A stretch of 64,000 nt of DNA, from positions 288,001 to 352,000 of the forward strand of contig OZ244621.1 in the NCBI GenBank assembly GCA_965218425.1. The letters run 5' to 3'. Below, piece by piece: positions 1 to 64,000 of the stretch. Both the position numbers and the translations under genes were made by a program. The notes beneath the pieces are model-generated. The model had not been told where the DNA came from and did no database searches. It saw nothing but the letters and a program-made list of their open reading frames with translations. The stretch comes from an uncultured Candidatus Binatia bacterium. GTDB taxonomy: Bacteria; Desulfobacterota; Binatia; UBA9968; CAXXLF01. How positions within the stretch are numbered: the stretch's first letter is position 1; every line of letters starts with the position of its first letter.

Positions 1-181
1 GGTCGTAATCAACGAAAATGGCGTCCACGGGACAGACGATTTCGCATTGCTCGCAATCGATACACACCTCGGGATCGATATAGAACTGTGGCGCCCCGGG
101 GGTGGTATGAATGCAGGCCACCGGACATACATCCACGCAGGACCCATCGTTGGTGCAAAGCTCCGTGATGACGTAAGGCAG
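1..181 (-). CDS. Dicluster (7Fe-type, FdxA-like) ferredoxin, runs off the window start; apparent CTG start
   Basis: Hand translation (L)PYVITELCTNDGSCVDVCPVACIHTTPGAPQFYIDPEVCIDCEQCEIVCPVDAIFVDYD, with CxxCxxCxxxCP motif; GGAGAG RBS just upstream; absent from the ORF track. Confidence 0.9.
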   Translation of the reverse strand, partial: MPYVITELCTNDGSCVDVCPVACIHTTPGAPQFYIDPEVCIDCEQCEIVCPVDAIFVDYD

Positions 182-191
182 GTGTTCTCTC

Positions 192-773
192 CTAGCCGTC
201 TGCGATCAGCGGTAAATCGGTGCGGATGACGTTCACCACATGAACCTGGGTCCCGTATTTTTGCGTCGCCAGTTTCCCCTCGGCGTTGATCGTCCCCAGA
301 CCTGCTGCTTCGGCTAGTTGCTCCGCATCAGGGTCCGCCGACGCCGCGGCGCGAAATCCAAGTTCTCTGATCCATGCGCTGAGGACGAAGGTGACGAACA
401 GGCCGTTCTGTACGGGCACCTGGCCACCAACTCCCGGGGCCGTTTGCGGGTCCATTTCCGCTCGTACCGCGCAGATGACCGCGAAGGAAAACCCTTCACT
501 GTTGTCAGATTCATTGGTGTCTAATTTCGTGATGCCCACCAGATCGGCACCCAGATAGCGTGCCAGTTCTTTCACATGGCTGGAAGTAATCTCCGGCGTA
601 TGGATGTCAGCCTTGGTTGGGAAAACATTGCCCTCGGGGGCATTGCGGATCAACTCCGGCACCGAGTTGGCAAGATCGGCCATGGGCTTGTTGAGAAAAG
701 TCTCCCAGTAGGGATCTTCCCGGGCGGCTCTTCCAAGCCAGGGAATATTAAACGGTCCCAACCGCAAGGCCAC
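192..773 (-). CDS. Reductive dehalogenase/QueG-like cobalamin-binding-domain protein lacking the Fe-S domain
   Basis: VKELARYLGADLVGI, LAEAAGLG and IRTDLPL motifs match the upstream RdhA; ends before the Cys motifs; GTG start overlaps the upstream TAG. Confidence 0.75.
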   Translation of the reverse strand: MALRLGPFNIPWLGRAAREDPYWETFLNKPMADLANSVPELIRNAPEGNVFPTKADIHTPEITSSHVKELARYLGADLVGITKLDTNESDNSEGFSFAVICAVRAEMDPQTAPGVGGQVPVQNGLFVTFVLSAWIRELGFRAAASADPDAEQLAEAAGLGTINAEGKLATQKYGTQVHVVNVIRTDLPLIADG

Positions 774-2113
774 TAGACGTCCCGTCTCACGAATCGGTTA
801 GTGTTTTCCTTCAGAGGCGCATAATAGCCCATATTACCGACCACCTCCCCCGATGCTTTGTCCCCTTCATGGGAGGCCGTGCAACCGGCAACGGTACAGG
901 CGTGCTCGCCGGGTTTCGCGCCGGAGTCATAGCCCAGCCATTTCACCCGTGTCTGACGCGCCACCCCCCAGAACCGGTCGTCGATGGCCTTGAGGGCTTT
1001 CACCAGAGTTGGGCGTAAGGGAATGGGGCAGGTGTGGAGAGCCAAAATAGTAAGGCTTCGCCACCAAACGTTGGGTTTGGTAAAGGGACAAACGGTGGCG
1101 CAGGTCAGGCAGCTCCCCCAATGTTCGTGGGTATAGGCCCGCAGCTTGTAACAGGTGAGCCAGTTGATCTTGTACTTCTCAACCCCGTTGTAAACCTCCT
1201 TGTCCTCGAAGGTGATGCTGTTGGTGGGACAATTGATGGCGCATTTGCGACAGATCTTGCAGAAGTCTTCAACGCCTATGTCAAGGGGTTGGTCCGAAAC
1301 CAATGGGAGGTCGGTTAGTATGGGATCCGGCATATGGATGCGGGCACCGTATTTATCGTTTATGAGGAGCCCGTTGCGGCCCAGCTCGCCGACACCGGAG
1401 GCCAATCCTGAGGCCTGAGGGTTAGCCACACCGCGGAGCGCAGTATACCCCAATTCTTTCACATACCCTTCAAGGGCCTTGAGAATCATGACGCCTCTCA
1501 TCTGCGACACGTGATAGGCGGCGTCACCGATATGGTGCCGATGGGCCTGGAGCTTATTGTAGTCCCATGCTGTGGTGGCAACGATGAGGTAAGGGAATTT
1601 GCGGACCAGCTCCTCAGGCGCCTGGGTCTCATACGCGTCCTCGGCCGTACCGTCCTGGACGTAGCGGGCTCCGGCGTACAGGAAGCTCGGATGCGCTTTG
1701 GCGACGGCCACAATATCGGCACCCATATAGCGGGCGACGGCTTTGATGTGGCGCGTCATGGCGGCTGGATCATCCACCGAAACCCGATCCGGATTGACCA
1801 TGCCTTTGCTTGCCCGGTTAACCACCGTGGTAAGGAAATGTCTGTGGTCGGCGAAATGGTTTGGAGCGGATACCCGGGTCAAGGGATCTTTGGAAACCGT
1901 GTTGTGCTGATAGTTGAATAGGGCCTTCCCCAACTCACCGCGCCGGTTCTTTGGGTGCGGCGACTGGTTCATGTCAACGTTGGCGACGGGTCCGACAATG
2001 CGAACCGTCCGGCCAAGGTAGGGGGGAGGAGGAAGGTCAGCCTTCGCTTGATTACTTTTGAGGCCATCACCCTCGTTAAGTGGCTTTGCGGTACTCTCCA
2101 GTCCTTCAACCAT
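773..2113 (-). CDS. rdhA: Reductive dehalogenase family protein (B12, two Fe-S motifs), no TAT signal
   Basis: IKAVARYMGADIV, GVGELGRNGLLI..YG..I, TDLPL, FCKICRKCAINCP, CLTCATVCPF. Confidence 0.8.
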   Translation of the reverse strand: MVEGLESTAKPLNEGDGLKSNQAKADLPPPPYLGRTVRIVGPVANVDMNQSPHPKNRRGELGKALFNYQHNTVSKDPLTRVSAPNHFADHRHFLTTVVNRASKGMVNPDRVSVDDPAAMTRHIKAVARYMGADIVAVAKAHPSFLYAGARYVQDGTAEDAYETQAPEELVRKFPYLIVATTAWDYNKLQAHRHHIGDAAYHVSQMRGVMILKALEGYVKELGYTALRGVANPQASGLASGVGELGRNGLLINDKYGARIHMPDPILTDLPLVSDQPLDIGVEDFCKICRKCAINCPTNSITFEDKEVYNGVEKYKINWLTCYKLRAYTHEHWGSCLTCATVCPFTKPNVWWRSLTILALHTCPIPLRPTLVKALKAIDDRFWGVARQTRVKWLGYDSGAKPGEHACTVAGCTASHEGDKASGEVVGNMGYYAPLKENTNRFVRRDV

Positions 2114-2209
2114 GGCAGCTTCTCCTTCCTAGTTTATGATCTATACCCTAGCGGCAGCAGGTGCTTAACGGTTTTTTAGGCGGAAAACGATCTCATTTTA
2201 ATTTCCAAC

Positions 2210-2608
2210 TCATGCATATGAGGCGAGAGCAACTTCGGCACATCGTTGGTCCTGATCATCGGTACCACCGGCCACGGCAACGGCGCCTACAACATTACCA
2301 CCCTCCACCACGGGCAGAGCCCCCGCACCGGGCATAATTCGACCGCTGCTGGAAACCACCAAACTCTGGAACCAGGTCTGGCCTGCAACCCCGGACAATT
2401 CCTTGGTGGGTTGCTGGAAACTAGCCGCCGTGTAGGCTTTGTTCAGAGCGATTTCCACCGTGATGGGCCGCGCGCGGTCCATTCGGCCCACTGCGATCAT
2501 TCGGCCACTCTGATCAACCACCACCGCAGTAACCGCGATGTCCAACTGTGCCGCTTCAGTGTGAGCGGCGCGAACTATTTCAATCGCCTTTTCTCCTGGT
2601 ATCGCCAT
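2210..2608 (-). CDS. GlcG/HbpS family heme-binding protein
   Basis: AVVVDQSG, RMD, IALNKAYTA, GAVAVAGGT..QD motifs; 132 aa. Confidence 0.9.
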   Translation of the reverse strand: MAIPGEKAIEIVRAAHTEAAQLDIAVTAVVVDQSGRMIAVGRMDRARPITVEIALNKAYTAASFQQPTKELSGVAGQTWFQSLVVSSSGRIMPGAGALPVVEGGNVVGAVAVAGGTDDQDQRCAEVALASYA

Positions 2609-2676
2609 GGTCGCTTCGGCCCTCTGTTGGTGTTTAGTGCAAACGCCAAATCAACGAGATGCTGCAATTTGGCTAT

Positions 2677-2705
2677 AGTCTATTCCTGCCTGACCGGACT
2701 GTCAA
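2677..2705 (-). promoter_or_regulatory. Sigma70-type promoter for the GlcG-RdhA unit
   Basis: TTGACA-N17-TAGACT on the minus strand, about 70 nt upstream of 2608. Confidence 0.65.
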
Positions 2706-2719
2706 ACCCTATGGAGAAG

Positions 2720-3215
2720 GAGGTAAGCACAAAGCGCAGAGCCCGCAGTACTGGGTAACGAGTTCTGATTACTGAGCAGAACTAGCTATCAGCCGTCAGC
2801 TTTCAGCGATCAGCCAGTCAAGAGAGAAAGACAGCAGGCAGTAGGCAGGGAGCAGCCGGAATAGTGTTGAGTGCTGACGGATGAGGGGCCGGAGATCGGA
2901 GGGCAGAGGTCGGAGATCAGAGATCAGGCAAGATCAAGGAAAGGCGCGAAGGGTAATGCGTTAGGACTGGACGACGGACTACTGACGACAGGACTACGAA
3001 CAGACAGAGATAGAGATAGGGACAGAGCGAGAAACGAGAAAGACAGTGGGCAGAGGGCAGTTGGCAGCAAAAGAATAATCGCTCACTACAAGATTACGAA
3101 CAACGGACTCCTGGTCGGCAATTCCCGTATCAGGGTCAGTAGTCGGTAGCCAGTGGTCCCGAATCCGTATGGACGCTATGCTCTTTGCGCTTTGCTATTA
3201 GGCTCAGTGCTCGAC
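2720..3215. repeat. Intergenic mosaic of degenerate 7-nt (and some 6-nt) tandem repeats
   Basis: gctatca/gccgtca/gctttca/gcgatca 2785-2812; cagcagg/cagtagg/cagggag 2832-2852; ggagatc-type x5 2891-2925; cagtggg/cagaggg/cagttgg 3044-3064; cgctatg/ctctttg/cgctttg 3174-3194. Confidence 0.8.
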
Positions 3216-3293
3216 GAAGCGCTGGACAACCGGGTCCAATATGATCTAGAAGTCAGGAAGAAATAATTCTTTTGTCATCCTGGAGGTAGAAAA

Positions 3294-5507
3294 ATGGCGC
3301 AGGTGGTTGGAAGGCCCACACCGAGGGTCGAGGGAGAGGAGAAGGTCACGGGCGAAGCAATTTACAGTGCGGATGTGGCATTGCCGGATATCCTGTGGGG
3401 CAAGATTCTTCGTAGCCCGATTCCTTACGGCCGTATCAAGCGAATCGACGTGAGCCGAGCCGCCCAGGTTCCGGGGGTAAAATCCGTAATCACAGGACAG
3501 GACGTGGCAGGGCTTCTGATCGGCAGGCAGATATACGACACGCCGATCCTCGCAAACGATGTGGTTCGCTTCGTGGGGGATAAAGTGGCCGCCGTAGCGG
3601 CCGAAAGCGAAGACGCCGCAGACCAGGCCCTCCAGCTCATTGAGATTGAATACGAGGAGCGGGAACCCGTGCTAGATCCCCTGGAAGCCTTGAAGCCCAC
3701 GGCCGCCCTGATCCACCCCGATGTCCTCTCCTATAAAGGGCTGCCCAGTCCACTGGAGTCGGCGAGCAATCTTTTTGGTTACTTCTGCTGGGGGAATGGA
3801 GACACTGACGCTGGCTTTCAACAGGCCTACGAGATCGTGGAAAATACCTTCGAGACCCATGTGGTTCACCAGTCCTACATCGAGCCTCACGCGTGCGTGG
3901 TAAAGGCCGATTCTTCCGGGGGGGCGGAGATATGGGCCTGTTGCAAGACTCCCTTTGCAGTGCGCCGGCAACTCTCCAACGCCGTTGGTATCGCACAGGA
4001 AAAACTGGTTTTCCATCCGGTTCACATCGGCGGGGATTTCGGCGGCAAGGGGGGATTCATGAATATCCCCGTGGGTTACTTCCTCTCACTCAAGAGCGGG
4101 GCGCCCGTGAAGGTGGTCATGGACTACGATGAAGAACTCACCGCGGGCAATCCCCGCCATGCTTCGGTGATTAAAATAAAGACTGGAGTTAAGAGAGACG
4201 GGACCATTGTGGCGCACCACATGGAGTTTGTTTTCGATAGCGGCGCCTTCGGCTCTATGAAACCTGCAGGTTACCTCAGGGGTGCCATGAACTGCGCGGG
4301 GCCCTACAAAATGGCGAACTGCAAAATCGAAGAGAAGATGGTCTACACGAACAAGGTTCCATGCGGGCATATGCGCGCCCCTGGAGACCCCCAGGGTTTT
4401 TTCGCCAACGAAAGCCAGATGGACATCGTTGCTCGCAGGATCGGCATGGACCCCGCAGAGTTCAGGCGCAGAAACCTCCTTCGCGATGGGGACACCTCAC
4501 CCACGGGCGAGACCATGTCCCACATCAAGGCCGTCGAAGCACTGGACAAGGCCATTTCCCTGTCGGGCTACCAGAGGCCAAAGCCGAAGAATGTCGGCCG
4601 CGGCCTCGCGTTCGCCGAGTGGGGGCCGGGGGGTGGCGAGGGAAACGTGTTTATCAAGATCGATGAAACAGGGACCATTACCGTCAGCTCTCCGGTGGTG
4701 GATCAGGGAGCCGGTACGTACACGGTGATATGCGGAGTAGTCGCTGAGGAGCTGAAGACTTCCACCCAGGCGTTGAAGTTTGTCCACATGGATACGAGCA
4801 AAGTTCCCAGTGATGGAGGCGTGGGCGGCAGCAGGGCAACGAGGGTTTACGGTAACGCGGCCTACGAAGCGGCACTGAAGGCCAGAGAAGAGCTATTTGC
4901 CATTGCGGGCGACAGCTTCAAGGTCAACCCCGGGGAGCTTTCGCTGGCCAACGAGGCCGTCATCCACCGGCGCGGTAAACGTCGCATGAGTTTTGCCCAG
5001 CTAGCTCAGGCAAAAGGATTGCCCATCGATGTCCAGGGTTACTACAAGCAGTCGGAAAAGACCCATCACGCCACCGTAGCAGCGCAGGTGGCAGAGGTGG
5101 AGGTGGATCCGGAAACGGGCCAGATCAGGCTGAGACAATTTATTTCGGCCCATACCACAGGCAAAGTCATCAACCCCCTCATGCACCAGGGCCAGATTGA
5201 AGGAGGAGTGGTGTTTGGATTGGGGTACGCTTTGACGGAACATTTGATCTTTGACGATGGAAAAGTGATGACGACCAATTTCGGCGATTACAAAATCCCG
5301 AACATTCAGGACATACCGCGCTTAAAGACTGCTGTGATGGAAACGGTCCCGGGGGGGCCGGGTCCCTATAATAGTCTACCCATCGGAGAAGTGGCCAACG
5401 TCCCCACGGCGGCTGCCATCGCCAACGCCATAGAAGACGCTGTGGGATTGAGAATAAAATCCTTGCCGCTCACCGCCGAAAAAGTTTTTGCCGTAACCAG
5501 ATCGTGA
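3294..5507 (+). CDS. Xanthine dehydrogenase/CoxL-family molybdopterin-binding large subunit
   Basis: KVTGEAIY..D, HQSYIEPH, IGGDFGGKG, MRAPG.PQ, VEVDPETG, GQIEGG, GE motifs; GGAGG RBS. Confidence 0.92.
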   Translation: MAQVVGRPTPRVEGEEKVTGEAIYSADVALPDILWGKILRSPIPYGRIKRIDVSRAAQVPGVKSVITGQDVAGLLIGRQIYDTPILANDVVRFVGDKVAAVAAESEDAADQALQLIEIEYEEREPVLDPLEALKPTAALIHPDVLSYKGLPSPLESASNLFGYFCWGNGDTDAGFQQAYEIVENTFETHVVHQSYIEPHACVVKADSSGGAEIWACCKTPFAVRRQLSNAVGIAQEKLVFHPVHIGGDFGGKGGFMNIPVGYFLSLKSGAPVKVVMDYDEELTAGNPRHASVIKIKTGVKRDGTIVAHHMEFVFDSGAFGSMKPAGYLRGAMNCAGPYKMANCKIEEKMVYTNKVPCGHMRAPGDPQGFFANESQMDIVARRIGMDPAEFRRRNLLRDGDTSPTGETMSHIKAVEALDKAISLSGYQRPKPKNVGRGLAFAEWGPGGGEGNVFIKIDETGTITVSSPVVDQGAGTYTVICGVVAEELKTSTQALKFVHMDTSKVPSDGGVGGSRATRVYGNAAYEAALKAREELFAIAGDSFKVNPGELSLANEAVIHRRGKRRMSFAQLAQAKGLPIDVQGYYKQSEKTHHATVAAQVAEVEVDPETGQIRLRQFISAHTTGKVINPLMHQGQIEGGVVFGLGYALTEHLIFDDGKVMTTNFGDYKIPNIQDIPRLKTAVMETVPGGPGPYNSLPIGEVANVPTAAAIANAIEDAVGLRIKSLPLTAEKVFAVTRS

Positions 5508-5529
5508 GGATGGAGGTAAAAGAGAACCC

Positions 5530-6801
5530 ATGGAGAAGGGAACCACACCGGGCACCGTCAGCGTGGCGGGGGTGGCTGAGCAAGCGGTCAGCATCAGCAA
5601 ACGGGAAAAACAGATCGTCATGTGGTTGAACAACATCAACCACATGATGAACCATTTTCAGAACCAGATCGTCTTCGTCATGTACCCCACCATTGCCCGG
5701 GAAATGGGCTTTGGGCCCTTACAGCTGAGCCTTCTCACCGCCGGTCGAAGCATCTTCAATAACTGGGCGCAGCTAGGCTACGGCTTCCTGACACCCTTTG
5801 TTCCACGGTTTCAGCTCTTAGGCATTACCAGCCTGGTTTACGCCTCCGGCACCTTTCTCAGTGGCACTGCCTGGAACTTTTTGAGCTTTCTGGGCATCCG
5901 ATGCCTTGCAGCTGCCGGCTCAAGCTCCATGCATCCCGTGGGCACCAGCCTCCTGGCAAGCTACTTCCGGGAAAACCGGGGCGCGGTGCTCGCCTTAAAC
6001 AGCAGCATATCCCAGGTGGGTAGCATTATGGCGCCTTTGCTGGGAGGCTTCTTGCTTCTCTCCATCGGTTGGCGCAACACTTTTTTCACCGTGGCCATTC
6101 TGAGCGTGTTCATGGCCGTGGCCTACTTCTTTTTTCGCGACCGCGTCAGGGACAACACGAAAACCGGGGAATCCAAAAAAGCAAAGCTCGCTCGCAGCAC
6201 GGCAAGCTATCTACGGCTGCTGCGCAACCGTAACTTCATGTTCATCGCCCTGGTGTTTCTCGTTGGCGGTGCTGGTCGAGGCGAAGTGATGCCCACCTAC
6301 CTGCCCCTTTACCTGGAGCGGGACTTCGGCTTCGCCACGACGTTCACCATCGCAGTGTTGTTCCTGTTCCAGCTGGGCGGTCTCGCCGGACCTCTGGTGT
6401 TCGGGTGGATCTCAGACCGCGGTTCCCGCAAGCGGGTCACCCAGACGTCGCTGTTTCTCTCCGGATTGGCGGCCATCGGTTTGGCCTGGCAGGGACCCAA
6501 CCCGACTATGATCGTTCTCAACGTCCTTTTCTTTGGAGCCGTAACCCACTCTCGTGGGAGCCTGACCCAGGCCATGGTGGCCGACTCGGTTACGGAAGAA
6601 GACCAGGATGCGGCCTTCAGCCTTTATTTCTTTCTTGGATTTCTGTCGGCTCCGGTGTGGGCCATTGTGACCGGCTACCTCTTCCAGGCCTATAGCTTTA
6701 CCGTGGCTTTTTCGGTTATGTCCACCAGCTTTTTCGCGGCAATGCTCGTAATGAACCTGGTGCAGGACACACGAAAACCGCTGGTGCAGCATAAAGCCTA
6801 G
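5530..6801 (+). CDS. MFS transporter
   Basis: About 12 hydrophobic segments; GWISDRGSRK motif A. Confidence 0.9.
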   Translation: MEKGTTPGTVSVAGVAEQAVSISKREKQIVMWLNNINHMMNHFQNQIVFVMYPTIAREMGFGPLQLSLLTAGRSIFNNWAQLGYGFLTPFVPRFQLLGITSLVYASGTFLSGTAWNFLSFLGIRCLAAAGSSSMHPVGTSLLASYFRENRGAVLALNSSISQVGSIMAPLLGGFLLLSIGWRNTFFTVAILSVFMAVAYFFFRDRVRDNTKTGESKKAKLARSTASYLRLLRNRNFMFIALVFLVGGAGRGEVMPTYLPLYLERDFGFATTFTIAVLFLFQLGGLAGPLVFGWISDRGSRKRVTQTSLFLSGLAAIGLAWQGPNPTMIVLNVLFFGAVTHSRGSLTQAMVADSVTEEDQDAAFSLYFFLGFLSAPVWAIVTGYLFQAYSFTVAFSVMSTSFFAAMLVMNLVQDTRKPLVQHKA

Positions 6802-6804
6802 GCA

Positions 6805-7085
6805 ATTTAGTACTGAGGAGCGGCAAAGCGCATGGTGCTGGGCGCAAAGCGTCAAGAGCGATACGCCCCCGGATTTCCGAACAAAGACAACTCGCGTCCT
6901 TCGAGAACCTCAGGACCCCGAGGGAAATCGAGGGGCAAAGACGCAAAGCGGGCTCAGTACCGAGCTACGAGGGCTGAGGAACGAGCTTCCAAAAAAGTGT
7001 TAAATGTTGAGCGTAAGCCTCAGAGAGAAAGAATGGATGCGAGATTCTTTTCTTAACACTGAGGGATAATCTGCGGTTAATTTCT
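6805..7085. repeat. Intergenic short-period repeat cassette between convergent MFS genes
   Basis: 6820-6859 is the reverse complement of a close match to 27745-27790; ataatctgcggttaa at 7066-7080. Confidence 0.65.
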
Positions 7086-7095
7086 TAAAGAGCTC

Positions 7096-8346
7096 TTACG
7101 AGGTCACGTTCGCTGTCGGCTTCTCCCGCAACTTTTCGCGCACCTGGGTGCCAAGAATGAAGGCCGTTCCACCGGCCATGGCCCCGAGGAAACCATAGGC
7201 TGCCCAATAACCCAATCCGCCCGATAACACCGCAAACATAGAGGTGCCGCCCGGAGCCCCAATGGTGCCTATGGTGTTCCATACCCCGTAGAACTTTCCG
7301 CGCGCTCTTTCTGGCGCGATGTCCGACCCGAGGGTTTGCATGTTACCGCTAGTGATACCGGTACTGGCGTATACACAGATATACGCGAGCACGAACATGT
7401 TGAAGGATAATTGAACGTAATCCGTAACGCCGATGAAGACGAGGGCCAAGGTAAGCAATGAGAAGCCCGGTACAAGAGTGGCTTTGCGCCCGTAACGGTC
7501 CATAATGAATCCGGAAGCGATGGTAATGGGGATGCCAATGGCCGTTACGGCGGTGGCCAAAATCCCTATGGCCTGGGGCGACAGGTCGTAGGCATAGGCG
7601 CCATAGAGGTTTAACTGCCCTGAAAAGATGGGACCGCGAGTCAGGGAAGCAAAAAATTGGGCGGCAAAAAAGATGATGACCTGGTAGGTGAGAAGTTCCC
7701 GGAAGCTAGTGCGCGTCGCCGGGTCGGCCTGCTTGCCACCGCTACTGGTACTCTTGATGAGATGGGGTGCCGTCTCCTGCGCCAGCTTGAAACTTGGAAT
7801 GATGGCGATGAGGGACAGCAGTGCATGGGCAATAAACGGCGCACGGATATCCCAGAAGCCAGCCAACAGCCCGCCAAGGGCCGGCGAAAAGAGCCGGCCT
7901 GCGTTCTGCATCGCGGTCATTGTGGTGATTTGCCGACCGCGCTCTCGGTCCGCTCCCGTATCCGCGATCATCGCCAAGCGCCCGAGGTGCCACATCTGCT
8001 CACCAACTCCGCTGATGAACCGGTAGACCAACAACTCGGGGAAAGTCTGCGCCACCGTAATAAGAAAAGCCGAGACGGCCAGAAGCACAGGGCCGGCGAG
8101 CAGGACCTTTCGGCGCCCGACCCGGTCGATGAGCAAGCCCACGGGATAACTCGAGAGAGTCATCCCCAGTTGGTGAACGATGATCGCTAGAGAGGCAATT
8201 TCAAAGGAGACCTGGAACGACTTGGCGTATACCGGCAGCGCGGGGACCACAATGCCGGTGCCTACGGCAAGGGTCATGGCCGGCACATAGATGGAAAGAA
8301 AGTTTTGGCGCGAGTATACACCGCCGCCTCGCTCAGTACTACTCAC
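7096..8346 (-). CDS. MFS transporter
   Basis: GLLIDRVGRRK and GFIMDRYGRK motifs; about 12 TM segments. Confidence 0.92.
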   Translation of the reverse strand: MSSTERGGGVYSRQNFLSIYVPAMTLAVGTGIVVPALPVYAKSFQVSFEIASLAIIVHQLGMTLSSYPVGLLIDRVGRRKVLLAGPVLLAVSAFLITVAQTFPELLVYRFISGVGEQMWHLGRLAMIADTGADRERGRQITTMTAMQNAGRLFSPALGGLLAGFWDIRAPFIAHALLSLIAIIPSFKLAQETAPHLIKSTSSGGKQADPATRTSFRELLTYQVIIFFAAQFFASLTRGPIFSGQLNLYGAYAYDLSPQAIGILATAVTAIGIPITIASGFIMDRYGRKATLVPGFSLLTLALVFIGVTDYVQLSFNMFVLAYICVYASTGITSGNMQTLGSDIAPERARGKFYGVWNTIGTIGAPGGTSMFAVLSGGLGYWAAYGFLGAMAGGTAFILGTQVREKLREKPTANVTS

Positions 8347-8442
8347 ATATTACTCCCAACAGTCAACGCTTTTCGCTTGACACTCTTTCTTCCTTGCTTC
8401 CCCCAAACCCTATCCCCTAAGCTTTGCGTTATGCTTCTTGCA

Positions 8443-10062
8443 CTATATGCATTTCGCCGTTGACCTTTTTACTTTTGCCTTTTTATCAATAAGTATTTCC
8501 CTTGCCGCGTTGTAACCGGGCAATCCTGTCACACCACCACCGGGGTGGGTTCCAGACCCACACAGATAAAGGTTATGGACTGGCGTTCGGTACTGCGCCC
8601 ATCCCCGTAGGGGACGAAGAGAGAAAAGCTGGCCCATGACCATATCCCCGTGAAAGATGTTGCCATGGGTCAGTCCAAAGTCCCGCTCGAGGTCTAACGG
8701 AGTCAAAACTTGCCGGTGAATAATCGCGCTTTTGATATTGGGAGCATAATTTTCCAACGTCTCAATGACTCGATCCGCGTAGCTGTCCCGGAAGTCATCC
8801 CAATTCCCTGATTTGAGACGGTAGGGTGCGTACTGGACGAAGATGGACATGATATGTTTACCGGGCGGAGCCAACGAATCGTCATAGGTTGTGGGAATAC
8901 AACACTCGAGCATGGGGTTGGTTGAAGGAGTCCCCTGCTCGGCGTCGCGCCACGCCTCTTCCATGTAAGCCAGGCTGGGGCAGATGTGAATGGTTCCTTT
9001 GTGCTGCGGCCCCGGCTGGAGCCCGGGAAGGGCAGTGAAATTTGGCAGCTCTCCCAGGATCAAATTGACCTTCATGGCATGACCATCCATTTTTAAACTT
9101 TCAATTCGACTGCGAAATGAAGGCGGCAGATCTCCATTATTCATGAGTGTCAAGAAGGTCTGCTTGGGATCGGCATTGGATACGATGGTCTCAGCCGCGA
9201 TTTCATCGCCATTGCTCATGACGACTCCCACGGCTCTACCGGATCGCGTGCTGATTTTTGCCACGGCTGCTTCACTCTTAATCACTACTCCCTTTGATTC
9301 GGCAGATCTTTTCAAGGCCTGCGTTATGCCGCCCATGCCGCCTTTGACAAAGCCCCAGAGACCCCTTTTGCCCCTCACCTCACCCATGCAATGGTGCAAC
9401 AACACATACGCAGAACCCAGGGTGGAAGGCCCTCCGTTAAACCCAATGACCCCGTCCGTGGCAAGAGTCGCCTTGACAACCTCAGACTGAAAATAATCGT
9501 CCAGAAATCCTTGCACGCTCCGTCCCATGACTCTGGCGAGCCCGGCTAAGTCTCTCCATCCGAGACGTATCATTTCGCCGCCAAGGGTGAAGGTTCTTTT
9601 CCAATCCTCCAGGGTGGTGGGAAGTACGTTGGCCGGTGTCTTTCTGAATTGAGATTCGGCAAAGACCGCCAGGCGGTTGATGAGTTCCTCATAGACGGGA
9701 TACTGCTCGGCGTCGCGCCGCGAGAACTTGGCGATTTCATCAAGGGTCTTTTTATGATCCTGCCAGAAAAGCAAAGATTGACCGTTAGGCAATGGCGTAA
9801 AGGAAGCGGGGTCCTTGGGAAATATGCCGTAACCGAAACGTTTCAGCTCCAAGTCTTCGATCACTCGTGAATCCAGCAAACTGCACACGTAAGATGCCGT
9901 GGAGACCCGATATCCAGGCAGCGGTTCCTCAGTGACGCACGCTCCTCCAACCACTTCCCGTCGCTCCACGACCAAAACCTTTAGGCCCCAACGTGCGAGG
10001 TATCCGGCAGTCACCAGACCATTGTGGCCTGCGCCGATGATAATAACGTCGAACCGTGTCAT
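8443..10062 (-). CDS. Phytoene desaturase family (PYROXD2-like) FAD oxidoreductase
   Basis: IGAGHNGL, GGACVTEE, GGMGGI, GNIFHG, LYLCGSGTHPGGGVTGLPG. Confidence 0.9.
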   Translation of the reverse strand: MTRFDVIIIGAGHNGLVTAGYLARWGLKVLVVERREVVGGACVTEEPLPGYRVSTASYVCSLLDSRVIEDLELKRFGYGIFPKDPASFTPLPNGQSLLFWQDHKKTLDEIAKFSRRDAEQYPVYEELINRLAVFAESQFRKTPANVLPTTLEDWKRTFTLGGEMIRLGWRDLAGLARVMGRSVQGFLDDYFQSEVVKATLATDGVIGFNGGPSTLGSAYVLLHHCMGEVRGKRGLWGFVKGGMGGITQALKRSAESKGVVIKSEAAVAKISTRSGRAVGVVMSNGDEIAAETIVSNADPKQTFLTLMNNGDLPPSFRSRIESLKMDGHAMKVNLILGELPNFTALPGLQPGPQHKGTIHICPSLAYMEEAWRDAEQGTPSTNPMLECCIPTTYDDSLAPPGKHIMSIFVQYAPYRLKSGNWDDFRDSYADRVIETLENYAPNIKSAIIHRQVLTPLDLERDFGLTHGNIFHGDMVMGQLFSLRPLRGWAQYRTPVHNLYLCGSGTHPGGGVTGLPGYNAAREILIDKKAKVKRSTAKCI

Positions 10063-10215
10063 GGGATGAAACCCTGGAACAAGAAGTCAAAAGGGTAAAG
10101 CAAAAAGGAAAAGAGAACGGGGTTAACAATAATGGCGAGGGACGGACCCATGAATCGCTGGTTGGTTATCATCTTCGACGACTCTTGCTCAGGCCTTTAC
10201 ACCAGGCTCTCAGAT

Positions 10216-10980
10216 TTACCGGCGCGAACGTCCAGTCCCGTGCCTTGAAGGCTCGCGCTCAATCTCGCTGCCAAAGGCCCCTGGTTTTCCGTTCAGGAAC
10301 TCCATAGCGATCCGGCCCGCCCCCGCCTCATCGGAAGTGACTTTTTCGGGATGACGGTAATCCTGCTTTTCAATGAACCGCTCGAGCTTGTCTCTCAAGG
10401 ACTTCGCCTTTTTTGCCTGGACCTCCATCAACAAATGGAAATTGGGATGGCTGGAAAAGCGCTCTTCGCTCATAAGAAAATGGGGCAGACAGATTCCTTG
10501 CGACTTCCCATAGGATTGAAAAAATTCTTCCTCCGGGAGTTGTTCCAAGAGCTGCTTCAGATGATAGGACTCGAATTGGCTCACATGGCGACAGACCGGA
10601 CAGGTCCCCTGCTTGATCTTTGGACGGATCTTCCGCTTATTTTTCACGAACACCGATCTGAGAGTTCGCTTTTTGCCGTCCCGTCCGATTCCCGCCAGAC
10701 GCTCAAATTTCTTCAGGAGATCCGAGGCAAGGATGGCGAAACCAACCTGAGGAGAACTGATTTTGGGAAGCTTGGATACTTGCCAGGTATGCCAATTGCA
10801 CAGCCCGAAGGAACGCATCAATTCCAATCGCGTTGGGACATCCATGATGCGCTCGTACATCATCATATCAAGGTAACCAAGGCCATCCTGTATAAACAGC
10901 AAACAAACGGGACACCCTGGTTCCTTCACGGCGTCCAATAGTTTGAAATAGGAGCGTCCTTTTCGTACCTGGGCCATCAC
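10216..10980 (-). CDS. DUF6062-like protein with two CPxC..CxxH modules
   Basis: GCPVC...GLCNWH and TCPVC...GICLPH; FIEKQDYR near the C-terminus. Confidence 0.7.
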   Translation of the reverse strand: MMAQVRKGRSYFKLLDAVKEPGCPVCLLFIQDGLGYLDMMMYERIMDVPTRLELMRSFGLCNWHTWQVSKLPKISSPQVGFAILASDLLKKFERLAGIGRDGKKRTLRSVFVKNKRKIRPKIKQGTCPVCRHVSQFESYHLKQLLEQLPEEEFFQSYGKSQGICLPHFLMSEERFSSHPNFHLLMEVQAKKAKSLRDKLERFIEKQDYRHPEKVTSDEAGAGRIAMEFLNGKPGAFGSEIEREPSRHGTGRSRR

Positions 10981-11194
10981 CTGTGCATAGCATTCCCCCT
11001 TCTTTTTTGACAGAGACCGAAAGCGTTCCGACTCAAACCATAACTCATTCTTCCTCCATCCCGGATCGACTTAAACCTGTCGCAAGGTGAGATGGAGTCG
11101 CAAATCTGACCCCTGCCTTGTGATCGAACGATTTTATCCCCCGGAGTTAAAAACCGCCTGCGATTCAGAACGCTTTTAGACGCCGCGCTCTCTC

Positions 11195-11210
11195 TGGCAC
11201 AAAGATCGCT
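11195..11210 (+). promoter_or_regulatory. Candidate sigma54 (-24/-12) promoter
   Basis: TGGCAC-AAAGA-TCGCT; GG-N10-GC spacing exact, one mismatch to TTGCW. Confidence 0.4.
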
Positions 11211-11307
11211 CGTAGTCCTTGCTAGTCATCGCCGTACTTGAATCGGCCCCCATGGAACTCCCAGGCTTAACCGAGTCCTTGAGGTGCTGACTCAAAGGAG
11301 GATCGCC

Positions 11308-11526
11308 ATGAACAAATTCCATAAGACCGTGGTGGTCGGGTTGGTGACCGTATTCGCTTTTTGCCTGTTCGCAAGCTGTGGTCACTACGATGAAAGGCCT
11401 CAACTAGACTCCGCTTCCGCCCACCGGGGCACTGCCAACCGGCTTGAAGCCGGCTATGCCGGGTGGACCGCCCGACATGAAAGCAACGGTGTTAGGTGTA
11501 AAAACCTCAGACGGAACAGGTGCTGA
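11308..11526 (+). CDS. Small putative lipoprotein
   Basis: AAGGAGG RBS; MNKFHK followed by a hydrophobic stretch and FASC lipobox. Confidence 0.5.
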   Translation: MNKFHKTVVVGLVTVFAFCLFASCGHYDERPQLDSASAHRGTANRLEAGYAGWTARHESNGVRCKNLRRNRC

Positions 11527-11739
11527 ATTCTTCCCTTATCCCAACACTGAGAACTTAACGCCAAACACTTAGTCATAATCTGCGGTTTATTGGCAAGAAT
11601 CTAACCGGTAGCTCATTTGGCACCCTCCGCCAAAATCCGGCGGCTCTGGACATTTTCACGCGATTGCAATATGGATGGCATTGTCCTGATCGGGAAAAAT
11701 CATGGTCCCGACCTGAAACCCATTTGGGGAGGTATTCCA

Positions 11740-13251
11740 ATGAGTGCGAAACCTGCTAAATCCCAGGCGTCCTTCCGTATTCTTGAGGCGACCATAGATG
11801 ATATTCAAGCCGCCTTTGGTTCGAAGCAACTCACCGCACGGCAACTGGTTCAGATGTATCTCAATCGAATCGAGGAGTTCGATCAGAAGGGACCCACCAT
11901 TAATGCGATTATTACCTTGAATTCCAAGGCTCTTGAAGAAGCAGACCGGCTCGATGCTACGTTCAACAAATCCGGACCCGTGGGCCCGCTTCACGGGATA
12001 CCCGTCATCATCAAGGACCAGTTCGATGCCAAGGGAATGCCCACCACCCTGGGTTCGTTGCTTTTCAAGGATTACTATCCGGATCGAGATGCCTTCGTCA
12101 CGGAGAAGCTAAAAAAGGCCGGAGCGATTATTTTAGCAAAGGCCACTTTGGGTGAATTGGGTGGCGGTGATACCCATGGTTCCCTTTTCGGATCCACGCG
12201 TAACCCCTACGATCCGGAACGAACGGTGGGCGGTTCCTCAGGTGGCACTGGAGCCAGCGTATCAGCAAACTTTGCTGCGGTAGGGGTCGGACAGGAGGGG
12301 CTGGCATCCATCCGTAGGCCCTCTACGTGGAACTCCATTGTCGGGATGCGACCGACGGCTGGCCTTGTGAGCCGCGGCGGTGTTTATGCCGGTTGGCCTG
12401 ACATCCATGGTTCTCTTGGCCCCATGGCCCGCACGGTGAGAGACCTGGCTATTGTTCTGGATGTAATGGTTGGCTACGATACCGAAGATCCCCTAACAGC
12501 AAGGGGTGTGGGTCATATCCCAGACAGCTACACAGAGTTTCTCGACAAGAACGGCCTCAAAGGGGCGCGCATCGGCATCTTGCGTGAATCCATTGGTTCT
12601 AATTCCGAGCCCGATTCCGAAGACTTCAACAAGATCACCGAAGTCTTCGACAAGGCAGTTGCCGAACTGAAGGCCGCGGGCGCCGAAATCGTCGACCCCA
12701 TCGTCATACCGAAGGTAAGGGATGCGCTGACCAAACGCTCGGGCAGTCCCACGGGGGCAGATGAATCCTTCAAGGTTTATTTCGGCAGGAGCAAGAAGTT
12801 CCCGTTCAAGTCCCGGGAGGAAGCCAGTCGGTCACCTGACTTTCCTCGAGTCATACAGCGCTCACGAAACCGTTGGCTTTCTTCCCCCGAACCAACCAAA
12901 CACTACGAGTACTTTACGACGCGAGACGAAATAATGAGTAATCTGCTAAAGGTGATGGCCGATCACCAGCTGGACGCCATCGTACACAAGGCAGTGGAAC
13001 ACCAGCCAACACTGATCAAAGACGGGCTCAACCCGCCATTCGTGGATCAAAAGGGAGCCCCCACCCTGAACACATTCTTGGTATTCGTTCCCTCCATCGT
13101 CGTCCCCGCGGGATATACCCGCGACCACCTGCCCGCAGGGATTTGTTTCCTGGGACGGCCCTACGACGACGGTGAAATGATCAAGCTCGCCTATTCCTAT
13201 GAGCAGGCAACCCATCATCGCAGGCCGCCCGCCAGCACCTCGGCACTCTAA
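11740..13251 (+). CDS. Amidase signature family protein
   Basis: GPLHGIPVIIKD, TRNPYD, GGSSGG, SIRRPS; start reassigned to the ATG after GGGAGGT. Confidence 0.92.
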   Translation: MSAKPAKSQASFRILEATIDDIQAAFGSKQLTARQLVQMYLNRIEEFDQKGPTINAIITLNSKALEEADRLDATFNKSGPVGPLHGIPVIIKDQFDAKGMPTTLGSLLFKDYYPDRDAFVTEKLKKAGAIILAKATLGELGGGDTHGSLFGSTRNPYDPERTVGGSSGGTGASVSANFAAVGVGQEGLASIRRPSTWNSIVGMRPTAGLVSRGGVYAGWPDIHGSLGPMARTVRDLAIVLDVMVGYDTEDPLTARGVGHIPDSYTEFLDKNGLKGARIGILRESIGSNSEPDSEDFNKITEVFDKAVAELKAAGAEIVDPIVIPKVRDALTKRSGSPTGADESFKVYFGRSKKFPFKSREEASRSPDFPRVIQRSRNRWLSSPEPTKHYEYFTTRDEIMSNLLKVMADHQLDAIVHKAVEHQPTLIKDGLNPPFVDQKGAPTLNTFLVFVPSIVVPAGYTRDHLPAGICFLGRPYDDGEMIKLAYSYEQATHHRRPPASTSAL

Positions 13252-13359
13252 CCATGCAGTGCAAGGTAATGGGCAAGAGAGTCGTGAGCGTGAATGTAGA
13301 TGGATGGGTACGGGCATGGCAGCCAACCGTATTTTTTTTAATCACTGTCTCTGGTAAGC

Positions 13360-14139
13360 TTGTCAACCATGGATTACCTCGTTCTGCGAAGCTTGACCAA
13401 GCACTTTGACTCCGTTGAAGCGGTTAACGGGGTTAGCCTGAACGTTCAAGCCGGGGAGTTCCTCGTCATCATCGGCGAGAGCGGTTGCGGCAAGACCACA
13501 CTGCTGAGACTCATTGCAGGGTTAGAAGAACCAGACGACGGCATCATCTATATTGGCGGAGCCCCGGTCAATGACGTTCCCGCCGGGCAGAGGGGCGTGC
13601 AGATCATCTTCCAACACTTCGCCCTATGGCCTCATATGAAGGTGTACGATGAGCGCAATTACTCAAACATCAGCTTTCCTTTAAGAGTGAGGCGATGGGC
13701 GAAGGACAAAATTCATCGGCACGTCCGTTCCATCGCCCAGAGTCTTCAGATCCACGAGTCCCTCTTTCAGAGGAAACCCGACACCCTTTCAGGCGGAGAA
13801 AGGCAGCGTGTTGCCATGGCGAGGGCCATGGTCACAGCACCAAAGGTTCTCCTTATGGACGAGCCACTGAGCAACCTCGACCCTCACAGTCGAGCTTCCA
13901 TGAGGGCTGAGATACGTGACTTTCACGAACAGAATCGACTGACCACCATCTATGTCACCCACAATGTCGCCGACGGCATTGACCTGGCGGACCGGATGGC
14001 GGTGATGCGAGCTGGACGCATCGAACAGGTGGATACCGTTCAGGCCATCAAGGAACATCCCGTCAATGAGTACGTGGCGGATTTTTTCAGGCCCGAAGAC
14101 TTAAGATTTAGCCAGATCAAGTCCTGGGGCGGCCGTTGA
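13360..14139 (+). CDS. ABC transporter ATP-binding protein (MalK/PotA-like, orphan)
   Basis: GESGCGKT, LSGGERQR, LLMDEP, YVTH. Confidence 0.9.
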   Translation: MSTMDYLVLRSLTKHFDSVEAVNGVSLNVQAGEFLVIIGESGCGKTTLLRLIAGLEEPDDGIIYIGGAPVNDVPAGQRGVQIIFQHFALWPHMKVYDERNYSNISFPLRVRRWAKDKIHRHVRSIAQSLQIHESLFQRKPDTLSGGERQRVAMARAMVTAPKVLLMDEPLSNLDPHSRASMRAEIRDFHEQNRLTTIYVTHNVADGIDLADRMAVMRAGRIEQVDTVQAIKEHPVNEYVADFFRPEDLRFSQIKSWGGR

Positions 14140-14207
14140 GGGTTTCACTAACTCATGGGGATAATACGATTACGGACAGATTCTAATTGTTATTGATGGG
14201 AGGAGTC

Positions 14208-15380
14208 ATGGCACAAAAACAGGCGAAGAAAAATGGCGCGACCCTACCGAATAACGTGAGCGTCGTTGACTGTGACGGTCATCTGGTGGAGTCCATTCCG
14301 GAATTGGCCGAGTTCATGGACCCAAGCATCCGGCGTCACGCGTTGTCTGGGGGCCGCAACCGGCAGGGGGTATTTCCTACATTGGACGGCATGCATTATC
14401 CCGACCTGGTCGCAGGGGAAGCAGCCCGCTTCAACGCGCGTCGCGACAACTGGACCCAGGCCAGTGAGCACCGCAAAGGCTCGGGGGAGGACTGCGCCGC
14501 CTTTGTGGAGAAAGCAGAAATCACAGACTCCGTCCTCTTTCCGTCGGAGGGTCTCTCCGTGGGCAACTTGCAGATGCTGGAGTACACCAAGCGGCTCTGC
14601 CAGGCCTACAATGACTACGTTGCGGATCGTTATATGAAGATGGACAAACGACTTCACCCTGCAGCGCTGATTCCCATGCTGGATCCCAAGGAAGCCATTC
14701 TGGAGATGCGCCGAGCCGTCAAAGAACTCGCGCTCACTGGAGCCATGCTCCCTTCCCGGGGTTTACCCCTGGATCTCAGCCATGAATACTATTGGCCGGT
14801 TTATGAAGAAGCCGCTTCCCTGGGCTGTGCCCTCGCCATTCTCGGCGGGGCCAACGTCAACCTCGGCATGGACTCGAGCCCCCCGCTTACCTCCAAGACG
14901 CTGCACCACTCGATCCCTTTGATGATCGCCCTAACGGGGTTTATGTTCAGTGGCGTATTCGACCGCTATCCTGACCTTCGAATGGGATTCCTGGAGGGCG
15001 GAGCCGGCTGGGCTGCATTTCTTGTGGACCGGCTTCACCGCCAGGAGAACGTGAGCATCGGCGGAATCACTAAGAGATCCTTCGCCGAGTACATGGCCAG
15101 CGGCCAGATCCTTATCGGCTGCGAGGGTAACGACCTGAGCCTGCCATTCCTGGCAAAGCATGTTGGCGTTGACGCCTTCGCCTACGCTTCGGACTATCCC
15201 CATGAAGTGGACTTGCCGGCGGCCAGGAATATGATCAAAGAGACCCTGGAACAACCGGAGCTCACACTGGAGCAAAAGGCCGCCATTCTCGGTGACAACG
15301 CGAGACGTTTCTTCCGACTTGAGAAGCGAGAGAAAACCAACAGTGATCTGTCCACATCACAGGACTCGATGGTCATCTAG
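14208..15380 (+). CDS. Amidohydrolase_2 family protein
   Basis: DCDGH, FLEGGAGW, ASDYPH, ILGDNA; GGAGG RBS. Confidence 0.88.
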   Translation: MAQKQAKKNGATLPNNVSVVDCDGHLVESIPELAEFMDPSIRRHALSGGRNRQGVFPTLDGMHYPDLVAGEAARFNARRDNWTQASEHRKGSGEDCAAFVEKAEITDSVLFPSEGLSVGNLQMLEYTKRLCQAYNDYVADRYMKMDKRLHPAALIPMLDPKEAILEMRRAVKELALTGAMLPSRGLPLDLSHEYYWPVYEEAASLGCALAILGGANVNLGMDSSPPLTSKTLHHSIPLMIALTGFMFSGVFDRYPDLRMGFLEGGAGWAAFLVDRLHRQENVSIGGITKRSFAEYMASGQILIGCEGNDLSLPFLAKHVGVDAFAYASDYPHEVDLPAARNMIKETLEQPELTLEQKAAILGDNARRFFRLEKREKTNSDLSTSQDSMVI

Positions 15381-15444
15381 CGTCATGTGAAGGACTCGTT
15401 GAAGCCTAAATTCACTTAGGCAAGACAAACAGGAGATTCTTCTT

Positions 15445-16215
15445 ATGTTACTCGAAGAACAGGTGGCACTGGTTACGGGAACAGGACCAAATCTTGGGAG
15501 TGAAATCGCGCGTACCCTGGCAGCCAATGGGGCCAAGGTGGTCTGCCTGGACGCGCGCCAGGACCAGGCGGAAACCGTTTCGGAGCAGATCCGCAAGCAG
15601 GATGGCGACGCCATTGCCGTTGCGGCTGACGTGACCAAGCCGGGAGAGGTTCAACGCGCGGTCATAACCGCGGTGTCCCATTACAAGGCGCTCCATATTC
15701 TCGTTAACAGCGCTGCCATCTCTCCCCGCACGGCCCTATTCGACTTCAACTTGGAGGACTGGCACCGAACCTTGGACATTATCTTGACCGGGACGGTACT
15801 GTGCACTCGCTATGTGGCAGAGAAGATGGTGGAGCAGAAACAGGGAGGCTCCATCATTAATATCCGCTCCACAACCGGCTATCGAGGTAGACCCGATGTG
15901 CTGGCCTATTCCACCGCAAAGGGTGGGTTAATGAACTTGACCAGGAGTCTGGCATTGACCCTGGCTCCGCACAAGATTCGGGTCAATTGCGTGACACCGT
16001 CTTCAGTTGGCGTTCCCCTCTCCAGTGCGGGACAGGGACGTCCCCGGAAGGAAACCGGGGAACCGAACCATATCCCTCTCGGGCGATGGAGTGAAGTGTC
16101 GGATCCGGCCCAAGCGGTCCTTTTCCTGGCCTCGCCCAACGCAAGCTTCATAACCGGTATCGATCTTCCGGTGGACGGCGGCACCCTGGCAAAGAGTGGC
16201 GGTGGGGTAGGCTAA
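15445..16215 (+). CDS. Short-chain dehydrogenase/reductase
   Basis: VTGTGPNLG, YSTAKGG (YxxxK), IRVN, TGIDLPVDGG. Confidence 0.92.
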   Translation: MLLEEQVALVTGTGPNLGSEIARTLAANGAKVVCLDARQDQAETVSEQIRKQDGDAIAVAADVTKPGEVQRAVITAVSHYKALHILVNSAAISPRTALFDFNLEDWHRTLDIILTGTVLCTRYVAEKMVEQKQGGSIINIRSTTGYRGRPDVLAYSTAKGGLMNLTRSLALTLAPHKIRVNCVTPSSVGVPLSSAGQGRPRKETGEPNHIPLGRWSEVSDPAQAVLFLASPNASFITGIDLPVDGGTLAKSGGGVG

Positions 16216-16316
16216 CCTTTCCTGAATTTCTGCTTTCTTCTAATGCTCCCGCTTGGACTGAATCAAATCCGCAGTGGGGAGCCCGGCCACTAACTCGATA
16301 AGAATTGAAGGCGCCG

Positions 16317-16784
16317 TCAGTCTCTGTCCCCCACCATGGTTCCACGGCAGTTACGGGTGCCGCAAAAGCAGGGATGGGCGGCTTTGGCCTTTTTCGTGTG
16401 GCGCTCGCCTAGTTGGAGGTTATAGTCATAGGTCAACTCTGCGCCGGGGCGAATCTTGCGGAGCGTCTCGATGAAGATATGGTCCTTCTCGTCTATGGTC
16501 TCACAGTTGGGCGTGCAGGAGTGATTGATCCAACGGGCGGAATTCCCATTCCTTGTGGCGTCGATAACAATCTTATCGTTGACTGTGAAGAGCATGGTAT
16601 GCGGGGAGTTTTCCTGTTCTTCACCGAATAGCCTATCCGCTTCCCTGTGGGAGATGCGCATGCCCTTGTACTCGATGAGGACGGTGCGCTTGGGGATGGC
16701 TCGGAGCGCAAAGACCCCTTTGCCGTGAATGCTGGATCTGCGGACCACAAAACGCCTGCCTTTTTCTTGCTTAAGACTCGGCAT
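16317..16784 (-). CDS. Bacterial SET-domain protein-lysine methyltransferase
   Basis: IHGKGVFA, RWINHSCTPNC, ELTYDY, post-SET CFCGTRNCRG; start after GGAGGAG. Confidence 0.92.
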   Translation of the reverse strand: MPSLKQEKGRRFVVRRSSIHGKGVFALRAIPKRTVLIEYKGMRISHREADRLFGEEQENSPHTMLFTVNDKIVIDATRNGNSARWINHSCTPNCETIDEKDHIFIETLRKIRPGAELTYDYNLQLGERHTKKAKAAHPCFCGTRNCRGTMVGDRD

Positions 16785-16995
16785 AATCTCCTCCCGTTGT
16801 GCTTTTTGTAAACACGGCCCTCTAAAAAATGGACGGCCTGAATCGCGATGACCTATATTAGCAAGACGAAAGCTCGGAGTCACTAAAAAATTGGTGCAAA
16901 GTTTGGCTTGTTACCGCCGGCGATCCATGTTGACAAGGCGTCACCTCGTACTGTAAAAGCATTTCATATGATTGGACTCGAACACGGAGGTGATT

Positions 16996-18054
16996 ATGGC
17001 AAATTTACCGGTTATCGACACCGATGGACATATCCTGGAACGGCAGGCCGACATACGAAAGCATCTCGAAACCCCTTGGAATCGGCGATCGACTCCCCTG
17101 TGGCCCGGCGACGAGGTGTGGGACAACAACCTTTTTGATACTTTCAAATCCCGAAGCTGGCGTAATCTCGATCCGAAGCAGCAGATTGAGACCTGGCATG
17201 AGTTGATGGACAAGGAAGACATGGAAACAGCAATCTGTTTCCCCACGGGCTCTGGAAACGTCGCCAAGCTACAAGAGGTCCCATTTCAAATCGCTGTGGC
17301 AAAGGGCTGCAACAAGCACTTTGCCCAGGAATACAACGCCCGTTCCAACCGGGTGAGCTGCGTCGGCACCCTGCCCATGCGCTCGCCTGATGCAGCCGCC
17401 GAAGAGCTTCACCGTGCGGTAACGGAAGACGGTCTCAAGGGTTTTGAAATCCTTCCCACCGGACTCTCCCTGGCCTTGGGTAACACCTGCTACGACCCCA
17501 TCTATAAAAAGGCGGAAGAGCTGGGGGTCGTACTGGGCGTGCACGGAACCCGTCACTATTCGCGGGAGGTGGGAACTTCAGGTTTGGCTACTTTCTCCGA
17601 GGTGCACGCCTATGGCTTCCCGGCAGCCATCATGATGCAGTTCACAAGCATCGTCTGCCAGGGTCTACCCATCCGATTTCCCAGGTTGAAACTGGCCTTC
17701 CTGGAAATCGGGGCGACATGGCTCCCCTACTACCTGGATCGGCTCGATGAGCATTGGGAGAAGCGCGGAGAATTTGAAATGCCGCTTCTCAAAAAGAAGC
17801 CAAGCGATGTGGTCCGCGAGTCTTCCATATACATCAGCCTGGAGGCCGAGGAGACGCTGCTTCCACAGACCATTGACTATCTGGGAGCTGAACACTTCCT
17901 GTACGCCTCGGACATACCCCACTGGGACAACGGGTTTCCGGAAAACCTACACCTGCTTAGGAGGCATCCAGCGCTTCCGGATACCGTGAAAGAAAAGATT
18001 CTTTACCAGAACGGGAAAAAGCTTTTCGGCCTGGATGCCCATGGGTCCAATTGA
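16996..18054 (+). CDS. Amidohydrolase_2 family protein
   Basis: DTDGH, LGVHG, FLEIGATW, ASDIPH; GGAGGTG RBS. Confidence 0.9.
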   Translation: MANLPVIDTDGHILERQADIRKHLETPWNRRSTPLWPGDEVWDNNLFDTFKSRSWRNLDPKQQIETWHELMDKEDMETAICFPTGSGNVAKLQEVPFQIAVAKGCNKHFAQEYNARSNRVSCVGTLPMRSPDAAAEELHRAVTEDGLKGFEILPTGLSLALGNTCYDPIYKKAEELGVVLGVHGTRHYSREVGTSGLATFSEVHAYGFPAAIMMQFTSIVCQGLPIRFPRLKLAFLEIGATWLPYYLDRLDEHWEKRGEFEMPLLKKKPSDVVRESSIYISLEAEETLLPQTIDYLGAEHFLYASDIPHWDNGFPENLHLLRRHPALPDTVKEKILYQNGKKLFGLDAHGSN

Positions 18055-18088
18055 GTAAGAAAACGCCAGGCCAATACGGGGGAAAAGG

Positions 18089-18766
18089 ATGAGCGGGCAA
18101 CCAGACGTAGAAAAGATGGCCAAACTCTGGGTAGAAATCGATGCCTTGAGCCAAAGTTTTTACGATCGGGTTTACGCTGTGGCAAAAGAGTTCTGGGCCA
18201 CCAAGCCTTCAGGCGACCGCTTGAACGCCTGGCTTCAGGAGAGGGTTTGGAGCGAACGCGAGGGCGCGAAAATGCATGCCTATGGGGTGGTAAAAATGGC
18301 CGAGGTGCTTGAACCCGGAGATCTGATCTTCCTCTCGCAACAGGCTGCTGACGAGGCACGCCATTTTCAACTGGTGGACGGTTGCCTGCGGGCTCGGGGA
18401 TGGAACATTGACGGCTATCAACCCACGGCGCGGTGGCAATCGATCTTTCAGGAAGACTACGATGCCGCCGACACCCGTGACCCGATTCATCTGTTCTCCA
18501 TATTACATATGGGGGGTGAAGGACCCGCTTCGGCCACAGCCAAAGCTGCCACGGAAGCTTTGAAGGGAACCCCCGATGCGGATATCGCGCGGGCCTATGA
18601 GCAGATCTACCCGGACGAGTCCGGCCACTGGAAGGCCGGTCGTGAAGCCCTCAAAAGATACGCTACGACTCCCGAGGCGCTGGAAAGATCGCGATCCGTC
18701 CTACAAGAAAAAGCCGAACACCTCTTCTCAGGATATAAGCGGCTTGTGGGTGACAAAGGTGCATAG
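18089..18766 (+). CDS. Ferritin-like (diiron carboxylate) protein
   Basis: Two DExxH motifs (ADEARHF, PDESGHW) with preceding Glu; all-helical character. Confidence 0.7.
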   Translation: MSGQPDVEKMAKLWVEIDALSQSFYDRVYAVAKEFWATKPSGDRLNAWLQERVWSEREGAKMHAYGVVKMAEVLEPGDLIFLSQQAADEARHFQLVDGCLRARGWNIDGYQPTARWQSIFQEDYDAADTRDPIHLFSILHMGGEGPASATAKAATEALKGTPDADIARAYEQIYPDESGHWKAGREALKRYATTPEALERSRSVLQEKAEHLFSGYKRLVGDKGA

Positions 18767-18822
18767 CCCCGCCGGAACTCAGGTCCGATCACAGTGAAGC
18801 AACACCCTGAGAGAGTTTCAAC

Positions 18823-19704
18823 CTACGAATTCATTGGACCCGGGTCCTCGTAATGGTTTTGACAGTACCAATCCGAAATCTCCCCTGCGGTAGCAAGCCA
18901 CACTCCCTCGTGGGAACGGATGTACTCCAGCGCCTTGTCGAGGTATTTGATGCGAAAGGCAAGGCCTGTGATATAGGGATGCAACGGTAAAGCCATCACC
19001 CTCCCACCCCCGGCGGCTTCCCTGTACAGGGTGTCAAACTGATCACAAACCATCTGCAGGTACTGCTCCGGCGTATGGTGTTGTCCCACGAAGACGGTTA
19101 TATCGTTGAGACCCTGTTGGTAAGGGATCGAAACCATTCGACCGCTTCTAACGCGCATGGGTATCGGTTGATCGTCCATACCCCAATCGCAGAGGTACTC
19201 GAACCCCTCGGCAGCGAGATGATCCGGAGTATTGAACGACTCTGCAAGTCCCGGTCCAAGCCATCCTTTGGGAGGTTTCCCCACGGCCGCGGCAATTTTT
19301 TCTCTCACCTGACGGATCACCTGCCGCTCCTCCTCGGGAGGATAACTGGTCAAGCGCTGGTTGTTGTTGAAACCGTGACCCAACCATTCCCAGTTCCTCT
19401 TCTTCCCTTCTTCAATGATCGCGGGGTGTCGATCACACACCTCGGCGTTGAGCAGGACGCTGGCCCTGATCCCGTATTTGTCGAATACTTCCATCAGTCG
19501 AAATATCCCAATACGAGACCCGTACTCCCGCACGGTGTAACCCTGGATATCGGGAAGGTGTGAACCACCAGCGCTGGTAAGAACTTTATCGATGTGAAAG
19601 CACTCGATGTTGGGACCCACCCAGAGAGCGATTCTCGCACCCTTTGGCCATTTCAATTCCTTACGCCGAACCACCGGAGAATAATCGTAACGACGGCTTT
19701 CCAT
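18823..19704 (-). CDS. Polysaccharide deacetylase/PuuE-like CE4 family hydrolase
   Basis: WPKGARIALW, EYGSRIG, GWLGPG, DDQP, LPLHPY. Confidence 0.88.
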   Translation of the reverse strand: MESRRYDYSPVVRRKELKWPKGARIALWVGPNIECFHIDKVLTSAGGSHLPDIQGYTVREYGSRIGIFRLMEVFDKYGIRASVLLNAEVCDRHPAIIEEGKKRNWEWLGHGFNNNQRLTSYPPEEERQVIRQVREKIAAAVGKPPKGWLGPGLAESFNTPDHLAAEGFEYLCDWGMDDQPIPMRVRSGRMVSIPYQQGLNDITVFVGQHHTPEQYLQMVCDQFDTLYREAAGGGRVMALPLHPYITGLAFRIKYLDKALEYIRSHEGVWLATAGEISDWYCQNHYEDPGPMNS

Positions 19705-19781
19705 ATTGTGAGCTCCTTTCTCTATGGGGAGACCTGCCTTGATCTGACGGCCCCTCAGTCAGACGCCGTGGGACGTGAAAT

Positions 19782-20405
19782 TTAGATATAGCCCCTTTCC
19801 CTTTGAATGGCCTGAACGGACGGACGCTCCTTCATCCGATCCATCCACCTTGCAAGCCGTGGCAAGGAAGGAGCCGGCACGGCACCGTAGCATTCAAGGG
19901 AAAGAAAGCGCGTAGTCAGGTCAATGTCGGCAAGGCTCAATTCCCCCAGAAAGTAATCTTTTCCCTCCAGCTCTTGATCCAGGTACCGAAGAAGTTCTCT
20001 CAGAACCTCACGGGATTTCTCCACGAGGGCAAGGTCGGGGTTTCCTCCCTCTTTCAACATCTCGTCACGCAGCGACCGAAAGGCAACATGAGTGAAATAC
20101 AAACCATAGTCCACCAGGTTGCGCATGCGGCCCCGTCCACGGGGATCCTTGGGCATGAGAGGAGGACGGGGATATTTCTCTTCCAGGTACTCGTTGATGA
20201 CGCAGGACTCAAAAAGCACAGTCCCGCCATCGTCTATAACTGGAACTTTCCCGTATGGGTTGAGCTTTAAGAACTCGGGCCTTTTTTGATCTTTCTTTCT
20301 TAAATCGAGTGGCACGATTTCGTAGGCAAGTCCCTTTTCCTGCAACGCGATTTTGACTCGCTCGCAGTTGGCGGACCGAAAAGAGGCATAGAGTTTAATG
20401 GCCAT
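19782..20405 (-). CDS. Glutathione S-transferase
   Basis: LNPYGKVPV, ES.VINEYL, SLADI. Confidence 0.92.
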   Translation of the reverse strand: MAIKLYASFRSANCERVKIALQEKGLAYEIVPLDLRKKDQKRPEFLKLNPYGKVPVIDDGGTVLFESCVINEYLEEKYPRPPLMPKDPRGRGRMRNLVDYGLYFTHVAFRSLRDEMLKEGGNPDLALVEKSREVLRELLRYLDQELEGKDYFLGELSLADIDLTTRFLSLECYGAVPAPSLPRLARWMDRMKERPSVQAIQRERGYI

Positions 20406-20467
20406 GACCTTCCTCCGCTGTTAACAGGCGCCCTCCTGATGCCATAGACGAACGTGGAACGGAAGGT

Positions 20468-20497
20468 AGTCTAGTCCCGGGGTATAAAAGTTGTCAA
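20468..20497 (-). promoter_or_regulatory. Sigma70-type promoter for the GST gene
   Basis: TTGACA-N18-TAGACT. Confidence 0.55.
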
Positions 20498-20519
20498 CTT
20501 AGCCTATGCGCTTTTGCAG

Positions 20520-20875
20520 GAGCCGCTATCCCTTCGCTTCAGTGGCCCCTCGGCGGGAAGCCTTAGCCGCTCGCTTCGGGCAGCCTCGAAACTCGCCGCG
20601 CTCAAACAGTCGATGTCGCTTTTCCTCAGCTTCGCAGAGGCTTCCAACGCCTCAGGACCAATCTTTCGCTCAGGCACGCCGGCTCCCGTTGCATCCGCGA
20701 TGGGCTGAGGGGGTTTGCCTAGCGAAAGATGGACGTAGCAGCGGGACTTGGCCTGAAGAAAGGGAAACGTCCGATACTGCAGGTTCAAGCCACATGGGCA
20801 TGCCAGATCAAATGACGGAGCCTCGAGGCAGAGACCCATCGGCTCCCGCTGAAGGGCGAGCCCCCGAGCCCCTAT
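20520..20875 (+). repeat. Dispersed structured non-coding repeat (MITE/REP-like or ncRNA), longest copy
   Basis: 20755-20826 matches 43647-43719 (inverted); 20817-20871 matches 41753-41807; 5' boundary approximate. Confidence 0.7.
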
Positions 20876-20901
20876 TGTTCCAAGCGCAAGAGGAAAAGCT
20901 T

Positions 20902-21531
20902 CTATTGAAAGCTCTGCCAGTTGAGGTAGGATTTTTCAGCGTAGAGTTTATCCACCTCCAAGGGGAATGATACGCCGCGACCTGTCAAATAATGGGCAAC
21001 GGGTTTCAGAGGTAAACCCACTGCCGTCAGGTAATCCCCATGGATGGATTCGATCAGCGCGCGGCCCTTTCCCTGAATGGAATACCCCCCCGCCTTATCG
21101 AGGGATTCGCCGCAGGACAGATAGTTCTTAATCTCTTTGTCCGAATAGCCGCGCATGACCACGGAGACTTCCTCTACAGTCTTCAGTCCGGGTCCGCCTA
21201 AACCATCGAGGATGGCGACACTGGTGAGGACCTGGTGAGTCTTCCCCGAAAGTGTGCGGAGGATCGCTTTAGCATCGACCATCCCGGCGGGTTTACCAAT
21301 TTTTTCCCCGTCAATGAGAATCATGGTATCGCTGCCGATAATGATACTGTTGGAACGGTTTCGAGCCACGGACTCCGCCTTTCCAAGGGCGAAGTCCAGC
21401 ACTTCCTCATGAAGTGGACGATGATCCAGGATCGATTCGTCAAATTCGGGGGAGATCACTTCAAATGGCAGTCCCAACAGGGAGAGGATCTCACGGCGAC
21501 GCGGAGAGGTGGAGGCAAGGATCAGTCTCAT
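20902..21531 (-). CDS. maf: Maf family nucleoside triphosphate pyrophosphatase
   Basis: LILASTSPRRREIL, IGSDT, GKP, DKAGGYSIQG. Confidence 0.93.
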   Translation of the reverse strand: MRLILASTSPRRREILSLLGLPFEVISPEFDESILDHRPLHEEVLDFALGKAESVARNRSNSIIIGSDTMILIDGEKIGKPAGMVDAKAILRTLSGKTHQVLTSVAILDGLGGPGLKTVEEVSVVMRGYSDKEIKNYLSCGESLDKAGGYSIQGKGRALIESIHGDYLTAVGLPLKPVAHYLTGRGVSFPLEVDKLYAEKSYLNWQSFQ

Positions 21532-21576
21532 AAATTCAATGTCCGACGGATGAAGGCCGGCCACCCTACGGTTTCC

Positions 21577-22719
21577 CTAACTGAGGGAGGCGTGATCTGA
21601 CGGCTCTAGCCTTGAAGACAAGTTTGACACGTAATTTCTTAGACAATCCACCACCTCACTCACGCTGTTGGTGCGGACCATTTGCCCTCGAAGTTCGGCG
21701 GCCCCCGGGATACCCTTGCAATACCATGCCAAATGTTTTCGCATGCCCACAAAAGTTGGGCTCCCAGAGTGATTCTGAAAATAGTGGCAATGTTCGAGGA
21801 TGACCCGGATACGATCCTCCAAAGTTACCTGTGGAGGTGAACATACCGGGCCTCCATCATGGCGCAAGGCCTCCTTCACCTCGTCCTTCGTTCTAAAAAT
21901 CCAGGGATTTCCCTGGGTGGCACGCCCAAGGAGGACCCCGTCCACTCGTGTTTCACCCACACGACGGTAGACATCATCCATGCATTTCAAGTCCCCATTG
22001 CCAAGGATGAGGGTCTCGGAATTCTCCGCGCATTCAACGGCTCGTGCCATGGCCTCCCAATCCGCGTTTCCCCGGTACATCTGCTTTAGGGTGCGGCCGT
22101 GGAGCGAAATGGCCGAAGGCTGTTCTTCCAGTAGGGTCCGAACCCAATCCTCCACGACGATTTTGTCATAGCCCAGGCGAGTCTTCACCGATAGCGGCAT
22201 GGGACGTCGATGGGGAAGTCTATCCGTTGCAGTCCTGAGCCGATTGGACGTCTCGACACGTTCAATCAACTCCGGGCTCGACTTGAGATTAGCCAACGTC
22301 TGTCCTTCGAACCAGTGTTGAATACCCAGACGCGCCGACTGGATGATGGATCGGGCCAGGGGTGGGTTCTGAATAAGCGCAGCCCCACCCCCTTTGCCCA
22401 CTACTTTTTTCGCCGGGCACCCCATATTAATATCCAAGCCATCGAACCCGAGCTCACATACCACATGGGCGACCTTGTAGAACAACTCGGGGGTATGACC
22501 GTAAATCTGGGCAACCACCGGACGCTCCATCTCGGAATAGGTCAGATCCCTGACAAGGTTGTGCGGTGCGTACAAAAAGGTCTCAATGTTCACAAACTCG
22601 GTAATCGTTATATCGGGTCCACCGTGCTTGGCCGTGATAAATCGAAACGAGGCATCGGATACGCCATCCATGGGTGAAAGACCGATAATGGGCTTCTCAA
22701 TGTTCTGCCAGAAATTCAT
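21577..22719 (-). CDS. tRNA-dihydrouridine synthase (Dus family)
   Basis: SPMDGV, DINMGCP, SVKTRLG, LHGRT, GNGD, RKHLAWY. Confidence 0.93.
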   Translation of the reverse strand: MNFWQNIEKPIIGLSPMDGVSDASFRFITAKHGGPDITITEFVNIETFLYAPHNLVRDLTYSEMERPVVAQIYGHTPELFYKVAHVVCELGFDGLDINMGCPAKKVVGKGGGAALIQNPPLARSIIQSARLGIQHWFEGQTLANLKSSPELIERVETSNRLRTATDRLPHRRPMPLSVKTRLGYDKIVVEDWVRTLLEEQPSAISLHGRTLKQMYRGNADWEAMARAVECAENSETLILGNGDLKCMDDVYRRVGETRVDGVLLGRATQGNPWIFRTKDEVKEALRHDGGPVCSPPQVTLEDRIRVILEHCHYFQNHSGSPTFVGMRKHLAWYCKGIPGAAELRGQMVRTNSVSEVVDCLRNYVSNLSSRLEPSDHASLS

Positions 22720-22860
22720 TGTTCGTGAAATTAGGATAACAAACCCCTAAACGGGGAACAACCACTGGATTGGAGGGCAGGAATAAAGTATAAATTATAA
22801 CAATGAGTTAGGCATTGATGGAATGAAATAGACGAAGAAAAATCTCGCGGAGATAGTGGA

Positions 22861-23457
22861 ATGTTAAGACGGCAAAATTCATGCTTCAAGGCAACTTTCA
22901 TGACGGCATTGGTGGTGACTACCGCCTTTACTGTGGGCCGGGCAGCCAGGGCCCAGGAAATGGCAGAAACCCCAAAGGTCATATTTTCAACGACTCAGGG
23001 AAGCTTCATGATTGAGTTCTACTCCGACAAGGCGCCCATCACGGTCAAAAACTTCCTCGCTTACGTGGACGCAGGTTATTTTGATGGTACAATTTTCCAC
23101 CGCGTAATCCCCGGGTTCATGATCCAGGGCGGGGGGTTCACAGAGGAGATGAAACGAAAAAAAACCAATCCTCCCATAAAAAACGAAGCCGATAACGGCC
23201 TCATGAACAAGCGCGGCACTCTCTCCATGGCCCGCACACGGAATGTGGACAGCGCCACCTCACAATTCTTCGTGAACCTGAAGCACAACGCGTTCTTGGA
23301 TCATGGAAGGCGGGACTCCGGTTACGCTGTGTTTGCCAGAGTGATTGCAGGGATGGAGGTGGTGGATAAAATCGCAGCGGTGACCACCGGGAACAAGGGG
23401 CTCTACCAGAACGTGCCCAAGACCCCTGTGGTCATCAAGTCAGCCCGGCGCAATTAG
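22861..23457 (+). CDS. ppiA: Cyclophilin-type peptidyl-prolyl isomerase with signal peptide
   Basis: [31 protein letters not shown]. Confidence 0.93.
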
Positions 23458-23479
23458 GACTACGCCCGGTACTTATTTT

Positions 23480-23974
23480 TTAAGGTGCAACGCTTCCAGG
23501 TTTCTGAGGGGCTCCGTCCAATTCATCTTCGATGGACCAATACCAACTGAAAGGTAGGGGCACCGACTTCTTGTATTCCTCCTGCGGCACATTGCAGTAG
23601 ACCTCCAGCTCATTACCGTCAGGATCAAAAAAGTAGACGCTCATGGTGGCGCCGTGAAATACGGTCTGATGAATTTTTACGCCCTTTTCCTTGAATATTC
23701 TGTAGGCCTCCTGAAGGGCCGCGAAGGAGGACAATTCATAGGCCACATGCATCATGCCCATCTGTTTGTCGGGCTGGGGTAAGGGGGACTCTTCCTTGGC
23801 CTGAGCAATGGCAAGCATATGATGGTTGTCATCAAAGTTTGAACTAAAAAAGAGCATTCTCCCGTTGTCGCAGGTCAGTTTCAGACCCAGGATCTCGGTA
23901 AAAAAACGCTTGGAGCGTTCAAGATCCTTTACCCTCAATACCAGGTGACCGGTTCTTTTAATCTCAACAGGCAT
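23480..23974 (-). CDS. VOC/glyoxalase family protein
   Basis: GHLVLRV.D, HVAY, SVYFFDPDGNELE. Confidence 0.9.
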   Translation of the reverse strand: MPVEIKRTGHLVLRVKDLERSKRFFTEILGLKLTCDNGRMLFFSSNFDDNHHMLAIAQAKEESPLPQPDKQMGMMHVAYELSSFAALQEAYRIFKEKGVKIHQTVFHGATMSVYFFDPDGNELEVYCNVPQEEYKKSVPLPFSWYWSIEDELDGAPQKPGSVAP

Positions 23975-24028
23975 GGCTACCTCCTTTAATTAGAAAAACA
24001 TGGCGGACCTGTTACTTCGTGACCCGCG

Positions 24029-24058
24029 AGTTTAATCCGGCGGCACAATCGTTGTCAA
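24029..24058 (-). promoter_or_regulatory. Sigma70-type promoter for the VOC gene
   Basis: TTGACA-N18-TAAACT. Confidence 0.5.
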
Positions 24059-24090
24059 TTCACTGAATATGAGCACCAAATCTTTCCGGT

Positions 24091-24660
24091 TCAGCTGCCG
24101 GATCGAGGATAGTCCACAAGGACCTTTGGAATTTTTCTATTGAAGCGGAAGAGAAGTAGGACCACCGCATAGCCATGCTCAATCCCCGCAACCTTGCCCA
24201 CGCCCTTAGCATAGAAGGCGTAGCGAAAATCGTCGACCGTTACAGGGCCGGCAAATACCTTGAAATCGTTACGAAATAGCACTGTGTCGGAGACACCCGC
24301 TGGAGTGGTTGCTTTATAAGCTCCCACATAGGTATAGGTCTCTTCCATTCTCAGGGTTTTGTACTCGGTCTCTGGATCATTTATTTTGAAGACATGCACC
24401 ATGCTCTTCGTTTTTTTGCTCTCCCCTGGCTTGAGGGCCGCGCTCATGAGATGCCCTGTGGGGGTGCATTGAACCAGGTATCCATGCTCATGGTCGGTCT
24501 CGCTCGATAAATAGATCCTTTGATCTGTTACACTGAACAGGTCATCCTATTTGTCCCGACTTCGTTTCCAGATTGCTCCCTGCGCGTTTTTTGGTATTTG
24601 AGTTACGGCTTCGGTGATGAATTGGCCCTTTTGTTTCCCAGACGGGGTACAGTCATACTG
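24091..24660 (-). pseudogene. Remnant of a hypothetical beta-rich protein; in-frame TAG at 24547-24549, N-terminus missing
   Basis: ORF 24091-24447 (TTPAGVSDT, YAKGVGKV) stays open upstream apart from one TAG. Confidence 0.4.
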
Positions 24661-25510
24661 TAATCACTAAGATAGACCCCACCACCGTACAAACAGCCCC
24701 CGCCATCACCCGCAAGGTGATGGCTTCCAGGTCTCTGAGAAAAATAGTGGACAGAAAGATGGAGATGACGGGATTCACGCTGATCAGAGGCTCCACAATC
24801 ACTACCTTTCCCGAGCTCAAAGCATAGAAAACCGACAACATCGCAGCCGTGTTGGAAAGCCCTGACGCAAAAAACCATCCGAAGGACCGCCGTGACAGTA
24901 AGATTGCCTGGCGACCGCCCTGTGCCTTGATCACAGTAAGAACAAAGAGAAGCGCAGTGGTGGCAGTGACGGCGGCTGCCATGAGGGGGATATCTTCCGC
25001 CAGTAATCCAAGCTTTCTAAGATTGCTAGATATGGCAAAAGAAAAGGAAGCCATGATTGGATAAATAAGATCGATTTTCCGCCATTGGGATTGCCTGGAT
25101 CCTTTTTGGGACAGGATCACCACACCTAAAATGACCAGTGACGTGCCCATCACATTCTGGAGAGTCCATGTCTCCCCCATGATGAGCACCGCCAGAATAG
25201 AAGCAAACATGGGAGATGAGTTGGAGATGGGCACGGAACGGGCCAGGCCCACTTTTTCAATGCCTATAAAGTTGAACGTCCGGCCGAGGCCGGGCGCAAA
25301 TATCCCGCTCAAGACAAAGTACCAGATAGCGGACGTCCAGAAGCTAGATAGCGGGATAAAGAAAGGCACTAGGACCCACAGGGTGATGGCGGAAATGCTA
25401 ATGGAAAACAGGGAACCAGTCATGGCGTTTGACATCACCAGTCCGCGGCGGTTCATAACATGACTAAATGAAAAACAAGAAGCCGCCAGGATGGAAATGT
25501 AAACGGTCAT
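24653..25510 (-). CDS. EamA/DMT family transporter
   Basis: About 10 TM segments in two repeats; GIEKVGLARSVPI; ATGA overlap with the upstream paralog. Confidence 0.9.
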   Translation of the reverse strand: MTVYISILAASCFSFSHVMNRRGLVMSNAMTGSLFSISISAITLWVLVPFFIPLSSFWTSAIWYFVLSGIFAPGLGRTFNFIGIEKVGLARSVPISNSSPMFASILAVLIMGETWTLQNVMGTSLVILGVVILSQKGSRQSQWRKIDLIYPIMASFSFAISSNLRKLGLLAEDIPLMAAAVTATTALLFVLTVIKAQGGRQAILLSRRSFGWFFASGLSNTAAMLSVFYALSSGKVVIVEPLISVNPVISIFLSTIFLRDLEAITLRVMAGAVCTVVGSILVITV

Positions 25511-26365
25511 ACGGTAACCACCAGGATTGATCCTACCACGGTGCATCCTGCACCCAGAATAACACGGGGGGTTATGGACTCCAGGTCTTTCAAGAAAAGG
25601 GTGGTGAGAATAAGGCTAAGGACTGGACTGGCATTGACCAGTGGATCCACAACGACGATTTTGCCAAGCCCCAAAGCATAAAACACGGACAACATAGCTG
25701 TGGTGTGAGCGATCCCCGCCACTACAAACCAACCGAAGGAGCGCCGTGATAACTCAAATGTTTTCCAGCCCCCCCTGTGCCTGCTGAAAGATCAGGGTAA
25801 AGACAAAGGCCGTAGTTGCAGACACCGTGGCCGCCATGAGCGGGATGTTTGCTAGAACCAGGCCAAGCTTGCGCAGATTGGAAGATAGGGCAAAGGAGAC
25901 AGCCGCCAGGGCTGGATAGACAAGGTCTATCTTGCGCCATTGTGATGTTGCAGTCTGAGTGCGTGAAAGGATCACGACACCGAGAATGACAAGGGATGTA
26001 CCCAGTATATTTTGTAGCGGCCAAGTCTCTCCCACCACGAGGACGGCCAGGATGGAAGAAAACATTGGGGCAGTGTTGGTGATGGGTACGGCTCGTGCTA
26101 CGCCTACACGCTCGATGGCCTTGAAGGTCATGAACCGGCCCACAGCGGGGGCAAAGATGCCCCCTGCGATAAAGTACCAGACGGCAGGCGTACGAAAACT
26201 CAATAGCGGCACAAATATCGGGGTCACCAGCCACAACAGCACCGCAGAGATAATGATGGAGACCATGGTGCCGGTGGCGGCGTTGGATACCACCAAACCC
26301 CGGCGGATCACGATATGCGACAGGGCGAAGAGGAAGGCCCCCTGGATGGCAAAGTAAACGCTCAT
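25507..26365 (-). pseudogene. EamA/DMT transporter paralog split by a frameshift in a G7 tract (25769-25775)
   Basis: Removing one G gives QGGWKTFELSRRSFGWF, matching the paralog QGGRQAILLSRRSFGWF and joining the two ORFs. Confidence 0.85.
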
Positions 26366-26407
26366 CTACAGATAGCCGTCTAAGGGGTCGTGGCTCCCGT
26401 GGGCGTT

Positions 26408-27481
26408 TCAAGGGGAATAGCTTTTCTCCCCTCGCATGGTCATGAAAAGATCCGAAGAGACCTGTGTGCCGATGCCTCTGACCCTGGCCATTTCGTAAAT
26501 CTTCCTCGCAGCGGCGGCAAACTGGATTCCCACGCCGGTATTGTTCTTGAACAAGGTAATCTCCCGGTTGTCCTGGCGGCCACGGCATTGTTTTGTGAGA
26601 AGCTCGCCCAGTTCGTGAAGGTCTTCTTCACGTACCAGCCCACTTTCCAGCCGATGGGCAAACTCCGCCTGTCCATCGAGAAAAATCTGTTTTTTGCTAC
26701 CTACAATGATTAGCCCCGCACGGCGGATCACATCGTCGTCCAGCTCTCGACGGGGCAGGTAGCTGTCACCACCGACGATACTGGTGAGATGGCATCCCTC
26801 CTCGATCCATTGCCCTTTGACAACGGGCTCCACCGTGTTGGTGGCGGCTGTGGCCACGTCGCAGCCCCGAATAGCCTCTTCGGCGTTCGTCACCGGCACC
26901 ACTTCCACTCCGGCCCTTTCCGTCATTTCCTCCGCGAAGCGCTCCCGGTGAGCACGAGTTGGACTGAAGACCTTGACCTTGTCAATGGGCCTTACCGCAC
27001 AGGCGGCCAGCAGCTGGGTCCTCGCCTGTTCTCCGGATCCCAATAGACCCATGGTCTTTACATTCGCCCGGGCCAGGTGCCTCATGGCCACCCCGCTGGT
27101 GGCCCCAACGCGTAGCACGGAAGGTACATGATCATCCATGACGGCTAGTAGTTCACAACTCTCCATGTCAAAAAGAAAAACCGAACCAACGTAGTTTCCC
27201 GGATATACGATTCGCTCCGATCCCGCCACCTGTTCTCTCTGGGAGAAGCTCGAGTCGATCCTGAGGGCCATGGACTTGATGCCGGGAACCAAACCCATGA
27301 TGTTATTAAAATAGTATTGAACCCCTTGCGCCTTGCCTGGCGCTTGCACGCGAAGCCGTGCCCTGGGGGAATTCACCGCCTTTCCCTCGCCCAGCTCGTG
27401 AAAGGCCTGTTCCACTGCATCAATCAAATCGGGCATTGGAACAAGGTTCTCCATCTCCTTGTTCTTAAGGAAAAGAACCAT
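26408..27481 (-). CDS. Ornithine cyclodeaminase/mu-crystallin family protein
   Basis: LRVGATSG, GSGEQARTQ, ITLFKNNTGVGIQ. Confidence 0.9.
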   Translation of the reverse strand: MVLFLKNKEMENLVPMPDLIDAVEQAFHELGEGKAVNSPRARLRVQAPGKAQGVQYYFNNIMGLVPGIKSMALRIDSSFSQREQVAGSERIVYPGNYVGSVFLFDMESCELLAVMDDHVPSVLRVGATSGVAMRHLARANVKTMGLLGSGEQARTQLLAACAVRPIDKVKVFSPTRAHRERFAEEMTERAGVEVVPVTNAEEAIRGCDVATAATNTVEPVVKGQWIEEGCHLTSIVGGDSYLPRRELDDDVIRRAGLIIVGSKKQIFLDGQAEFAHRLESGLVREEDLHELGELLTKQCRGRQDNREITLFKNNTGVGIQFAAAARKIYEMARVRGIGTQVSSDLFMTMRGEKSYSP

Positions 27482-27499
27482 TGCATCGCCTCCTTCCAC

Positions 27500-27830
27500 T
27501 GGGCAAGAATTTTCCGCGCAAAAAATTATTTTAAGAATCTAACCGCAGATTTTCGCCGATTATCACAGACAAAAAACGGCAAAGAGCATAGCGTCCTGGT
27601 CTCTCTTTCGGCCATTTTTCGACCTTCAATCGTCTGTTCTCGAGGCTCATCCGACCCTACTCAGTCCTCAGCACTTGTTAATCAGTACTGAGTCAGATTT
27701 GTGTCTTTTCGCGAGCTATTTTTTTCGGAAATCTAGGGCTAACTGCTCTTGACGCTTTGCGCTTTGCGCTTTGCGCCATGCGCTTTGCTGCCTTTCAGTC
27801 TGCGTAAAGCTGCGGTTAATCGCTTTTGAC
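27500..27830. repeat. Intergenic short-period repeat cassette
   Basis: cgctttg x3, cgccatg, cgctttg at 27753-27787; taaccgcagat at 27540 and ctgcggttaat at 27810 in inverted orientation. Confidence 0.75.
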
Positions 27831-27834
27831 GCTT

Positions 27835-30240
27835 TTAGTCTGCCGGACTCACGCGGCAAAGGTACGAACGGTGCGGGAGGGAACCGCTAATCGGATCGGT
27901 CAGATCCGAGCCGATGAGAGTGCCAGGATTAGCGCCATCTGAGGTGTATGGGTTATAGCCGGGCAAGTCAAGTTCACTGCAGGCCTGCCACCACCCGTGT
28001 TGGCAACAAACAACTCCAGGAAGTATTCTATCCGTAACATAGGCGCGGAGCTTGATGGCGCCCTTGGGGGATTCCACCACCATCCACTCCTTATGCTTGA
28101 TCCCATATCGTGAAGCGGTGTCCGGATGTAACTCAGCCATGGGTTCTGGAGATGATTTGCGAAGACGCGATATTGCGCGCTGCTGGCTATGAACAAAGGT
28201 AGGAAACTTCGCATTCGTTAGGATCAAAGGAAAGTCTGCCGCAACTTCTGGCCGGCTAACCGGACTCATGGCAGGCTCTTTATAGTCCGGAAAAGGCGGT
28301 AAACCGTGCTTGGCAAAAGTATGGGAGTAAAGTTCCACCTTGCGTGAAGGCGTGGCAAAGCCGCGAGGCTTGCCGGTCCGGTCCCCTTCGGCATACTTAC
28401 GGTATCGCACGGGCTGAGAAACCGTGATTCCTCCCGGCGAGGATTTCAACTGTTCCAGCTGAATGCCCGTAGATACCAGCTCATAGGCGTATCCTGCCTC
28501 AATGTCTCCATGCCAAAAACGCTCACCATATCCGAGACGTTTCGCCAATTCAAAGATAATCCAGGTATCCGAGCGGCGCTCCGCAAGCGGTGGTACCACG
28601 GCAGGCCGGTATTGTAAGTGAGTTGTCCCCCCCGGGCGATGGCGGAAACCGGTGGTAACATTGGTCATCTCGAGAAAGCTCGTAGCGGGAAGCACATAGT
28701 CGCACAGCTCTGCCGTAGGTGTCATGAAGAGATCGACCGCAACACTAAATTCGACATTGCTATAGGCCTCCCGCGCCTTGCGGGAATCGCCGCTCGACAT
28801 CACGGGGTTGGTACCAAAATTAAGCAGCGCCTTCACCGGGTAAGGATGGTCTTCCAAAACCGCAGTAAAGACGTCGTAGGGGGCGCAGTTGCCCGGCTTG
28901 GCAGGCGGCCCAAGGGGTTTTTCCGACAGCCCGATTCTCTGCGCGGCCATTTCCTTGGATAAAAATTCATTTCCCTCCACCGCATTGGCCCGGGCACTGG
29001 GAAAAAGAACGTTCCCGCCCGGTTGATCAAAACTGCCTAATAGAGCATACAGCGTCGCAACTGCTCTGCTGGTCTGTGTGGCATTGGTGTGCTGGCCGAG
29101 GCCATTCCACATGTACATGCTTACGGGAGTGCTATTGGCAAGGAGTTGGGCCGCCTGCCAGGTTTTTTTTGCGGGGACATGGGTAATCGTCTCCGTAGAT
29201 TCCGGAGTGTAGTGAGACGACGCCTCGGCAAGGAACTCAAAGGCCGATTTGCAAGGAATCCCCTTCCCGTCTTTTCCACCGAGCGTTCTGTCGCCGAAGA
29301 GCCCTGGTCGAACCGTGTCTCTCTCGTAACACCCTTCGGAAGGATCATAGATCGCTGGACTCTGGCTCCTCTCATCCCAAATGACGTACCGCCCCGGGTT
29401 TCCCCCTTTCACGAGATCAGCCTCGGTCACAGGCCTCAGGGTTTTCACGCTGAGGAGAAAAGGTCCATTGGTCCAGTGTCTGAGAAAATCCGCGTCGAAC
29501 CAGCTCTCCTCTATCAACGCGTTTATGAGGGCCAAGGCAAGGGCACCATCCGTTCCTGGCCGAACCTGAAGGAGAACGTCCGCCTGCCCGGAAATACCCA
29601 CCCGCCGTGGATCCACGGCCACCACCTTCATGCCTCGTGATCTTGCCACTACAATGTCATGGGCCAGGACAATGGATGTGGCGCTTGGGTTATGCCCCCA
29701 GAGCAGAAAAGCGTTGCTGTGGGAAAGATCGGGTATGGGGAGATTCGACCCAAAGGTAAAGCCGAAGGCGGTGTCCTTGTGCCAATTGCACACGTGGGTC
29801 GTGGATACCCAGTTGGGGCTACCGAAACAATAGAGCAATCGCCCCAGCCATCGCTCCGCATCGTCCACCGAGGTCCCGCTGCGGGTTCCTTTGGCGAGGG
29901 CCATGGCACGGGCGCCGTGGCGCTCACGTATGGATAGTAACTTCCGGGCAATTGCGTCCAGTGCGTCATCCCAACTCACCCTGACCCACCCGGGGTCGGG
30001 ATCCCCCTTGGGCCGCGTCCGCTTCAAGGGGTAGTCGAGCCGCTCCGGGTGATAGACCAGGTCAGGAGCGGCCCTGCCTTTGATACAAATGACACCGCCG
30101 TTGGGATGATCGTGATCCGGTTCGAGCCGGGTTACCCGACCGTCTTCAACCGTCGCTATGGTGGCGCAGTGCGCTGTGCAAAGGGCGCAGTAACCGCGGA
30201 CCGTGGACCTTTCATTTGGGGCTGGAGCTTCACTGGACAT
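27835..30240 (-). CDS. DMSO-reductase family (bis-MGD) molybdopterin oxidoreductase with N-terminal 4Fe-4S; no signal peptide
   Basis: CALCTAHC..C, RLDYPLKR, VRPGTDGAL, DYVLPA, TPSRKVEL, HGWW. Confidence 0.92.
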   Translation of the reverse strand: MSSEAPAPNERSTVRGYCALCTAHCATIATVEDGRVTRLEPDHDHPNGGVICIKGRAAPDLVYHPERLDYPLKRTRPKGDPDPGWVRVSWDDALDAIARKLLSIRERHGARAMALAKGTRSGTSVDDAERWLGRLLYCFGSPNWVSTTHVCNWHKDTAFGFTFGSNLPIPDLSHSNAFLLWGHNPSATSIVLAHDIVVARSRGMKVVAVDPRRVGISGQADVLLQVRPGTDGALALALINALIEESWFDADFLRHWTNGPFLLSVKTLRPVTEADLVKGGNPGRYVIWDERSQSPAIYDPSEGCYERDTVRPGLFGDRTLGGKDGKGIPCKSAFEFLAEASSHYTPESTETITHVPAKKTWQAAQLLANSTPVSMYMWNGLGQHTNATQTSRAVATLYALLGSFDQPGGNVLFPSARANAVEGNEFLSKEMAAQRIGLSEKPLGPPAKPGNCAPYDVFTAVLEDHPYPVKALLNFGTNPVMSSGDSRKAREAYSNVEFSVAVDLFMTPTAELCDYVLPATSFLEMTNVTTGFRHRPGGTTHLQYRPAVVPPLAERRSDTWIIFELAKRLGYGERFWHGDIEAGYAYELVSTGIQLEQLKSSPGGITVSQPVRYRKYAEGDRTGKPRGFATPSRKVELYSHTFAKHGLPPFPDYKEPAMSPVSRPEVAADFPLILTNAKFPTFVHSQQRAISRLRKSSPEPMAELHPDTASRYGIKHKEWMVVESPKGAIKLRAYVTDRILPGVVCCQHGWWQACSELDLPGYNPYTSDGANPGTLIGSDLTDPISGSLPHRSYLCRVSPAD

Positions 30241-30569
30241 TGGAGGGATTAAGAATACTGGAAATTCGCTTTCTGGTAAACCCCGTGTAGGGTGTAAGTT
30301 TACATCTCAATTGTCCGCTTTTTTCCACATCCCAGCTGTCCTAGGTTGCAGCTTTCAGCCAATGACCTCGCTACCACGGTCGATCCTCCTTCAGCATCGT
30401 CCACACCCGCCACCCAACACCTCCTATAACAAATTTAAGGACAATTAAGATATGAGATCACACCACCACAAAAGATGCAATCGCACATCTCCACTAGGGC
30501 TGGTTGACTGTCTTCCTGTGTTTCCATATTACGAGACGCCTAGGGTATGTTGTGTAAAAGGAGAACCTT

Positions 30570-30960
30570 GTGGGGAAGATCATACGAGAGTTTGCGACCC
30601 ACTGGGATAGAGATGCCCCGATCTGGTTTGAGCGAGATGAGGACGAGCTGATCGGTACCCAGCGAAGCGGCGGCCGCCCCATACCTCGAATCCGTATCTT
30701 TGACTTGTTCTCTGGCGCCACAAATCGCGCGGGCTACAAGCCGATGGTCCTTTGGGCCGGTGAGGACGGCATTTATTGAAGCCCACAACATAAACGGGCC
30801 GGAGCCTCACTTCCATCGTCCAGCCGACTTTGATGTTCTCGTGCTTCAGTTCTCTGGCAGTGCTGCGGCCGAAACCGAGTTCGGGGAGTTTCATATAGCT
30901 CCCGGCCAAACGATGCACATTCCAGTTAAAGTCGTTCTCCGGGTAACGGACATAGTATAC
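30570..30960 (+). pseudogene. Frameshifted cupin protein resembling the homogentisate 1,2-dioxygenase cupin region
   Basis: AAGGAG RBS and GTG start; 1-nt shift near 30764 leads into FHRPADFDVLVLQFSG..ETEFGEFHIAPGQTMHIP; 3' end uncertain. Confidence 0.5.
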
Positions 30961-31365
30961 CTCCATCGAATATCTCCGATTCCCTTTGCTTATTCGTCGA
31001 GCATCGGAACACTGCCACGCTACGTAGCGCGTCGCTACCCGACTTTTATTTGTGGCACCTATATTCCCCAGCCAAAGGGATGTTATGCATGCACCTTCTC
31101 CCTGGTTCGCCCGCTCCTATCTTGCTCCTCTTTAACATTGACAGTCACAAGAAAGTTATAGTAGCTTGCCGCAATGCAAATGGAAGCCATGATCGATCTG
31201 ATCTGCGGTAGTGGCTCAATCATAGACGGCCGCTACCATCCGGGGTGGGCGCGCCTTGGAGCGCAGGGATGGGTAGTTGACGGAGGCCAATGATACTGAG
31301 GTGAACTTTCCCGTTTGACGTTCGACGAGGAATCAATAAGGCATTAAAACTAAGAGGATAGTAGC

Positions 31366-31563
31366 ATGGCAACCAAACCAGGAACGAAATCAACGGAAGC
31401 GAAGGTTTACGCCCAGGAGCGTATCGGCGAGTTTATGACCACCTGGAAGTGGCGGGTCCCCATCGACCCCACAAGGCATGTTTTCAACAGCAGTTTCGAG
31501 GTTTCAACCACGGTCCACAAGGAGGCCGAGTGGAGAAAACAAGCTGTAGCCATAGGCGGGTGA
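31366..31563 (+). CDS. Small hypothetical protein (65 aa)
   Basis: GAGGA RBS and ATG; co-oriented with the downstream SBP. Confidence 0.5.
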   Translation: MATKPGTKSTEAKVYAQERIGEFMTTWKWRVPIDPTRHVFNSSFEVSTTVHKEAEWRKQAVAIGG

Positions 31564-31647
31564 GGTTGACAAGAAAGGCCCCGATACGCCAGTTAACACA
31601 AACCCGTCCGTGGTCATTTCCAAGGGTTACCCTTTTTAGAAGTTGAC

Positions 31648-32595
31648 GTGGACCAAGTGACTTTTGCGCGCTATAGCGGGGAGACCGCGCGAATTATTTT
31701 TCCACCGCTTTTCATCGGACTCGCACGGGGCTACTTTAAGGATCTCGACATTTCCGTTGCAATTGTAGAGCCCGAGGAGCAACCGTGGGTCGCCGTGGCC
31801 GAAGGCCGCGCGGACTGTGGTCCGGGATATATTGATTACTGTGCGCGGCCTGAGTTCTACGGACATATGAAGGCAGTCGCGGTTCATGAGCAGTTCCGCC
31901 CCGGACATGGCATCACCACCCTACTAGCGCGAACCGCGCTTGTTGAAAACGGCGGATTAACCGACTACCAAAGCCTCCGTGGCAAAACCATAGGGCTTGC
32001 TGGCGGTCGAGGCGACGACTACATGGCCTTTCATGGAGCCTTGCAGCAAGGGGGGCTCACCATCCAAGACGTCCGCGTCGTGCCAGCGTCCCACGGCGGC
32101 ACAGAACGCAAGCGCGCCCTACTGAACGGAGATATGGACCTCGTGATCGGACGGAGACCCCGCGGTGTCGCGACGGAAGTGTCACAGGGCCATGTGGTCC
32201 GATGGAAAATCGGCGATGAGGTTCATCCCAATCTGCAGGCCCGATTAATACTCTTCAACACCGGGTTTATAAGGGAGCGCCCAAACGTGGGATTGAGGTT
32301 CCTGACCGCTTACTTGAGAGGAGTTCGTGCCTACTGCGACGCGCTCGATAAGGGCGGCGGCACGGCCGAGATGATCGATCTCCTAACTCGAGAAACAGGT
32401 GAACCATCTGAATTGCTCCAAACCATGAAGCCGGTAGGGTTTACTGCCGATGGACTGATTGATATGCCCCGTCTTGAGTCGGAAGTGAAGGCCCTCGTCG
32501 AGCGTGGCCTTTTCCCTCAAAATATCAAAATTGCCGAGGTGGTGGATAACCGATTCGCTGAAACCGCACTCGAGGATCTCGGCGAGTACCATTAA
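31648..32595 (+). CDS. NitT/TauT (SsuA/THI5-like) ABC substrate-binding protein, no obvious signal peptide
   Basis: PLFIG..RGYF, LRGKTIG, FLTAYLRG, VVDNRFA. Confidence 0.8.
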   Translation: MDQVTFARYSGETARIIFPPLFIGLARGYFKDLDISVAIVEPEEQPWVAVAEGRADCGPGYIDYCARPEFYGHMKAVAVHEQFRPGHGITTLLARTALVENGGLTDYQSLRGKTIGLAGGRGDDYMAFHGALQQGGLTIQDVRVVPASHGGTERKRALLNGDMDLVIGRRPRGVATEVSQGHVVRWKIGDEVHPNLQARLILFNTGFIRERPNVGLRFLTAYLRGVRAYCDALDKGGGTAEMIDLLTRETGEPSELLQTMKPVGFTADGLIDMPRLESEVKALVERGLFPQNIKIAEVVDNRFAETALEDLGEYH

Positions 32596-32622
32596 TTCAA
32601 TAGTCTTGCCAGCTTGGCTTCA

Positions 32623-33111
32623 TCATGGATACGCTCGCCACCGCTCACCGTCTATCCCGGAGTCGGTAATCGGTAATATGATGAGTTGCAACCGATTCCC
32701 AAACGGGTCATAGAAGTAGACACTCTTTTCGCCAGGCTTACGCTGAGCGGCTCTGATATCGCCTTCCAAATAGGCGCCGTTGGCTTCTAAGAGTACGTAA
32801 ATATCGTCGTATTCCTCCACGGAACCTACGCTAATGGCGAGATGGGCGCCTTTATAGCGTAAACCCGAGCCCGGGTCCGGCACCTTTGTCTCATCGGGTC
32901 CGCAAAAACGCGACCGGGGTGACAGCTTGTCAACCTTCTTGAGGAATAGAAGCTGACCCGTTACATTTTTTAGGATGAGTCGACCCTGGCCAAGCTCTCC
33001 CTGGTCACGACAGATGGGCTCCAGCCCCAACGCTCCCGAGTAAAATCGTTCTGCCTGATCGAGATCCGTGACTTCCATCACAAGGTGGCTGATATCTTCA
33101 TACTCGATCAC
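32623..33111 (-). CDS. VOC family protein
   Basis: SHLVMEVTDL, HLAI, SVYFYDPFGN. Confidence 0.88.
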   Translation of the reverse strand: MIEYEDISHLVMEVTDLDQAERFYSGALGLEPICRDQGELGQGRLILKNVTGQLLFLKKVDKLSPRSRFCGPDETKVPDPGSGLRYKGAHLAISVGSVEEYDDIYVLLEANGAYLEGDIRAAQRKPGEKSVYFYDPFGNRLQLIILPITDSGIDGERWRAYP

Positions 33112-33122
33112 GGCAACCTCCG

Positions 33123-33536
33123 TTATCGGCGAACTGAGAATTCAAGCGCATTGCCATCCGAGTCACGCACCCGGATAGTCCGGCTCAGCGGTACGGCCTC
33201 AGGATACGTCGCCGGGCCTTCGTAGGGGATACCGTTTTCACGAAGCTGTTTGAGCAGTTCATCCATCATCTTCGCAGTTACGGAAAAGCCGATGCGCGGC
33301 ATGGCCTTTGCCCCCTCGGCGGAGGCAAGCTCTTCCTGGGCCAGGCAAAGTTCGAATCGGTGCCCCCCCATCTCAACGAAAGACATGATCGGGAATCCGC
33401 CCTTATAGAGTCGTTGGGTGTTAAGATTTTGAATGTGCAACGGCTTTGCGCCCAATAGCTTGCCATAGAACTGGTGCGCTCTGGGAATGTCCTCTACCAC
33501 GAACCCGCAATGATCGAAGGTTCTAATCTTTGCCAT
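33123..33536 (-). CDS. VOC family protein
   Basis: DHCGFVVED, RDSDGNALEF. Confidence 0.85.
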   Translation of the reverse strand: MAKIRTFDHCGFVVEDIPRAHQFYGKLLGAKPLHIQNLNTQRLYKGGFPIMSFVEMGGHRFELCLAQEELASAEGAKAMPRIGFSVTAKMMDELLKQLRENGIPYEGPATYPEAVPLSRTIRVRDSDGNALEFSVRR

Positions 33537-33589
33537 GGGAGACCCCTCTTTTTCAACTCATTGTTATTGACCGAACTGTATCTGTCAAG

Positions 33590-33712
33590 TTTTATCCGGT
33601 AAAACCCGAGCCACGGACTTACGTCCGTGGCTCGGGGGCGCTTCCCTTCGGGGAAGTTCGGAAAATTCATCCCCGGACTCACGTCCCGGGCGTTCTGTGG
33701 TTCGGGGTAAAC
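33590..33712. repeat. Triple-hairpin REP/IS200-IS605-like miniature element
   Basis: Perfect 14-bp stem 33605-33636 (loop TTAC); CTTCCC-TTCG-GGGAAG 33641-33656; imperfect related hairpin 33671-33690 (loop TCAC). Confidence 0.7.
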
Positions 33713-33753
33713 TGAATACGATCAATCTGGGGGTCACTGAGCCCACCTTTGTT

Positions 33754-34695
33754 TCAATCAAGATCGATGGGCGTCCCAAGGCCTTCCTTGAGCGCTTCCC
33801 CATAGACCCAAGCCGCCAAAGCTACATCGCTGTATCCACCCTGGGATTCTCGGAAAACCACAATATCATCAGAACCAGGGTTTGCTCGAACCTCACCTGA
33901 CACAATTTGTCCGAGTTCTGCGACCTGTGCCCAAGCTATTTTCCCCTCTTTGGACAATCTGATCAGTGGTTGGTCCAAGACCGTGTCATAGTACCCTAAT
34001 TCGTGCACCTTGCTCGACACAACGGTCAGTGTCGACCTTAAATACACCTTATCGTCAAATTCGTTGGGTCGTCCGATACCAAAGACCGATAGACCGGGAC
34101 GGAGCCAATTCCCCAACAACGCCGGGGCGGGGGAATTGGTGCTGACCATGACGATTTCTGCTCGCTCGATGGCTTCCTGCGGGGATGAGACAGCCTCGAC
34201 CGCCACCCCAAACCTGCGAGCAGCCTGTTTAGAAAATGCCTCTCTCCGCTGCGGACTCCTGCTGTAGACACTAACCTTCTCGACCGACCGGAGAGCTATT
34301 GCAGCCTCCATCAGGCAAGGGGCAAGTCGGCCACTTCCGATAAGCGCCACCGACCGGACATTTTTCTTCGCCAAACGCTCTAGTGCAAGTCCGACCGTTG
34401 CACTGATGCGGAGTAAGCCGAATGGAAATCCCATAATGGCAAGAAGGCGACCCGAGTCCAGTTCGAAGAGCAGCGCCAGCGGTTCCCCACCGGTCACGCT
34501 GAGCCTCATTCCTATTTTATTTTGTAGCGTCAATCCCCCTGCCACCCCGCGTATTCCTCGTTCCATTAACCGTAGCGGCGGTGTCGCTCTAATCCCCCCC
34601 TTCGCTTGATCCATGTAGGTTCTCTGCAACACTTGGATCGCTTGCCGCAGATCCATGAGCCCTTCGATCTCAGACCCGCGTAATAAAAGTGCCAT
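33754..34695 (-). CDS. Ornithine cyclodeaminase/mu-crystallin family protein (divergent)
   Basis: LRISATVG, IGSGRLA, VYSRSP..RE.F, FRESQGG. Confidence 0.8.
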   Translation of the reverse strand: MALLLRGSEIEGLMDLRQAIQVLQRTYMDQAKGGIRATPPLRLMERGIRGVAGGLTLQNKIGMRLSVTGGEPLALLFELDSGRLLAIMGFPFGLLRISATVGLALERLAKKNVRSVALIGSGRLAPCLMEAAIALRSVEKVSVYSRSPQRREAFSKQAARRFGVAVEAVSSPQEAIERAEIVMVSTNSPAPALLGNWLRPGLSVFGIGRPNEFDDKVYLRSTLTVVSSKVHELGYYDTVLDQPLIRLSKEGKIAWAQVAELGQIVSGEVRANPGSDDIVVFRESQGGYSDVALAAWVYGEALKEGLGTPIDLD

Positions 34696-34708
34696 GGGCT
34701 AACTAATC

Positions 34709-34879
34709 TTACCCCACAACGATCAGATTCATTTCCCGCTTGCCGTGACGACGGCTGCCACGTTCGGTCACGATCACGGGATCACCGATGCCGGCGTGTC
34801 CCTTGCCGCTCGCAAGAAGAACTCGAGGCTTCAGAATATATACCATGCCCGGTTTGAGTTGTTGGTTCCCGATCGGGCC
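34709..34879 (-). pseudogene. C-terminal remnant of an M24 metallopeptidase-like gene
   Basis: Hand translation GPIGNQQLKPGMVYILKPRV...IGDPVIVTERGSRRHGKREMNLIVVG*; N-terminal part absent. Confidence 0.55.
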
Positions 34880-34955
34880 AACGGGCGCACTTATCCAAAA
34901 TCTTGCACCTGCTTATTCAACCTAAAGCACTTTGAGCACAACCGCAACGGCGAGG

Positions 34956-36737
34956 TCAATCCGCCATCTTCATTTCTTCCACCATGGTGGGAAGCCAGAC
35001 AGAGACAACTGCCGGATGCCCCTTCCGGGTCGCTTCCAGGCCACGTTTCAAGGCTGGGCCCACCTGGTTGGCTTCGGAAACCACCTCGCCGTAGCCGCCC
35101 ACCGACTCCGCCAGCTTGGCGAAGTTGGGAGGCGGGTCGAATACCCCTCCCAAATAATCCCCTCTCCCCGCCGAAGCCCCTTTTGGGTATGTACCCCGTA
35201 CGGCTCTAGTGCCCGTGGAATAGGATCGGTTCGTATAGACCACGGAGAGAAACGGTGCTTTGTGATAAGCAGCCGCCCACAGTGCTTCCAGGGGACTGCC
35301 AAACATAAAAAATCCGTCTCCGGTGGCATGGACAACATCAGATGCCGGCTCGGCAAGCTTGGCCCCTACGGCGGCACCTACGCCCCACCCCCCGGTGGAG
35401 CCGGCCCGTCTAAAGTAGGAACCTGGAATGGACCGACGGTGGTACTCCCTGAGGGTTTGAGAGTTGCTCAAGGCGTCGTCCAATAGCAGGGCCTCCGGCT
35501 CGAGGATCTGTTGGATCTGATAGGACACCCAGCGGGGGTCCACCGGAGTGCGTTGCCCTGCCTTCTTTGCCTTCTCCTCAGCCGCCTCCACCAGCTCGTG
35601 TTTGCGCCGCTCCAATTTTTCGCGCCGGTCGGAGACACGGCTCATGTCGCTTTTGGAAAGCATTCCCGTCGCTGCGTCATGTATTGCCCGCGCGGCCGTT
35701 GAGGTGTCGGCCGCAAGCCACAAGTCTGCCTGGAACTCCATGGTCTTGAAGCGTGACTGCACCGGATCCGGGTCGATCCACGCAACGGCGGCATCGTGAC
35801 GCGGGGATTGTTGCGGTGGCAACCACGGTACCGCCGATTCGAAGACCACCACCACATCGGCATCCTTCGGTTCAGGACCGGTTCCATAGAGGGGATGGGT
35901 GGTGGGAAAATTCAAGCTCTGGCAGTGACGGGTATCCATGACCGGCACGGCGAGCAGCTCCGCAAGCCTAACGAGCTCAGCCACGGATTCCGGATTCCGA
36001 CCGGACTGAGCCGTATAAATACAAGGATTGTTCGCTTCCACCAGCCACTTGGCCACTTTCTTAGCATCCGCTTCATCGGGAGCCGCTGGACGAGCCACTC
36101 CAAGCTGGTCACGAGTGGGAAATTGCGTGGTACCGGATAGAGGCAACAAGGCGGTTTCGCGAGGCAGCGCTAGATAGACGGGTCCTCTCGGTTCGCTCAT
36201 GGCAACCTGCAGCATACGGCTGATCATCAGGCCCGGGTTATCCTGGTGTTCCAATCGGTGATCCAATTTCGTGTACTGACGCAGGATCTCACCCTGATCG
36301 CGAGGTTCCTGAACCCACTGAACGAAATTGTCGCGCGCCCCCGGCATGGAATCCGGAAAGGCTCGCGGGCCCGTACCCGATATCATCATGACCGGATAGT
36401 TTCCCCTCCAGGCAGTGTGGATTCCTGCGCCGTAGTTAAGCAAACCCACGTCCACGTGCACCGCGGTAGCTGTAGGTTTTCCGGTGACCATGGTGTAACC
36501 CAGTGCCGCATTCAGTGCCACACCCTCATGAACCATTGTGATGAGCTTGGGCGCCTGCCAGCCCCGCACCTCCGCCTTTGTAATGGCCTCTTGAAAGTAG
36601 CCGATCTCCGATCCCGAGACGAAGAAAAGGTAATCGATGCCGCCGAGTTTCATGGATGCCACAATGGCATCACTCCACTCTTCCGCGGGACACTCCGCCC
36701 ATCGCTTATCCAATATTCCATTCGATTCCTTGCTCAT
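34956..36737 (-). CDS. Thiamine pyrophosphate-dependent enzyme (ALS/benzoylformate decarboxylase-like)
   Basis: HEGVAL catalytic Glu; PRGPVYLALPRE; GDG..N TPP motif. Confidence 0.9.
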   Translation of the reverse strand: MSKESNGILDKRWAECPAEEWSDAIVASMKLGGIDYLFFVSGSEIGYFQEAITKAEVRGWQAPKLITMVHEGVALNAALGYTMVTGKPTATAVHVDVGLLNYGAGIHTAWRGNYPVMMISGTGPRAFPDSMPGARDNFVQWVQEPRDQGEILRQYTKLDHRLEHQDNPGLMISRMLQVAMSEPRGPVYLALPRETALLPLSGTTQFPTRDQLGVARPAAPDEADAKKVAKWLVEANNPCIYTAQSGRNPESVAELVRLAELLAVPVMDTRHCQSLNFPTTHPLYGTGPEPKDADVVVVFESAVPWLPPQQSPRHDAAVAWIDPDPVQSRFKTMEFQADLWLAADTSTAARAIHDAATGMLSKSDMSRVSDRREKLERRKHELVEAAEEKAKKAGQRTPVDPRWVSYQIQQILEPEALLLDDALSNSQTLREYHRRSIPGSYFRRAGSTGGWGVGAAVGAKLAEPASDVVHATGDGFFMFGSPLEALWAAAYHKAPFLSVVYTNRSYSTGTRAVRGTYPKGASAGRGDYLGGVFDPPPNFAKLAESVGGYGEVVSEANQVGPALKRGLEATRKGHPAVVSVWLPTMVEEMKMAD

Positions 36738-36805
36738 TTTTGTTTCCTTTCTTTTGTCCCCCAAAAACCCGCTTGAGGATAACACCGCCTATCCGTTGCC
36801 CAACT

Positions 36806-37630
36806 TCAGGTCCATGACTCGTCGGTCACATCGATCCAATTTCCGTCTGGGTCCGACAATTGGAATTTTCCCAAAGTGCAACGTTCAAAAAACCTCCTTC
36901 TCATCTCGGATTCGGGACTGCCCCCCAGGGGCCGAGAGCTGAGGTAAGTATTGTAACCATCGAGTTTCCGTACATCATTCTTGAATGCTTCCACGTCTTC
37001 CACCTTCATGCCGATGTGATCGGGTCCCGAACGTTTAATGGACATGCCGGTAAAGCCCTCGATGCTCCAGGGCATGATGCTCAGGGTCATATGCCCATCG
37101 GTGAGATGAATGTTCGGGTCCTCGGATTTTCTTCTGATGGGCTTCAATTCAAAAACTTCCGCGTAGAAATCGGCTACTTGCTTGGCATGGAGAGTCCGAA
37201 TGGCAAACCGGTTGAAGTAGCGGTCCTGATGCCATTCCTTCTCCTCAGTGTGAGCGTAGAGGTCCTTTAAATTGTCCCCGCCCTTCGGCGCGAGATCGAA
37301 CACGTTGCCGTCCGGGTCGTGACCGCTGTAGGCGGCAAAGGGCCGGGTGGACGGACGCTTGACCATGTTAGCCCCAGGGTGGTTTTTTTGCATTCTTTTC
37401 AGCACCACATCAATGCTGTCCACCAATAATCCGAAGTGGTCCACCCCGCCCACGTAACCGTCGCGACGAGGCAGAATTTGTAGCCCCACGCGCCCATCGC
37501 CGACGGTGGGCGCGGCGGCGGGGTCCCAGCTCTTTTGCGCCGATCTGAGCCCAAACAACACCTGGTAGTACTTCTCCAGCAGAGGATACTGATGACTGAT
37601 GATCGCGATATGATTCATCTGAGCAAACAC
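36806..37630 (-). CDS. Two-domain VOC family protein
   Basis: NHIAI, DHFG, DPDGNVFD; second domain DHIG, DPDGNWID. Confidence 0.85.
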   Translation of the reverse strand: MFAQMNHIAIISHQYPLLEKYYQVLFGLRSAQKSWDPAAAPTVGDGRVGLQILPRRDGYVGGVDHFGLLVDSIDVVLKRMQKNHPGANMVKRPSTRPFAAYSGHDPDGNVFDLAPKGGDNLKDLYAHTEEKEWHQDRYFNRFAIRTLHAKQVADFYAEVFELKPIRRKSEDPNIHLTDGHMTLSIMPWSIEGFTGMSIKRSGPDHIGMKVEDVEAFKNDVRKLDGYNTYLSSRPLGGSPESEMRRRFFERCTLGKFQLSDPDGNWIDVTDESWT

Positions 37631-37943
37631 CTCATTCCTCCATTCACCGAAGGATAAAAATTAAAAAAGCACCGGCGGCCCTTTTGCTTTGTCCCGCTGC
37701 CTTTCTTTTTGTTGGGCCGCTGCAACTTCAAGCACTGCCTGATGATCGGCTTGTACTCTACCCCCGGCGCCACAAGCCCGTCAATCCTCGTCCTACCTCT
37801 CTCAAGACGGAAACAGGGGTTCTGCAGGCGCCGTCCGTTTGTACAGTTTGATGAGCCCGGGAATTTTCCACAGGTCCCTTATTCACCCACCTCTTCGTCC
37901 CAGCCATGAAAAAGCTATGAATACTTTTTCGTTTTCGGAGTAA

Positions 37944-39029
37944 TTACCATCCCAGGCGAAAAGACGGAACCTTGGCAACCACGGAAGAATCAACGCTCTG
38001 AACGTTGATCTTCCCGCAACGGGCCATGGTGAGTTCCACTTCCTCGCGTAGGATTTCCAACACTCGCCTCACCCCTTGCTCCCCGTCCACGGCGAGGCCC
38101 CAAAAAAGCGGACGCCCGATGCAGACTGCCTTTGCTCCAAGAGCCAGGGCTTTTACCACATCGGCACCGCGCCTGATGCCCCCATCCAGGAGCACCTCCA
38201 GTCGTCCTTTGGCCGCTGTGACCACTTCGGGAAGGACCTCAATGGTGGCCAGGGTATTGTCCAGCCCCCGGCCTCCGTGGTTCGAAACAATGACACCTTC
38301 TATGCCAACCTGAGCACAAAGCTCCGCGTCCTCACCCGTCATGATACCCTTGGCCACAATGGGAAGGTCCGTCTCGGCCCTGATCCATTCCAAGTCCTTC
38401 CAGGACACACCAGGGTCTGCCTCCGCACCTCGAGGCCTTCTCTCAGTGGAAGAGGCACGCTCCGTCCCCGCCCCGGCGTAATTAACAGTGCCTCTTCTTT
38501 GGTAATCGTTTCGGATATTACGCTCGCGCTTTGAAGGCCACGCCGAATCCAAAGTGATACACAGCGCCCTGTAACCATTGTCCTTGGCGCGTTTGATCCA
38601 ACTCCGGGTTACCTCCCTGTCACGAAAAGGATAGAGCTGCATCCACAGAGGGCCGGAATCCGCTTTCGCCAGATCCTCAAAGCTTGTATTGGAGTTGGCG
38701 CTCACTGCCATGATGGTCCCGTGGCTAGACGCTGCCCGGTAAGTGGCCACCTCCCCGTCAGGATGTGCCTTCTTATGGCCCCCGCAAGGTGCAATGAGAA
38801 TCGGTAAATTCACCTTGGCGCCGAAAACCATCGTGGAGAGGTCCACGCGGTTCACACCGGCCAGCACCCGTGGACGCATGGCGATGGACTCAAAGGCACG
38901 GCGATTGCGCGCCACACTGATCTCATCCGTGGCGCCGCCGGCAATATAGTCGTATTGTGCCTTGGGTAACCGGCCTTTCGCGATGGGCTCAAATTCAAAC
39001 AGGTTGATGGGTCCCGGACCAGAGATCAT
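37944..39029 (-). CDS. FMN-dependent alpha-hydroxy acid oxidase/dehydrogenase
   Basis: YDYIAGG, WMQLY, SNHGGR, LDGGIRRGADVVKALALGA. Confidence 0.93.
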   Translation of the reverse strand: MISGPGPINLFEFEPIAKGRLPKAQYDYIAGGATDEISVARNRRAFESIAMRPRVLAGVNRVDLSTMVFGAKVNLPILIAPCGGHKKAHPDGEVATYRAASSHGTIMAVSANSNTSFEDLAKADSGPLWMQLYPFRDREVTRSWIKRAKDNGYRALCITLDSAWPSKRERNIRNDYQRRGTVNYAGAGTERASSTERRPRGAEADPGVSWKDLEWIRAETDLPIVAKGIMTGEDAELCAQVGIEGVIVSNHGGRGLDNTLATIEVLPEVVTAAKGRLEVLLDGGIRRGADVVKALALGAKAVCIGRPLFWGLAVDGEQGVRRVLEILREEVELTMARCGKINVQSVDSSVVAKVPSFRLGW

Positions 39030-39048
39030 AAATATTCGCTCAAGAGAA

Positions 39049-39237
39049 CTAGTTCTTCAATGTGACATGTGGGCCGCCAAAGGCCTCGGCGCGATTGCCC
39101 AGGATCAGAAGATGGCCGCTACCCACGTTGGTCCCCCGGTAGTATTCTTTTGCGTTAAAACAGGCGACTTCGCTTTGCTTCACTACTTTTTCCTCGCCCT
39201 TGACCCCTTTGACCAGGGCCTTTCTCTCCACCACCAT
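39049..39237 (-). CDS. Small hypothetical protein (62 aa)
   Basis: Fills the gap in a co-oriented gene run. Confidence 0.4.
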   Translation of the reverse strand: MVVERKALVKGVKGEEKVVKQSEVACFNAKEYYRGTNVGSGHLLILGNRAEAFGGPHVTLKN

Positions 39238-39268
39238 ACTTATATTTTATTATTATTTTCTCGTGTCC

Positions 39269-40141
39269 CTATTGGGATTTTTTCCGGAGCCTCTCGTAAT
39301 ACTTAAACATCATCCCGCCAAAGCTGTATCCTTCTTTGTTTTGGGTCTTGGCGAGGTTGATCACGGCGTTGACGGTTGCAAGGAGCGGTGTCGGGATTTC
39401 TTTCTCCTCGCCGATCTTCAATCCGTGATAAACGTCTTTTGCAGTCCAGCTGGGATGAGTGTCCAATCCTCCCCCCTTTAACAACTGCTCAAAACTTGAC
39501 GCCCTGTCCGGGCGGCGCTCCTTCATCAGTTCTAGAAAACCTTCCTGGGTGATCTCATTGTCCAGACACCAGGTAAGTGCTTCATGCATGATCATGGTCT
39601 CGGTGGCATTGAACATCGCGTTGGCAATCTTGAGGAGTTTGGCCTTGCCCACATCACCCGCATACAGGTTTTTCTTTCCGATGGCCTGGAAGATCGGTTC
39701 GCACTCCTGAACCGTCTCTTTTCTCCCTGCCGACAGAAAAAGGAGGTTGTGAGCTTCAATTTCATAAGGGCGGCCCATGAGGGCAGCCTCCACGTAACGA
39801 CAACCGGCATTTTCCACGTTCTCCCCGATTCTTATACTGGTTTCGTGGTCGATGCTGCTGCATTCCATCAGGATGGCCCCCTTTTTCAAACCGGTGAGAA
39901 TACCACCCTCAGCCAGAACCGTTTCTTCCACCACTTTGGGCCAGGTCAGCACTGTGAGAACCACATCTGACTGAGACGCGAGATCGCCGGCATTCTTCGC
40001 CCTCTTGGCGCCCGCGTCGGCCAAATGGCTCATTTGTTTTTCATTGATGTCATAAACAACTACCGGGTAGCCCGCCTTCATGAGATTCTTCGCCATGGGG
40101 GTCCCCATATTTCCAACTCCGACCATGCCTATGGTGTTCAT
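39269..40141 (-). CDS. 3-hydroxyisobutyrate/beta-hydroxyacid dehydrogenase family
   Basis: GVGNMGTPMA.NL, LKIAN, KDV. Confidence 0.88.
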   Translation of the reverse strand: MNTIGMVGVGNMGTPMAKNLMKAGYPVVVYDINEKQMSHLADAGAKRAKNAGDLASQSDVVLTVLTWPKVVEETVLAEGGILTGLKKGAILMECSSIDHETSIRIGENVENAGCRYVEAALMGRPYEIEAHNLLFLSAGRKETVQECEPIFQAIGKKNLYAGDVGKAKLLKIANAMFNATETMIMHEALTWCLDNEITQEGFLELMKERRPDRASSFEQLLKGGGLDTHPSWTAKDVYHGLKIGEEKEIPTPLLATVNAVINLAKTQNKEGYSFGGMMFKYYERLRKKSQ

Positions 40142-40221
40142 GATGTTTTCTCCTCCTGAGAACCACTAACCTAAGACTATGCCTTTAATCGGGCCGTAGT
40201 TTATTCCTGGTACCTCCGGCT

Positions 40222-41641
40222 TGTCAATTACCCGTATTGCGCCATTTGTAATTCTAACCCTCCAAGGGCTCATTTTAGGGCTCAAAGAGGGCAACCATGG
40301 AAGGATTCATCATGGCACGACGATCCAAGCGGGAGTATTTACGATCCATCTATGACCGCTACCAGCACGCACCACGGGCGGAGAAGGGGATGATCCTGGA
40401 GCAATTCTGCAAGGTTTGCGGCTACAACCGTAAATATGCCATCTGGCTGTTAAACCGCCCTGTGCCCGAAGTAGCCGTACGCAAACGAAGTGTATCTCGC
40501 TCGCCTGCATACAGTCAGGCGATGGTAAGGATTTTGGCAAAGGTGTGGGAGGCCTCGGGGTATCTGTGCTCCCAACGTCTGAAGGCCGCCCTGGTGCACT
40601 GGCCGCCCTGGATAAGGCAACACTTCGAGCTGAGCCAACCGTTAGAGATCCAGCTATTGGCTATCAGTGCCCGTCAGATGGATCGGCGCCTGAGGGCAAC
40701 CAAGCACAGGGCGAAACGGCGAGTCTATGGCACCACCCGGCCCGGATCACTGCTAAAGCAGATGATTCCCATCAAGACCGATCATTGGGACGTGAACACT
40801 CCGGGCTATCTGGAGATTGACCTGGTGTTACACTCAGGGGCCTCAGCGGTTGGGGAGTTTATTCATAGCCTGGACTGCGTGGACATTACCACCTGCTGGG
40901 TACAGCGCAAGGCTGTCATGGGTAAGGGCAGCCTCGGTATCTTGAATGCGGTCACCGAGATCGAACACCAACTTCCTTTCCCCCTCAAGGGGATCGACTC
41001 CGACAACGGCAGCGAGTTCATCAACAACCAACTTCTTACCTTGTGTCAACAACGCCCATCTGGCCGCGTCATCCAGTTCACCCGCTCACGCCCCTACAAA
41101 AAGGACGACAACGCCCACATCGAGCAGAAAAACTGGACCCATGTCAGAAAGCTTATAGGCTGGGACCGCTACGACACGGCAAAGGCCTTAGAGGTTACCA
41201 ACCGACTCTATGATGAGCTTAGGATCTTCCACAATCTGTTCCAGCCCTCGATGAAGCTACAATGTAAAATCCGTAAAGGCTCTCGACTGATTCGCCGCTA
41301 TGACATGCCCCGTAGCCCCCTTGAGCGAGTGGTGGAGTCCCGAAAGGGAGATCCCAAAAAGCTGGCAGCCCTCAGTCACACGCTTAAGACAACCGATCCC
41401 TTTGAACTCTGTGGCCGAATCGATGAGCAACTTCAGGGGCTCTACAAGCTGGCCAGCCATTCAGACAGAGCACCGCGGGAAAGGCCGCCTCTGAAACACA
41501 CGCCGTGGAGGGAGTGGACGTTTAGCAAGAAACTGCAGGGCCAGCAACAGGAGATGAAACGACAGATGTCACAGAAGTTCGGTTAGATTTTGTCATGACG
41601 CAACGAACCCGGCTAGGGTTAGATTATTTGATGGCTTGACA
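40222..41641 (+). mobile_element. Insertion sequence with DDE/rve transposase; boundaries inferred
   Basis: TGTCAA at 40222 and TTGACA at 41641; repeated subterminal TTGCGYCAT..TCTAACC motifs at both ends; no clean target duplication. Confidence 0.6.
40297..41586 (+). CDS. DDE-type integrase/transposase (rve)
   Basis: GYNRKYAI HTH; PGYLEID, DSDNGSEF, DNAHIEQKN (D-D-E). Confidence 0.92.
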   Translation: MEGFIMARRSKREYLRSIYDRYQHAPRAEKGMILEQFCKVCGYNRKYAIWLLNRPVPEVAVRKRSVSRSPAYSQAMVRILAKVWEASGYLCSQRLKAALVHWPPWIRQHFELSQPLEIQLLAISARQMDRRLRATKHRAKRRVYGTTRPGSLLKQMIPIKTDHWDVNTPGYLEIDLVLHSGASAVGEFIHSLDCVDITTCWVQRKAVMGKGSLGILNAVTEIEHQLPFPLKGIDSDNGSEFINNQLLTLCQQRPSGRVIQFTRSRPYKKDDNAHIEQKNWTHVRKLIGWDRYDTAKALEVTNRLYDELRIFHNLFQPSMKLQCKIRKGSRLIRRYDMPRSPLERVVESRKGDPKKLAALSHTLKTTDPFELCGRIDEQLQGLYKLASHSDRAPRERPPLKHTPWREWTFSKKLQGQQQEMKRQMSQKFG

Positions 41642-41752
41642 GGTTACCACCGGGCCGCTATGTCAAAAAATATGGCGTGATGTCTTTTTTACCCTGTCCG
41701 ACTGGGGAAGATGAAATTTGCACATTCTCCATCCCCGTTACCTTAGGGCTTC

Positions 41753-41807
41753 GGGGCCTCGATGCAGAGGCCCATCGGCTCCCGCTGAGGGGCGGGCTCC
41801 CGAGCCC
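41753..41807 (+). repeat. Partial copy of the 20.5-20.9 kb repeat
   Basis: 49/55 identities to 20817-20871 by hand alignment. Confidence 0.85.
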
Positions 41808-41921
41808 TTTTTCTCCACCGCGAAGGGATGGCAGTCCTGTAAAGGCACGCTCACTCTGTTGCCGGGAATGGGGTCTCTTACTTGCAGAGGTAGACTTTTC
41901 CTAAAAGAGTCCTCCCCCAAT

Positions 41922-41950
41922 TTGACAGGGTGGGTGCCATCATATATTTT
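41922..41950 (+). promoter_or_regulatory. Candidate sigma70 promoter for the UbiD gene
   Basis: TTGACA-N17-TATTTT. Confidence 0.45.
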
Positions 41951-41995
41951 TGACCACGATTTTCGATCCGTCATAACTGAAAGAAAGGGGAAAAC

Positions 41996-43603
41996 ATGGC
42001 TTATCCCGACATTCACACTCACCTAAAAACACTAGAGGCCGCCGGCTATCTTCGCCGCATTCAAAGGACCATCAACAAGGATACCGAACTTCATCCGCTG
42101 GTACGTTGGCAGTATCGAGGGCTTCCCGAAGAGGAGCGAAAGGCCTGGCTCTTCGAGAACGTGACGGACTCCCGAGGACGGAGCTACAAGTTCCCTGTGG
42201 TTGTGGGGGCACTCGCCGGGAACAAGGACATTTACTTCCTTGGCATGGGCTGTAAGAGCGCTGAGGAAATGGATGAAAAATGGAAGCTCGCTCTAACGCA
42301 ACCGATTCCACCCCTTGTGGTCAACGAGGCACCTTGCCAAGAGGAGATTCATACGGGCGACGAATTGCAGCGCGACGGCCTTGGACTAGACGAATTTCCC
42401 GTGCCCATCTCCACTCCAGGTTTCGACAACGGTCCCTATACCACCTGCTCCCATTGGATCACCAAGGACCCGGAAACCGGAATTCAGAACATCGGCAATT
42501 ATCGCGGCCAGATCAAAGCCCGTACACGCATCGGGGTGTTTCCGTCTGGACTGGGCCAAGACATTTACGTTCATTGGAAAAAGGCACAGGCCAAGGGCGA
42601 ACCGTTACCCGCGGCGCTGGTGCTGGGTGCTCCCCCAGTGGTTTCATACGTTTCAGTGCAAAAGGTCTCCTACGGTGTGGACGAAATCGCAGTCGCCGGC
42701 GGGCTTGTGGGCGAGTCCATACGAATGGTGAAGTGCAAGACCGCAGACCTGCTGGTGCCCGCCGAATCGGAGATTGTCATTGAAGGACACATAAACACCG
42801 AGTGGATCGAACCGGAAGGCCCCTTCGGCGAATCCCACGGCTACATGCATCCGCGCCAGCTGAACCCGTTCATGGATGTCACGGCGGTCACCCATCGAAA
42901 GAACGCCATCTATGTGTCATGGATCAGCCAGGTCACGCCCAGCGAATCCTCAGCCATGCGAAAAATTGGCTACGATCGGCTGATGTTGGTGCATTTGCGC
43001 GACCAGTGCCGAATCCCCAGTGTCCTGCGCGTGGAGATGCACGAGCCACTGACGAATACCTACAAACTCGTGATCATCCAGATGCGCCGCCCCAACGAAG
43101 CAGAGGTGTGGCGCGCGCTGCACGCGGCCTGCTCTTTTCATCCCGGTGTAGGCAAGATCGTGGTGGCGGTGGACGAAGATATCGACCCCTCTAACGAGGC
43201 CGCCGTGTTCTGGGCCATGTGTTACCGCATGAAACCGCACCGTGATGTCCACATTGTAGGTGGCATGGAAAAAGGACACGCCCCCCCGTTTCTCTACAAG
43301 GATGAGCACCGCGGAACGGACGTGGTATCCTACCATTTGCCGGCTGATGAATCTGCAATGCTGTGCAACGCGATCCTGAAAGAACCCTTCCCGCCCATCT
43401 CGTTACCCAAGCGGGAGTACATGGAAAACGCGCGCAAGATCTGGGAGGAACTGGGCCTGCCGAAACTGAATCCCCAGATGCCCTGGTACGGCTACTCTCT
43501 AGGCCAGTGGGACGAGGAGTTGGATGAAGAGGCACGGATGGCAGTGGAGGGACGCCATTACGAGATCGGCGAAAGACTGAAGAAAGGTCGGGTGAAGGCG
43601 TAA
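41996..43603 (+). CDS. UbiD family prFMN-dependent (de)carboxylase
   Basis: KDPETG.QN.G.YR, EIVIEG, EGPFGE, VDEDID. Confidence 0.93.
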   Translation: MAYPDIHTHLKTLEAAGYLRRIQRTINKDTELHPLVRWQYRGLPEEERKAWLFENVTDSRGRSYKFPVVVGALAGNKDIYFLGMGCKSAEEMDEKWKLALTQPIPPLVVNEAPCQEEIHTGDELQRDGLGLDEFPVPISTPGFDNGPYTTCSHWITKDPETGIQNIGNYRGQIKARTRIGVFPSGLGQDIYVHWKKAQAKGEPLPAALVLGAPPVVSYVSVQKVSYGVDEIAVAGGLVGESIRMVKCKTADLLVPAESEIVIEGHINTEWIEPEGPFGESHGYMHPRQLNPFMDVTAVTHRKNAIYVSWISQVTPSESSAMRKIGYDRLMLVHLRDQCRIPSVLRVEMHEPLTNTYKLVIIQMRRPNEAEVWRALHAACSFHPGVGKIVVAVDEDIDPSNEAAVFWAMCYRMKPHRDVHIVGGMEKGHAPPFLYKDEHRGTDVVSYHLPADESAMLCNAILKEPFPPISLPKREYMENARKIWEELGLPKLNPQMPWYGYSLGQWDEELDEEARMAVEGRHYEIGERLKKGRVKA

Positions 43604-43646
43604 CAGATCATCATCTCGTCATTGACAACGTTGGGAAATAGTGGGA

Positions 43647-43719
43647 TCGAGGCCCCGTCATTTGATTCGATATGCCAACCTGTCATGAGCCTACAGTATC
43701 GGACGTCTCCCTTCTCTTC
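43647..43719 (-). repeat. Inverted partial copy of the 20.5-20.9 kb repeat
   Basis: About 80% identity over about 73 nt to 20755-20826; shared ACGTCCGATACTG and ATCAAATGACGG. Confidence 0.8.
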
Positions 43720-44161
43720 GTGCGAGGCCCTCTTCGCCCTCGGTTCACTGCTCAACAAGGGGAGCGAGGCGTAAGGCCGGGGGCATCGAACGCGCTGATC
43801 CAGATATTCACTGGCCCATTGCCCACGGCCGCAGGCTCGCTTCACGAGTAGACTGTGGGCTCGGTGGCTTGCCGTGAGTTGGCCAAAGTCGCATTGTAGG
43901 ACCTCCTTATTTCAAAAGCGGGAACATTCAAAATTTGGATTCCGACGGCTAGGAAACAAAATACTTTTTATAAAACACACCCAGCCGTCTTTGTCCTAAT
44001 TTTCAATCAGTTAAACCGATGGCATTTTTCTTGCACTTCGCTCTGCCTTATTCCCAACCAAAAGATTTGATCATGCTTACCCAATTCTCGTCTCCCATTT
44101 CGGCGACGCTGGAAAACTGGAAGCCAGGAAGCTGCTGGAGCGGCAGGCCTTCAACCAGCGG

Positions 44162-44551
44162 TTGGAGAACCGGCTCGAATTCTTCGTTTACACGGCTTTC
44201 ATCGACCGGGACGGGAAATATCAGCTCACGATGCTGCATCATTCGGGGTTTTCACCGGTGGCCAACAGCATGGGCCCCACGTTGAAGGAGGAATCGTTCC
44301 ATCTCTTCACGGGTCAGACCGGCCTCACGCGGGTAGTCAAAGAAAAAAGAAGAAACCCCATGAGCCAAGCCGCGCATACCAACGAAATGGATGAACATCT
44401 CAAAGAGGTGGTGCAAGCCCTCAACCGTGCGGTCAATGGGGCCATACCCCACGCTAAGGATCCCGGTGTTGCTGATAAAGCCATCCAGGATTGTAAAGAA
44501 ATCCTGGACACAGTGATGGAGGGAGGAGTCTCGGAGTGGCTAGATTCCTGA
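44162..44551 (+). CDS. Hypothetical protein, start uncertain
   Basis: Open frame with a helical C-terminal part; no family motif recognised. Confidence 0.3.
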   Translation: MENRLEFFVYTAFIDRDGKYQLTMLHHSGFSPVANSMGPTLKEESFHLFTGQTGLTRVVKEKRRNPMSQAAHTNEMDEHLKEVVQALNRAVNGAIPHAKDPGVADKAIQDCKEILDTVMEGGVSEWLDS

Positions 44552-44675
44552 TTGGTTTAAATCCATTCACAATCAATCGGAATTGACCATAATCTTTTGG
44601 CCCATTACTTAAAAATGTGCAGGAACTTGCGCTGGCAGGTGGAGTTGCGCTAAGTTATAATCAGAGCCGTCAGCC

Positions 44676-45842
44676 ATGATCATTGACTGCGATACGCATA
44701 TTATCCCAAGAAACGCCTTTGACTATATAGATGAAGGGTCGAAGCAGGTGCGGCCTCTTCTACACTTCGATAAACAAGGGCTCTACACTCACTCGGAATT
44801 TCCCGGGGCCGCCCCCCTCGTTCCAGGGACGACTCCCCTTCCCTCCTTTTCCACGTCCCGTGGAGGGTCCGGTACGGATCTTCTGGGGATGACAGACATG
44901 GAAGTGAGGCTCAAGGACCTTGAGCGGCTCGGGGTGGACCAACAGGTCCTACTACCCCAGTTTACCCCCTGGGCGTGGTCCAATCTTCTCGATCCCCAAC
45001 TCGCTGCGGCCATTGCGCGGTCATACAACCAATCCATGGCAGCGATCTTGAAACAGTACCCAAAGAAGTTCATCGGTGTTGCCCATGCGCCCCTGCAAGA
45101 CGTTAAAGCGGGGATTCGGGAGGCGGAGTGGGCCCGAAAGAACGGCTTCAAGGCAGTGGTGATGGATTATACCTACGCTGTAAAAGAGCATCCCTATGGC
45201 GAAACATTGGGTGAACACCCAGAGCTTCGTCCCATATTTCAGAAGCTTGAAGAGATGGACATGGTGTTGTATCTCCACGCGGTGCAACATGGTCACCGGG
45301 CGATCAACTTTAGAAGATTCCAGAGGATCGGGCTGGACATCTTCGCTCCCCACGACGGCCACATGACTCTGGTGTCCCTGATCACCAGCGGCCTGTTGGA
45401 TGACTTTCCCCAACTTCAAGTGGTTTACACGGAAGGAGGCACCGGATGGATCAAACCTCTCTTCCAACGGATGGACACCCGATTCGAACGCAACCTTCCC
45501 GATTACTCTCGAGATGCGGGGATTTCGGCCCGCAGACCCAGTGGTCCTCCACGGCTGGTTCCCAAGGAAGAAGCCGCCGCCAAAAACAAACTTAAACCCA
45601 GCGACTACCTGCGGAGAAACGTCCATTTCACCATCGAGACCGAGGAACCGGAATTGGCCGAGGCAGTTTCATTCCTGGGGGCGGAGCGGTTTCTCTACGC
45701 AACGGACTACCCCCACGACGATCCCGGCGGTCTCAAGAAATGGGAAGACAGGGAACTCCTTGAGTCCAATGGAAGGATCTCACAGGCAGACAAAGAACTC
45801 ATTCGTTGGCAGAACGCCCACGCGCTATTCAAGCAATCGTGA
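44676..45842 (+). CDS. Amidohydrolase_2 family protein (decarboxylase/hydratase-like)
   Basis: IDCDTH, LYLH, TEGGTGW, ATDYPH. Confidence 0.9.
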   Translation: MIIDCDTHIIPRNAFDYIDEGSKQVRPLLHFDKQGLYTHSEFPGAAPLVPGTTPLPSFSTSRGGSGTDLLGMTDMEVRLKDLERLGVDQQVLLPQFTPWAWSNLLDPQLAAAIARSYNQSMAAILKQYPKKFIGVAHAPLQDVKAGIREAEWARKNGFKAVVMDYTYAVKEHPYGETLGEHPELRPIFQKLEEMDMVLYLHAVQHGHRAINFRRFQRIGLDIFAPHDGHMTLVSLITSGLLDDFPQLQVVYTEGGTGWIKPLFQRMDTRFERNLPDYSRDAGISARRPSGPPRLVPKEEAAAKNKLKPSDYLRRNVHFTIETEEPELAEAVSFLGAERFLYATDYPHDDPGGLKKWEDRELLESNGRISQADKELIRWQNAHALFKQS

Positions 45843-45873
45843 GAGCTAATACTCACATGTTCGGAGGTGTCAC

Positions 45874-46502
45874 ATGGATATTGATGGACTACTGGAGATT
45901 ATAAAGAAGCGGAGGCACAACGGAAGAGTCAAAGCCGATCCGATCCCTGACGAGTCACTTAAAAAAATTATCGAGGCTGCCAGTTGGGCACCCTCTGGAA
46001 ACAACGCGCAACCCTGGGAATTCGTCGTGGTTAAAAGCCCCGAGACGAAGGCCAAGATTAGAGAGCTCACGGAACCGCCTCCGCAGGCCGGCGGACATGG
46101 CCATGGAGAGGCCCCCGTGGATCCACCCGTGGTTATCATGGTCTGTGGTGATACCCGAATCAAAGAGTCGTACCCTGAAAACGTGAACAGGACGGAGGTC
46201 TTCTACTCGAGCCTGGCGGCATGCATTCAAAACCTGCATCTCGCTGCGGCAGCTTGCGGTCTAGCCACCAACTGGGGCACGTGAGGGAGGCGGGAATGGG
46301 CCGCCTTGCAAAGGCGGTGGATCTCCCCGAAGGCATAGAGATCATCGCCATGGTACGGCTGGGCTATCCCCAGCAATCGCCGCCCCCAAAACGCCGAAGG
46401 TCTTTCCAGGAAACTGTGCACCTGGACAAATTCGACACGGCCAAGCTCCGGGATGTGAAGAAGTTCATCGAAAGCGACGGAAAGGGATGGGGAAGACTGT
46501 AG
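45874..46502 (+). pseudogene. Nitroreductase family gene with a 1-nt frameshift near 46281
   Basis: WAPSGNNAQPWEF and IQNLHLAA in the first frame; LPEGIEIIAMVRLGYP and KRRRS in the second. Confidence 0.85.
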
Positions 46503-46722
46503 GCGTGTCAGGACCCTGGTTACGACTTTCCTTTGATAATACTCTCTGTCTGTAAGATGATTTCCGTGGCGGTAGCTTTGTCTCTCAGGAAAAATCCGCT
46601 TGAGCAGCGGATACTGCCGGACAAGTGACGTGACAAGAGGAGTGAAATTGGACGGTAGAGAACAAATAAGACATGGAAACGATCCAATGCGCGAGGAACG
46701 GAAACCGAGATGGGATGGTGGA

Positions 46723-47955
46723 TCAGATTTGTTCCATAACCGGAACCTGGTGCGACATGAAGACTTCTCGCCGCTCGGCTGCGGACCGGAGAATACCCAA
46801 ACAAACCTCGAGTGTGGCTTCCCCCCATCTACCGTCATGAAACATGGGACGACCATTCACCACAGCCTCGTAGAGCTCCGTGATCTCCGCCTGCCGTCCC
46901 ACCATGGCCTGCGCAAGGGGTATTTCTTTCTTTTCTTCTTCCCCGTAAATGAGAATACCGTCTTGCGACTGCCGGATATCCCCCTTTTCGCAAGTAGCGA
47001 TCAATGGCCCGAAAAACTTTTGATGCCGTCTACGATTCTGTGATGGCCCCTCATTCAACTCCCAGCCATGACCGATCTGCCCGCGATCCAGCTCCCCAGC
47101 CCCATAGCGCAATTGTTCCTTGAATGCCTCGATGGTTCTTCCTCTTTCGGAACCGCGCAGGCTGTTGTAGCTCCTTCTCGCCTTGACATTGGCATCGGAG
47201 TCTCGCGTCTGCCCACCTTCCCCGATCCACCAGTGGATTTCGGAACTATCAAAAAACCCGTAGCCGCTGTAGACCATGGTCGCTGGTACACCGTTTTCAA
47301 ACTCGATGTAGCAAGCATAGGCGCCTTCACCCGGACGGGTGGGATCCCACCTCCCTGCCATAGCTCGGACACTCCTCACCATGCCACCGCCTAAAAGGCG
47401 CAGGATGTCCACTTGATGTGGCCCCTGGTTCAAGACCACACCCCGGCTCACGGCGAGCTCATGATCCGGATAAGGTCGAACCATAAAATCGTTAAAATTC
47501 CAGGTGTGGATCATGCAGAGCTTTCCCAACTCACCGCTAGCAATGATCTCCCTCATCTTCCTTATGGGTGGGTCGAAACTCTTCGTGTGACCGCACAGCA
47601 GTTTAACCCCGTTCTCATCCGCCGCGCCGTTCATTTGTTCGCACTCTTCCAGAGAAAGAGCCATGGGTTTCTCAACGATCACATGTTTCCGATTCCTCAA
47701 GGCAATAAGCGCATGTTGCGCGTGCAGTTCGTGTGGAGTGGCGACATAAACAGCATCCACATTGGAGCTTTGACACAGCTCCTCGATACTGTCATAGGAC
47801 TCGCCTTGAAAATTCTGGCGAAACGTCTCAAGGGCATTGGTTCTGAGATCCGCTGCTGCCGTGACCTCGATGTAGGGAAGTGCGGCAATTTCAGGCAATA
47901 CCCTCGTCGCCGCCTCTCCCAGACCTGCAAATCCCAGCCTCAGTATTTTTTCCAT
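46723..47955 (-). CDS. Gfo/Idh/MocA oxidoreductase, phthalate cis-dihydrodiol dehydrogenase-like
   Basis: VYVATPH..H, VEKPMAL, NQGPHQVD, GRWG.ATLEVC. Confidence 0.85.
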   Translation of the reverse strand: MEKILRLGFAGLGEAATRVLPEIAALPYIEVTAAADLRTNALETFRQNFQGESYDSIEELCQSSNVDAVYVATPHELHAQHALIALRNRKHVIVEKPMALSLEECEQMNGAADENGVKLLCGHTKSFDPPIRKMREIIASGELGKLCMIHTWNFNDFMVRPYPDHELAVSRGVVLNQGPHQVDILRLLGGGMVRSVRAMAGRWDPTRPGEGAYACYIEFENGVPATMVYSGYGFFDSSEIHWWIGEGGQTRDSDANVKARRSYNSLRGSERGRTIEAFKEQLRYGAGELDRGQIGHGWELNEGPSQNRRRHQKFFGPLIATCEKGDIRQSQDGILIYGEEEKKEIPLAQAMVGRQAEITELYEAVVNGRPMFHDGRWGEATLEVCLGILRSAAERREVFMSHQVPVMEQI

Positions 47956-48031
47956 GTTGGTTGACCGATCTTTCCAGCAGTGTCCAATTCAACCCCTTCT
48001 GATTGTTCCTCCGGTGAGCTTCGCTAATTGC

Positions 48032-49159
48032 TTATCTCCTCTTCCTCTCTGCCAAGGCTGAATTAATAATTTTTACGATGGGTTTCATCTCACGACGACC
48101 TGGAACGTCTAGATCAATATATTGAACACCCTCCATTCGTCGCCTGTTTGCTCGAACAATGTCCTTCGGAATATCGACGCGTAGGGAATCCTGGGCATCC
48201 CCCCCAATGTCAACCCCTGTCTCCATGAAAGCCATCTGTCCTTCGCGCGACAGGAGCCAGTTAATAAAAACTTTTGCTGCATTGGGGTGCGCTGCCCTGT
48301 TTACCAAAGCGAGGGTGCTACCCAGTGAAACCAGCCCTGCCCCCTCTTTCATCATGCTAAACTCTTCTACCGGTAGCCCTTGGCGCTTGGCTGTTGATAT
48401 ACCCGAACAGGCAAAACAGATAGCGTATCTGCCCTGGGCCAACCAATCCGTCCCCTGGCGGAAACTGGTAAAAAGCGTTATATCCATTTCGCCAAATAGC
48501 CGTTTTATGAATTCGGGCCCAATCTTCGGATTGTGATAAAAAAACCGAAGGGCCCCGTTGCCCGGTCCGGGCCGCCTCGCATCCCGCGCCCCGATCTTCC
48601 CCCTCCATTTGGGTTTTAGCAAATCCCATACGGACTTGATTTCTTTCGAATCCACAAGCTTGGTGTTGTAAGAAAGACTTCCTAACTGGGGTGCGCCAAC
48701 CACGCGAAACACATACCGACCCCGATCGTCCAGATAATGGTGTCTGCCCTGCCACCATAGAGATTGGTCAACCACCTCGGGCAACATCAGTGCAGGCTTA
48801 ATGGGATCAAACGCCTTGCCCCTCTTATGTAAAACCAAATAATTCGAGTTGAACCCTTCCATGCTTACATCGGCGAGAAACTTTCGAGCCCTCCGTTCCG
48901 CGAGAATGCGCTGCGCAACCATGCCTCCCCGTCCCTGAAAAACCACCGTTTTGATTTCAGGGAATCTCTTCCGGAACCGAGCTGCCAGTAAATGAGCATT
49001 GGTGTTGTAATTGTAAAAGTTAACCTGGCCTTCCTTTTTGGCAGCCGCTACTGTTTTTTCCCACTTCGCCTTCCAGCCAGGCTCGCCTTGCCCCGCAACC
49101 ACCGTGCCCGCCACCGGCATGAATAGAAAAGCTAAAAGCAATTGAGCCATCAAAACCAT
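48032..49159 (-). CDS. ABC extracellular solute-binding protein
   Basis: Signal peptide; AAKKEGQV; HPNAAKVFINWLLSREGQ. Confidence 0.9.
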   Translation of the reverse strand: MVLMAQLLLAFLFMPVAGTVVAGQGEPGWKAKWEKTVAAAKKEGQVNFYNYNTNAHLLAARFRKRFPEIKTVVFQGRGGMVAQRILAERRARKFLADVSMEGFNSNYLVLHKRGKAFDPIKPALMLPEVVDQSLWWQGRHHYLDDRGRYVFRVVGAPQLGSLSYNTKLVDSKEIKSVWDLLKPKWRGKIGARDARRPGPGNGALRFFYHNPKIGPEFIKRLFGEMDITLFTSFRQGTDWLAQGRYAICFACSGISTAKRQGLPVEEFSMMKEGAGLVSLGSTLALVNRAAHPNAAKVFINWLLSREGQMAFMETGVDIGGDAQDSLRVDIPKDIVRANRRRMEGVQYIDLDVPGRREMKPIVKIINSALAERKRR

Positions 49160-49178
49160 ACTGTCGTCTCCTTTCCGC

Positions 49179-50453
49179 CTATTTCTCCCTCTTTAACTGG
49201 ATGCGACCCTCTAACCCCTTGATATATTCCTTCCAAGGTTGTGAATTTGGAACCTGGTCACTACAGGCATCGATTAAAAAATAATTCGCTTTGGGGTCAC
49301 GAACCACGTTTGTCGGTTCTCGACCCTCCTGGAGATCTCTTATGGCTTTCAACAGAACCTTGCGGGCGGCCACCACCGGGATATCCTGTGAGGTCAAATG
49401 CTCCTTCGTCCTGTCCTGCACATAACCCATTCCCTCCGTTACACACAGATCCTGGACCTGGAAGTTAAGGCCTATACCGCTATAGACTTTGCCCTTCATG
49501 GATTGGTTATCCTGCATGTACCGATTGCCCCGGTGACGCTTGGGCCTGTAGTCCGGTGTCATCTCAGCACGTTGCCTCCTCGTCGCCTCCATTCCAATGG
49601 GTCCTTTCCGACTAAAGATGAACGTATACTTCCAGTGGTGCTCATCATCGATGGGCACGTGCCAATTGACCGCATAGGTTCCCTCAGCCGCGTACTGCCC
49701 TCCGAAGAAACAGGTAAAACTAGGGAGGACAAACTCCGTCATATAAAGGTGATATTTATCAGGGTCCGCGAGCCGCCGAATCTTGTAGCTCCTGACACCG
49801 TACTCTGTTAACTCGGCATCATAGGATTCCATCTCCGGAGCCGCGCCTCGGCGGTTTAGGCCGTCGTCACCCAGCGTGCCGGGCTCAGCGCGAGTCGAAT
49901 TATAATGCAAGAAGGAAAGATGGGTAAGATCAATATTTCCTTCATTGCCCTGCAAGTAATTGCAGTCACTGAAGAGCTTGATGACAAATGCCCGATCACT
50001 TGGAGCAGCGAGAAATTCATAGTTTGGAAACAAGGGCGGGTTGCCTGGACCCATGTAGGTAAAGACAGCGCCTGCGTGTTCCTCGCAGGGATAGGCAAGG
50101 TGACGAATAGAACTCTTATGTTCGCCTCCACCGGGTTCACCGGGCTGATCGAGACACCGGCCGTGAATGTCGTAGAGCCAACCGTGATAGATACACCGAA
50201 GGCCCCCATCTTCCACCCGGCCATAACTCAAGTCTGCGCCGCGGTGGGAGCAATGAATGCCAAGCAACCCCGGCTTGCCCGCATCATCACGGAACAATAC
50301 CAGATCCTCCCCCAGCAATCGTACGGGCACGGGGGCGCCCCCCAGCGGCAACTCTTCGGAAAGCGCCGCCGGTATCCAGTACCGCCGCATGAGATCTCCG
50401 CAAGGTGTCCCCGGGCTCACCTTTGTCAACAGTCTGTTTTCTTCTTCCGTCAT
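49179..50453 (-). CDS. Rieske non-heme iron oxygenase (phthalate 4,5-dioxygenase/LigX-like alpha subunit)
   Basis: CSHRG..CIYHGW Rieske ligands; EGNIDLTHLSFLH; GTP.G..MRRYW N-terminus. Confidence 0.92.
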   Translation of the reverse strand: MTEEENRLLTKVSPGTPCGDLMRRYWIPAALSEELPLGGAPVPVRLLGEDLVLFRDDAGKPGLLGIHCSHRGADLSYGRVEDGGLRCIYHGWLYDIHGRCLDQPGEPGGGEHKSSIRHLAYPCEEHAGAVFTYMGPGNPPLFPNYEFLAAPSDRAFVIKLFSDCNYLQGNEGNIDLTHLSFLHYNSTRAEPGTLGDDGLNRRGAAPEMESYDAELTEYGVRSYKIRRLADPDKYHLYMTEFVLPSFTCFFGGQYAAEGTYAVNWHVPIDDEHHWKYTFIFSRKGPIGMEATRRQRAEMTPDYRPKRHRGNRYMQDNQSMKGKVYSGIGLNFQVQDLCVTEGMGYVQDRTKEHLTSQDIPVVAARKVLLKAIRDLQEGREPTNVVRDPKANYFLIDACSDQVPNSQPWKEYIKGLEGRIQLKREK

Positions 50454-50503
50454 GATGACACCTACCTAAACAATTCGCACCTTAGGATGATCCCGTCCAA
50501 AAA

Positions 50504-51700
50504 TTACCTATTTCGCCGCGCTTTGGCATCGGCCAGGGCTTTTTTGTAAATCTTGAGAACGGGCTTCATATCGATCACTTCCGGATTGAACAGCTCGATA
50601 TACTCCACACCCTCGATGCGCCGGTCCTCCGGTAAGATCCGATCCTTAGGAACATCGAGCCTGAGGGAGTTCGGGACATCATTACCGGACCGGCCATAGG
50701 AATTTTGAAAGGTGGTTTGCCCCTCCCGAGAAAGAAACCAGTTGATGAAAACCTTTGCGGCATTAGGATGGGGCGCTTTATCCAACATAACAATTGAATG
50801 TCCCTTATCAGCGAGCCCGGCTCCTTCCTTCATCAGTCCCATCGTATCCACCGGAAGCCCTTGACGTTTAGCCCTGGTGATCCCGCTGCAGAAAAAGCAT
50901 AGGTGAAACTTGCCATTGATAAGCCAGTCGGGACCCTGACGGGGGTTTCGGAACAGGGTTATATCCATCTCCGTGTAGAGACGACGGATAAATTCTGGCC
51001 CTATTTTCGGGTGATGATAGTAAAACCGCATGGCCCCACTGCCTGGGCCCGGGGTGCTGATGTCCCGAGCCTCCATTTTCCCTTTCCATTTAGGGTCCAA
51101 CAGATCCCAGGGGGATTTAATTTTTTTCGGGTTTACTAGCTTCGAGTTATACGAAAGGGACCCGTATTGAGGCTCCCCCACATAGACAAATACGTATTTG
51201 CCCTCGGGATCGGCATAGTAATGCTTTTTATGCCACCAATTGGTTCGATCGAGGACTTCGGGAAGGACCAGAACAGGTTTTACGGGAGCCAAGATTTTAG
51301 CTGGATAGAACAATGTAGCGTTGGGATTGACACCGTGCGTGATGACGTCAGCCAGATACTTTCCAGCCCTTCGCTCCGTTAGGATGCGCTGCTCGATTTG
51401 ACCTCGCCGACCTGCAACTCCAACGACTCTGATTCCAGGATAACGCTTTTGAAATACGCCTGCATCCAATACGGAAATGGTGCTCCACATATAAACGTTC
51501 ACCTGGCCCTCTTTTTTCGCGGCTTGCACCGTCTTTTCCCAATCCTGTTGCCAGCTCTGCGTTCTCCCCTGGGCCTGGGCCACACCGATTTCCACAGTCA
51601 GTTGAACCATGAGTACGCCAAGGCTCAACAACCCAAGGCAACAAATATAAGCGCCGCAGAAAAAAGAGCCTGCGATGATCTTTCTCTTCGTCATGGTCAT
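50504..51700 (-). CDS. ABC extracellular solute-binding protein (close paralog of 48032-49159)
   Basis: AAKKEGQV; KIGPEFIRRL; HPNAAKVFINWFLSREGQ; GGAGG RBS. Confidence 0.9.
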   Translation of the reverse strand: MTMTKRKIIAGSFFCGAYICCLGLLSLGVLMVQLTVEIGVAQAQGRTQSWQQDWEKTVQAAKKEGQVNVYMWSTISVLDAGVFQKRYPGIRVVGVAGRRGQIEQRILTERRAGKYLADVITHGVNPNATLFYPAKILAPVKPVLVLPEVLDRTNWWHKKHYYADPEGKYVFVYVGEPQYGSLSYNSKLVNPKKIKSPWDLLDPKWKGKMEARDISTPGPGSGAMRFYYHHPKIGPEFIRRLYTEMDITLFRNPRQGPDWLINGKFHLCFFCSGITRAKRQGLPVDTMGLMKEGAGLADKGHSIVMLDKAPHPNAAKVFINWFLSREGQTTFQNSYGRSGNDVPNSLRLDVPKDRILPEDRRIEGVEYIELFNPEVIDMKPVLKIYKKALADAKARRNR

Positions 51701-51725
51701 GCCTCCTATGCGGTCATGGTTGGGA

Positions 51726-53354
51726 CTAGTCCTCTCCAACCATTTTTTTCGTGATCGGTTGCTGTCGTTGGGCCATCTTCTCGCCCACTTCCAAATACTT
51801 CCCTTCCGTCATGAGCTTTGCGGTGCGGCTGTCCTCCTCACTCCAAACGCCTAACTCGTAGCCGTGCCAGGGTTCCTTGAGCTTAGGTTGCGGCAGGTCC
51901 TCATGACGTCTCCACAGCTCCAATGCATGCTCCATGTACTGCTTTGCCGGCAGAGCAACCGGCGGGTAATCCCATTTTCGCGTCGCATTTATCAAGCTCT
52001 TCCCATATTGGTACCGCACCAACCTGGACTCCATCCGGCCGTGGCCCGTACCCGGAGGCGACCCTGATGGATCCAATCCGGGACCCCGACCGTATACCAT
52101 CTGCATATCGGCCTCGGGCCTGACCCGGTAAGTCATGGCCCACAATAATCCCTCGGGGTCACGGATGTTGATGTCCTCATCCACCACCACGATGAATTTG
52201 CTCCCCGTCAGACCCGAAGCGGCCTGGAGCACGGACCACGGGTTAACCCCTCTTCGCTTTTGCAGCCTGATAGTGCAGAAGTCGGCGGCTCCTGCGCTTT
52301 CCAGGAAATGAACATCCTCCACCGGAAATCCGGCGCCGTAACGGAGGTGGTGATAAAGCATGGCCTCATGGGCAAATCCCCAAACCGTGTTGGTGTCGCT
52401 GGGAAAGAACCCCACAGTCACAGGGGTAAAAATAGCATTGCTGCGGTGCGTTATGGCGGTTACCTGGAAGACCGGCCGGTAATTTTCCTCCATGTTGAGA
52501 TACCCGGGGTACTCTCCAAAGGGAGTGCGAGGTTCTGCTGTTTCGGTGGACATTAACCCTTCAATGACAATCTCAGCCGTGGCAGGCACCTCCAAGGGTA
52601 TGGTCTTGCAACGGACAAGCTCCAGCGGTGCGCCGGTGATTCCTCCGGCCACCGCCAGTTCGTCAAGACCATAGGGAATGCGCGCGGACCCCACGGTCAT
52701 AACCACTGGAGTCGCCCCCACCACAATGGCCAAGGGCAGCGGCTCTTTACGCTGTCGAGCCTTGGACCAGTGATGGACCATGGCGTCATGAATGGACCCA
52801 ATGGCCGCCACCATCCGATCCCGTGCACGCAAAAACCCGTTATAGGTACCCACATTACGCACGCCTGTCTCCGGGTCCTTGGTAAACATGGGGGTTCCCG
52901 TTCGTAACATACCGCTAAAGCCGGGTTCTTCCACTGGTATGGGCAATTCATCCAAACCCAACTCCGTCAACTCTGCTCCGGTGTGAACCTCTTCATGAAC
53001 GGGCCCGCTGTCGACGATCACCGGCTCCAGGGGATGCATGAGCCCTTGGTGCCAGCGCTCCAGTGCCTCTTTAATGTCCTGGCACCCCAAGCCCCAAATC
53101 ACGAAATCCTTTGATGCACCGTAGACCCCCGCCGCCACCCGCATGTTGTACCGATTCCCGTTGACTCCTCTAACGTCTTCAAAAAGGAGGACCCGCCGAT
53201 CTCCATCCTCAAATCCACGCATTTGAACTCGGAATAGCGGCAGGAGATCCGTTTCCTTGCTCACGGGTTCGGTAAAACTGTACAACCGTCCCCGTCGCCT
53301 GACTTCACCCAAAAATTCCCGCAAGTCTTTGTAATCGGCCATTACTTTTCCCAT
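51726..53354 (-). CDS. UbiD family protein with atypical active-site residues
   Basis: Collinear with 41996-43603, but NVGTYN replaces N.G.YR and RTPFGE replaces EGPFGE. Confidence 0.9.
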   Translation of the reverse strand: MGKVMADYKDLREFLGEVRRRGRLYSFTEPVSKETDLLPLFRVQMRGFEDGDRRVLLFEDVRGVNGNRYNMRVAAGVYGASKDFVIWGLGCQDIKEALERWHQGLMHPLEPVIVDSGPVHEEVHTGAELTELGLDELPIPVEEPGFSGMLRTGTPMFTKDPETGVRNVGTYNGFLRARDRMVAAIGSIHDAMVHHWSKARQRKEPLPLAIVVGATPVVMTVGSARIPYGLDELAVAGGITGAPLELVRCKTIPLEVPATAEIVIEGLMSTETAEPRTPFGEYPGYLNMEENYRPVFQVTAITHRSNAIFTPVTVGFFPSDTNTVWGFAHEAMLYHHLRYGAGFPVEDVHFLESAGAADFCTIRLQKRRGVNPWSVLQAASGLTGSKFIVVVDEDINIRDPEGLLWAMTYRVRPEADMQMVYGRGPGLDPSGSPPGTGHGRMESRLVRYQYGKSLINATRKWDYPPVALPAKQYMEHALELWRRHEDLPQPKLKEPWHGYELGVWSEEDSRTAKLMTEGKYLEVGEKMAQRQQPITKKMVGED

Positions 53355-53382
53355 TCCCCCCTGCTCTTACCCAGGTCCTTGG

Positions 53383-54819
53383 TCAGCGCAATTTAAGGAC
53401 ATCGCCCCATTTTTTACGAGCCTGCTCGCGCATCTCGGGGCTAAACAGGTTTACCGGGGGAAGTTCTTTGAGCAATTTGTAGGGCCGGCAAGCGTTAATG
53501 ATCATTCTTGAAAAGGGATAAGTTCCCTTCTTTTTTCGCTCCTCGATCACTAATGACGGATTAAATACCCAACTCGTCTTGATGGTGTTCACATTGACGC
53601 CCGTGGCAGGGTCACATCGAGTCCCAACCGCCCACAGGACATCCTTGGCATCGTCAATGTCGACATCCTCGTCCACCATGATGAACACCCGCTGGGGTAT
53701 GGGGAAGCTGGACACGGATTCGATGATCTGTTCCGTGTGTTCTTCGTTCTTCTGCCGAATCTGAATGACCGTCGCCCCTACATTCGCCAGGTCTCGAATC
53801 GCAAGGATACCACCGATGCCCGCCCGTTCGAGACGAGTCCATAGACCCGTTACCACCCTCATGGGTAGGGGCGCAGCGTAGTGGCCCTGGACAGGTTTGA
53901 AAGGCGGAGCACCCAGGAGTATGGGTTTATTGCGGTGGTAGAGTCGCTTGACGCGCACAATGGGCTCGGGCACCATGCTCCCCATGTAATAACCGGTATA
54001 TTCCCCAAAGGGACCTTCCCCGCGACTCTCCGTTTGCGGCGGCGGGACTTCCCCCTCAATGGCGATCTCGGCTGTGGCAGGAATGGGCAACCCCGTGAGC
54101 TTTCCTTGGATTACCTCCACGGGCTCACCTCTCAAAAATCCCGCATACTCGTATTCAGGGACGCCAGAGGGCGCGCCGAGGCGACCCGAGGACGTGAGAA
54201 AAAGGATGGGTTCACAACCGAAGGTCGCCGCCAAGGGGGCTGCTTGCCCTCTCTCCCAGTACTTCCGAACAATCTTGGTTCCGTCGTTGCCGATCCCTTG
54301 ATAGATGCCCGTAGTGGTGGCATCGTGAAGCTGGAGCCTGTAGGTCCCCACGTTGATCCGGCCATCGTCCGGATCCTTCAGGATGATGCAATCGCCAGTG
54401 CCTATGTACCGCCCCCCATCCCGCTCATGCCATCGGGGAACGGGAAATTGAAGCAGATCAATCTCCTTACCACTTTTTTCATTTTCCAGGAGGGGCCCCT
54501 GCTGGACGGTCACCGGAGGCAGTCCCTTGTAACCCGTATAACGCTTCTTCCAACTGCTCATGGCTTCGCCCAGGGATTGACGCGGGTCCCACTCCAGAGC
54601 CATCAGGGCGCGTCGCTGGGTGCTGCACAGGTTGCTCACCACGGTATAATCGGAAGAGTGATCTGGGATGTTCTCGAACAGGAGCGCAGGTCCCTGCTGT
54701 TCAAAGGAAAGCTCAGAGATGACCCCCATCTCTAAATCCCAATGGGCCCCCGAAACTCGTTTGAGCTCTCCCGCTTGTTCCAGCTTTGCCAAAAAATCAC
54801 GCAAGTCTCTGAAAGGCAT
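53383..54819 (-). CDS. UbiD family prFMN-dependent (de)carboxylase
   Basis: PALLFENI, DGGRYIGTG, NVGTYR, EGPFGEYTGYY, VDEDVD. Confidence 0.93.
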   Translation of the reverse strand: MPFRDLRDFLAKLEQAGELKRVSGAHWDLEMGVISELSFEQQGPALLFENIPDHSSDYTVVSNLCSTQRRALMALEWDPRQSLGEAMSSWKKRYTGYKGLPPVTVQQGPLLENEKSGKEIDLLQFPVPRWHERDGGRYIGTGDCIILKDPDDGRINVGTYRLQLHDATTTGIYQGIGNDGTKIVRKYWERGQAAPLAATFGCEPILFLTSSGRLGAPSGVPEYEYAGFLRGEPVEVIQGKLTGLPIPATAEIAIEGEVPPPQTESRGEGPFGEYTGYYMGSMVPEPIVRVKRLYHRNKPILLGAPPFKPVQGHYAAPLPMRVVTGLWTRLERAGIGGILAIRDLANVGATVIQIRQKNEEHTEQIIESVSSFPIPQRVFIMVDEDVDIDDAKDVLWAVGTRCDPATGVNVNTIKTSWVFNPSLVIEERKKKGTYPFSRMIINACRPYKLLKELPPVNLFSPEMREQARKKWGDVLKLR

Positions 54820-54841
54820 GCTTCCTCCCTCTGGTCAAACA

Positions 54842-55954
54842 TTAGGCAGCCGGCATTGACGAAGCAATCCCGTCTCGTGTGAGGGCTTCCTCATACTCGC
54901 GTCGAATGGTCGGGTCCTCGTCCTTGTATTCGATCATGGTGCCCCCGTCTTTCACACTCACAAAGCCGCCATAATCTTTTCCGTGCCGAGTCAGGAACGA
55001 ATGGAACCCCACCACATGGTCCACGCTGCCCCATCGCAACGCAAGCTGTTTTGCCGGGACGGGACCCGTGTTGAAATGCTGGTGGAACCAGCCCGTTCCC
55101 GGACTAAAGACGCTCCCCGCTCGCCATGGAACTTTGACCACCTGATCGCCATGACCGTCCTCATAGGGGTGGATGCCCAATTCCCGAGGCCACATGAGCG
55201 TGTAACCATTGGAGCGTACAATGAACAGCACCGCCCCACCCCCGTGGTAGTGCGCCTTGTGGTATTTTCCCACTGGCCATTCGGCCATGTGTCCTCCCAA
55301 GGCGTTACCCGCCATTTGAAAGGAGGTAATACCAACCCCCGCGCCCTTTTGTTCCCGGCTATCAACCATGGACTCCCACACATTGGGAATGAAATTGGTC
55401 CGCCACGACACTCCCAGGCCGCCTTCGCTCGTCTCACGCTTACCCACCTTGAAGTAGCCCTCCTGACTGTCGTACCTGTCCGCAAACTTATGGTCACAAC
55501 CAAAAATAAACCCGTTGTTGTGAATCACATCCATCATCAAGGGGGCGTTGGTTAGCGCCAGGTAAAGGGCAGGTTCATTGGTTCCATTGTAGAGACGATG
55601 CCAGGTATTCAGTGGGGGAGAAAAAACCGATCCTTTTTCCCATTCGAAGTGCTGGGGGCGCTCCCCTTGCCACCAGACCTCTGTGGATCCTTTCCCCTGA
55701 AGAATAAAGATTAACTCCTCGTAGAAGTGCTTCTCGGGCTCCAAGACTCCCCCGGGCGGGATCTCAGCCACATAAAGGCCGGTCTTTCCTTCCATCCCCT
55801 GCAAATGAATAAATGTTCCCTTGCCCCCCAGACGCTTCCAAGGCTCGCGAGGAAGAGCGGCAACGTCTTCCACCCCATGACCCTCAATAACCGGTACGCC
55901 TTCCTCACGCATCCAACTTTCGTAAGTCGTTAGTCTCCGCCCTTGCGCTTCCAT
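54842..55954 (-). CDS. Bicupin protein (gentisate 1,2-dioxygenase-like fold)
   Basis: EKHFYEE..WH and YHKAHYH..WFHQHFN. Confidence 0.8.
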   Translation of the reverse strand: MEAQGRRLTTYESWMREEGVPVIEGHGVEDVAALPREPWKRLGGKGTFIHLQGMEGKTGLYVAEIPPGGVLEPEKHFYEELIFILQGKGSTEVWWQGERPQHFEWEKGSVFSPPLNTWHRLYNGTNEPALYLALTNAPLMMDVIHNNGFIFGCDHKFADRYDSQEGYFKVGKRETSEGGLGVSWRTNFIPNVWESMVDSREQKGAGVGITSFQMAGNALGGHMAEWPVGKYHKAHYHGGGAVLFIVRSNGYTLMWPRELGIHPYEDGHGDQVVKVPWRAGSVFSPGTGWFHQHFNTGPVPAKQLALRWGSVDHVVGFHSFLTRHGKDYGGFVSVKDGGTMIEYKDEDPTIRREYEEALTRDGIASSMPAA

Positions 55955-56009
55955 GATTTATTACTCCTCATTCACGAATTCTGGTTTGAGCCCAATGTGA
56001 ACTACAATC

Positions 56010-56867
56010 CTATGAGCTGTAGAAATCCGCCATCAACTTACCCACCAGCTCGGGCTGGTCGTTCTGTACCTGGTGCCCAGCCTTGTCCACGTACTGGAAC
56101 TTGAAATTGGGCAGGAGCTTTTCCAATTGGCGACCGAGTTCCACGGGGGCAAATTTATCCTGCTCACCCCAGATAAACATGGCCGGAATGGTCAACTTCG
56201 GGAGCGTATGGGTCATATCGTACTTGAGACGCATATTAGGATCCTGGGTTAACTTCTGCATTCCTTCCTGAAACATCCGGCGGGATTCTGCCGCCCCCGC
56301 ACGATTGGCCGCGTCGTTTCGTAGCTTCACCAGCTCGTCGGTGACCTTTGATTTATCGTATACCAAGACTTCCAACATGCGCCGCATGGACTCCTGGCTT
56401 CCATCATAGGCTCGCAACGCCCGCATCCCCTCCGTTTCGGCGTGTTTGAGACCCATGGCCGTAGAAATGGTGCCACTGGCAACGAGCAGCAACTTCTTTA
56501 CCCGGTCAGGATGCTGCAACGCGTATTTAGCTGCCACCCAGGCCCCTTGGGAATTGCCGGACAGGCAGATCCGATCGAGGCAGAGGGTATCCATGAAAGC
56601 TTCCAGTTGATCCACCCGAGACTGAACGCCTTCCGTGCAAGGATAATAGGGATCTGTATTTCCGTAGCCTCCGACACTATCCACCGCATACACACGAAAC
56701 TTCTTACTCAGTTCCCGCATGACCGGGGCAAAACCTGCTTCTCCAGAAGATCCAGCTCCTCCTCCATGGCACAACACCACCGGCGGCCCACTCTCCCCAG
56801 CCTCCGAATAGTGCGTCTTGATCCTCCTAGCCATCACATAACTAGAACGTAACGACGAATCAGCCAT
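56010..56867 (-). CDS. Alpha/beta hydrolase (MhpC/BphD-like C-C hydrolase candidate)
   Basis: HGGGAG, GNSQG nucleophile, WGEQD, AGHQVQ; start after AAGGAGGAG. Confidence 0.85.
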   Translation of the reverse strand: MADSSLRSSYVMARRIKTHYSEAGESGPPVVLCHGGGAGSSGEAGFAPVMRELSKKFRVYAVDSVGGYGNTDPYYPCTEGVQSRVDQLEAFMDTLCLDRICLSGNSQGAWVAAKYALQHPDRVKKLLLVASGTISTAMGLKHAETEGMRALRAYDGSQESMRRMLEVLVYDKSKVTDELVKLRNDAANRAGAAESRRMFQEGMQKLTQDPNMRLKYDMTHTLPKLTIPAMFIWGEQDKFAPVELGRQLEKLLPNFKFQYVDKAGHQVQNDQPELVGKLMADFYSS

Positions 56868-56934
56868 ACAACACTCCTCCTTATAATAAATACAGACTTG
56901 AGATAATTCCGTAATGCTGTGTTCTGGAAAAATA

Positions 56935-57816
56935 TTACCAAAACCGCCTTTTATACGAATCGATGAGAACCTCATCCGGCTGGCGGGAAAGAAATTCAAT
57001 CAACACTCTGTTAAATTCCTCCGGCTGCTCGAATTGCGGCCAGTGGGCAGCTTTGTCCAGCAATACAAAACGCGATCCCGGCACGGTTTGATGGACCTTC
57101 TCCGCTACCTGCCAAGGACAGGTGGGATTGTGGGTGGTCCAGAAAAACAAGATGGGTGCCTTTAACCTTGGAATCTTCTCGATCAGACCGTAGGTTCGTC
57201 CTCCCCCCGACCGCGCTCCCTCCTCCTCCGGCTCCTCCTTCGGGCGGGTATAAATTTTCAGTCTCACGTCCACCAGCTCATCGGGTAACGTCTTTGGATC
57301 ATAGAACAGCCATTCCATCCTCTTGCGTATGGTTTCGAAAGTTGGGTTGGTCGAAGCTTCCCGGGTCAATTCCTGGAAGCGGTTCATGCCTGCGGTGTAC
57401 CCATGCTCTCCCGAGGGGATCCCTCCCACGATGAGACCCAACCGGTCCACCCGTTCGGGGTGCTCATGGGCCAACAGTACGGATATTTGCCCGCCCATTG
57501 ACTCTCCAACCAGATGGGCCTTTTCAACCCCGACTGCATCCATAAAGTTAATCAGGTGCTTACAAAAATCATCCAAATTGCGGCTCATTCCCCTGGGAAT
57601 GTCCGTATATCCATGGCCAAGGTAATCGATGGCTAAGACGCGAAAATGTTTTGAGAGGGGCATGACGTTGCGCACCCAGGTCTCTGCATGCCCGCCGCCC
57701 CCATGGAGCAGAATCACGGGAGGCCCCGTGCCCGCCTCAAAGCAACGGGTACGAACGCCTCCCGCCATGTAGTATTTCTCTAAAGGTACGAATGCCTCTA
57801 ACTCTTTTGAAAACAT
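56935..57816 (-). CDS. Alpha/beta hydrolase (meta-cleavage product hydrolase-like)
   Basis: LHGGGGHAE, GESMGG, WTTHNP, AAHWPQFE. Confidence 0.85.
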   Translation of the reverse strand: MFSKELEAFVPLEKYYMAGGVRTRCFEAGTGPPVILLHGGGGHAETWVRNVMPLSKHFRVLAIDYLGHGYTDIPRGMSRNLDDFCKHLINFMDAVGVEKAHLVGESMGGQISVLLAHEHPERVDRLGLIVGGIPSGEHGYTAGMNRFQELTREASTNPTFETIRKRMEWLFYDPKTLPDELVDVRLKIYTRPKEEPEEEGARSGGGRTYGLIEKIPRLKAPILFFWTTHNPTCPWQVAEKVHQTVPGSRFVLLDKAAHWPQFEQPEEFNRVLIEFLSRQPDEVLIDSYKRRFW

Positions 57817-58381
57817 GATCCTCTCCTATCAGTAATGGGCAAAAGATTAAACCCTAATCCGGCACCAGCGGCCGAAATCAATCTGTTATTTGTCTGGATT
57901 TCTGATATGATAATGGGCGCAATAAATCGAGATTTCTCCCTCCAATAGTCGGCGTGGCCTCAGAAGTCAAGCTCTACCAGGTGCCGAGAATGCTGAGTCC
58001 ATAAGTCTCGGAACAGACCGACTGACAGGAATAATGACCTGATGTTTATATCGCGCAGGCATTTGTAGGCTTATTCCCCAGACGCCGGCCTACGGGAGGG
58101 GGATACGAACGGAAACGGGTGCTGGCCACCGCCAAAATAAGATGGGCGGCCGATGGCCTGCGCCAGCTAAAGCTATGACTCCACCTTATGATCGTGCCGC
58201 TGCGACCCTATCCAAAGGACACCCACCAAAAAGTTTATTAGGCGGTTGATCAAGGAAAAGAGAAAAACTTAAACAGCAAGGATCTTCATAGAAGGAACCG
58301 CCAGGCCCTGAATCTGCAAGTTACCGCTAGAGGGGAAAATCAGGCAAGGGTTTAAACAACTCCGGCAAAGGGCTTCGAGTT

Positions 58382-59380
58382 TTAATTCAAATCCCAATAG
58401 GCAAATGCCATACCGCATGGCGAGGCATAGACCGGCACGTAGTCCACTACAGAACCATTGACACCATCGGCAACTGCCGAGGCGATGAGCCAGTTTCTCG
58501 TTTCACCCACTCCACTGCCGAGTCCGGCAGACATTCCCGTTCCCCCCAACAGCTTTTCAGCCACATCGCCCTTTGCCGACGGATAGGGCCACTCACGGCT
58601 ATCAAAGTATTCCGCCATCTTTCGTGCCTCACCGCTTCCCACATACTTCAAAATGGTCCTGTCAAATTCTTCATCCAGATAGGCTCCCGAAATCCCTGGG
58701 GTGTGCCACAACCCTCCTGAACCGATCACGGCAACCCTGATCTCCATGGGGGACTCTTCGATCACTTGCCGCACGGCCTTACCCAGGTCGTAACACCTCT
58801 TGCCGGAGGGTTGAGGGGCATAAAAGCAATTCACGAAGAAGGGCAAAATGGGGATATCGTATTTGGGCGTCAAATAATAGGGTGGATGCAAAAAGGCGTG
58901 TCCCAGGCCGCGCTCTCTATTGGGCAGATCCAGGGAAAAGGCCAGATCAAAATCCTTCTTCATCAATCCCATCATCAACTGTCTGCCAAATTCAGGGGCC
59001 CCTTTGGCCTTTACCCAGTTTTCTTCGAATGGGATGTTTTCCATTCCCATGGCGCGGCGCAGGAATCCTACGGGCTTGGTCTCCCCTTCCATTTCTTCTC
59101 CCAGATAGATCCCCAACGCAGGAAAATTGCTAAAGCTGAACTGTTCGCGCTGATCATCACCAAAGATTAGCAGCACGTCGGGCTTCACGGCCTCGATCTT
59201 CTGTTTCAAGGTGGAATAGGCTTTCATGCAACGCTCAAACTCTTGCTTGTTGGTTTCCATAGAGGGGCGCGGCACGTCCTCAGCCAGCCGCCGCCTTCGC
59301 CGCACCTCATCCCATAGCTCCGGTTGCATAAAAAGAAACGGAGAATGTGAGCAACCCAACACGCCACAAATTGTTGCCAT
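58382..59380 (-). CDS. Class III extradiol ring-cleavage dioxygenase (LigB/DesZ-like)
   Basis: SHSP, GDDQ.E.F, GHAF, VNCFY.PQP...RCY.LG, SGGLWH, GETRNW, DYVP. Confidence 0.85.
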   Translation of the reverse strand: MATICGVLGCSHSPFLFMQPELWDEVRRRRRLAEDVPRPSMETNKQEFERCMKAYSTLKQKIEAVKPDVLLIFGDDQREQFSFSNFPALGIYLGEEMEGETKPVGFLRRAMGMENIPFEENWVKAKGAPEFGRQLMMGLMKKDFDLAFSLDLPNRERGLGHAFLHPPYYLTPKYDIPILPFFVNCFYAPQPSGKRCYDLGKAVRQVIEESPMEIRVAVIGSGGLWHTPGISGAYLDEEFDRTILKYVGSGEARKMAEYFDSREWPYPSAKGDVAEKLLGGTGMSAGLGSGVGETRNWLIASAVADGVNGSVVDYVPVYASPCGMAFAYWDLN

Positions 59381-59616
59381 ATTTCGATCTCCTGTTCCGA
59401 GGGCGCAATCCTTGCCTACTCCGAGCCTCTCTGCCGAATAGCTTACTCAAGAACCGCTTAGGGGTGCAAACGCGAATGAATTTTTTCGACTGAGCCTCCC
59501 CGCGCCCAACTGTGAAGAGTCGTCAACAAATCGGCTGTTAGCCGGATAATGGTGCTGGCGGTGGAAATGGGAGTTCGGCTCACGGCACGGGACGACCCGC
59601 GCCCACGCAATGCTTA

Positions 59617-60831
59617 TTACTCGCCGGTCTCCTTATGGTGCCAATCGGATGACCAGGCGCTATGCCCATCCGGCCGAAGCTTAAGCCATACCTTTTTCCC
59701 CTCCTCCACCGGATTGTGACGCTCGCCGTAGATCATGATAATCCCCTGTCCGTCCACCTCCACCTGGTATTCGATACGTTCCCCGATGAACAGCGCAGCT
59801 CGAGCCGTGCCGCCGATCATCCCCGAAGGTGCTTGTGATCCCGTGGCCGGTTGGATTTGTACGTCCTCGGGCCGCACCCCGATATAAACGGACTTGCCGG
59901 TCTTGATGCCATCGGGATTGTAGGTGCGCCCAAAAACAACGCAGTCCGGCGCTCCATCGATGGCGATGGCCATCTGTCCTGACGGGTTGCTGGTCTGCAC
60001 CTTACCCTTGAACAAAAGCGTCTTGCCCACGAAGTCCCGCACGAATTCATTAGCGGGCTCCTCGTAAAGCATCCGTGGATCCCCCTGTTGCTGCACCATG
60101 CCGAAGTTCATCAGAGCAATTCGGTTAGACATGCTGAGGGCTTCGATCTGATCGTGGGTGACAAACAACACCGCGATGTTCAGTCGCTTTTGCAACAGCT
60201 TTACCTCGAGACGCATTTGCTCCCGGAGCTTGGCATCCAGGTTACTGAAGGGCTCATCCAGCAGCAGGACCCGAGGTTCGGTCACCAGAGCCCGTGCGAG
60301 GGCCACCCGCTGTTGCTGTCCACCGCTCAACAATGGTCCCGGTCTCGTCTCGAAACCGGCCATGCCCACCAGCTCGAGCGCCCGGCGCACACGCTCGCCG
60401 ATCTCTCTGCGGGGAAACTTACGTGACTTCAACGGGAAGACCACATTTTCCTCCACCGTCATGTGCGGCCAGATGGCGTAGGACTGAAACACCATGCCCA
60501 CGTTGCGTTTGTCCGGTGGCAGGCACACTCTGTTCGTGGTCATGACAACCACACGGTCGCCAAAGTAAATATTACCCTCATCGGGGATTTCCAGGCCGGC
60601 TACCATGCGCAACGTGGTGCTCTTGCCGCAGCCACTGGGTCCCAACATGGTCACCACCTCCCCGTCCAAGATGTCCAGCGAGAGGTCCTTAACGGCAGGC
60701 TGCGCGCCCCCGGGATAGGTCTTCCATAGACCCTCGAGCCTCATGGCAACCTTTCCCTTGTCTGTGTGCTCTTTTACCGCGCCGGCAGCAGGGGCTTCTG
60801 ACCTCAGGGTATTCAAAGCATTGTTTTCCAT
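59617..60831 (-). CDS. ABC transporter ATP-binding protein with TOBE domain
   Basis: GPSGCGKS, LSGGQQQR, LLDEP, VTHDQ. Confidence 0.94.
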   Translation of the reverse strand: MENNALNTLRSEAPAAGAVKEHTDKGKVAMRLEGLWKTYPGGAQPAVKDLSLDILDGEVVTMLGPSGCGKSTTLRMVAGLEIPDEGNIYFGDRVVVMTTNRVCLPPDKRNVGMVFQSYAIWPHMTVEENVVFPLKSRKFPRREIGERVRRALELVGMAGFETRPGPLLSGGQQQRVALARALVTEPRVLLLDEPFSNLDAKLREQMRLEVKLLQKRLNIAVLFVTHDQIEALSMSNRIALMNFGMVQQQGDPRMLYEEPANEFVRDFVGKTLLFKGKVQTSNPSGQMAIAIDGAPDCVVFGRTYNPDGIKTGKSVYIGVRPEDVQIQPATGSQAPSGMIGGTARAALFIGERIEYQVEVDGQGIIMIYGERHNPVEEGKKVWLKLRPDGHSAWSSDWHHKETGE

Positions 60832-60852
60832 TGTTTCACCTTTTCTCTAAAT

Positions 60853-62670
60853 CTACGTAGTAGCGCTTTTCTGTCCTTCACCCTGACTTCGGGCCGAACT
60901 CACCCGTCGATCGTGCTGTACCCCGAGGCGCAGGCCAAAGGCCCGAGCCGCGCCGGCGATGCCCACAGTGAGCACGATCAAAAAGATGCTAATGATACTG
61001 GCTTCCTCACGCATGCCGATGTCCGGGGAAGCGAACTCCAGGGCGAGGATGGAGAGCGTACGGGTGCCTCGGTCTGCGATGAGGATGATGCTGCTAGTGG
61101 TGTTAGCTGCAACCACGAAGTTCAGCGTAGCGATTAATATCCAAGTGGGCATGAGCAACGGGATCCAAACGCGGAAGTAGGTTCGAAACCACCCCGCGCC
61201 GGAGACTCTGGCCTGCTCTTCCATGTCTTTTCCCACCTGCACGAACACCCCCTTGAAGATGTTCGTGCCTGAGGTGTTGCCCTGGATGATCACCACCAAG
61301 ACCAGCGCATACATGCTGCCATAAAGAAAAACCATGGGCCGGAACCCGCTGCCCGGCGGCAGGTCTCCTAGAAACAACCACAACAGCCCCAACCCGGACA
61401 GGATGCCGGGAATCGCTCCGGAACCCCAGATGATAAAATCCAGCAGGTTGCGCCCGGGCAGACGGGTTTGAACCATGATGTAGGCTAGAATTGAAAAGAG
61501 TAGGGGGCTGAAGAGTGCTGACGTGGTTGCCAGGATCAAAGTGGTTTTAAGCCCGTCCATAAAGACATTGTCCGTGAGCACCAACCGCCAGTGCTCCAGG
61601 CTGAACACCGGATTGATATTGAAGTAGCCGGTGCGGGTCATGAAACTGCTGAGCACCAGAATGAAGGCCGGTAACAGAGTTAGCAGGAAGATGAGCGCCC
61701 CGATGGTGCCCAGGGCCGGCCACTTCCATTTGCCTAGGTCTACGAGTCCGGGCTTGAAACTGCCGGTGATCGTCGCATAGTGCCGCCGGTTCAGGATCCA
61801 GCGCTGCAGCGGGATGATGAACGCTACGACCAACAGCGTGATGCTGGCCAGGGACGTGGCCTGGCCGTAGAGGGGCGGTTCCTGGCGCACCATATCGAAG
61901 ATCATGGTGGAGTAAACGTAAAAGCCGAAGGGCACGCCTAAAAGTTGTTCCGTCTCGAAGGATTGAAAGATCCTAAGGAGCTGGAGGGCAAAAACCAATA
62001 CCATGGGAGAGGCCATCAGAGGAAGGGTGACCCTAAGCATGGTTCGGAGATCGGATGCGCCGCTAACTCTGGCAGCCTCCTCCATGCTGGCGTCCATGTT
62101 CCGAAATGCCGGCGTCAAAAGCATCACCTTGATAGCGATGCCATTGCCCATGAGGTTGGCCCACACGATACCCGAGATGCTGAAGATGTTGAATGGCCCC
62201 TCCTCAATGAAGGGCAGCTTCTGCAGCGCGACGTTGAGGATTCCCAGGTCCGGGTCCATGAGGCCGATCCAGGCAATTGTGGTGGAAATCCCCGGCATCA
62301 TGTACGAGATCCAGAACATGAACTCCAGTGTATGGCTGCCGGGGATTTTGGTGCGGGCCAGGGTCCATGCAATGACGGTCGCTATGGGAAAGCTGATGGA
62401 CATCACCAGCACCCAGATTAGGACTGTGTTGCCCACCGCTTTGAACAGCCGTGGCTCGGTGAAAGCCACCGCCCAGTTGTCCAGCCCCCACCGTGGCTTG
62501 CCAATAAGGATCTCGGGGGCGGTATTGAAGCTCTGGATTAGAATCAGAAAGACCGGATAGATGAGGTAAAAACCCAGCGCCAACAAGATGATGGCCATGA
62601 TGGCCGTCTTCTTGTACGCCTGTACGTCAACGCTCAACTGACGCGGTACAGTTGTCGTGATTTCTCCCAT
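60853..62670 (-). CDS. ABC permease, fused double-domain (FbpB-like)
   Basis: Two EAA loops (EEAARVSGA, EEQARVSGA); about 12 TM segments. Confidence 0.92.
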   Translation of the reverse strand: MGEITTTVPRQLSVDVQAYKKTAIMAIILLALGFYLIYPVFLILIQSFNTAPEILIGKPRWGLDNWAVAFTEPRLFKAVGNTVLIWVLVMSISFPIATVIAWTLARTKIPGSHTLEFMFWISYMMPGISTTIAWIGLMDPDLGILNVALQKLPFIEEGPFNIFSISGIVWANLMGNGIAIKVMLLTPAFRNMDASMEEAARVSGASDLRTMLRVTLPLMASPMVLVFALQLLRIFQSFETEQLLGVPFGFYVYSTMIFDMVRQEPPLYGQATSLASITLLVVAFIIPLQRWILNRRHYATITGSFKPGLVDLGKWKWPALGTIGALIFLLTLLPAFILVLSSFMTRTGYFNINPVFSLEHWRLVLTDNVFMDGLKTTLILATTSALFSPLLFSILAYIMVQTRLPGRNLLDFIIWGSGAIPGILSGLGLLWLFLGDLPPGSGFRPMVFLYGSMYALVLVVIIQGNTSGTNIFKGVFVQVGKDMEEQARVSGAGWFRTYFRVWIPLLMPTWILIATLNFVVAANTTSSIILIADRGTRTLSILALEFASPDIGMREEASIISIFLIVLTVGIAGAARAFGLRLGVQHDRRVSSARSQGEGQKSATT

Positions 62671-62764
62671 TTTCCTTCCTTCGACAAACTATCCAGCAAT
62701 TCCGCGTTCCAGGGGCTGGAGCCACCCTAACTCACAACCCATGGACATTGACCTATCCTCTCCA

Positions 62765-63985
62765 TCATTGTGATGCCATGCACAACGTTTCCGCGAAAGA
62801 CACTATCTGCCCCGAATCTGCCGGAACGAACATCTTCTCCGCGTTCTGCAGTGCCCAAACCCGCTTTTCCTGGACCTCCGGGTCATGGGCAAAGGTCATG
62901 TATTCGACCCCTGACCTGCGCATTTCTCCTTCATTAACCTTGCCCTGTTCCGTAACGTCGATGCGAAACGTCTGGTCCGGCGTCCGCGCGCTCTTGGTGT
63001 GCACGACGGTCTGGCCTTCCTTGGAGAGCAACCAGTTAACAAAAAGTCTCGCGGCGTTCGGGTGAGGCCTGCGATTGAGTACCATGATGTTGTTGGATGA
63101 GCCAGTTCCCTGGAGGGTGGGCCGCTCCTTCACCGGCTTTTCGAGAATCCGTCCAAAGTTTGCCACGGGAAGGCCCCGCTTGCCCAACCGGTCGATATCA
63201 CGGCCGCCCGACCCCACGAAGATGGCCATAGTATACTTCCCCTGGGCAACGCCATCCGCCACTTGTCTATAGTCTCCGGTAAATTTGACGTCGAGCTCCG
63301 GGTCAAAGAAACGCCGGAGATAATCCGCCCCCATGTCCGGATGCACTTGGACGGTGAAGTAAGTACCACCGGCACCGGCAATGGTCGGCGGAAGGGCGAC
63401 GATTTTCCCGGCAAACCGTTTCTTATCCAGAAAATCGAATACGGAGTCCATTCTCTTGGCCTCCTTGATCGACAATTTGTCCGTGTTGAAGCGCATGGCG
63501 ACCGGAGTGAGGTCAGCGCTGCCCGTAAAGGCAAAGATGTACCTCTCATGCGGGTCGCTGTAGTAGTGCCTGCCCCCGTACCACAGCGACGTGTCCACTA
63601 CCTCTGGGAGAACCAATTCTGGTTTGATAGGGTCGAGCACCTTGTTTGGCATAAGGCGTCTATTTCCAGTGGTGGGCCCTACCATGATGACGTCGACCTT
63701 GTACTTGCCCGCGCCGCGCTCGGCCAGGAGCCGATCCGCCTGCCTGCGCCCGCTACCCGTGGAAACCACCGTTCGAACTCCGAACTTGTTTTCAAAGAAC
63801 TTAAAGACTGGCCTGTAATTACGGGAGGCCGAGCCACCTAGCACCACCACCAGTTGACCTTCCTTCTTCGCCGCTGCGAGGGTATCATCCCAGGTATCGG
63901 CTACCGATAGGCCCGCCATCGCCAGCACCAATAGACCTGACAATAAAAATGCCGCGAGATCCCGAGGCGTTATCCACGTCTTCAT
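62765..63985 (-). CDS. ABC extracellular solute-binding protein
   Basis: Signal peptide; AAKKEGQL; PHPNAARLFVNWLLSKEGQ. Confidence 0.9.
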   Translation of the reverse strand: MKTWITPRDLAAFLLSGLLVLAMAGLSVADTWDDTLAAAKKEGQLVVVLGGSASRNYRPVFKFFENKFGVRTVVSTGSGRRQADRLLAERGAGKYKVDVIMVGPTTGNRRLMPNKVLDPIKPELVLPEVVDTSLWYGGRHYYSDPHERYIFAFTGSADLTPVAMRFNTDKLSIKEAKRMDSVFDFLDKKRFAGKIVALPPTIAGAGGTYFTVQVHPDMGADYLRRFFDPELDVKFTGDYRQVADGVAQGKYTMAIFVGSGGRDIDRLGKRGLPVANFGRILEKPVKERPTLQGTGSSNNIMVLNRRPHPNAARLFVNWLLSKEGQTVVHTKSARTPDQTFRIDVTEQGKVNEGEMRRSGVEYMTFAHDPEVQEKRVWALQNAEKMFVPADSGQIVSFAETLCMASQ

Positions 63986-64000
63986 CTGACTCTTCTTTTG

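What the first reader, a model, noticed from the sequence alone, without database searches (positions are those of the whole stretch)
192..773. Dehalogenase half-protein ends where the Fe-S domain would begin, followed by a free ferredoxin
Seen: the protein keeps the GADLVGI, A..AGLG and TDLPL landmarks, then stops 4 residues after TDLPL. The neighbouring RdhA continues from TDLPL into FCKICRKC. The ferredoxin gene follows in a different frame with its own RBS. Inference: a naturally split dehalogenase, a B12 chaperone or a non-catalytic dimer partner.
Basis: partly seen in the sequence, partly recalled or inferred. Interest (0 to 1): 0.7.

Follow-up and report, generated by a model that had tools for sequence, protein, structure and literature searches.

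The report
Stand-alone vestigial dehalogenase core subunit
This short gene is a conserved, separately encoded copy of the vitamin-B12-binding core of a reductive dehalogenase that lacks the iron-sulfur part; it is predicted to pair with the full-length enzyme encoded just upstream as a likely non-catalytic partner, which would be a two-gene version of an arrangement known so far only inside single enzymes.

Summary
ORF 192-773 (minus strand, 193 aa) has the RdhA core landmarks and stops 4 residues after TDLPL, where the neighbouring 446-aa RdhA-like protein continues into its Fe-S motifs.

It is not a recent truncation.
- The best 66 of 1.84 billion representatives are all 292 aa or shorter.
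- 1388 clusters of similar length exist, named "hypothetical", with no Pfam family.
- dN/dS is about 0.16.

The gene always sits in one cassette: HbpS-like, RdhA-like, half, ferredoxin-HbpS fusion. This holds in Binatia-titled and other uncultured-bacterium contigs. Its GTG start overlaps the RdhA stop (TAGTG).

The "free ferredoxin" is a 7Fe-type ferredoxin fused to an HbpS-like domain. It runs off the window and starts with CTG here.

The AF2 model (pLDDT 90) matches the vestigial N-terminal domain of NpRdhA best (Z 17-18). A three-chain prediction puts the half on the RdhA-like protein through homologous helices of both chains (ipSAE 0.84, best control 0.00). The half family has lost 9 of 39 columns conserved in catalytic cores, and 7 of those 9 are also lost in cis-vestigial domains.

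Best reading (about 0.6): a trans-encoded vestigial pseudo-dimer partner. Rivals are a B12 carrier or a split enzyme. It is a new variant of a known kind.

The parts
192..773 (-). Half gene, 193 aa: an RdhA-type cobalamin-binding-core paralogue without an Fe-S domain. It starts with GTG at 773-771 and stops with TAG at 194-192.
   Evidence: Orthologues of the same length.
773..2113 (-). Full-length RdhA-like protein, 446 aa, with no twin-arginine motif seen at its N-terminus. It has the core plus CxxCxxCxxxCP and CxxCxxxCP motifs and a conserved C-terminal extension of about 90 aa. It is the predicted partner of the half.
   Evidence: PceA E 2.1e-28; NpRdhA core 346-587 E 5e-28.
771..775 (-). 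TAGTG junction: the stop of the RdhA-like gene overlaps the GTG start of the half by 1 nt, which suggests translational coupling.
   Evidence: sequence; a 1-nt overlap in 25 of 50 related loci and 0 nt in 6. In 14 loci the script over-extended the start, and the remaining 5 gave other values.
2210..2608 (-). HbpS-like / GlcG-type protein (PF03928), 132 aa, the first gene of the cassette.
   Evidence: E 2e-28; PDB relatives 2a2l, NahX, PduO C-terminal domain, EfgA, HbpS; upstream in 50 of 57 loci; the other 7 lack upstream sequence.
1..181 (-). First 60 codons of the ferredoxin-HbpS fusion gene (220 aa in all). It continues beyond the window's left edge to genome position window -481. The ferredoxin has a 7Fe-type cysteine pattern.
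   Evidence: FdxA_Actino E 3e-20; PF03928 E 2.8e-29 at residues 88-212.
179..193 (-). AGGAGA (193-188), overlapping the half's TAG stop, then 6 nt, then CTG (181-179), the only candidate start for the ferredoxin-HbpS gene.
   Evidence: the same-genus locus L013 has a spacer of about 98 nt and a TTG start here.

Best explanation
ORF 192-773 encodes a conserved stand-alone paralogue of the RdhA cobalamin-binding core that lacks the Fe-S domain, and it is predicted to form a pseudo-symmetric heterodimer with the full-length RdhA-like enzyme encoded immediately upstream, likely as a non-catalytic partner.

Shown here:
- The protein has the RdhA core fold and ends where the Fe-S domain would begin.
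- It belongs to a large family of proteins about 190-215 aa long and is under purifying selection.
- It is nearly always encoded in the cassette HbpS-like, RdhA-like, half, ferredoxin-HbpS, with its start overlapping the RdhA stop.
- On an unrooted tree the family groups with the clade of its neighbouring RdhA-like genes.

Inferred:
- An ancestral RdhA-like gene was duplicated in tandem, and one copy lost its Fe-S domain and several active-site or cofactor positions.
- That copy kept the dimerisation surface, so it takes the place of the second monomer of a PceA-type homodimer.
- This is the role that the fused vestigial N-terminal domain plays in NpRdhA-type catabolic dehalogenases. The heterodimer would then have one active site.

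Whether the half still binds a corrinoid, and what the two HbpS-like modules and the 7Fe ferredoxin do, is not settled. They would plausibly supply electrons or handle the cofactor.
For: 1. The short form is old and conserved.
- Orthologues at 53-82% identity were found in 9 other genomes among the 41 scanned (own genome included), with open frames of 181-271 aa and no internal stops.
- The best 66 hits among 1.84 billion representatives are all 292 aa or shorter, and the first longer protein is at rank 67.
- 1388 clusters of 106-338 aa have E <= 1e-3.
- All 50 related genes end 3-9 residues after the TDLPL motif, 38 of them at exactly 4.
- The median NG86 dN/dS is 0.156 over 329 pairs. For the window against L013 it is 0.21, compared with 0.054 for the RdhA-like gene.

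2. Linkage to the RdhA-like gene.
- It lies directly upstream in 55 of 57 genome loci; the other 2 loci begin inside the half.
- It lies directly upstream in 50 of 54 metagenome loci of distant members.
- The junction is TAGTG or has 0 nt of spacing in 31 of 50 loci.

3. Fold.
- The AF2 model has pLDDT 90.2.
- The best VIA-align match is NpRdhA residues 38-220: Z 17.3-18.0 for the three best chains (15.7-15.8 for two further NpRdhA entries), rmsd 3.1 over 162 residues. The PceA core gives Z 14.2-15.9.
- The catalytic core of NpRdhA is at 346-587, so 38-220 is its N-terminal domain.
- A passage of PMC10463259 says this vestigial domain binds no cobalamin and mimics the PceA monomer-monomer interface.

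4. Predicted complex of RdhA-like, ferredoxin-HbpS and half.
- ipSAE is 0.84 (runs 0.83, 0.84, 0.84) against a best control of 0.00. That mark was reached by 116 of 157 solved complexes and 2 of 215 mismatched pairs.
- The runs agree in at least 71% of contacts, and the partner's pLDDT is at least 81.
- Replacing the RdhA-like chain drops the score to 0.00.
- Interface residues of the half (20-55, 70-74, 115-138) and of the RdhA-like protein (77-130, 202-220) are homologous positions under the alignment. That is what a heterodimer derived from a homodimer should look like.

5. Lost positions.
- Of 39 columns conserved at 75% or more in 31 full-length cores, the half family keeps 30 and loses 9. 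The lost positions correspond to RdhA-like E243, G245, R246, R258, Y146, Y185, I251, I123 and N107.
- 7 of these 9 are also lost in the N-terminal domains of three two-core proteins (hypergeometric p 6e-4).
- The position of PceA R305 / NpRdhA K488 is an invariant His in the RdhA-like clade and variable in the half family.

6. Tree.
- 49 of 51 short rows form one clade (SH-aLRT 99).
- That clade joins the clade of neighbouring RdhA-like cores (99) on one side of a branch with support 98.
Against: - Binding is only predicted. PceA homodimers and the NpRdhA intramolecular interface are solved, so the high score may reflect likeness to them and not real pairing of these two proteins.
- A homodimer of either protein was not tested.
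- The predicted interface is only modestly more conserved than the rest of the protein (0.62 against 0.55, permutation p 0.04).
- The half keeps 30 of 39 conserved core columns, including AGLG and TDLPL, so some cofactor-side function could survive.
- The dimer-partner model does not explain why a ferredoxin-HbpS gene follows the half in 53 of the 54 genome loci with downstream sequence and in 50 of 51 metagenome loci.
- Cytoplasmic RdhA-like genes without a half exist in the same order (L011, L012).
- In three near-identical marine loci the RdhA gene is not directly adjacent. In L077 it lies 2.9 kb upstream.
- The tree has no outgroup, so the sister relation depends on where the root lies.
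Confidence: 0.6

Rival explanations
1. Corrinoid carrier or loading factor. The half would still bind a corrinoid in its exposed pocket. Together with the two HbpS-like modules and the 7Fe ferredoxin it would deliver, hold or reductively repair the B12 cofactor of the RdhA-like enzyme.
For: - The half keeps 30 of 39 conserved core columns, including the AGLG and TDLPL motifs.
- The same fold is used by the B12 trafficking proteins MMACHC and MMADHC (Z 7.3-7.9).
- PDB relatives of the HbpS-like gene include the C-terminal domain of a PduO-type cobalamin adenosyltransferase (5cx7).
- The cassette keeps two HbpS-like modules in nearly every locus.
- From my own recall, not from a call: corrinoid binding has been reported for HbpS and for the PduO C-terminal domain.
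Against: - The Glu and Arg of the AGLGExGRxG motif and the Arg of the GxR motif, conserved in catalytic cores, are lost, and the same positions are lost in cis-vestigial domains.
- In RdhA the Fe-S domain closes the cofactor site, and the half has none.
- No tool here can test corrinoid binding.
Confidence: 0.17
2. Naturally split second enzyme. The half would be the B12 subunit and the ferredoxin domain of the downstream fusion would supply its Fe-S clusters in trans, giving a second catalytic unit beside the full-length RdhA-like enzyme.
For: - The half ends exactly at the boundary between core and Fe-S domain.
- A ferredoxin-bearing gene follows in 53 of 54 genome loci with downstream sequence and 50 of 51 metagenome loci.
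- In the window only 10 nt separate the half's stop from the ferredoxin's start.
Against: - The ferredoxin belongs to the FdxA 7Fe family (NCBIfam FdxA_Actino E 3e-20). Its cysteine pattern is C-x5-C-x3-CP ... CxxCxxCxxxCP, not the RdhA Fe-S domain with its long insert.
- The spacer varies from 2 to 227 nt, whereas the half's start overlaps the RdhA stop.
- Positions conserved in catalytic cores are lost. The proton-donor region reads GIGGQ, and the R305/K488 position is variable.
Confidence: 0.1
3. Decaying remnant of a tandem duplicate, with no function of its own.
For: It evolves faster than its neighbours. Median identity to the window's proteins is 65%, against 76% (RdhA-like), 72% (ferredoxin-HbpS) and 88% (HbpS-like). 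Its dN/dS is higher than that of the RdhA-like gene.
Against: - The frame is intact in all full-length matches.
- dN/dS is about 0.16.
- The family spans identities down to about 31% with conserved motifs and a conserved end.
- The model is confident, with pLDDT 90.
Confidence: 0.02

Closest known systems
Vestigial N-terminal cobalamin-binding-core duplication of catabolic reductive dehalogenases (NpRdhA, JtRdhA, BhbA type)
   Same: - It has the RdhA core fold without Fe-S clusters.
- It is the best structural match (NpRdhA 38-220, Z 17-18).
- The predicted interface with a catalytic core is of the homodimer type.
- The same conserved core positions are lost as in cis-vestigial domains.
   Different: - Here it is a separate gene downstream of the catalytic gene, not an N-terminal domain of the same chain.
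- It groups with its own neighbour's clade and not with the cis-vestigial domains examined, so its origin is independent.
- It comes with HbpS-like and ferredoxin-HbpS genes and not with a fused NAD(P)H reductase domain.
PceA-type respiratory RdhA homodimer
   Same: It has the same core fold (Z 14-16). The long central helix and the N-terminal segment of both chains are predicted at the interface.
   Different: - One partner has no Fe-S domain and has lost conserved core positions.
- No twin-arginine motif was seen in the RdhA-like N-terminus.
- The ORFs directly flanking the cassette are the HbpS-like and ferredoxin-HbpS genes. No specific search for RdhB was run.
MMACHC-MMADHC (CblC-CblD) pair of B12 trafficking
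   Same: The fold is of the nitroreductase type (Z 7.3-7.9). From recall: a degenerate paralogue pairs with a cofactor-binding paralogue in place of a homodimer.
   Different: The relationship is distant, at 10-14% identity. That is a eukaryotic trafficking system, not a reductase with Fe-S clusters. This is an analogy, not membership.
Simplified cytosolic RdhA-like proteins (Microbiome 2025, PMC12219181, passages read)
   Same: The neighbouring 446-aa protein fits that description: cytosolic, about 400 aa, and without a fused vestigial domain.
   Different: The passages read describe no separately encoded vestigial domain. Here such a domain is encoded by the next gene.

Membership tests
Reductive dehalogenase catalytic subunit RdhA (TIGR02486) | Reaches the family model's curated score | tested here: not met
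   44.4 bits against a cut-off of 160.35, with two partial stretches. Pfam finds no family.
Reductive dehalogenase catalytic subunit RdhA (TIGR02486) | Cobalamin-binding core of the nitroreductase-like fold | tested here: met
   pLDDT 90.2. PceA Z 14-16, NpRdhA Z 17-18, QueG Z 12.
Reductive dehalogenase catalytic subunit RdhA (TIGR02486) | Two [4Fe-4S] binding motifs C-terminal to the core | tested here: not met
   the protein stops 4 residues after TDLPL, and its only cysteine is C101. All 50 relatives examined end 3-9 residues after the motif.
Reductive dehalogenase catalytic subunit RdhA (TIGR02486) | Conserved active-site and cofactor-side residues (PceA Y246 and R305; NpRdhA Y426 and K488; Arg of AGLGExGRxG) | tested here: not met
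   The region reads GIGGQ where the Tyr lies. The R305/K488 position is variable. The Glu and Arg of the AGLG motif are kept in 2% and 12% of the family.
Vestigial core domain of catabolic RdhAs (NpRdhA N-terminal domain) | RdhA core fold without Fe-S clusters, most like the solved vestigial domain | tested here: met
   the best match is NpRdhA 38-220, Z 17.3-18.0, rmsd 3.1 over 162 residues. One search places the catalytic core at 346-587.
Vestigial core domain of catabolic RdhAs (NpRdhA N-terminal domain) | Part of the same polypeptide, N-terminal to the catalytic core | tested here: not met
   it is a separate gene downstream of the catalytic gene in all loci. Fused two-core proteins (P0068, L141, L144) are a different clade.
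Vestigial core domain of catabolic RdhAs (NpRdhA N-terminal domain) | Packs on the catalytic core in the way the second monomer of PceA does | tested here: inconclusive
   predicted with ipSAE 0.84 against 0.00, using homologous surfaces of both chains. This is a prediction and may lean on solved relatives.
Vestigial core domain of catabolic RdhAs (NpRdhA N-terminal domain) | Does not bind cobalamin | not testable with these tools
   There is only indirect evidence: conserved positions are lost.
Epoxyqueuosine reductase QueG | Reaches the QueG model; Fe-S domain and C-terminal tRNA-binding part | tested here: not met
   no QueG hit for the half. Structural Z is 12, below the RdhA matches. One source names a relative 'epoxyqueuosine reductase', which the evidence here does not support.

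The most novel reading that the evidence does not exclude
The cassette is a previously undescribed four-protein B12 enzyme system of uncultured soil and marine bacteria. A cytoplasmic RdhA-like reductase works as an obligate heterodimer with a trans-encoded degenerate core. That core also serves as the docking and hand-over platform through which two HbpS-like corrinoid-binding modules and a 7Fe ferredoxin load and reductively reactivate the cofactor.
Probability: 0.15. Interest if true: 0.8.

Novelty: new variant of a known kind. Interest (0 to 1): 0.6.

Why it matters
Vestigial core domains are known in reductive dehalogenases only as fused N-terminal duplications that make catabolic enzymes monomeric. 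This locus shows the same solution as a separate, translationally coupled gene. It arose independently and is conserved across a family of more than a thousand sequence clusters that has no Pfam family and is annotated as hypothetical.

Three consequences follow:
- RdhA surveys that count only full-length genes would miss a subunit.
- Heterologous expression of these cytosolic "simplified" RdhA-like enzymes may need the half, and perhaps the HbpS-like and ferredoxin-HbpS proteins, to give soluble, cofactor-loaded protein.
- The cassette marks an unexplored B12-dependent reductase system in Binatia-type and other uncultured bacteria. Its substrate is unknown.

Tried and rejected
- Frameshift or sequencing error joining the half to the ferredoxin. 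Rejected: related loci have a spacer of 2-227 nt, and the 44 whose ferredoxin match begins at residue 1 start with ATG, GTG or TTG. Two database proteins that look fused (P0020, 292 aa; P0083, 366 aa) read as frameshifted calls.
- Recent truncation. Rejected.
- Half binding the ferredoxin-HbpS protein on its own. In the control with the RdhA-like chain replaced, the score was 0.00. This gives no support, and it is not evidence against binding. In the full model only the HbpS-domain residues 101 and 202-213 touch the half.
- The first genome-contig scan with the 33-row alignment failed for lack of a conserved stretch. It was repeated with an 11-row alignment.
- Search for fused forms. Only 16 longer proteins had E <= 1e-5, and all but P0083 (69% identity over 25% of the query, probably a frameshifted call) are ordinary RdhA-type proteins at 27-35% identity.
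- Conserved neighbours beyond the four genes. None is consistent in the 14 loci sampled. Amidohydro_2 genes recur (L020, L022, L067, L077, and 8-11 kb left of the window), which is a weak hint of aromatic catabolism.
- Literature. Searches found no description of a separately encoded vestigial RdhA core or of this cassette. None of the 15 papers listed holds 'reductive dehalogenase' together with Binatia, Binatota, Rokubacteria or Methylomirabilota. The NpRdhA structure paper (PMC4968649) is not held, so the residues that contact the corrinoid could not be checked against print.
- Earlier findings of this scan: none near this place.

Full report
**Observation.** On the minus strand the window holds a 193-aa ORF (773..192) directly after a 446-aa ORF (2113..773). 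The short protein carries YLGADLVGI, AEAAGLG and RTDLPLIADG and then a stop. The long one continues from TDLPLVSD into [14 protein letters not shown] and a second cysteine motif. BLASTP aligns half 19-192 with RdhA-like 75-274 at 25% identity, E 1e-17. Pfam finds nothing in the half. NCBIfam gives the RDH model at E 1.9e-11 but far below its cut-off (44.4 against 160.35 bits). The long protein scores 145.4 bits on the same model. It matches PceA (E 2.1e-28) and the NpRdhA catalytic core 346-587 (E 5e-28) in the PDB sequences.

**The ferredoxin.** In its frame no ATG, GTG or TTG lies between the upstream stop and the conserved PYVITE N-terminus. The only candidate start is CTG at 181-179, 6 nt after AGGAGA, which overlaps the half's TAG. 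Read on in the genome, the gene encodes 220 aa: an FdxA-like ferredoxin (NCBIfam FdxA_Actino E 3e-20) with the pattern C-x5-C-x3-CP ... CxxCxxCxxxCP, fused to an HbpS-like PF03928 domain. Reading that pattern as the 7Fe type is my recall. A second, free-standing HbpS-like gene lies upstream of the RdhA-like gene at 2608..2210.

**Not a recent truncation.**
- Among 41 genomes scanned (the window's own plus 40 relatives of its order), 10 have a full-length orthologue (the window's own and 9 others at 53-82% identity). Their open frames are 181-271 aa with no internal stops.
- All nine orthologous loci show RdhA-like, then half. In eight the ferredoxin-HbpS gene follows; L010 ends inside the half.
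- An exhaustive phmmer search of 1.84 billion representatives gave 220 hits at E <= 1e-3. The best 66 are all 292 aa or shorter and end where the query ends. The first long protein (603 aa) is at rank 67.
- The word-indexed search found 1388 clusters of 106-338 aa. The 120 listed are 181-217 aa, have no Pfam family and are named "hypothetical protein" where named at all, once "epoxyqueuosine reductase".
- Only 16 longer proteins reach E <= 1e-5. Apart from P0083 (69% identity over 25% of the query, probably a frameshifted call), they are ordinary RdhA-type proteins at 27-35% identity.
- The ESM Atlas neighbours are clusters of 191-198 aa hypothetical proteins.
- A 33-row alignment with identities to the query down to 31% shows family motifs: DPYWDxFIN, GIGGQ, YIRELGY, AGLGTLDxxGRL and TDLPLAxD.
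- In 50 related genes the protein ends 3-9 residues after the TDLPL-like motif, in 38 at exactly 4.
- Pairwise NG86 dN/dS has a median of 0.156 for the half and 0.111 for the RdhA-like gene, over the 329 of 990 pairs with dS < 1.5. The window against L013 gives 0.21 and 0.054.

**The cassette.** A scan of one genome per species found 57 loci. Most records are titled Candidatus Binatia or "delta proteobacterium" MAGs. A few are titled Rokuibacteriota, Chloroflexota, Acidobacteria-type and others. In one search:
- The RdhA-like gene is directly upstream in 55 of 57 loci; the other two begin inside the half.
- The ferredoxin-HbpS gene follows in 53. Three of the remaining four are cut by the contig end, and L053 has 4 kb downstream without it.
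- The HbpS-like gene precedes in 50; the other 7 lack upstream sequence.

Median identity to the window's proteins is 88% for HbpS-like, 76% for RdhA-like, 72% for ferredoxin-HbpS and 65% for the half.

A metagenome scan seeded with distant members returned 80 loci. 61 carry a short half, 17 matches are full-length RdhA-type proteins, and 2 are proteins with two core-like domains. By the script's rule an RdhA Fe-S ORF ends at the half's start in 50 of 54 loci with upstream sequence, and a ferredoxin follows in 50 of 51. Of the four misses, L089 has the RdhA ORF overlapping the half. L077, L083 and L087 are near-identical. In L077 the RdhA lies 2.9 kb upstream, with an Amidohydro_2 gene and a MetE-like gene between.

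The stop of the RdhA-like gene overlaps the half's GTG by one base (TAGTG) in 25 of 50 loci and abuts it in 6. In 14 loci my script over-extended the start, and 5 gave other values. Beyond the four genes the neighbours vary.

**Structure.** AF2 with the family alignment gives pLDDT 90.2 and pTM 0.83. Foldseek ranks PceA, NpRdhA and QueG first. VIA-align's best match is NpRdhA residues 38-220: Z 17.3-18.0 for the three best chains, rmsd 3.1 over 162 residues, 23-24% identity. Two further NpRdhA entries score Z 15.7-15.8. Next come the PceA core (Z 14.2-15.9, rmsd 3.7-8.5), QueG (Z 12) and the B12 trafficking proteins MMACHC and MMADHC (Z 7.3-7.9). Residues 38-220 are not the catalytic core of NpRdhA. 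[quoted passage not shown] It binds no cobalamin and mimics the monomer-monomer interface of the respiratory RdhA dimer.

**Predicted complex.** I folded three chains with their own alignments: RdhA-like, ferredoxin-HbpS, and the half as partner. The result is ipSAE 0.84 (0.83, 0.84, 0.84) against a best control of 0.00. This mark was reached by 116 of 157 solved complexes and 2 of 215 mismatched pairs. The runs agree in at least 71% of contacts and the partner's pLDDT is at least 81. The counts hold only roughly, because my own alignments and three chains were used. The control in which the RdhA-like chain was replaced scored 0.00, so the confident interface is the one with the RdhA-like protein.

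The half contributes residues 20-55, 70-74 and 115-138. The RdhA-like protein contributes 77-130 and 202-220. Under the alignment these are homologous positions (for example half 119, 122, 126, 129-130, 133-134, 137 against RdhA-like 202, 205, 209, 212-213, 216-217, 220). The interface is therefore pseudo-twofold, as expected for a heterodimer derived from a homodimer. Because PceA dimers and NpRdhA are solved, the pass shows likeness and not proof of binding. Interface residues of the half are modestly more conserved than the rest (0.62 against 0.55, permutation p 0.04).

**Lost catalytic-core positions.** On the tree alignment, 39 columns are conserved at 75% or more in 31 full-length cores. 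The half family (49 rows) keeps 30 and loses 9. The lost positions correspond to RdhA-like N107, I123, Y146, Y185, E243, G245, R246, I251 and R258. The N-terminal domains of three two-core proteins lose 11, and 7 are shared with the half (hypergeometric p 6e-4). In NpRdhA's own N-terminal domain the AGLG-motif Glu and Arg are also replaced (alignment). The PceA Y246 region reads GIGGQ in the half. The PceA R305 / NpRdhA K488 position is an invariant His in the RdhA-like clade and variable in the half family. That these positions contact the cofactor or substrate is my inference. The structure paper is not held.

**Origin.** A quick IQ-TREE (LG+C20+F+G4, SH-aLRT) used 85 core domains. These were dereplicated at 62% identity from 179 domain sequences, with two rows of unclear type dropped and the six domains of the three two-core proteins all retained.
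- 49 of 51 short rows fall in one clade (support 99). The two others, P0116 and P0124, fall among full-length proteins and are probably fragments.
- The neighbouring RdhA-like cores form a clade of 11 (99).
- The two clades together sit on one side of a branch with support 98 against 25 other RdhA-type cores.
- The N-terminal domains of the two-core proteins (P0068, L141, L144) group with each other (100), beside their own C-terminal cores at weak support (84).

This suggests that the trans half and those cis domains arose independently. The tree is rooted at the midpoint only, and no QueG outgroup or AU test was run.

**Limits.**
- Binding, loss of cobalamin binding and lack of catalysis are inferred.
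- The near-obligatory ferredoxin-HbpS neighbour is not explained by the dimer-partner model, which leaves room for a cofactor-handling role.
- RdhA-like genes without a half exist in the same order (L011, L012).
- No paper found in searches describes a separately encoded vestigial core. The passages of PMC12219181 read classify cytosolic RdhA-like proteins as self-sufficient, truncated or simplified, without such a subunit. I did not look at the supplements of any paper.

**Verdict.** The gene is a real, conserved member of an unannotated family. It is most likely the trans-encoded counterpart of the vestigial core domain of catabolic dehalogenases, pairing with the RdhA-like enzyme next to it. 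It is a new variant of a known kind, of moderate to good interest.

Noticed in passing
window 179-194 (minus strand); L013 4580-4690: In this genome the spacer between the half and the ferredoxin-HbpS gene is only 10 nt. The half's TAG runs straight into the AGGAGA Shine-Dalgarno sequence, and the start position holds CTG. The same-genus locus L013 has a spacer of about 98 nt and TTG. The other loci whose match begins at residue 1 have ATG or GTG, one more TTG. This looks like a deletion of about 88 nt and a non-canonical start.
   Followed up: partly
window 773-1050 (minus strand; RdhA-like residues about 355-446): The RdhA-like protein has a conserved C-terminal extension of about 90 aa after the second Fe-S motif. 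It has invariant C406, C411 and H415 (CTVAGCTASHEG) and the tail GYYAPLKENTNRFVKRD. There is no family match apart from a weak DUF7162 hit (E 0.069). It may be an extra metal site or docking tail.
   Followed up: no
window 2210-2608 (minus strand): The free-standing HbpS-like gene is the most conserved gene of the cassette (median 88% identity across loci). Its PDB relatives include the PduO C-terminal domain, NahX, EfgA and HbpS, so its ligand here (haem, corrinoid or an aldehyde) is open.
   Followed up: partly
P0068; L141 15-1961; L144 255-2180: These proteins of 603-649 aa have two RdhA core-like domains followed by Fe-S motifs. Their N-terminal domain groups with their own C-terminal core on the tree. 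This points to an independent internal duplication giving an NpRdhA-like architecture in another lineage.
   Followed up: partly
L077 1-4800; L083; L087: In a near-identical set of metagenome loci the half and the ferredoxin-HbpS gene are not directly preceded by the RdhA gene. In L077 an Amidohydro_2 gene and a MetE-like gene on the opposite strand lie between them.
   Followed up: partly
L053 1305-5907: This is the only genome locus with ample downstream sequence (4 kb) in which no ferredoxin-HbpS gene follows the half.
   Followed up: no
window 3294-6801 (plus strand); genome 8-11 kb left of the window (L150 927-4220): A molybdenum hydroxylase of the xanthine dehydrogenase family and an MFS transporter lie on the other strand beside the cassette. 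Three Amidohydro_2 ORFs lie 8-11 kb to the left; two of them overlap by 44 nt and together cover the Pfam profile, so they may be one frameshifted gene. Amidohydro_2 genes recur near the cassette in L020, L022, L067 and L077, a weak hint of aromatic-acid catabolism.
   Followed up: partly
L011 634-1977; L012 3-1163: Genomes of the same order carry cytoplasmic RdhA-like genes with a similar N-terminal motif (RIVGP...HP...RGELG) but no half downstream. G005 has 14 matching stretches on 8 places (about eight RdhA-type open frames of 308-485 aa) and no half orthologue.
   Followed up: partly

Follow-up and report, generated by a model that had tools for sequence, protein, structure and literature searches.

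Can a UbiD-family enzyme work when two of the three residues of its catalytic triad have been replaced? This question is raised by the gene at 51726-53354 (minus strand) of the window, i.e., of the whole stretch of 64,000 nucleotides analyzed here. UbiD catalysis is taken to depend on the RXnEX4(E/D) motif, Arg173-Glu277-Glu282 in Fdc1, and maturation of the cofactor on Arg173 (PMC5818171); a 2023 review still calls the triad motif highly conserved (PMC10176493). The protein encoded here has the motifs NVGTYN172G and EPR276TPFGE281Y (residues counted from the first ATG), and the corresponding motifs of two further UbiDs of the window are canonical: GNYR and EPEGPFGE in the paralogue 41996-43603, GTYR and GEGPFGE in the product of 53383-54819 (Table 1). 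In the alignment to Aspergillus niger Fdc1 (6ev8), Asn167 falls on Asn168, Asn172 on Arg173, Arg276 on position 277 and Glu281 on Glu282. In the alignment to S. hydroxybenzoicus VdcC, Asn172 falls on Arg168, a residue equated with Fdc Arg173 in PMC8379154. The starting observation of the preliminary description, an Arg-to-Asn and a Glu-to-Arg change at the Fdc1 173 and 277 sites with Glu282 kept, stands; Asn172 and Arg276 take the places of Arg173 and Glu277 in the triad.

Table 1. Positions of the genes and codons discussed; numbers refer to the window unless a locus (L) is named.
Feature	Position	Strand	Remarks
UbiD-family gene, Arg151 clade, Asn172/Arg276 subtype	51726..53354	(-)	542 aa from first ATG, 538 from Met5
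Glu142 codon GAA	52929..52931	(-)	acid acquired by the clade, probably pairs with Arg151
Arg151 codon CGA	52902..52904	(-)	clade-invariant new arginine; likely stands in for Arg173
Asn167 codon	52854..52856	(-)	Fdc1 Asn168 position; 147/147 clade members
Asn172 codon AAC	52839..52841	(-)	Fdc1 Arg173 position
Glu232 codon	52659..52661	(-)	Fdc1 Glu233 position, metal ligand
Arg276 codon CGC	52527..52529	(-)	Fdc1 Glu277 position; varies within the clade
Glu281 codon GAG	52512..52514	(-)	Fdc1 Glu282 catalytic acid, retained
Canonical long-subfamily UbiD (R/E/E, PISTPG motif)	41996..43603	(+)	37% identical to the 51726-53354 protein; outside the gene run
Gfo/Idh/MocA dehydrogenase	46723..47955	(-)	closest to phthalate-pathway dehydrogenase 7wzd, E 4.5e-92
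Second solute-binding protein	48032..49159	(-)	
Rieske oxygenase, phthalate 4,5-dioxygenase type	49179..50453	(-)	7fhr E 4.9e-62, 7fjl E 9.1e-62
Solute-binding protein	50504..51739	(-)	overlaps the end of the 51726-53354 gene
Canonical short UbiD (R/E/E)	53383..54819	(-)	next gene upstream, separated by 28 bases; adjacency not conserved in most relatives
Cupin, frequent clade neighbour	54842..55954	(-)	
Two alpha/beta hydrolases	56010..57816	(-)	best NCBIfam models meta-cleavage hydrolases HsaD/BphD, under cut-offs
LigB-type (class III extradiol) ring-cleavage dioxygenase	58382..59380	(-)	
Archaeal PhdC-like genes	L052 7643-8122; L055 7606-8085; L077 7740-8411; L078 7608-8099		between Arg151-clade UbiD and ubiX

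The reading frame is open throughout and encodes a UbiD-family protein of 542 amino acids; the closest homologues among the matches listed comprise 538, so that Met5 is possibly the real start. In Pfam the protein matches PF01977 with 167.1 bits (cut-off 23.3) and PF20696 with 70 bits (cut-off 24.2), and it has the three-domain UbiD fold. Its score with the NCBIfam model TIGR00148, 217.7 bits, lies below the curated cut-off of 244.85, which is also narrowly missed by the canonical long paralogue (243.6 bits). The phenylphosphate carboxylase models TIGR02723 (94 bits, cut-off 564.6) and TIGR02724 (89.4 bits, cut-off 468.95) stay below their cut-offs as well. A C-terminal extension with a conserved PWxGYxLGxW motif (residues about 490-542; window 51726-51900) lies beyond the part aligned to solved UbiDs and is common to the clade described below and its canonical sister subfamily.

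Decay of the gene or an error in the sequence would be the simplest explanation of the altered triad. The 72 UbiD genes of the genome provide a redundancy that could permit decay, and one related copy in the same genome is indeed frameshifted and carries His172 and Lys281. The present gene has an open frame, and its orthologue in the genome G001 is 97% identical with identical codons at Asn172, Arg276 and Glu281; a dN/dS of 0.053 at a dS of 0.34 between the two indicates purifying selection. In contigs from four runs, which belong to three studies, no differing letter occurs over the parts of the gene that they cover; two of these runs are possibly the source of the assembly itself. A homologue search gave 2,448 matches, and none of the best 120, which were used here, has Arg at the 172 column, while 89 share the combination Asn172/Arg276/Glu281 (N/R/E). 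Decay and error are thus excluded. The earlier expectation that a sequencing error is unlikely was borne out, including its argument that the Glu-to-Arg change needs several base changes (the paralogue's GAA and CGC differ at all three bases), and the changes are not peculiar to a degenerating gene.

For a wider alignment, the genome's 72 full- or near-full-length UbiDs, matches in 77 genome loci, genes of relatives, metagenome loci and 138 of 150 listed representatives at 50% identity were added. Letters at all four columns were present in 501 of 515 rows, and a 90% identity filter reduced these to 407. Among these 407 UbiDs, 147 have Arg151 without Arg172, 254 have Arg172 without Arg151, six have neither and none has both; in the canonical sequences column 151 is mostly Ile or Leu (198/254). 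The 147 sequences, referred to as the Arg151 clade, have Glu142 in 142 cases, Asn167 throughout, an acidic residue at column 232 throughout (Glu 145, Asp 2), the catalytic acid at column 281 in 146 (Glu 120, Asp 26) and Lys or Arg at 386 in 143. Asn167 corresponds to Fdc1 Asn168, which we take to be a metal ligand, and Lys386 to Fdc1 Lys391, presumably a metal/phosphate ligand. The residue at column 276 is not fixed (Arg 85, Gly 23, Tyr 9, Glu 7, Leu 6, Lys 4, others 13), with Arg in 85 of the 104 members with Asn172 and in none of the 43 basal Ser-type members. Further clade-specific changes near the site are Tyr150 to an aliphatic residue, Gln/Met174 to Phe or His, and alteration of a Lys and a Gly conserved in the sister group. 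For the equivalent of His191, HMMER aligns His189 and the family alignment points to column 190, which is Asp in the present protein and not conserved in the clade (His 68, Asp 39, other 40; n = 147). Named records with clade members come from Binatia, Chloroflexota, Desulfobacterales, Acidiferrales, Thermoplasmata and Nitrososphaerales, among others. Judged by these alignments, the Arg151 clade is a widespread UbiD branch without two supposedly universal active-site residues, the second of which, Glu277, is absent from most members. A search of the open-licence literature found no description of this branch. Odd triads also occur outside the clade (N/D/E, S/G/D, K/Q/E, T/H/D, A/D/D and a further type whose catalytic loop carries a long insert), at G000:C1:3775850, 1058241, 949541 and 2722263 in the present genome (G000), at L008 6740-8248 and in P0157.

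The branch is old and monophyletic. A FastTree phylogeny of 316 rows recovered a single clade of 157 with a support of 0.997, nested within the long canonical subfamily with the PISTPG motif, to which the paralogue 41996-43603 belongs. An IQ-TREE analysis of 53 diverse rows that left out the five trait columns, run as a quick search without bootstrap, gave SH-aLRT values of 99 for the clade and 100 for the nested Asn172/Arg276 group. In the basal branches of the 53-row tree, position 172 is Ser or Thr and position 276 is Gly, Gln, His, Asp or Tyr; across the clade, basal relatives combine Ser172 with Gly, Tyr, Glu or His at 276. The order of events reconstructed from these residues comprises two steps: Arg173 and Glu277 were lost and Arg151 and Glu142 gained on the same branch, and Asn172 and Arg276 then arose on one nested branch, where Gly153 and Phe174 replace Thr153 and His174. 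Since Arg173 and Glu277 were lost before Asn172 and Arg276 appeared, the reciprocal change is not a one-step swap; the N/R covariation anticipated in the preliminary description is real, within the nested subclade. Arg276 was later lost in 19 of the 104 Asn-type members, which have L, G, C, K, N, Q or D instead and include the sister group of the present gene, with Leu276, under equally strong purifying selection (dN/dS 0.068). A paralogue with Leu276 is encoded at C1:4342089-4343786. Because the gain of Arg151 is a single evolutionary event, the mutual exclusion of Arg151 and Arg172 in 401 sequences is no statistical test.

The reading that we prefer, with a probability of roughly 0.6, is that of an active prFMN decarboxylase in which the pair Arg151-Glu142 would replace Arg173-Glu277, Glu281 would serve in acid-base catalysis and Arg276 would confer specificity for a second anionic group. 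The cofactor would be held by the retained metal and phosphate ligands Asn167, Glu232 and Lys386. Arg151 would reach from the neighbouring strand into the space vacated by the small residue at 172 and, likely paired with Glu142, bind the leaving carboxylate in place of Arg173, with Glu281 remaining the acid-base residue. Position 276, its glutamate no longer required, would have become a free specificity site; in the Asn172/Arg276 subtype the second arginine may hold a further anionic group of the substrate, basal members having His174 instead. The protein is accordingly described best as a variant that likely works in the manner of Fdc1/UbiD-type decarboxylases and not as a canonical member. 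The earlier idea of a migrating arginine is supported in so far as an arginine was relocated, most likely to position 151 and not to 276 (Arg151 in 147 of 147 clade members and in 0 of 254 Arg173-bearing UbiDs), and by sequence a different arginine and a different glutamate, Arg151 and Glu142, likely fill the canonical roles. In Fdc1, R173A shows hardly any activity and impairs cofactor maturation, E277Q retains very little activity and R173K has no detectable activity (PMC5818171); the last result means that the Arg173 site tolerates little change, which counts against the proposed mechanism. A further point against it is the lack of conservation at column 190, which the family alignment equates with the metal/phosphate ligand His191. 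For canonical sequences, a coupling analysis gave no strong partner of position 151, whose best pair ranked 114 of 22,604, and it coupled 142 to 311/314 and not to the 276 loop; Arg151-Glu142 could be a buried structural pair.

Such a structural role is part of a more literal version of the swap, in which Arg276 itself reaches the Arg173 site and acts as catalytic arginine in this subtype. Asn172 and Arg276 do originate on the same branch and Arg276 is kept by most Asn-type members, the coupling between 172 and 276 ranks 16th in the pooled alignment, where phylogeny confounds it, and in Fdc1 Glu277 touches Arg173 (PMC5818171), so that an arginine at the 277 site could reach. The 62 of 147 clade members without Arg276 nevertheless have the catalytic acid and the metal ligands, the Leu276 sister group is under purifying selection, and Arg151 was never lost in the clade, which makes catalysis by Arg276 improbable.

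A similarly improbable alternative is a different prFMN chemistry, with a carboxylate site devoid of arginine. Glu281 and the cofactor would then serve another reaction, such as isomerization, hydration or C-H exchange, or act on a substrate that is neutral or activated. The residue that binds the substrate carboxylate in Fdc1 according to PMC5818171, Arg173, is absent from all 147 members, the further columns listed above are altered, and a dihydroxyphthalate-decarboxylase-like gene in the loci L119, L141 and L005 suggests that decarboxylation may be otherwise covered. This proposal has to contend with an invariant arginine gained on the very branch on which Arg173 was lost, with an alternation of Glu and Asp at 281 that parallels the canonical family, and with neighbouring genes that fit aromatic-acid catabolism, where decarboxylation is needed.

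These neighbours lie on the same strand as the clade gene, the Rieske and dehydrogenase genes downstream and the cupin, hydrolase and LigB-type genes upstream, and their order is kept in G001. A 12.4-kb contig of G011, from another family, carries a cupin, a clade UbiD as its sole UbiD, binding proteins, a Rieske oxygenase, the dehydrogenase and LigB. In tblastn searches (E 1e-10) with queries that were mostly proteins of the window, Rieske, dehydrogenase, LigB or dihydroxyphthalate-decarboxylase-like genes were found in 18 of the 25 Asn-type loci that span 6 kb or more, in 1 of 21 Ser-type loci and in 0 of 40 loci of the canonical long subfamily; the loci are partly redundant (the UbiDs of eight are at least 85% identical) and stem from different collections. 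Within the genome itself, the dehydrogenase gene lies less than 6 kb from 4 of 5 clade genes and from 9 of 67 other UbiDs (Fisher p 0.003, for paralogues that are not independent), and six of these nine share a cluster with a clade gene. The genome has 75 Rieske and 18 dehydrogenase matches in all, a caution on the neighbourhood link. Probably, the gene product is used in oxygen-dependent breakdown of aromatic acids. Its role would be the decarboxylation in a route for aromatic di- or polycarboxylates that runs from Rieske dihydroxylation over dihydrodiol dehydrogenation and decarboxylation to ring cleavage. The occurrence of a clade gene together with a 9JP7-type decarboxylase gene in L119 and in L141 suggests that more than one carboxyl group may be removed from the substrate. 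As to the substrate class, its assignment to aromatic di- or polycarboxylates remains tentative, with somewhat less than even odds, and we are less sure of it than of the rewiring.

Several further features were noted. In L141 (948-4680), a tandem pair of N/R/E clade genes precedes genes of the binding-protein, dihydroxyphthalate-decarboxylase-like and Rieske types. In the window, a nitroreductase gene lies in the overlapping frames 45874-46284 and 46221-46502 (45874-46502, plus strand), through a frameshift or an assembly error. Two short frames at 44019-44551 (plus strand), the second without a Pfam match at 1e-6, seem to be pieces of one gene, presumably resembling a single ferritin-like ring-oxidation subunit. 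A 429-aa frame at 40297-41586 (plus strand), just before the 41996-43603 UbiD, looks by eye like an integrase-type transposase and has no Pfam match at 1e-6, and a SET-domain protein is encoded at 16317-16883 (minus strand) within a bacterial catabolic region.

The canonical UbiD gene that precedes the clade gene on the same strand at a distance of 28 bases, here and in G001, suggests another reading: the clade protein could assist a canonical UbiD, for example the 53383-54819 product, as a non-catalytic subunit, an idea already raised in the preliminary description, or as a partner that handles the cofactor. Phenylphosphate carboxylase, as named in PMC12391406, has two UbiD-type subunits, and in L114 and L130, too, the clade gene has a canonical UbiD as its direct neighbour. 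These two are, however, the only ones with such a direct neighbour among 29 metagenome loci, many of them on short contigs (it lies further off in five more), the G011 contig has the module genes and no second UbiD, the score with the phenylphosphate carboxylase alpha model is 94 bits against a cut-off of 565, and 146 of 147 members retain the catalytic acid. A subunit role is very unlikely.

An active decarboxylase without Arg173 raises the matter of its cofactor, given that within the Fdc1 triad Arg173 alone affects prFMN maturation (PMC5818171). Any lost self-maturation would be covered by a PhdC-like maturase encoded near the ubiX of the genome. This ubiX (C1:1270302-1270814; TIGR00421 237 bits, above the cut-off) is the one ubiX among two flavoprotein matches. 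It lies in an apparent prFMN supply cluster at G000:C1:1267939-1271265 (L001, L109; minus strand) with genes for a CTP-dependent riboflavin kinase, a type 2 isopentenyl-diphosphate isomerase, a 157-residue protein and the PhdC-like protein, which is encoded at C1:1267939-1268403, two genes past the isomerase, and keeps the conserved glutamate of PhdC (Glu47 equivalent). The archaeal loci L052, L055, L077 and L078 have, after the clade gene, a small split-barrel gene and then a convergent ubiX. The best PDB sequence matches of the small protein are to the prFMN maturase PhdC (9SRG, E 1e-7), which also occupies ranks 2-10 in a fold search. It is a putative maturase, with the Gln that the archaeal proteins have at the Glu47 position counting against this role. 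Three of these four archaeal loci also have a divergent canonical UbiD upstream, so the ubiX need not serve the clade gene alone, and among 36 Asn-type loci none had ubiX or a PhdC-like gene near the clade gene. Close PhdC-like sequences are reported only from Actinomycetota in PMC13040415.

Alongside the one ubiX, the genome of 4.46 Mb has 72 UbiD-family genes of full or near-full length, and 62 cupin, 82 solute-binding and 21 dihydroxyphthalate-decarboxylase-like matches were counted besides those given above. Relatives in the order have 28-71 UbiD candidates each at first look, so the expansion looks order-wide. The frameshifted clade copy lies at G000:C1:252765-254428, with the shift near residue 483; binding-protein and dehydrogenase genes beside it also appear broken, through decay of the locus or assembly errors. 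A far-reaching extension, which we regard as rather unlikely as a whole, would be that the two-step rebuilding of the triad created a two-arginine site (Arg151 and Arg276) for free aromatic di- or polycarboxylates or for new prFMN chemistry, relying on a shared supply cluster of riboflavin kinase, UbiX, isopentenyl-diphosphate isomerase and PhdC-like maturase that serves about 70 UbiD paralogues in one genome.

A large natural clade without Arg173 represents a ready test of the real job of this arginine, and the natural variety at 276 (R, G, Y, E, L, K, C) could be used to map specificity. Annotation based on motifs would class Arg151-clade genes as dead. UbiD enzymes are used in CO2 fixation on aromatics, and a branch linked to pathways of the phthalate type could broaden the substrate range.

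To our knowledge, the 4,5-dihydroxyphthalate decarboxylase of the known aerobic phthalate pathway is not a UbiD. The neighbours of the present gene match the dioxygenase (7fhr/7fjl) and dehydrogenase (7wzd) of that pathway and some clade loci also carry its decarboxylase type (9jp7), matches that show family and not specificity. In the PhdA/PhdB/PhdC system of Mycolicibacterium fortuitum for phenazine-1-carboxylate, a UbiD is backed by UbiX and a dedicated prFMN maturase (PMC13040415). Similarly, archaeal clade members adjoin a PhdC-like gene and ubiX, and the present genome has a PhdC-like gene near ubiX. The likeness to PhdC is distant (E 1e-7 and 7e-5), the archaeal proteins are without the Glu47 equivalent, and the motifs of PhdA, GTYR and EGPFGE, are canonical, unlike those of the 51726-53354 protein. 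A. niger Fdc1 (PDB 4ZA4 series) has Arg173 and Glu277 where this protein has Asn and Arg. The closest solved UbiD, with 27-29% identity, is HmfF of Pelotomaculum thermopropionicum (PDB 6H6V/6H6X), a decarboxylase whose substrate we take to be 2,5-furandicarboxylate. HmfF has His, Ile, Arg and Glu at the positions of Glu142, Arg151, Asn172 and Arg276, and compared with it the 51726-53354 protein continues past the aligned fold with a C-terminal extension of about 50 residues.
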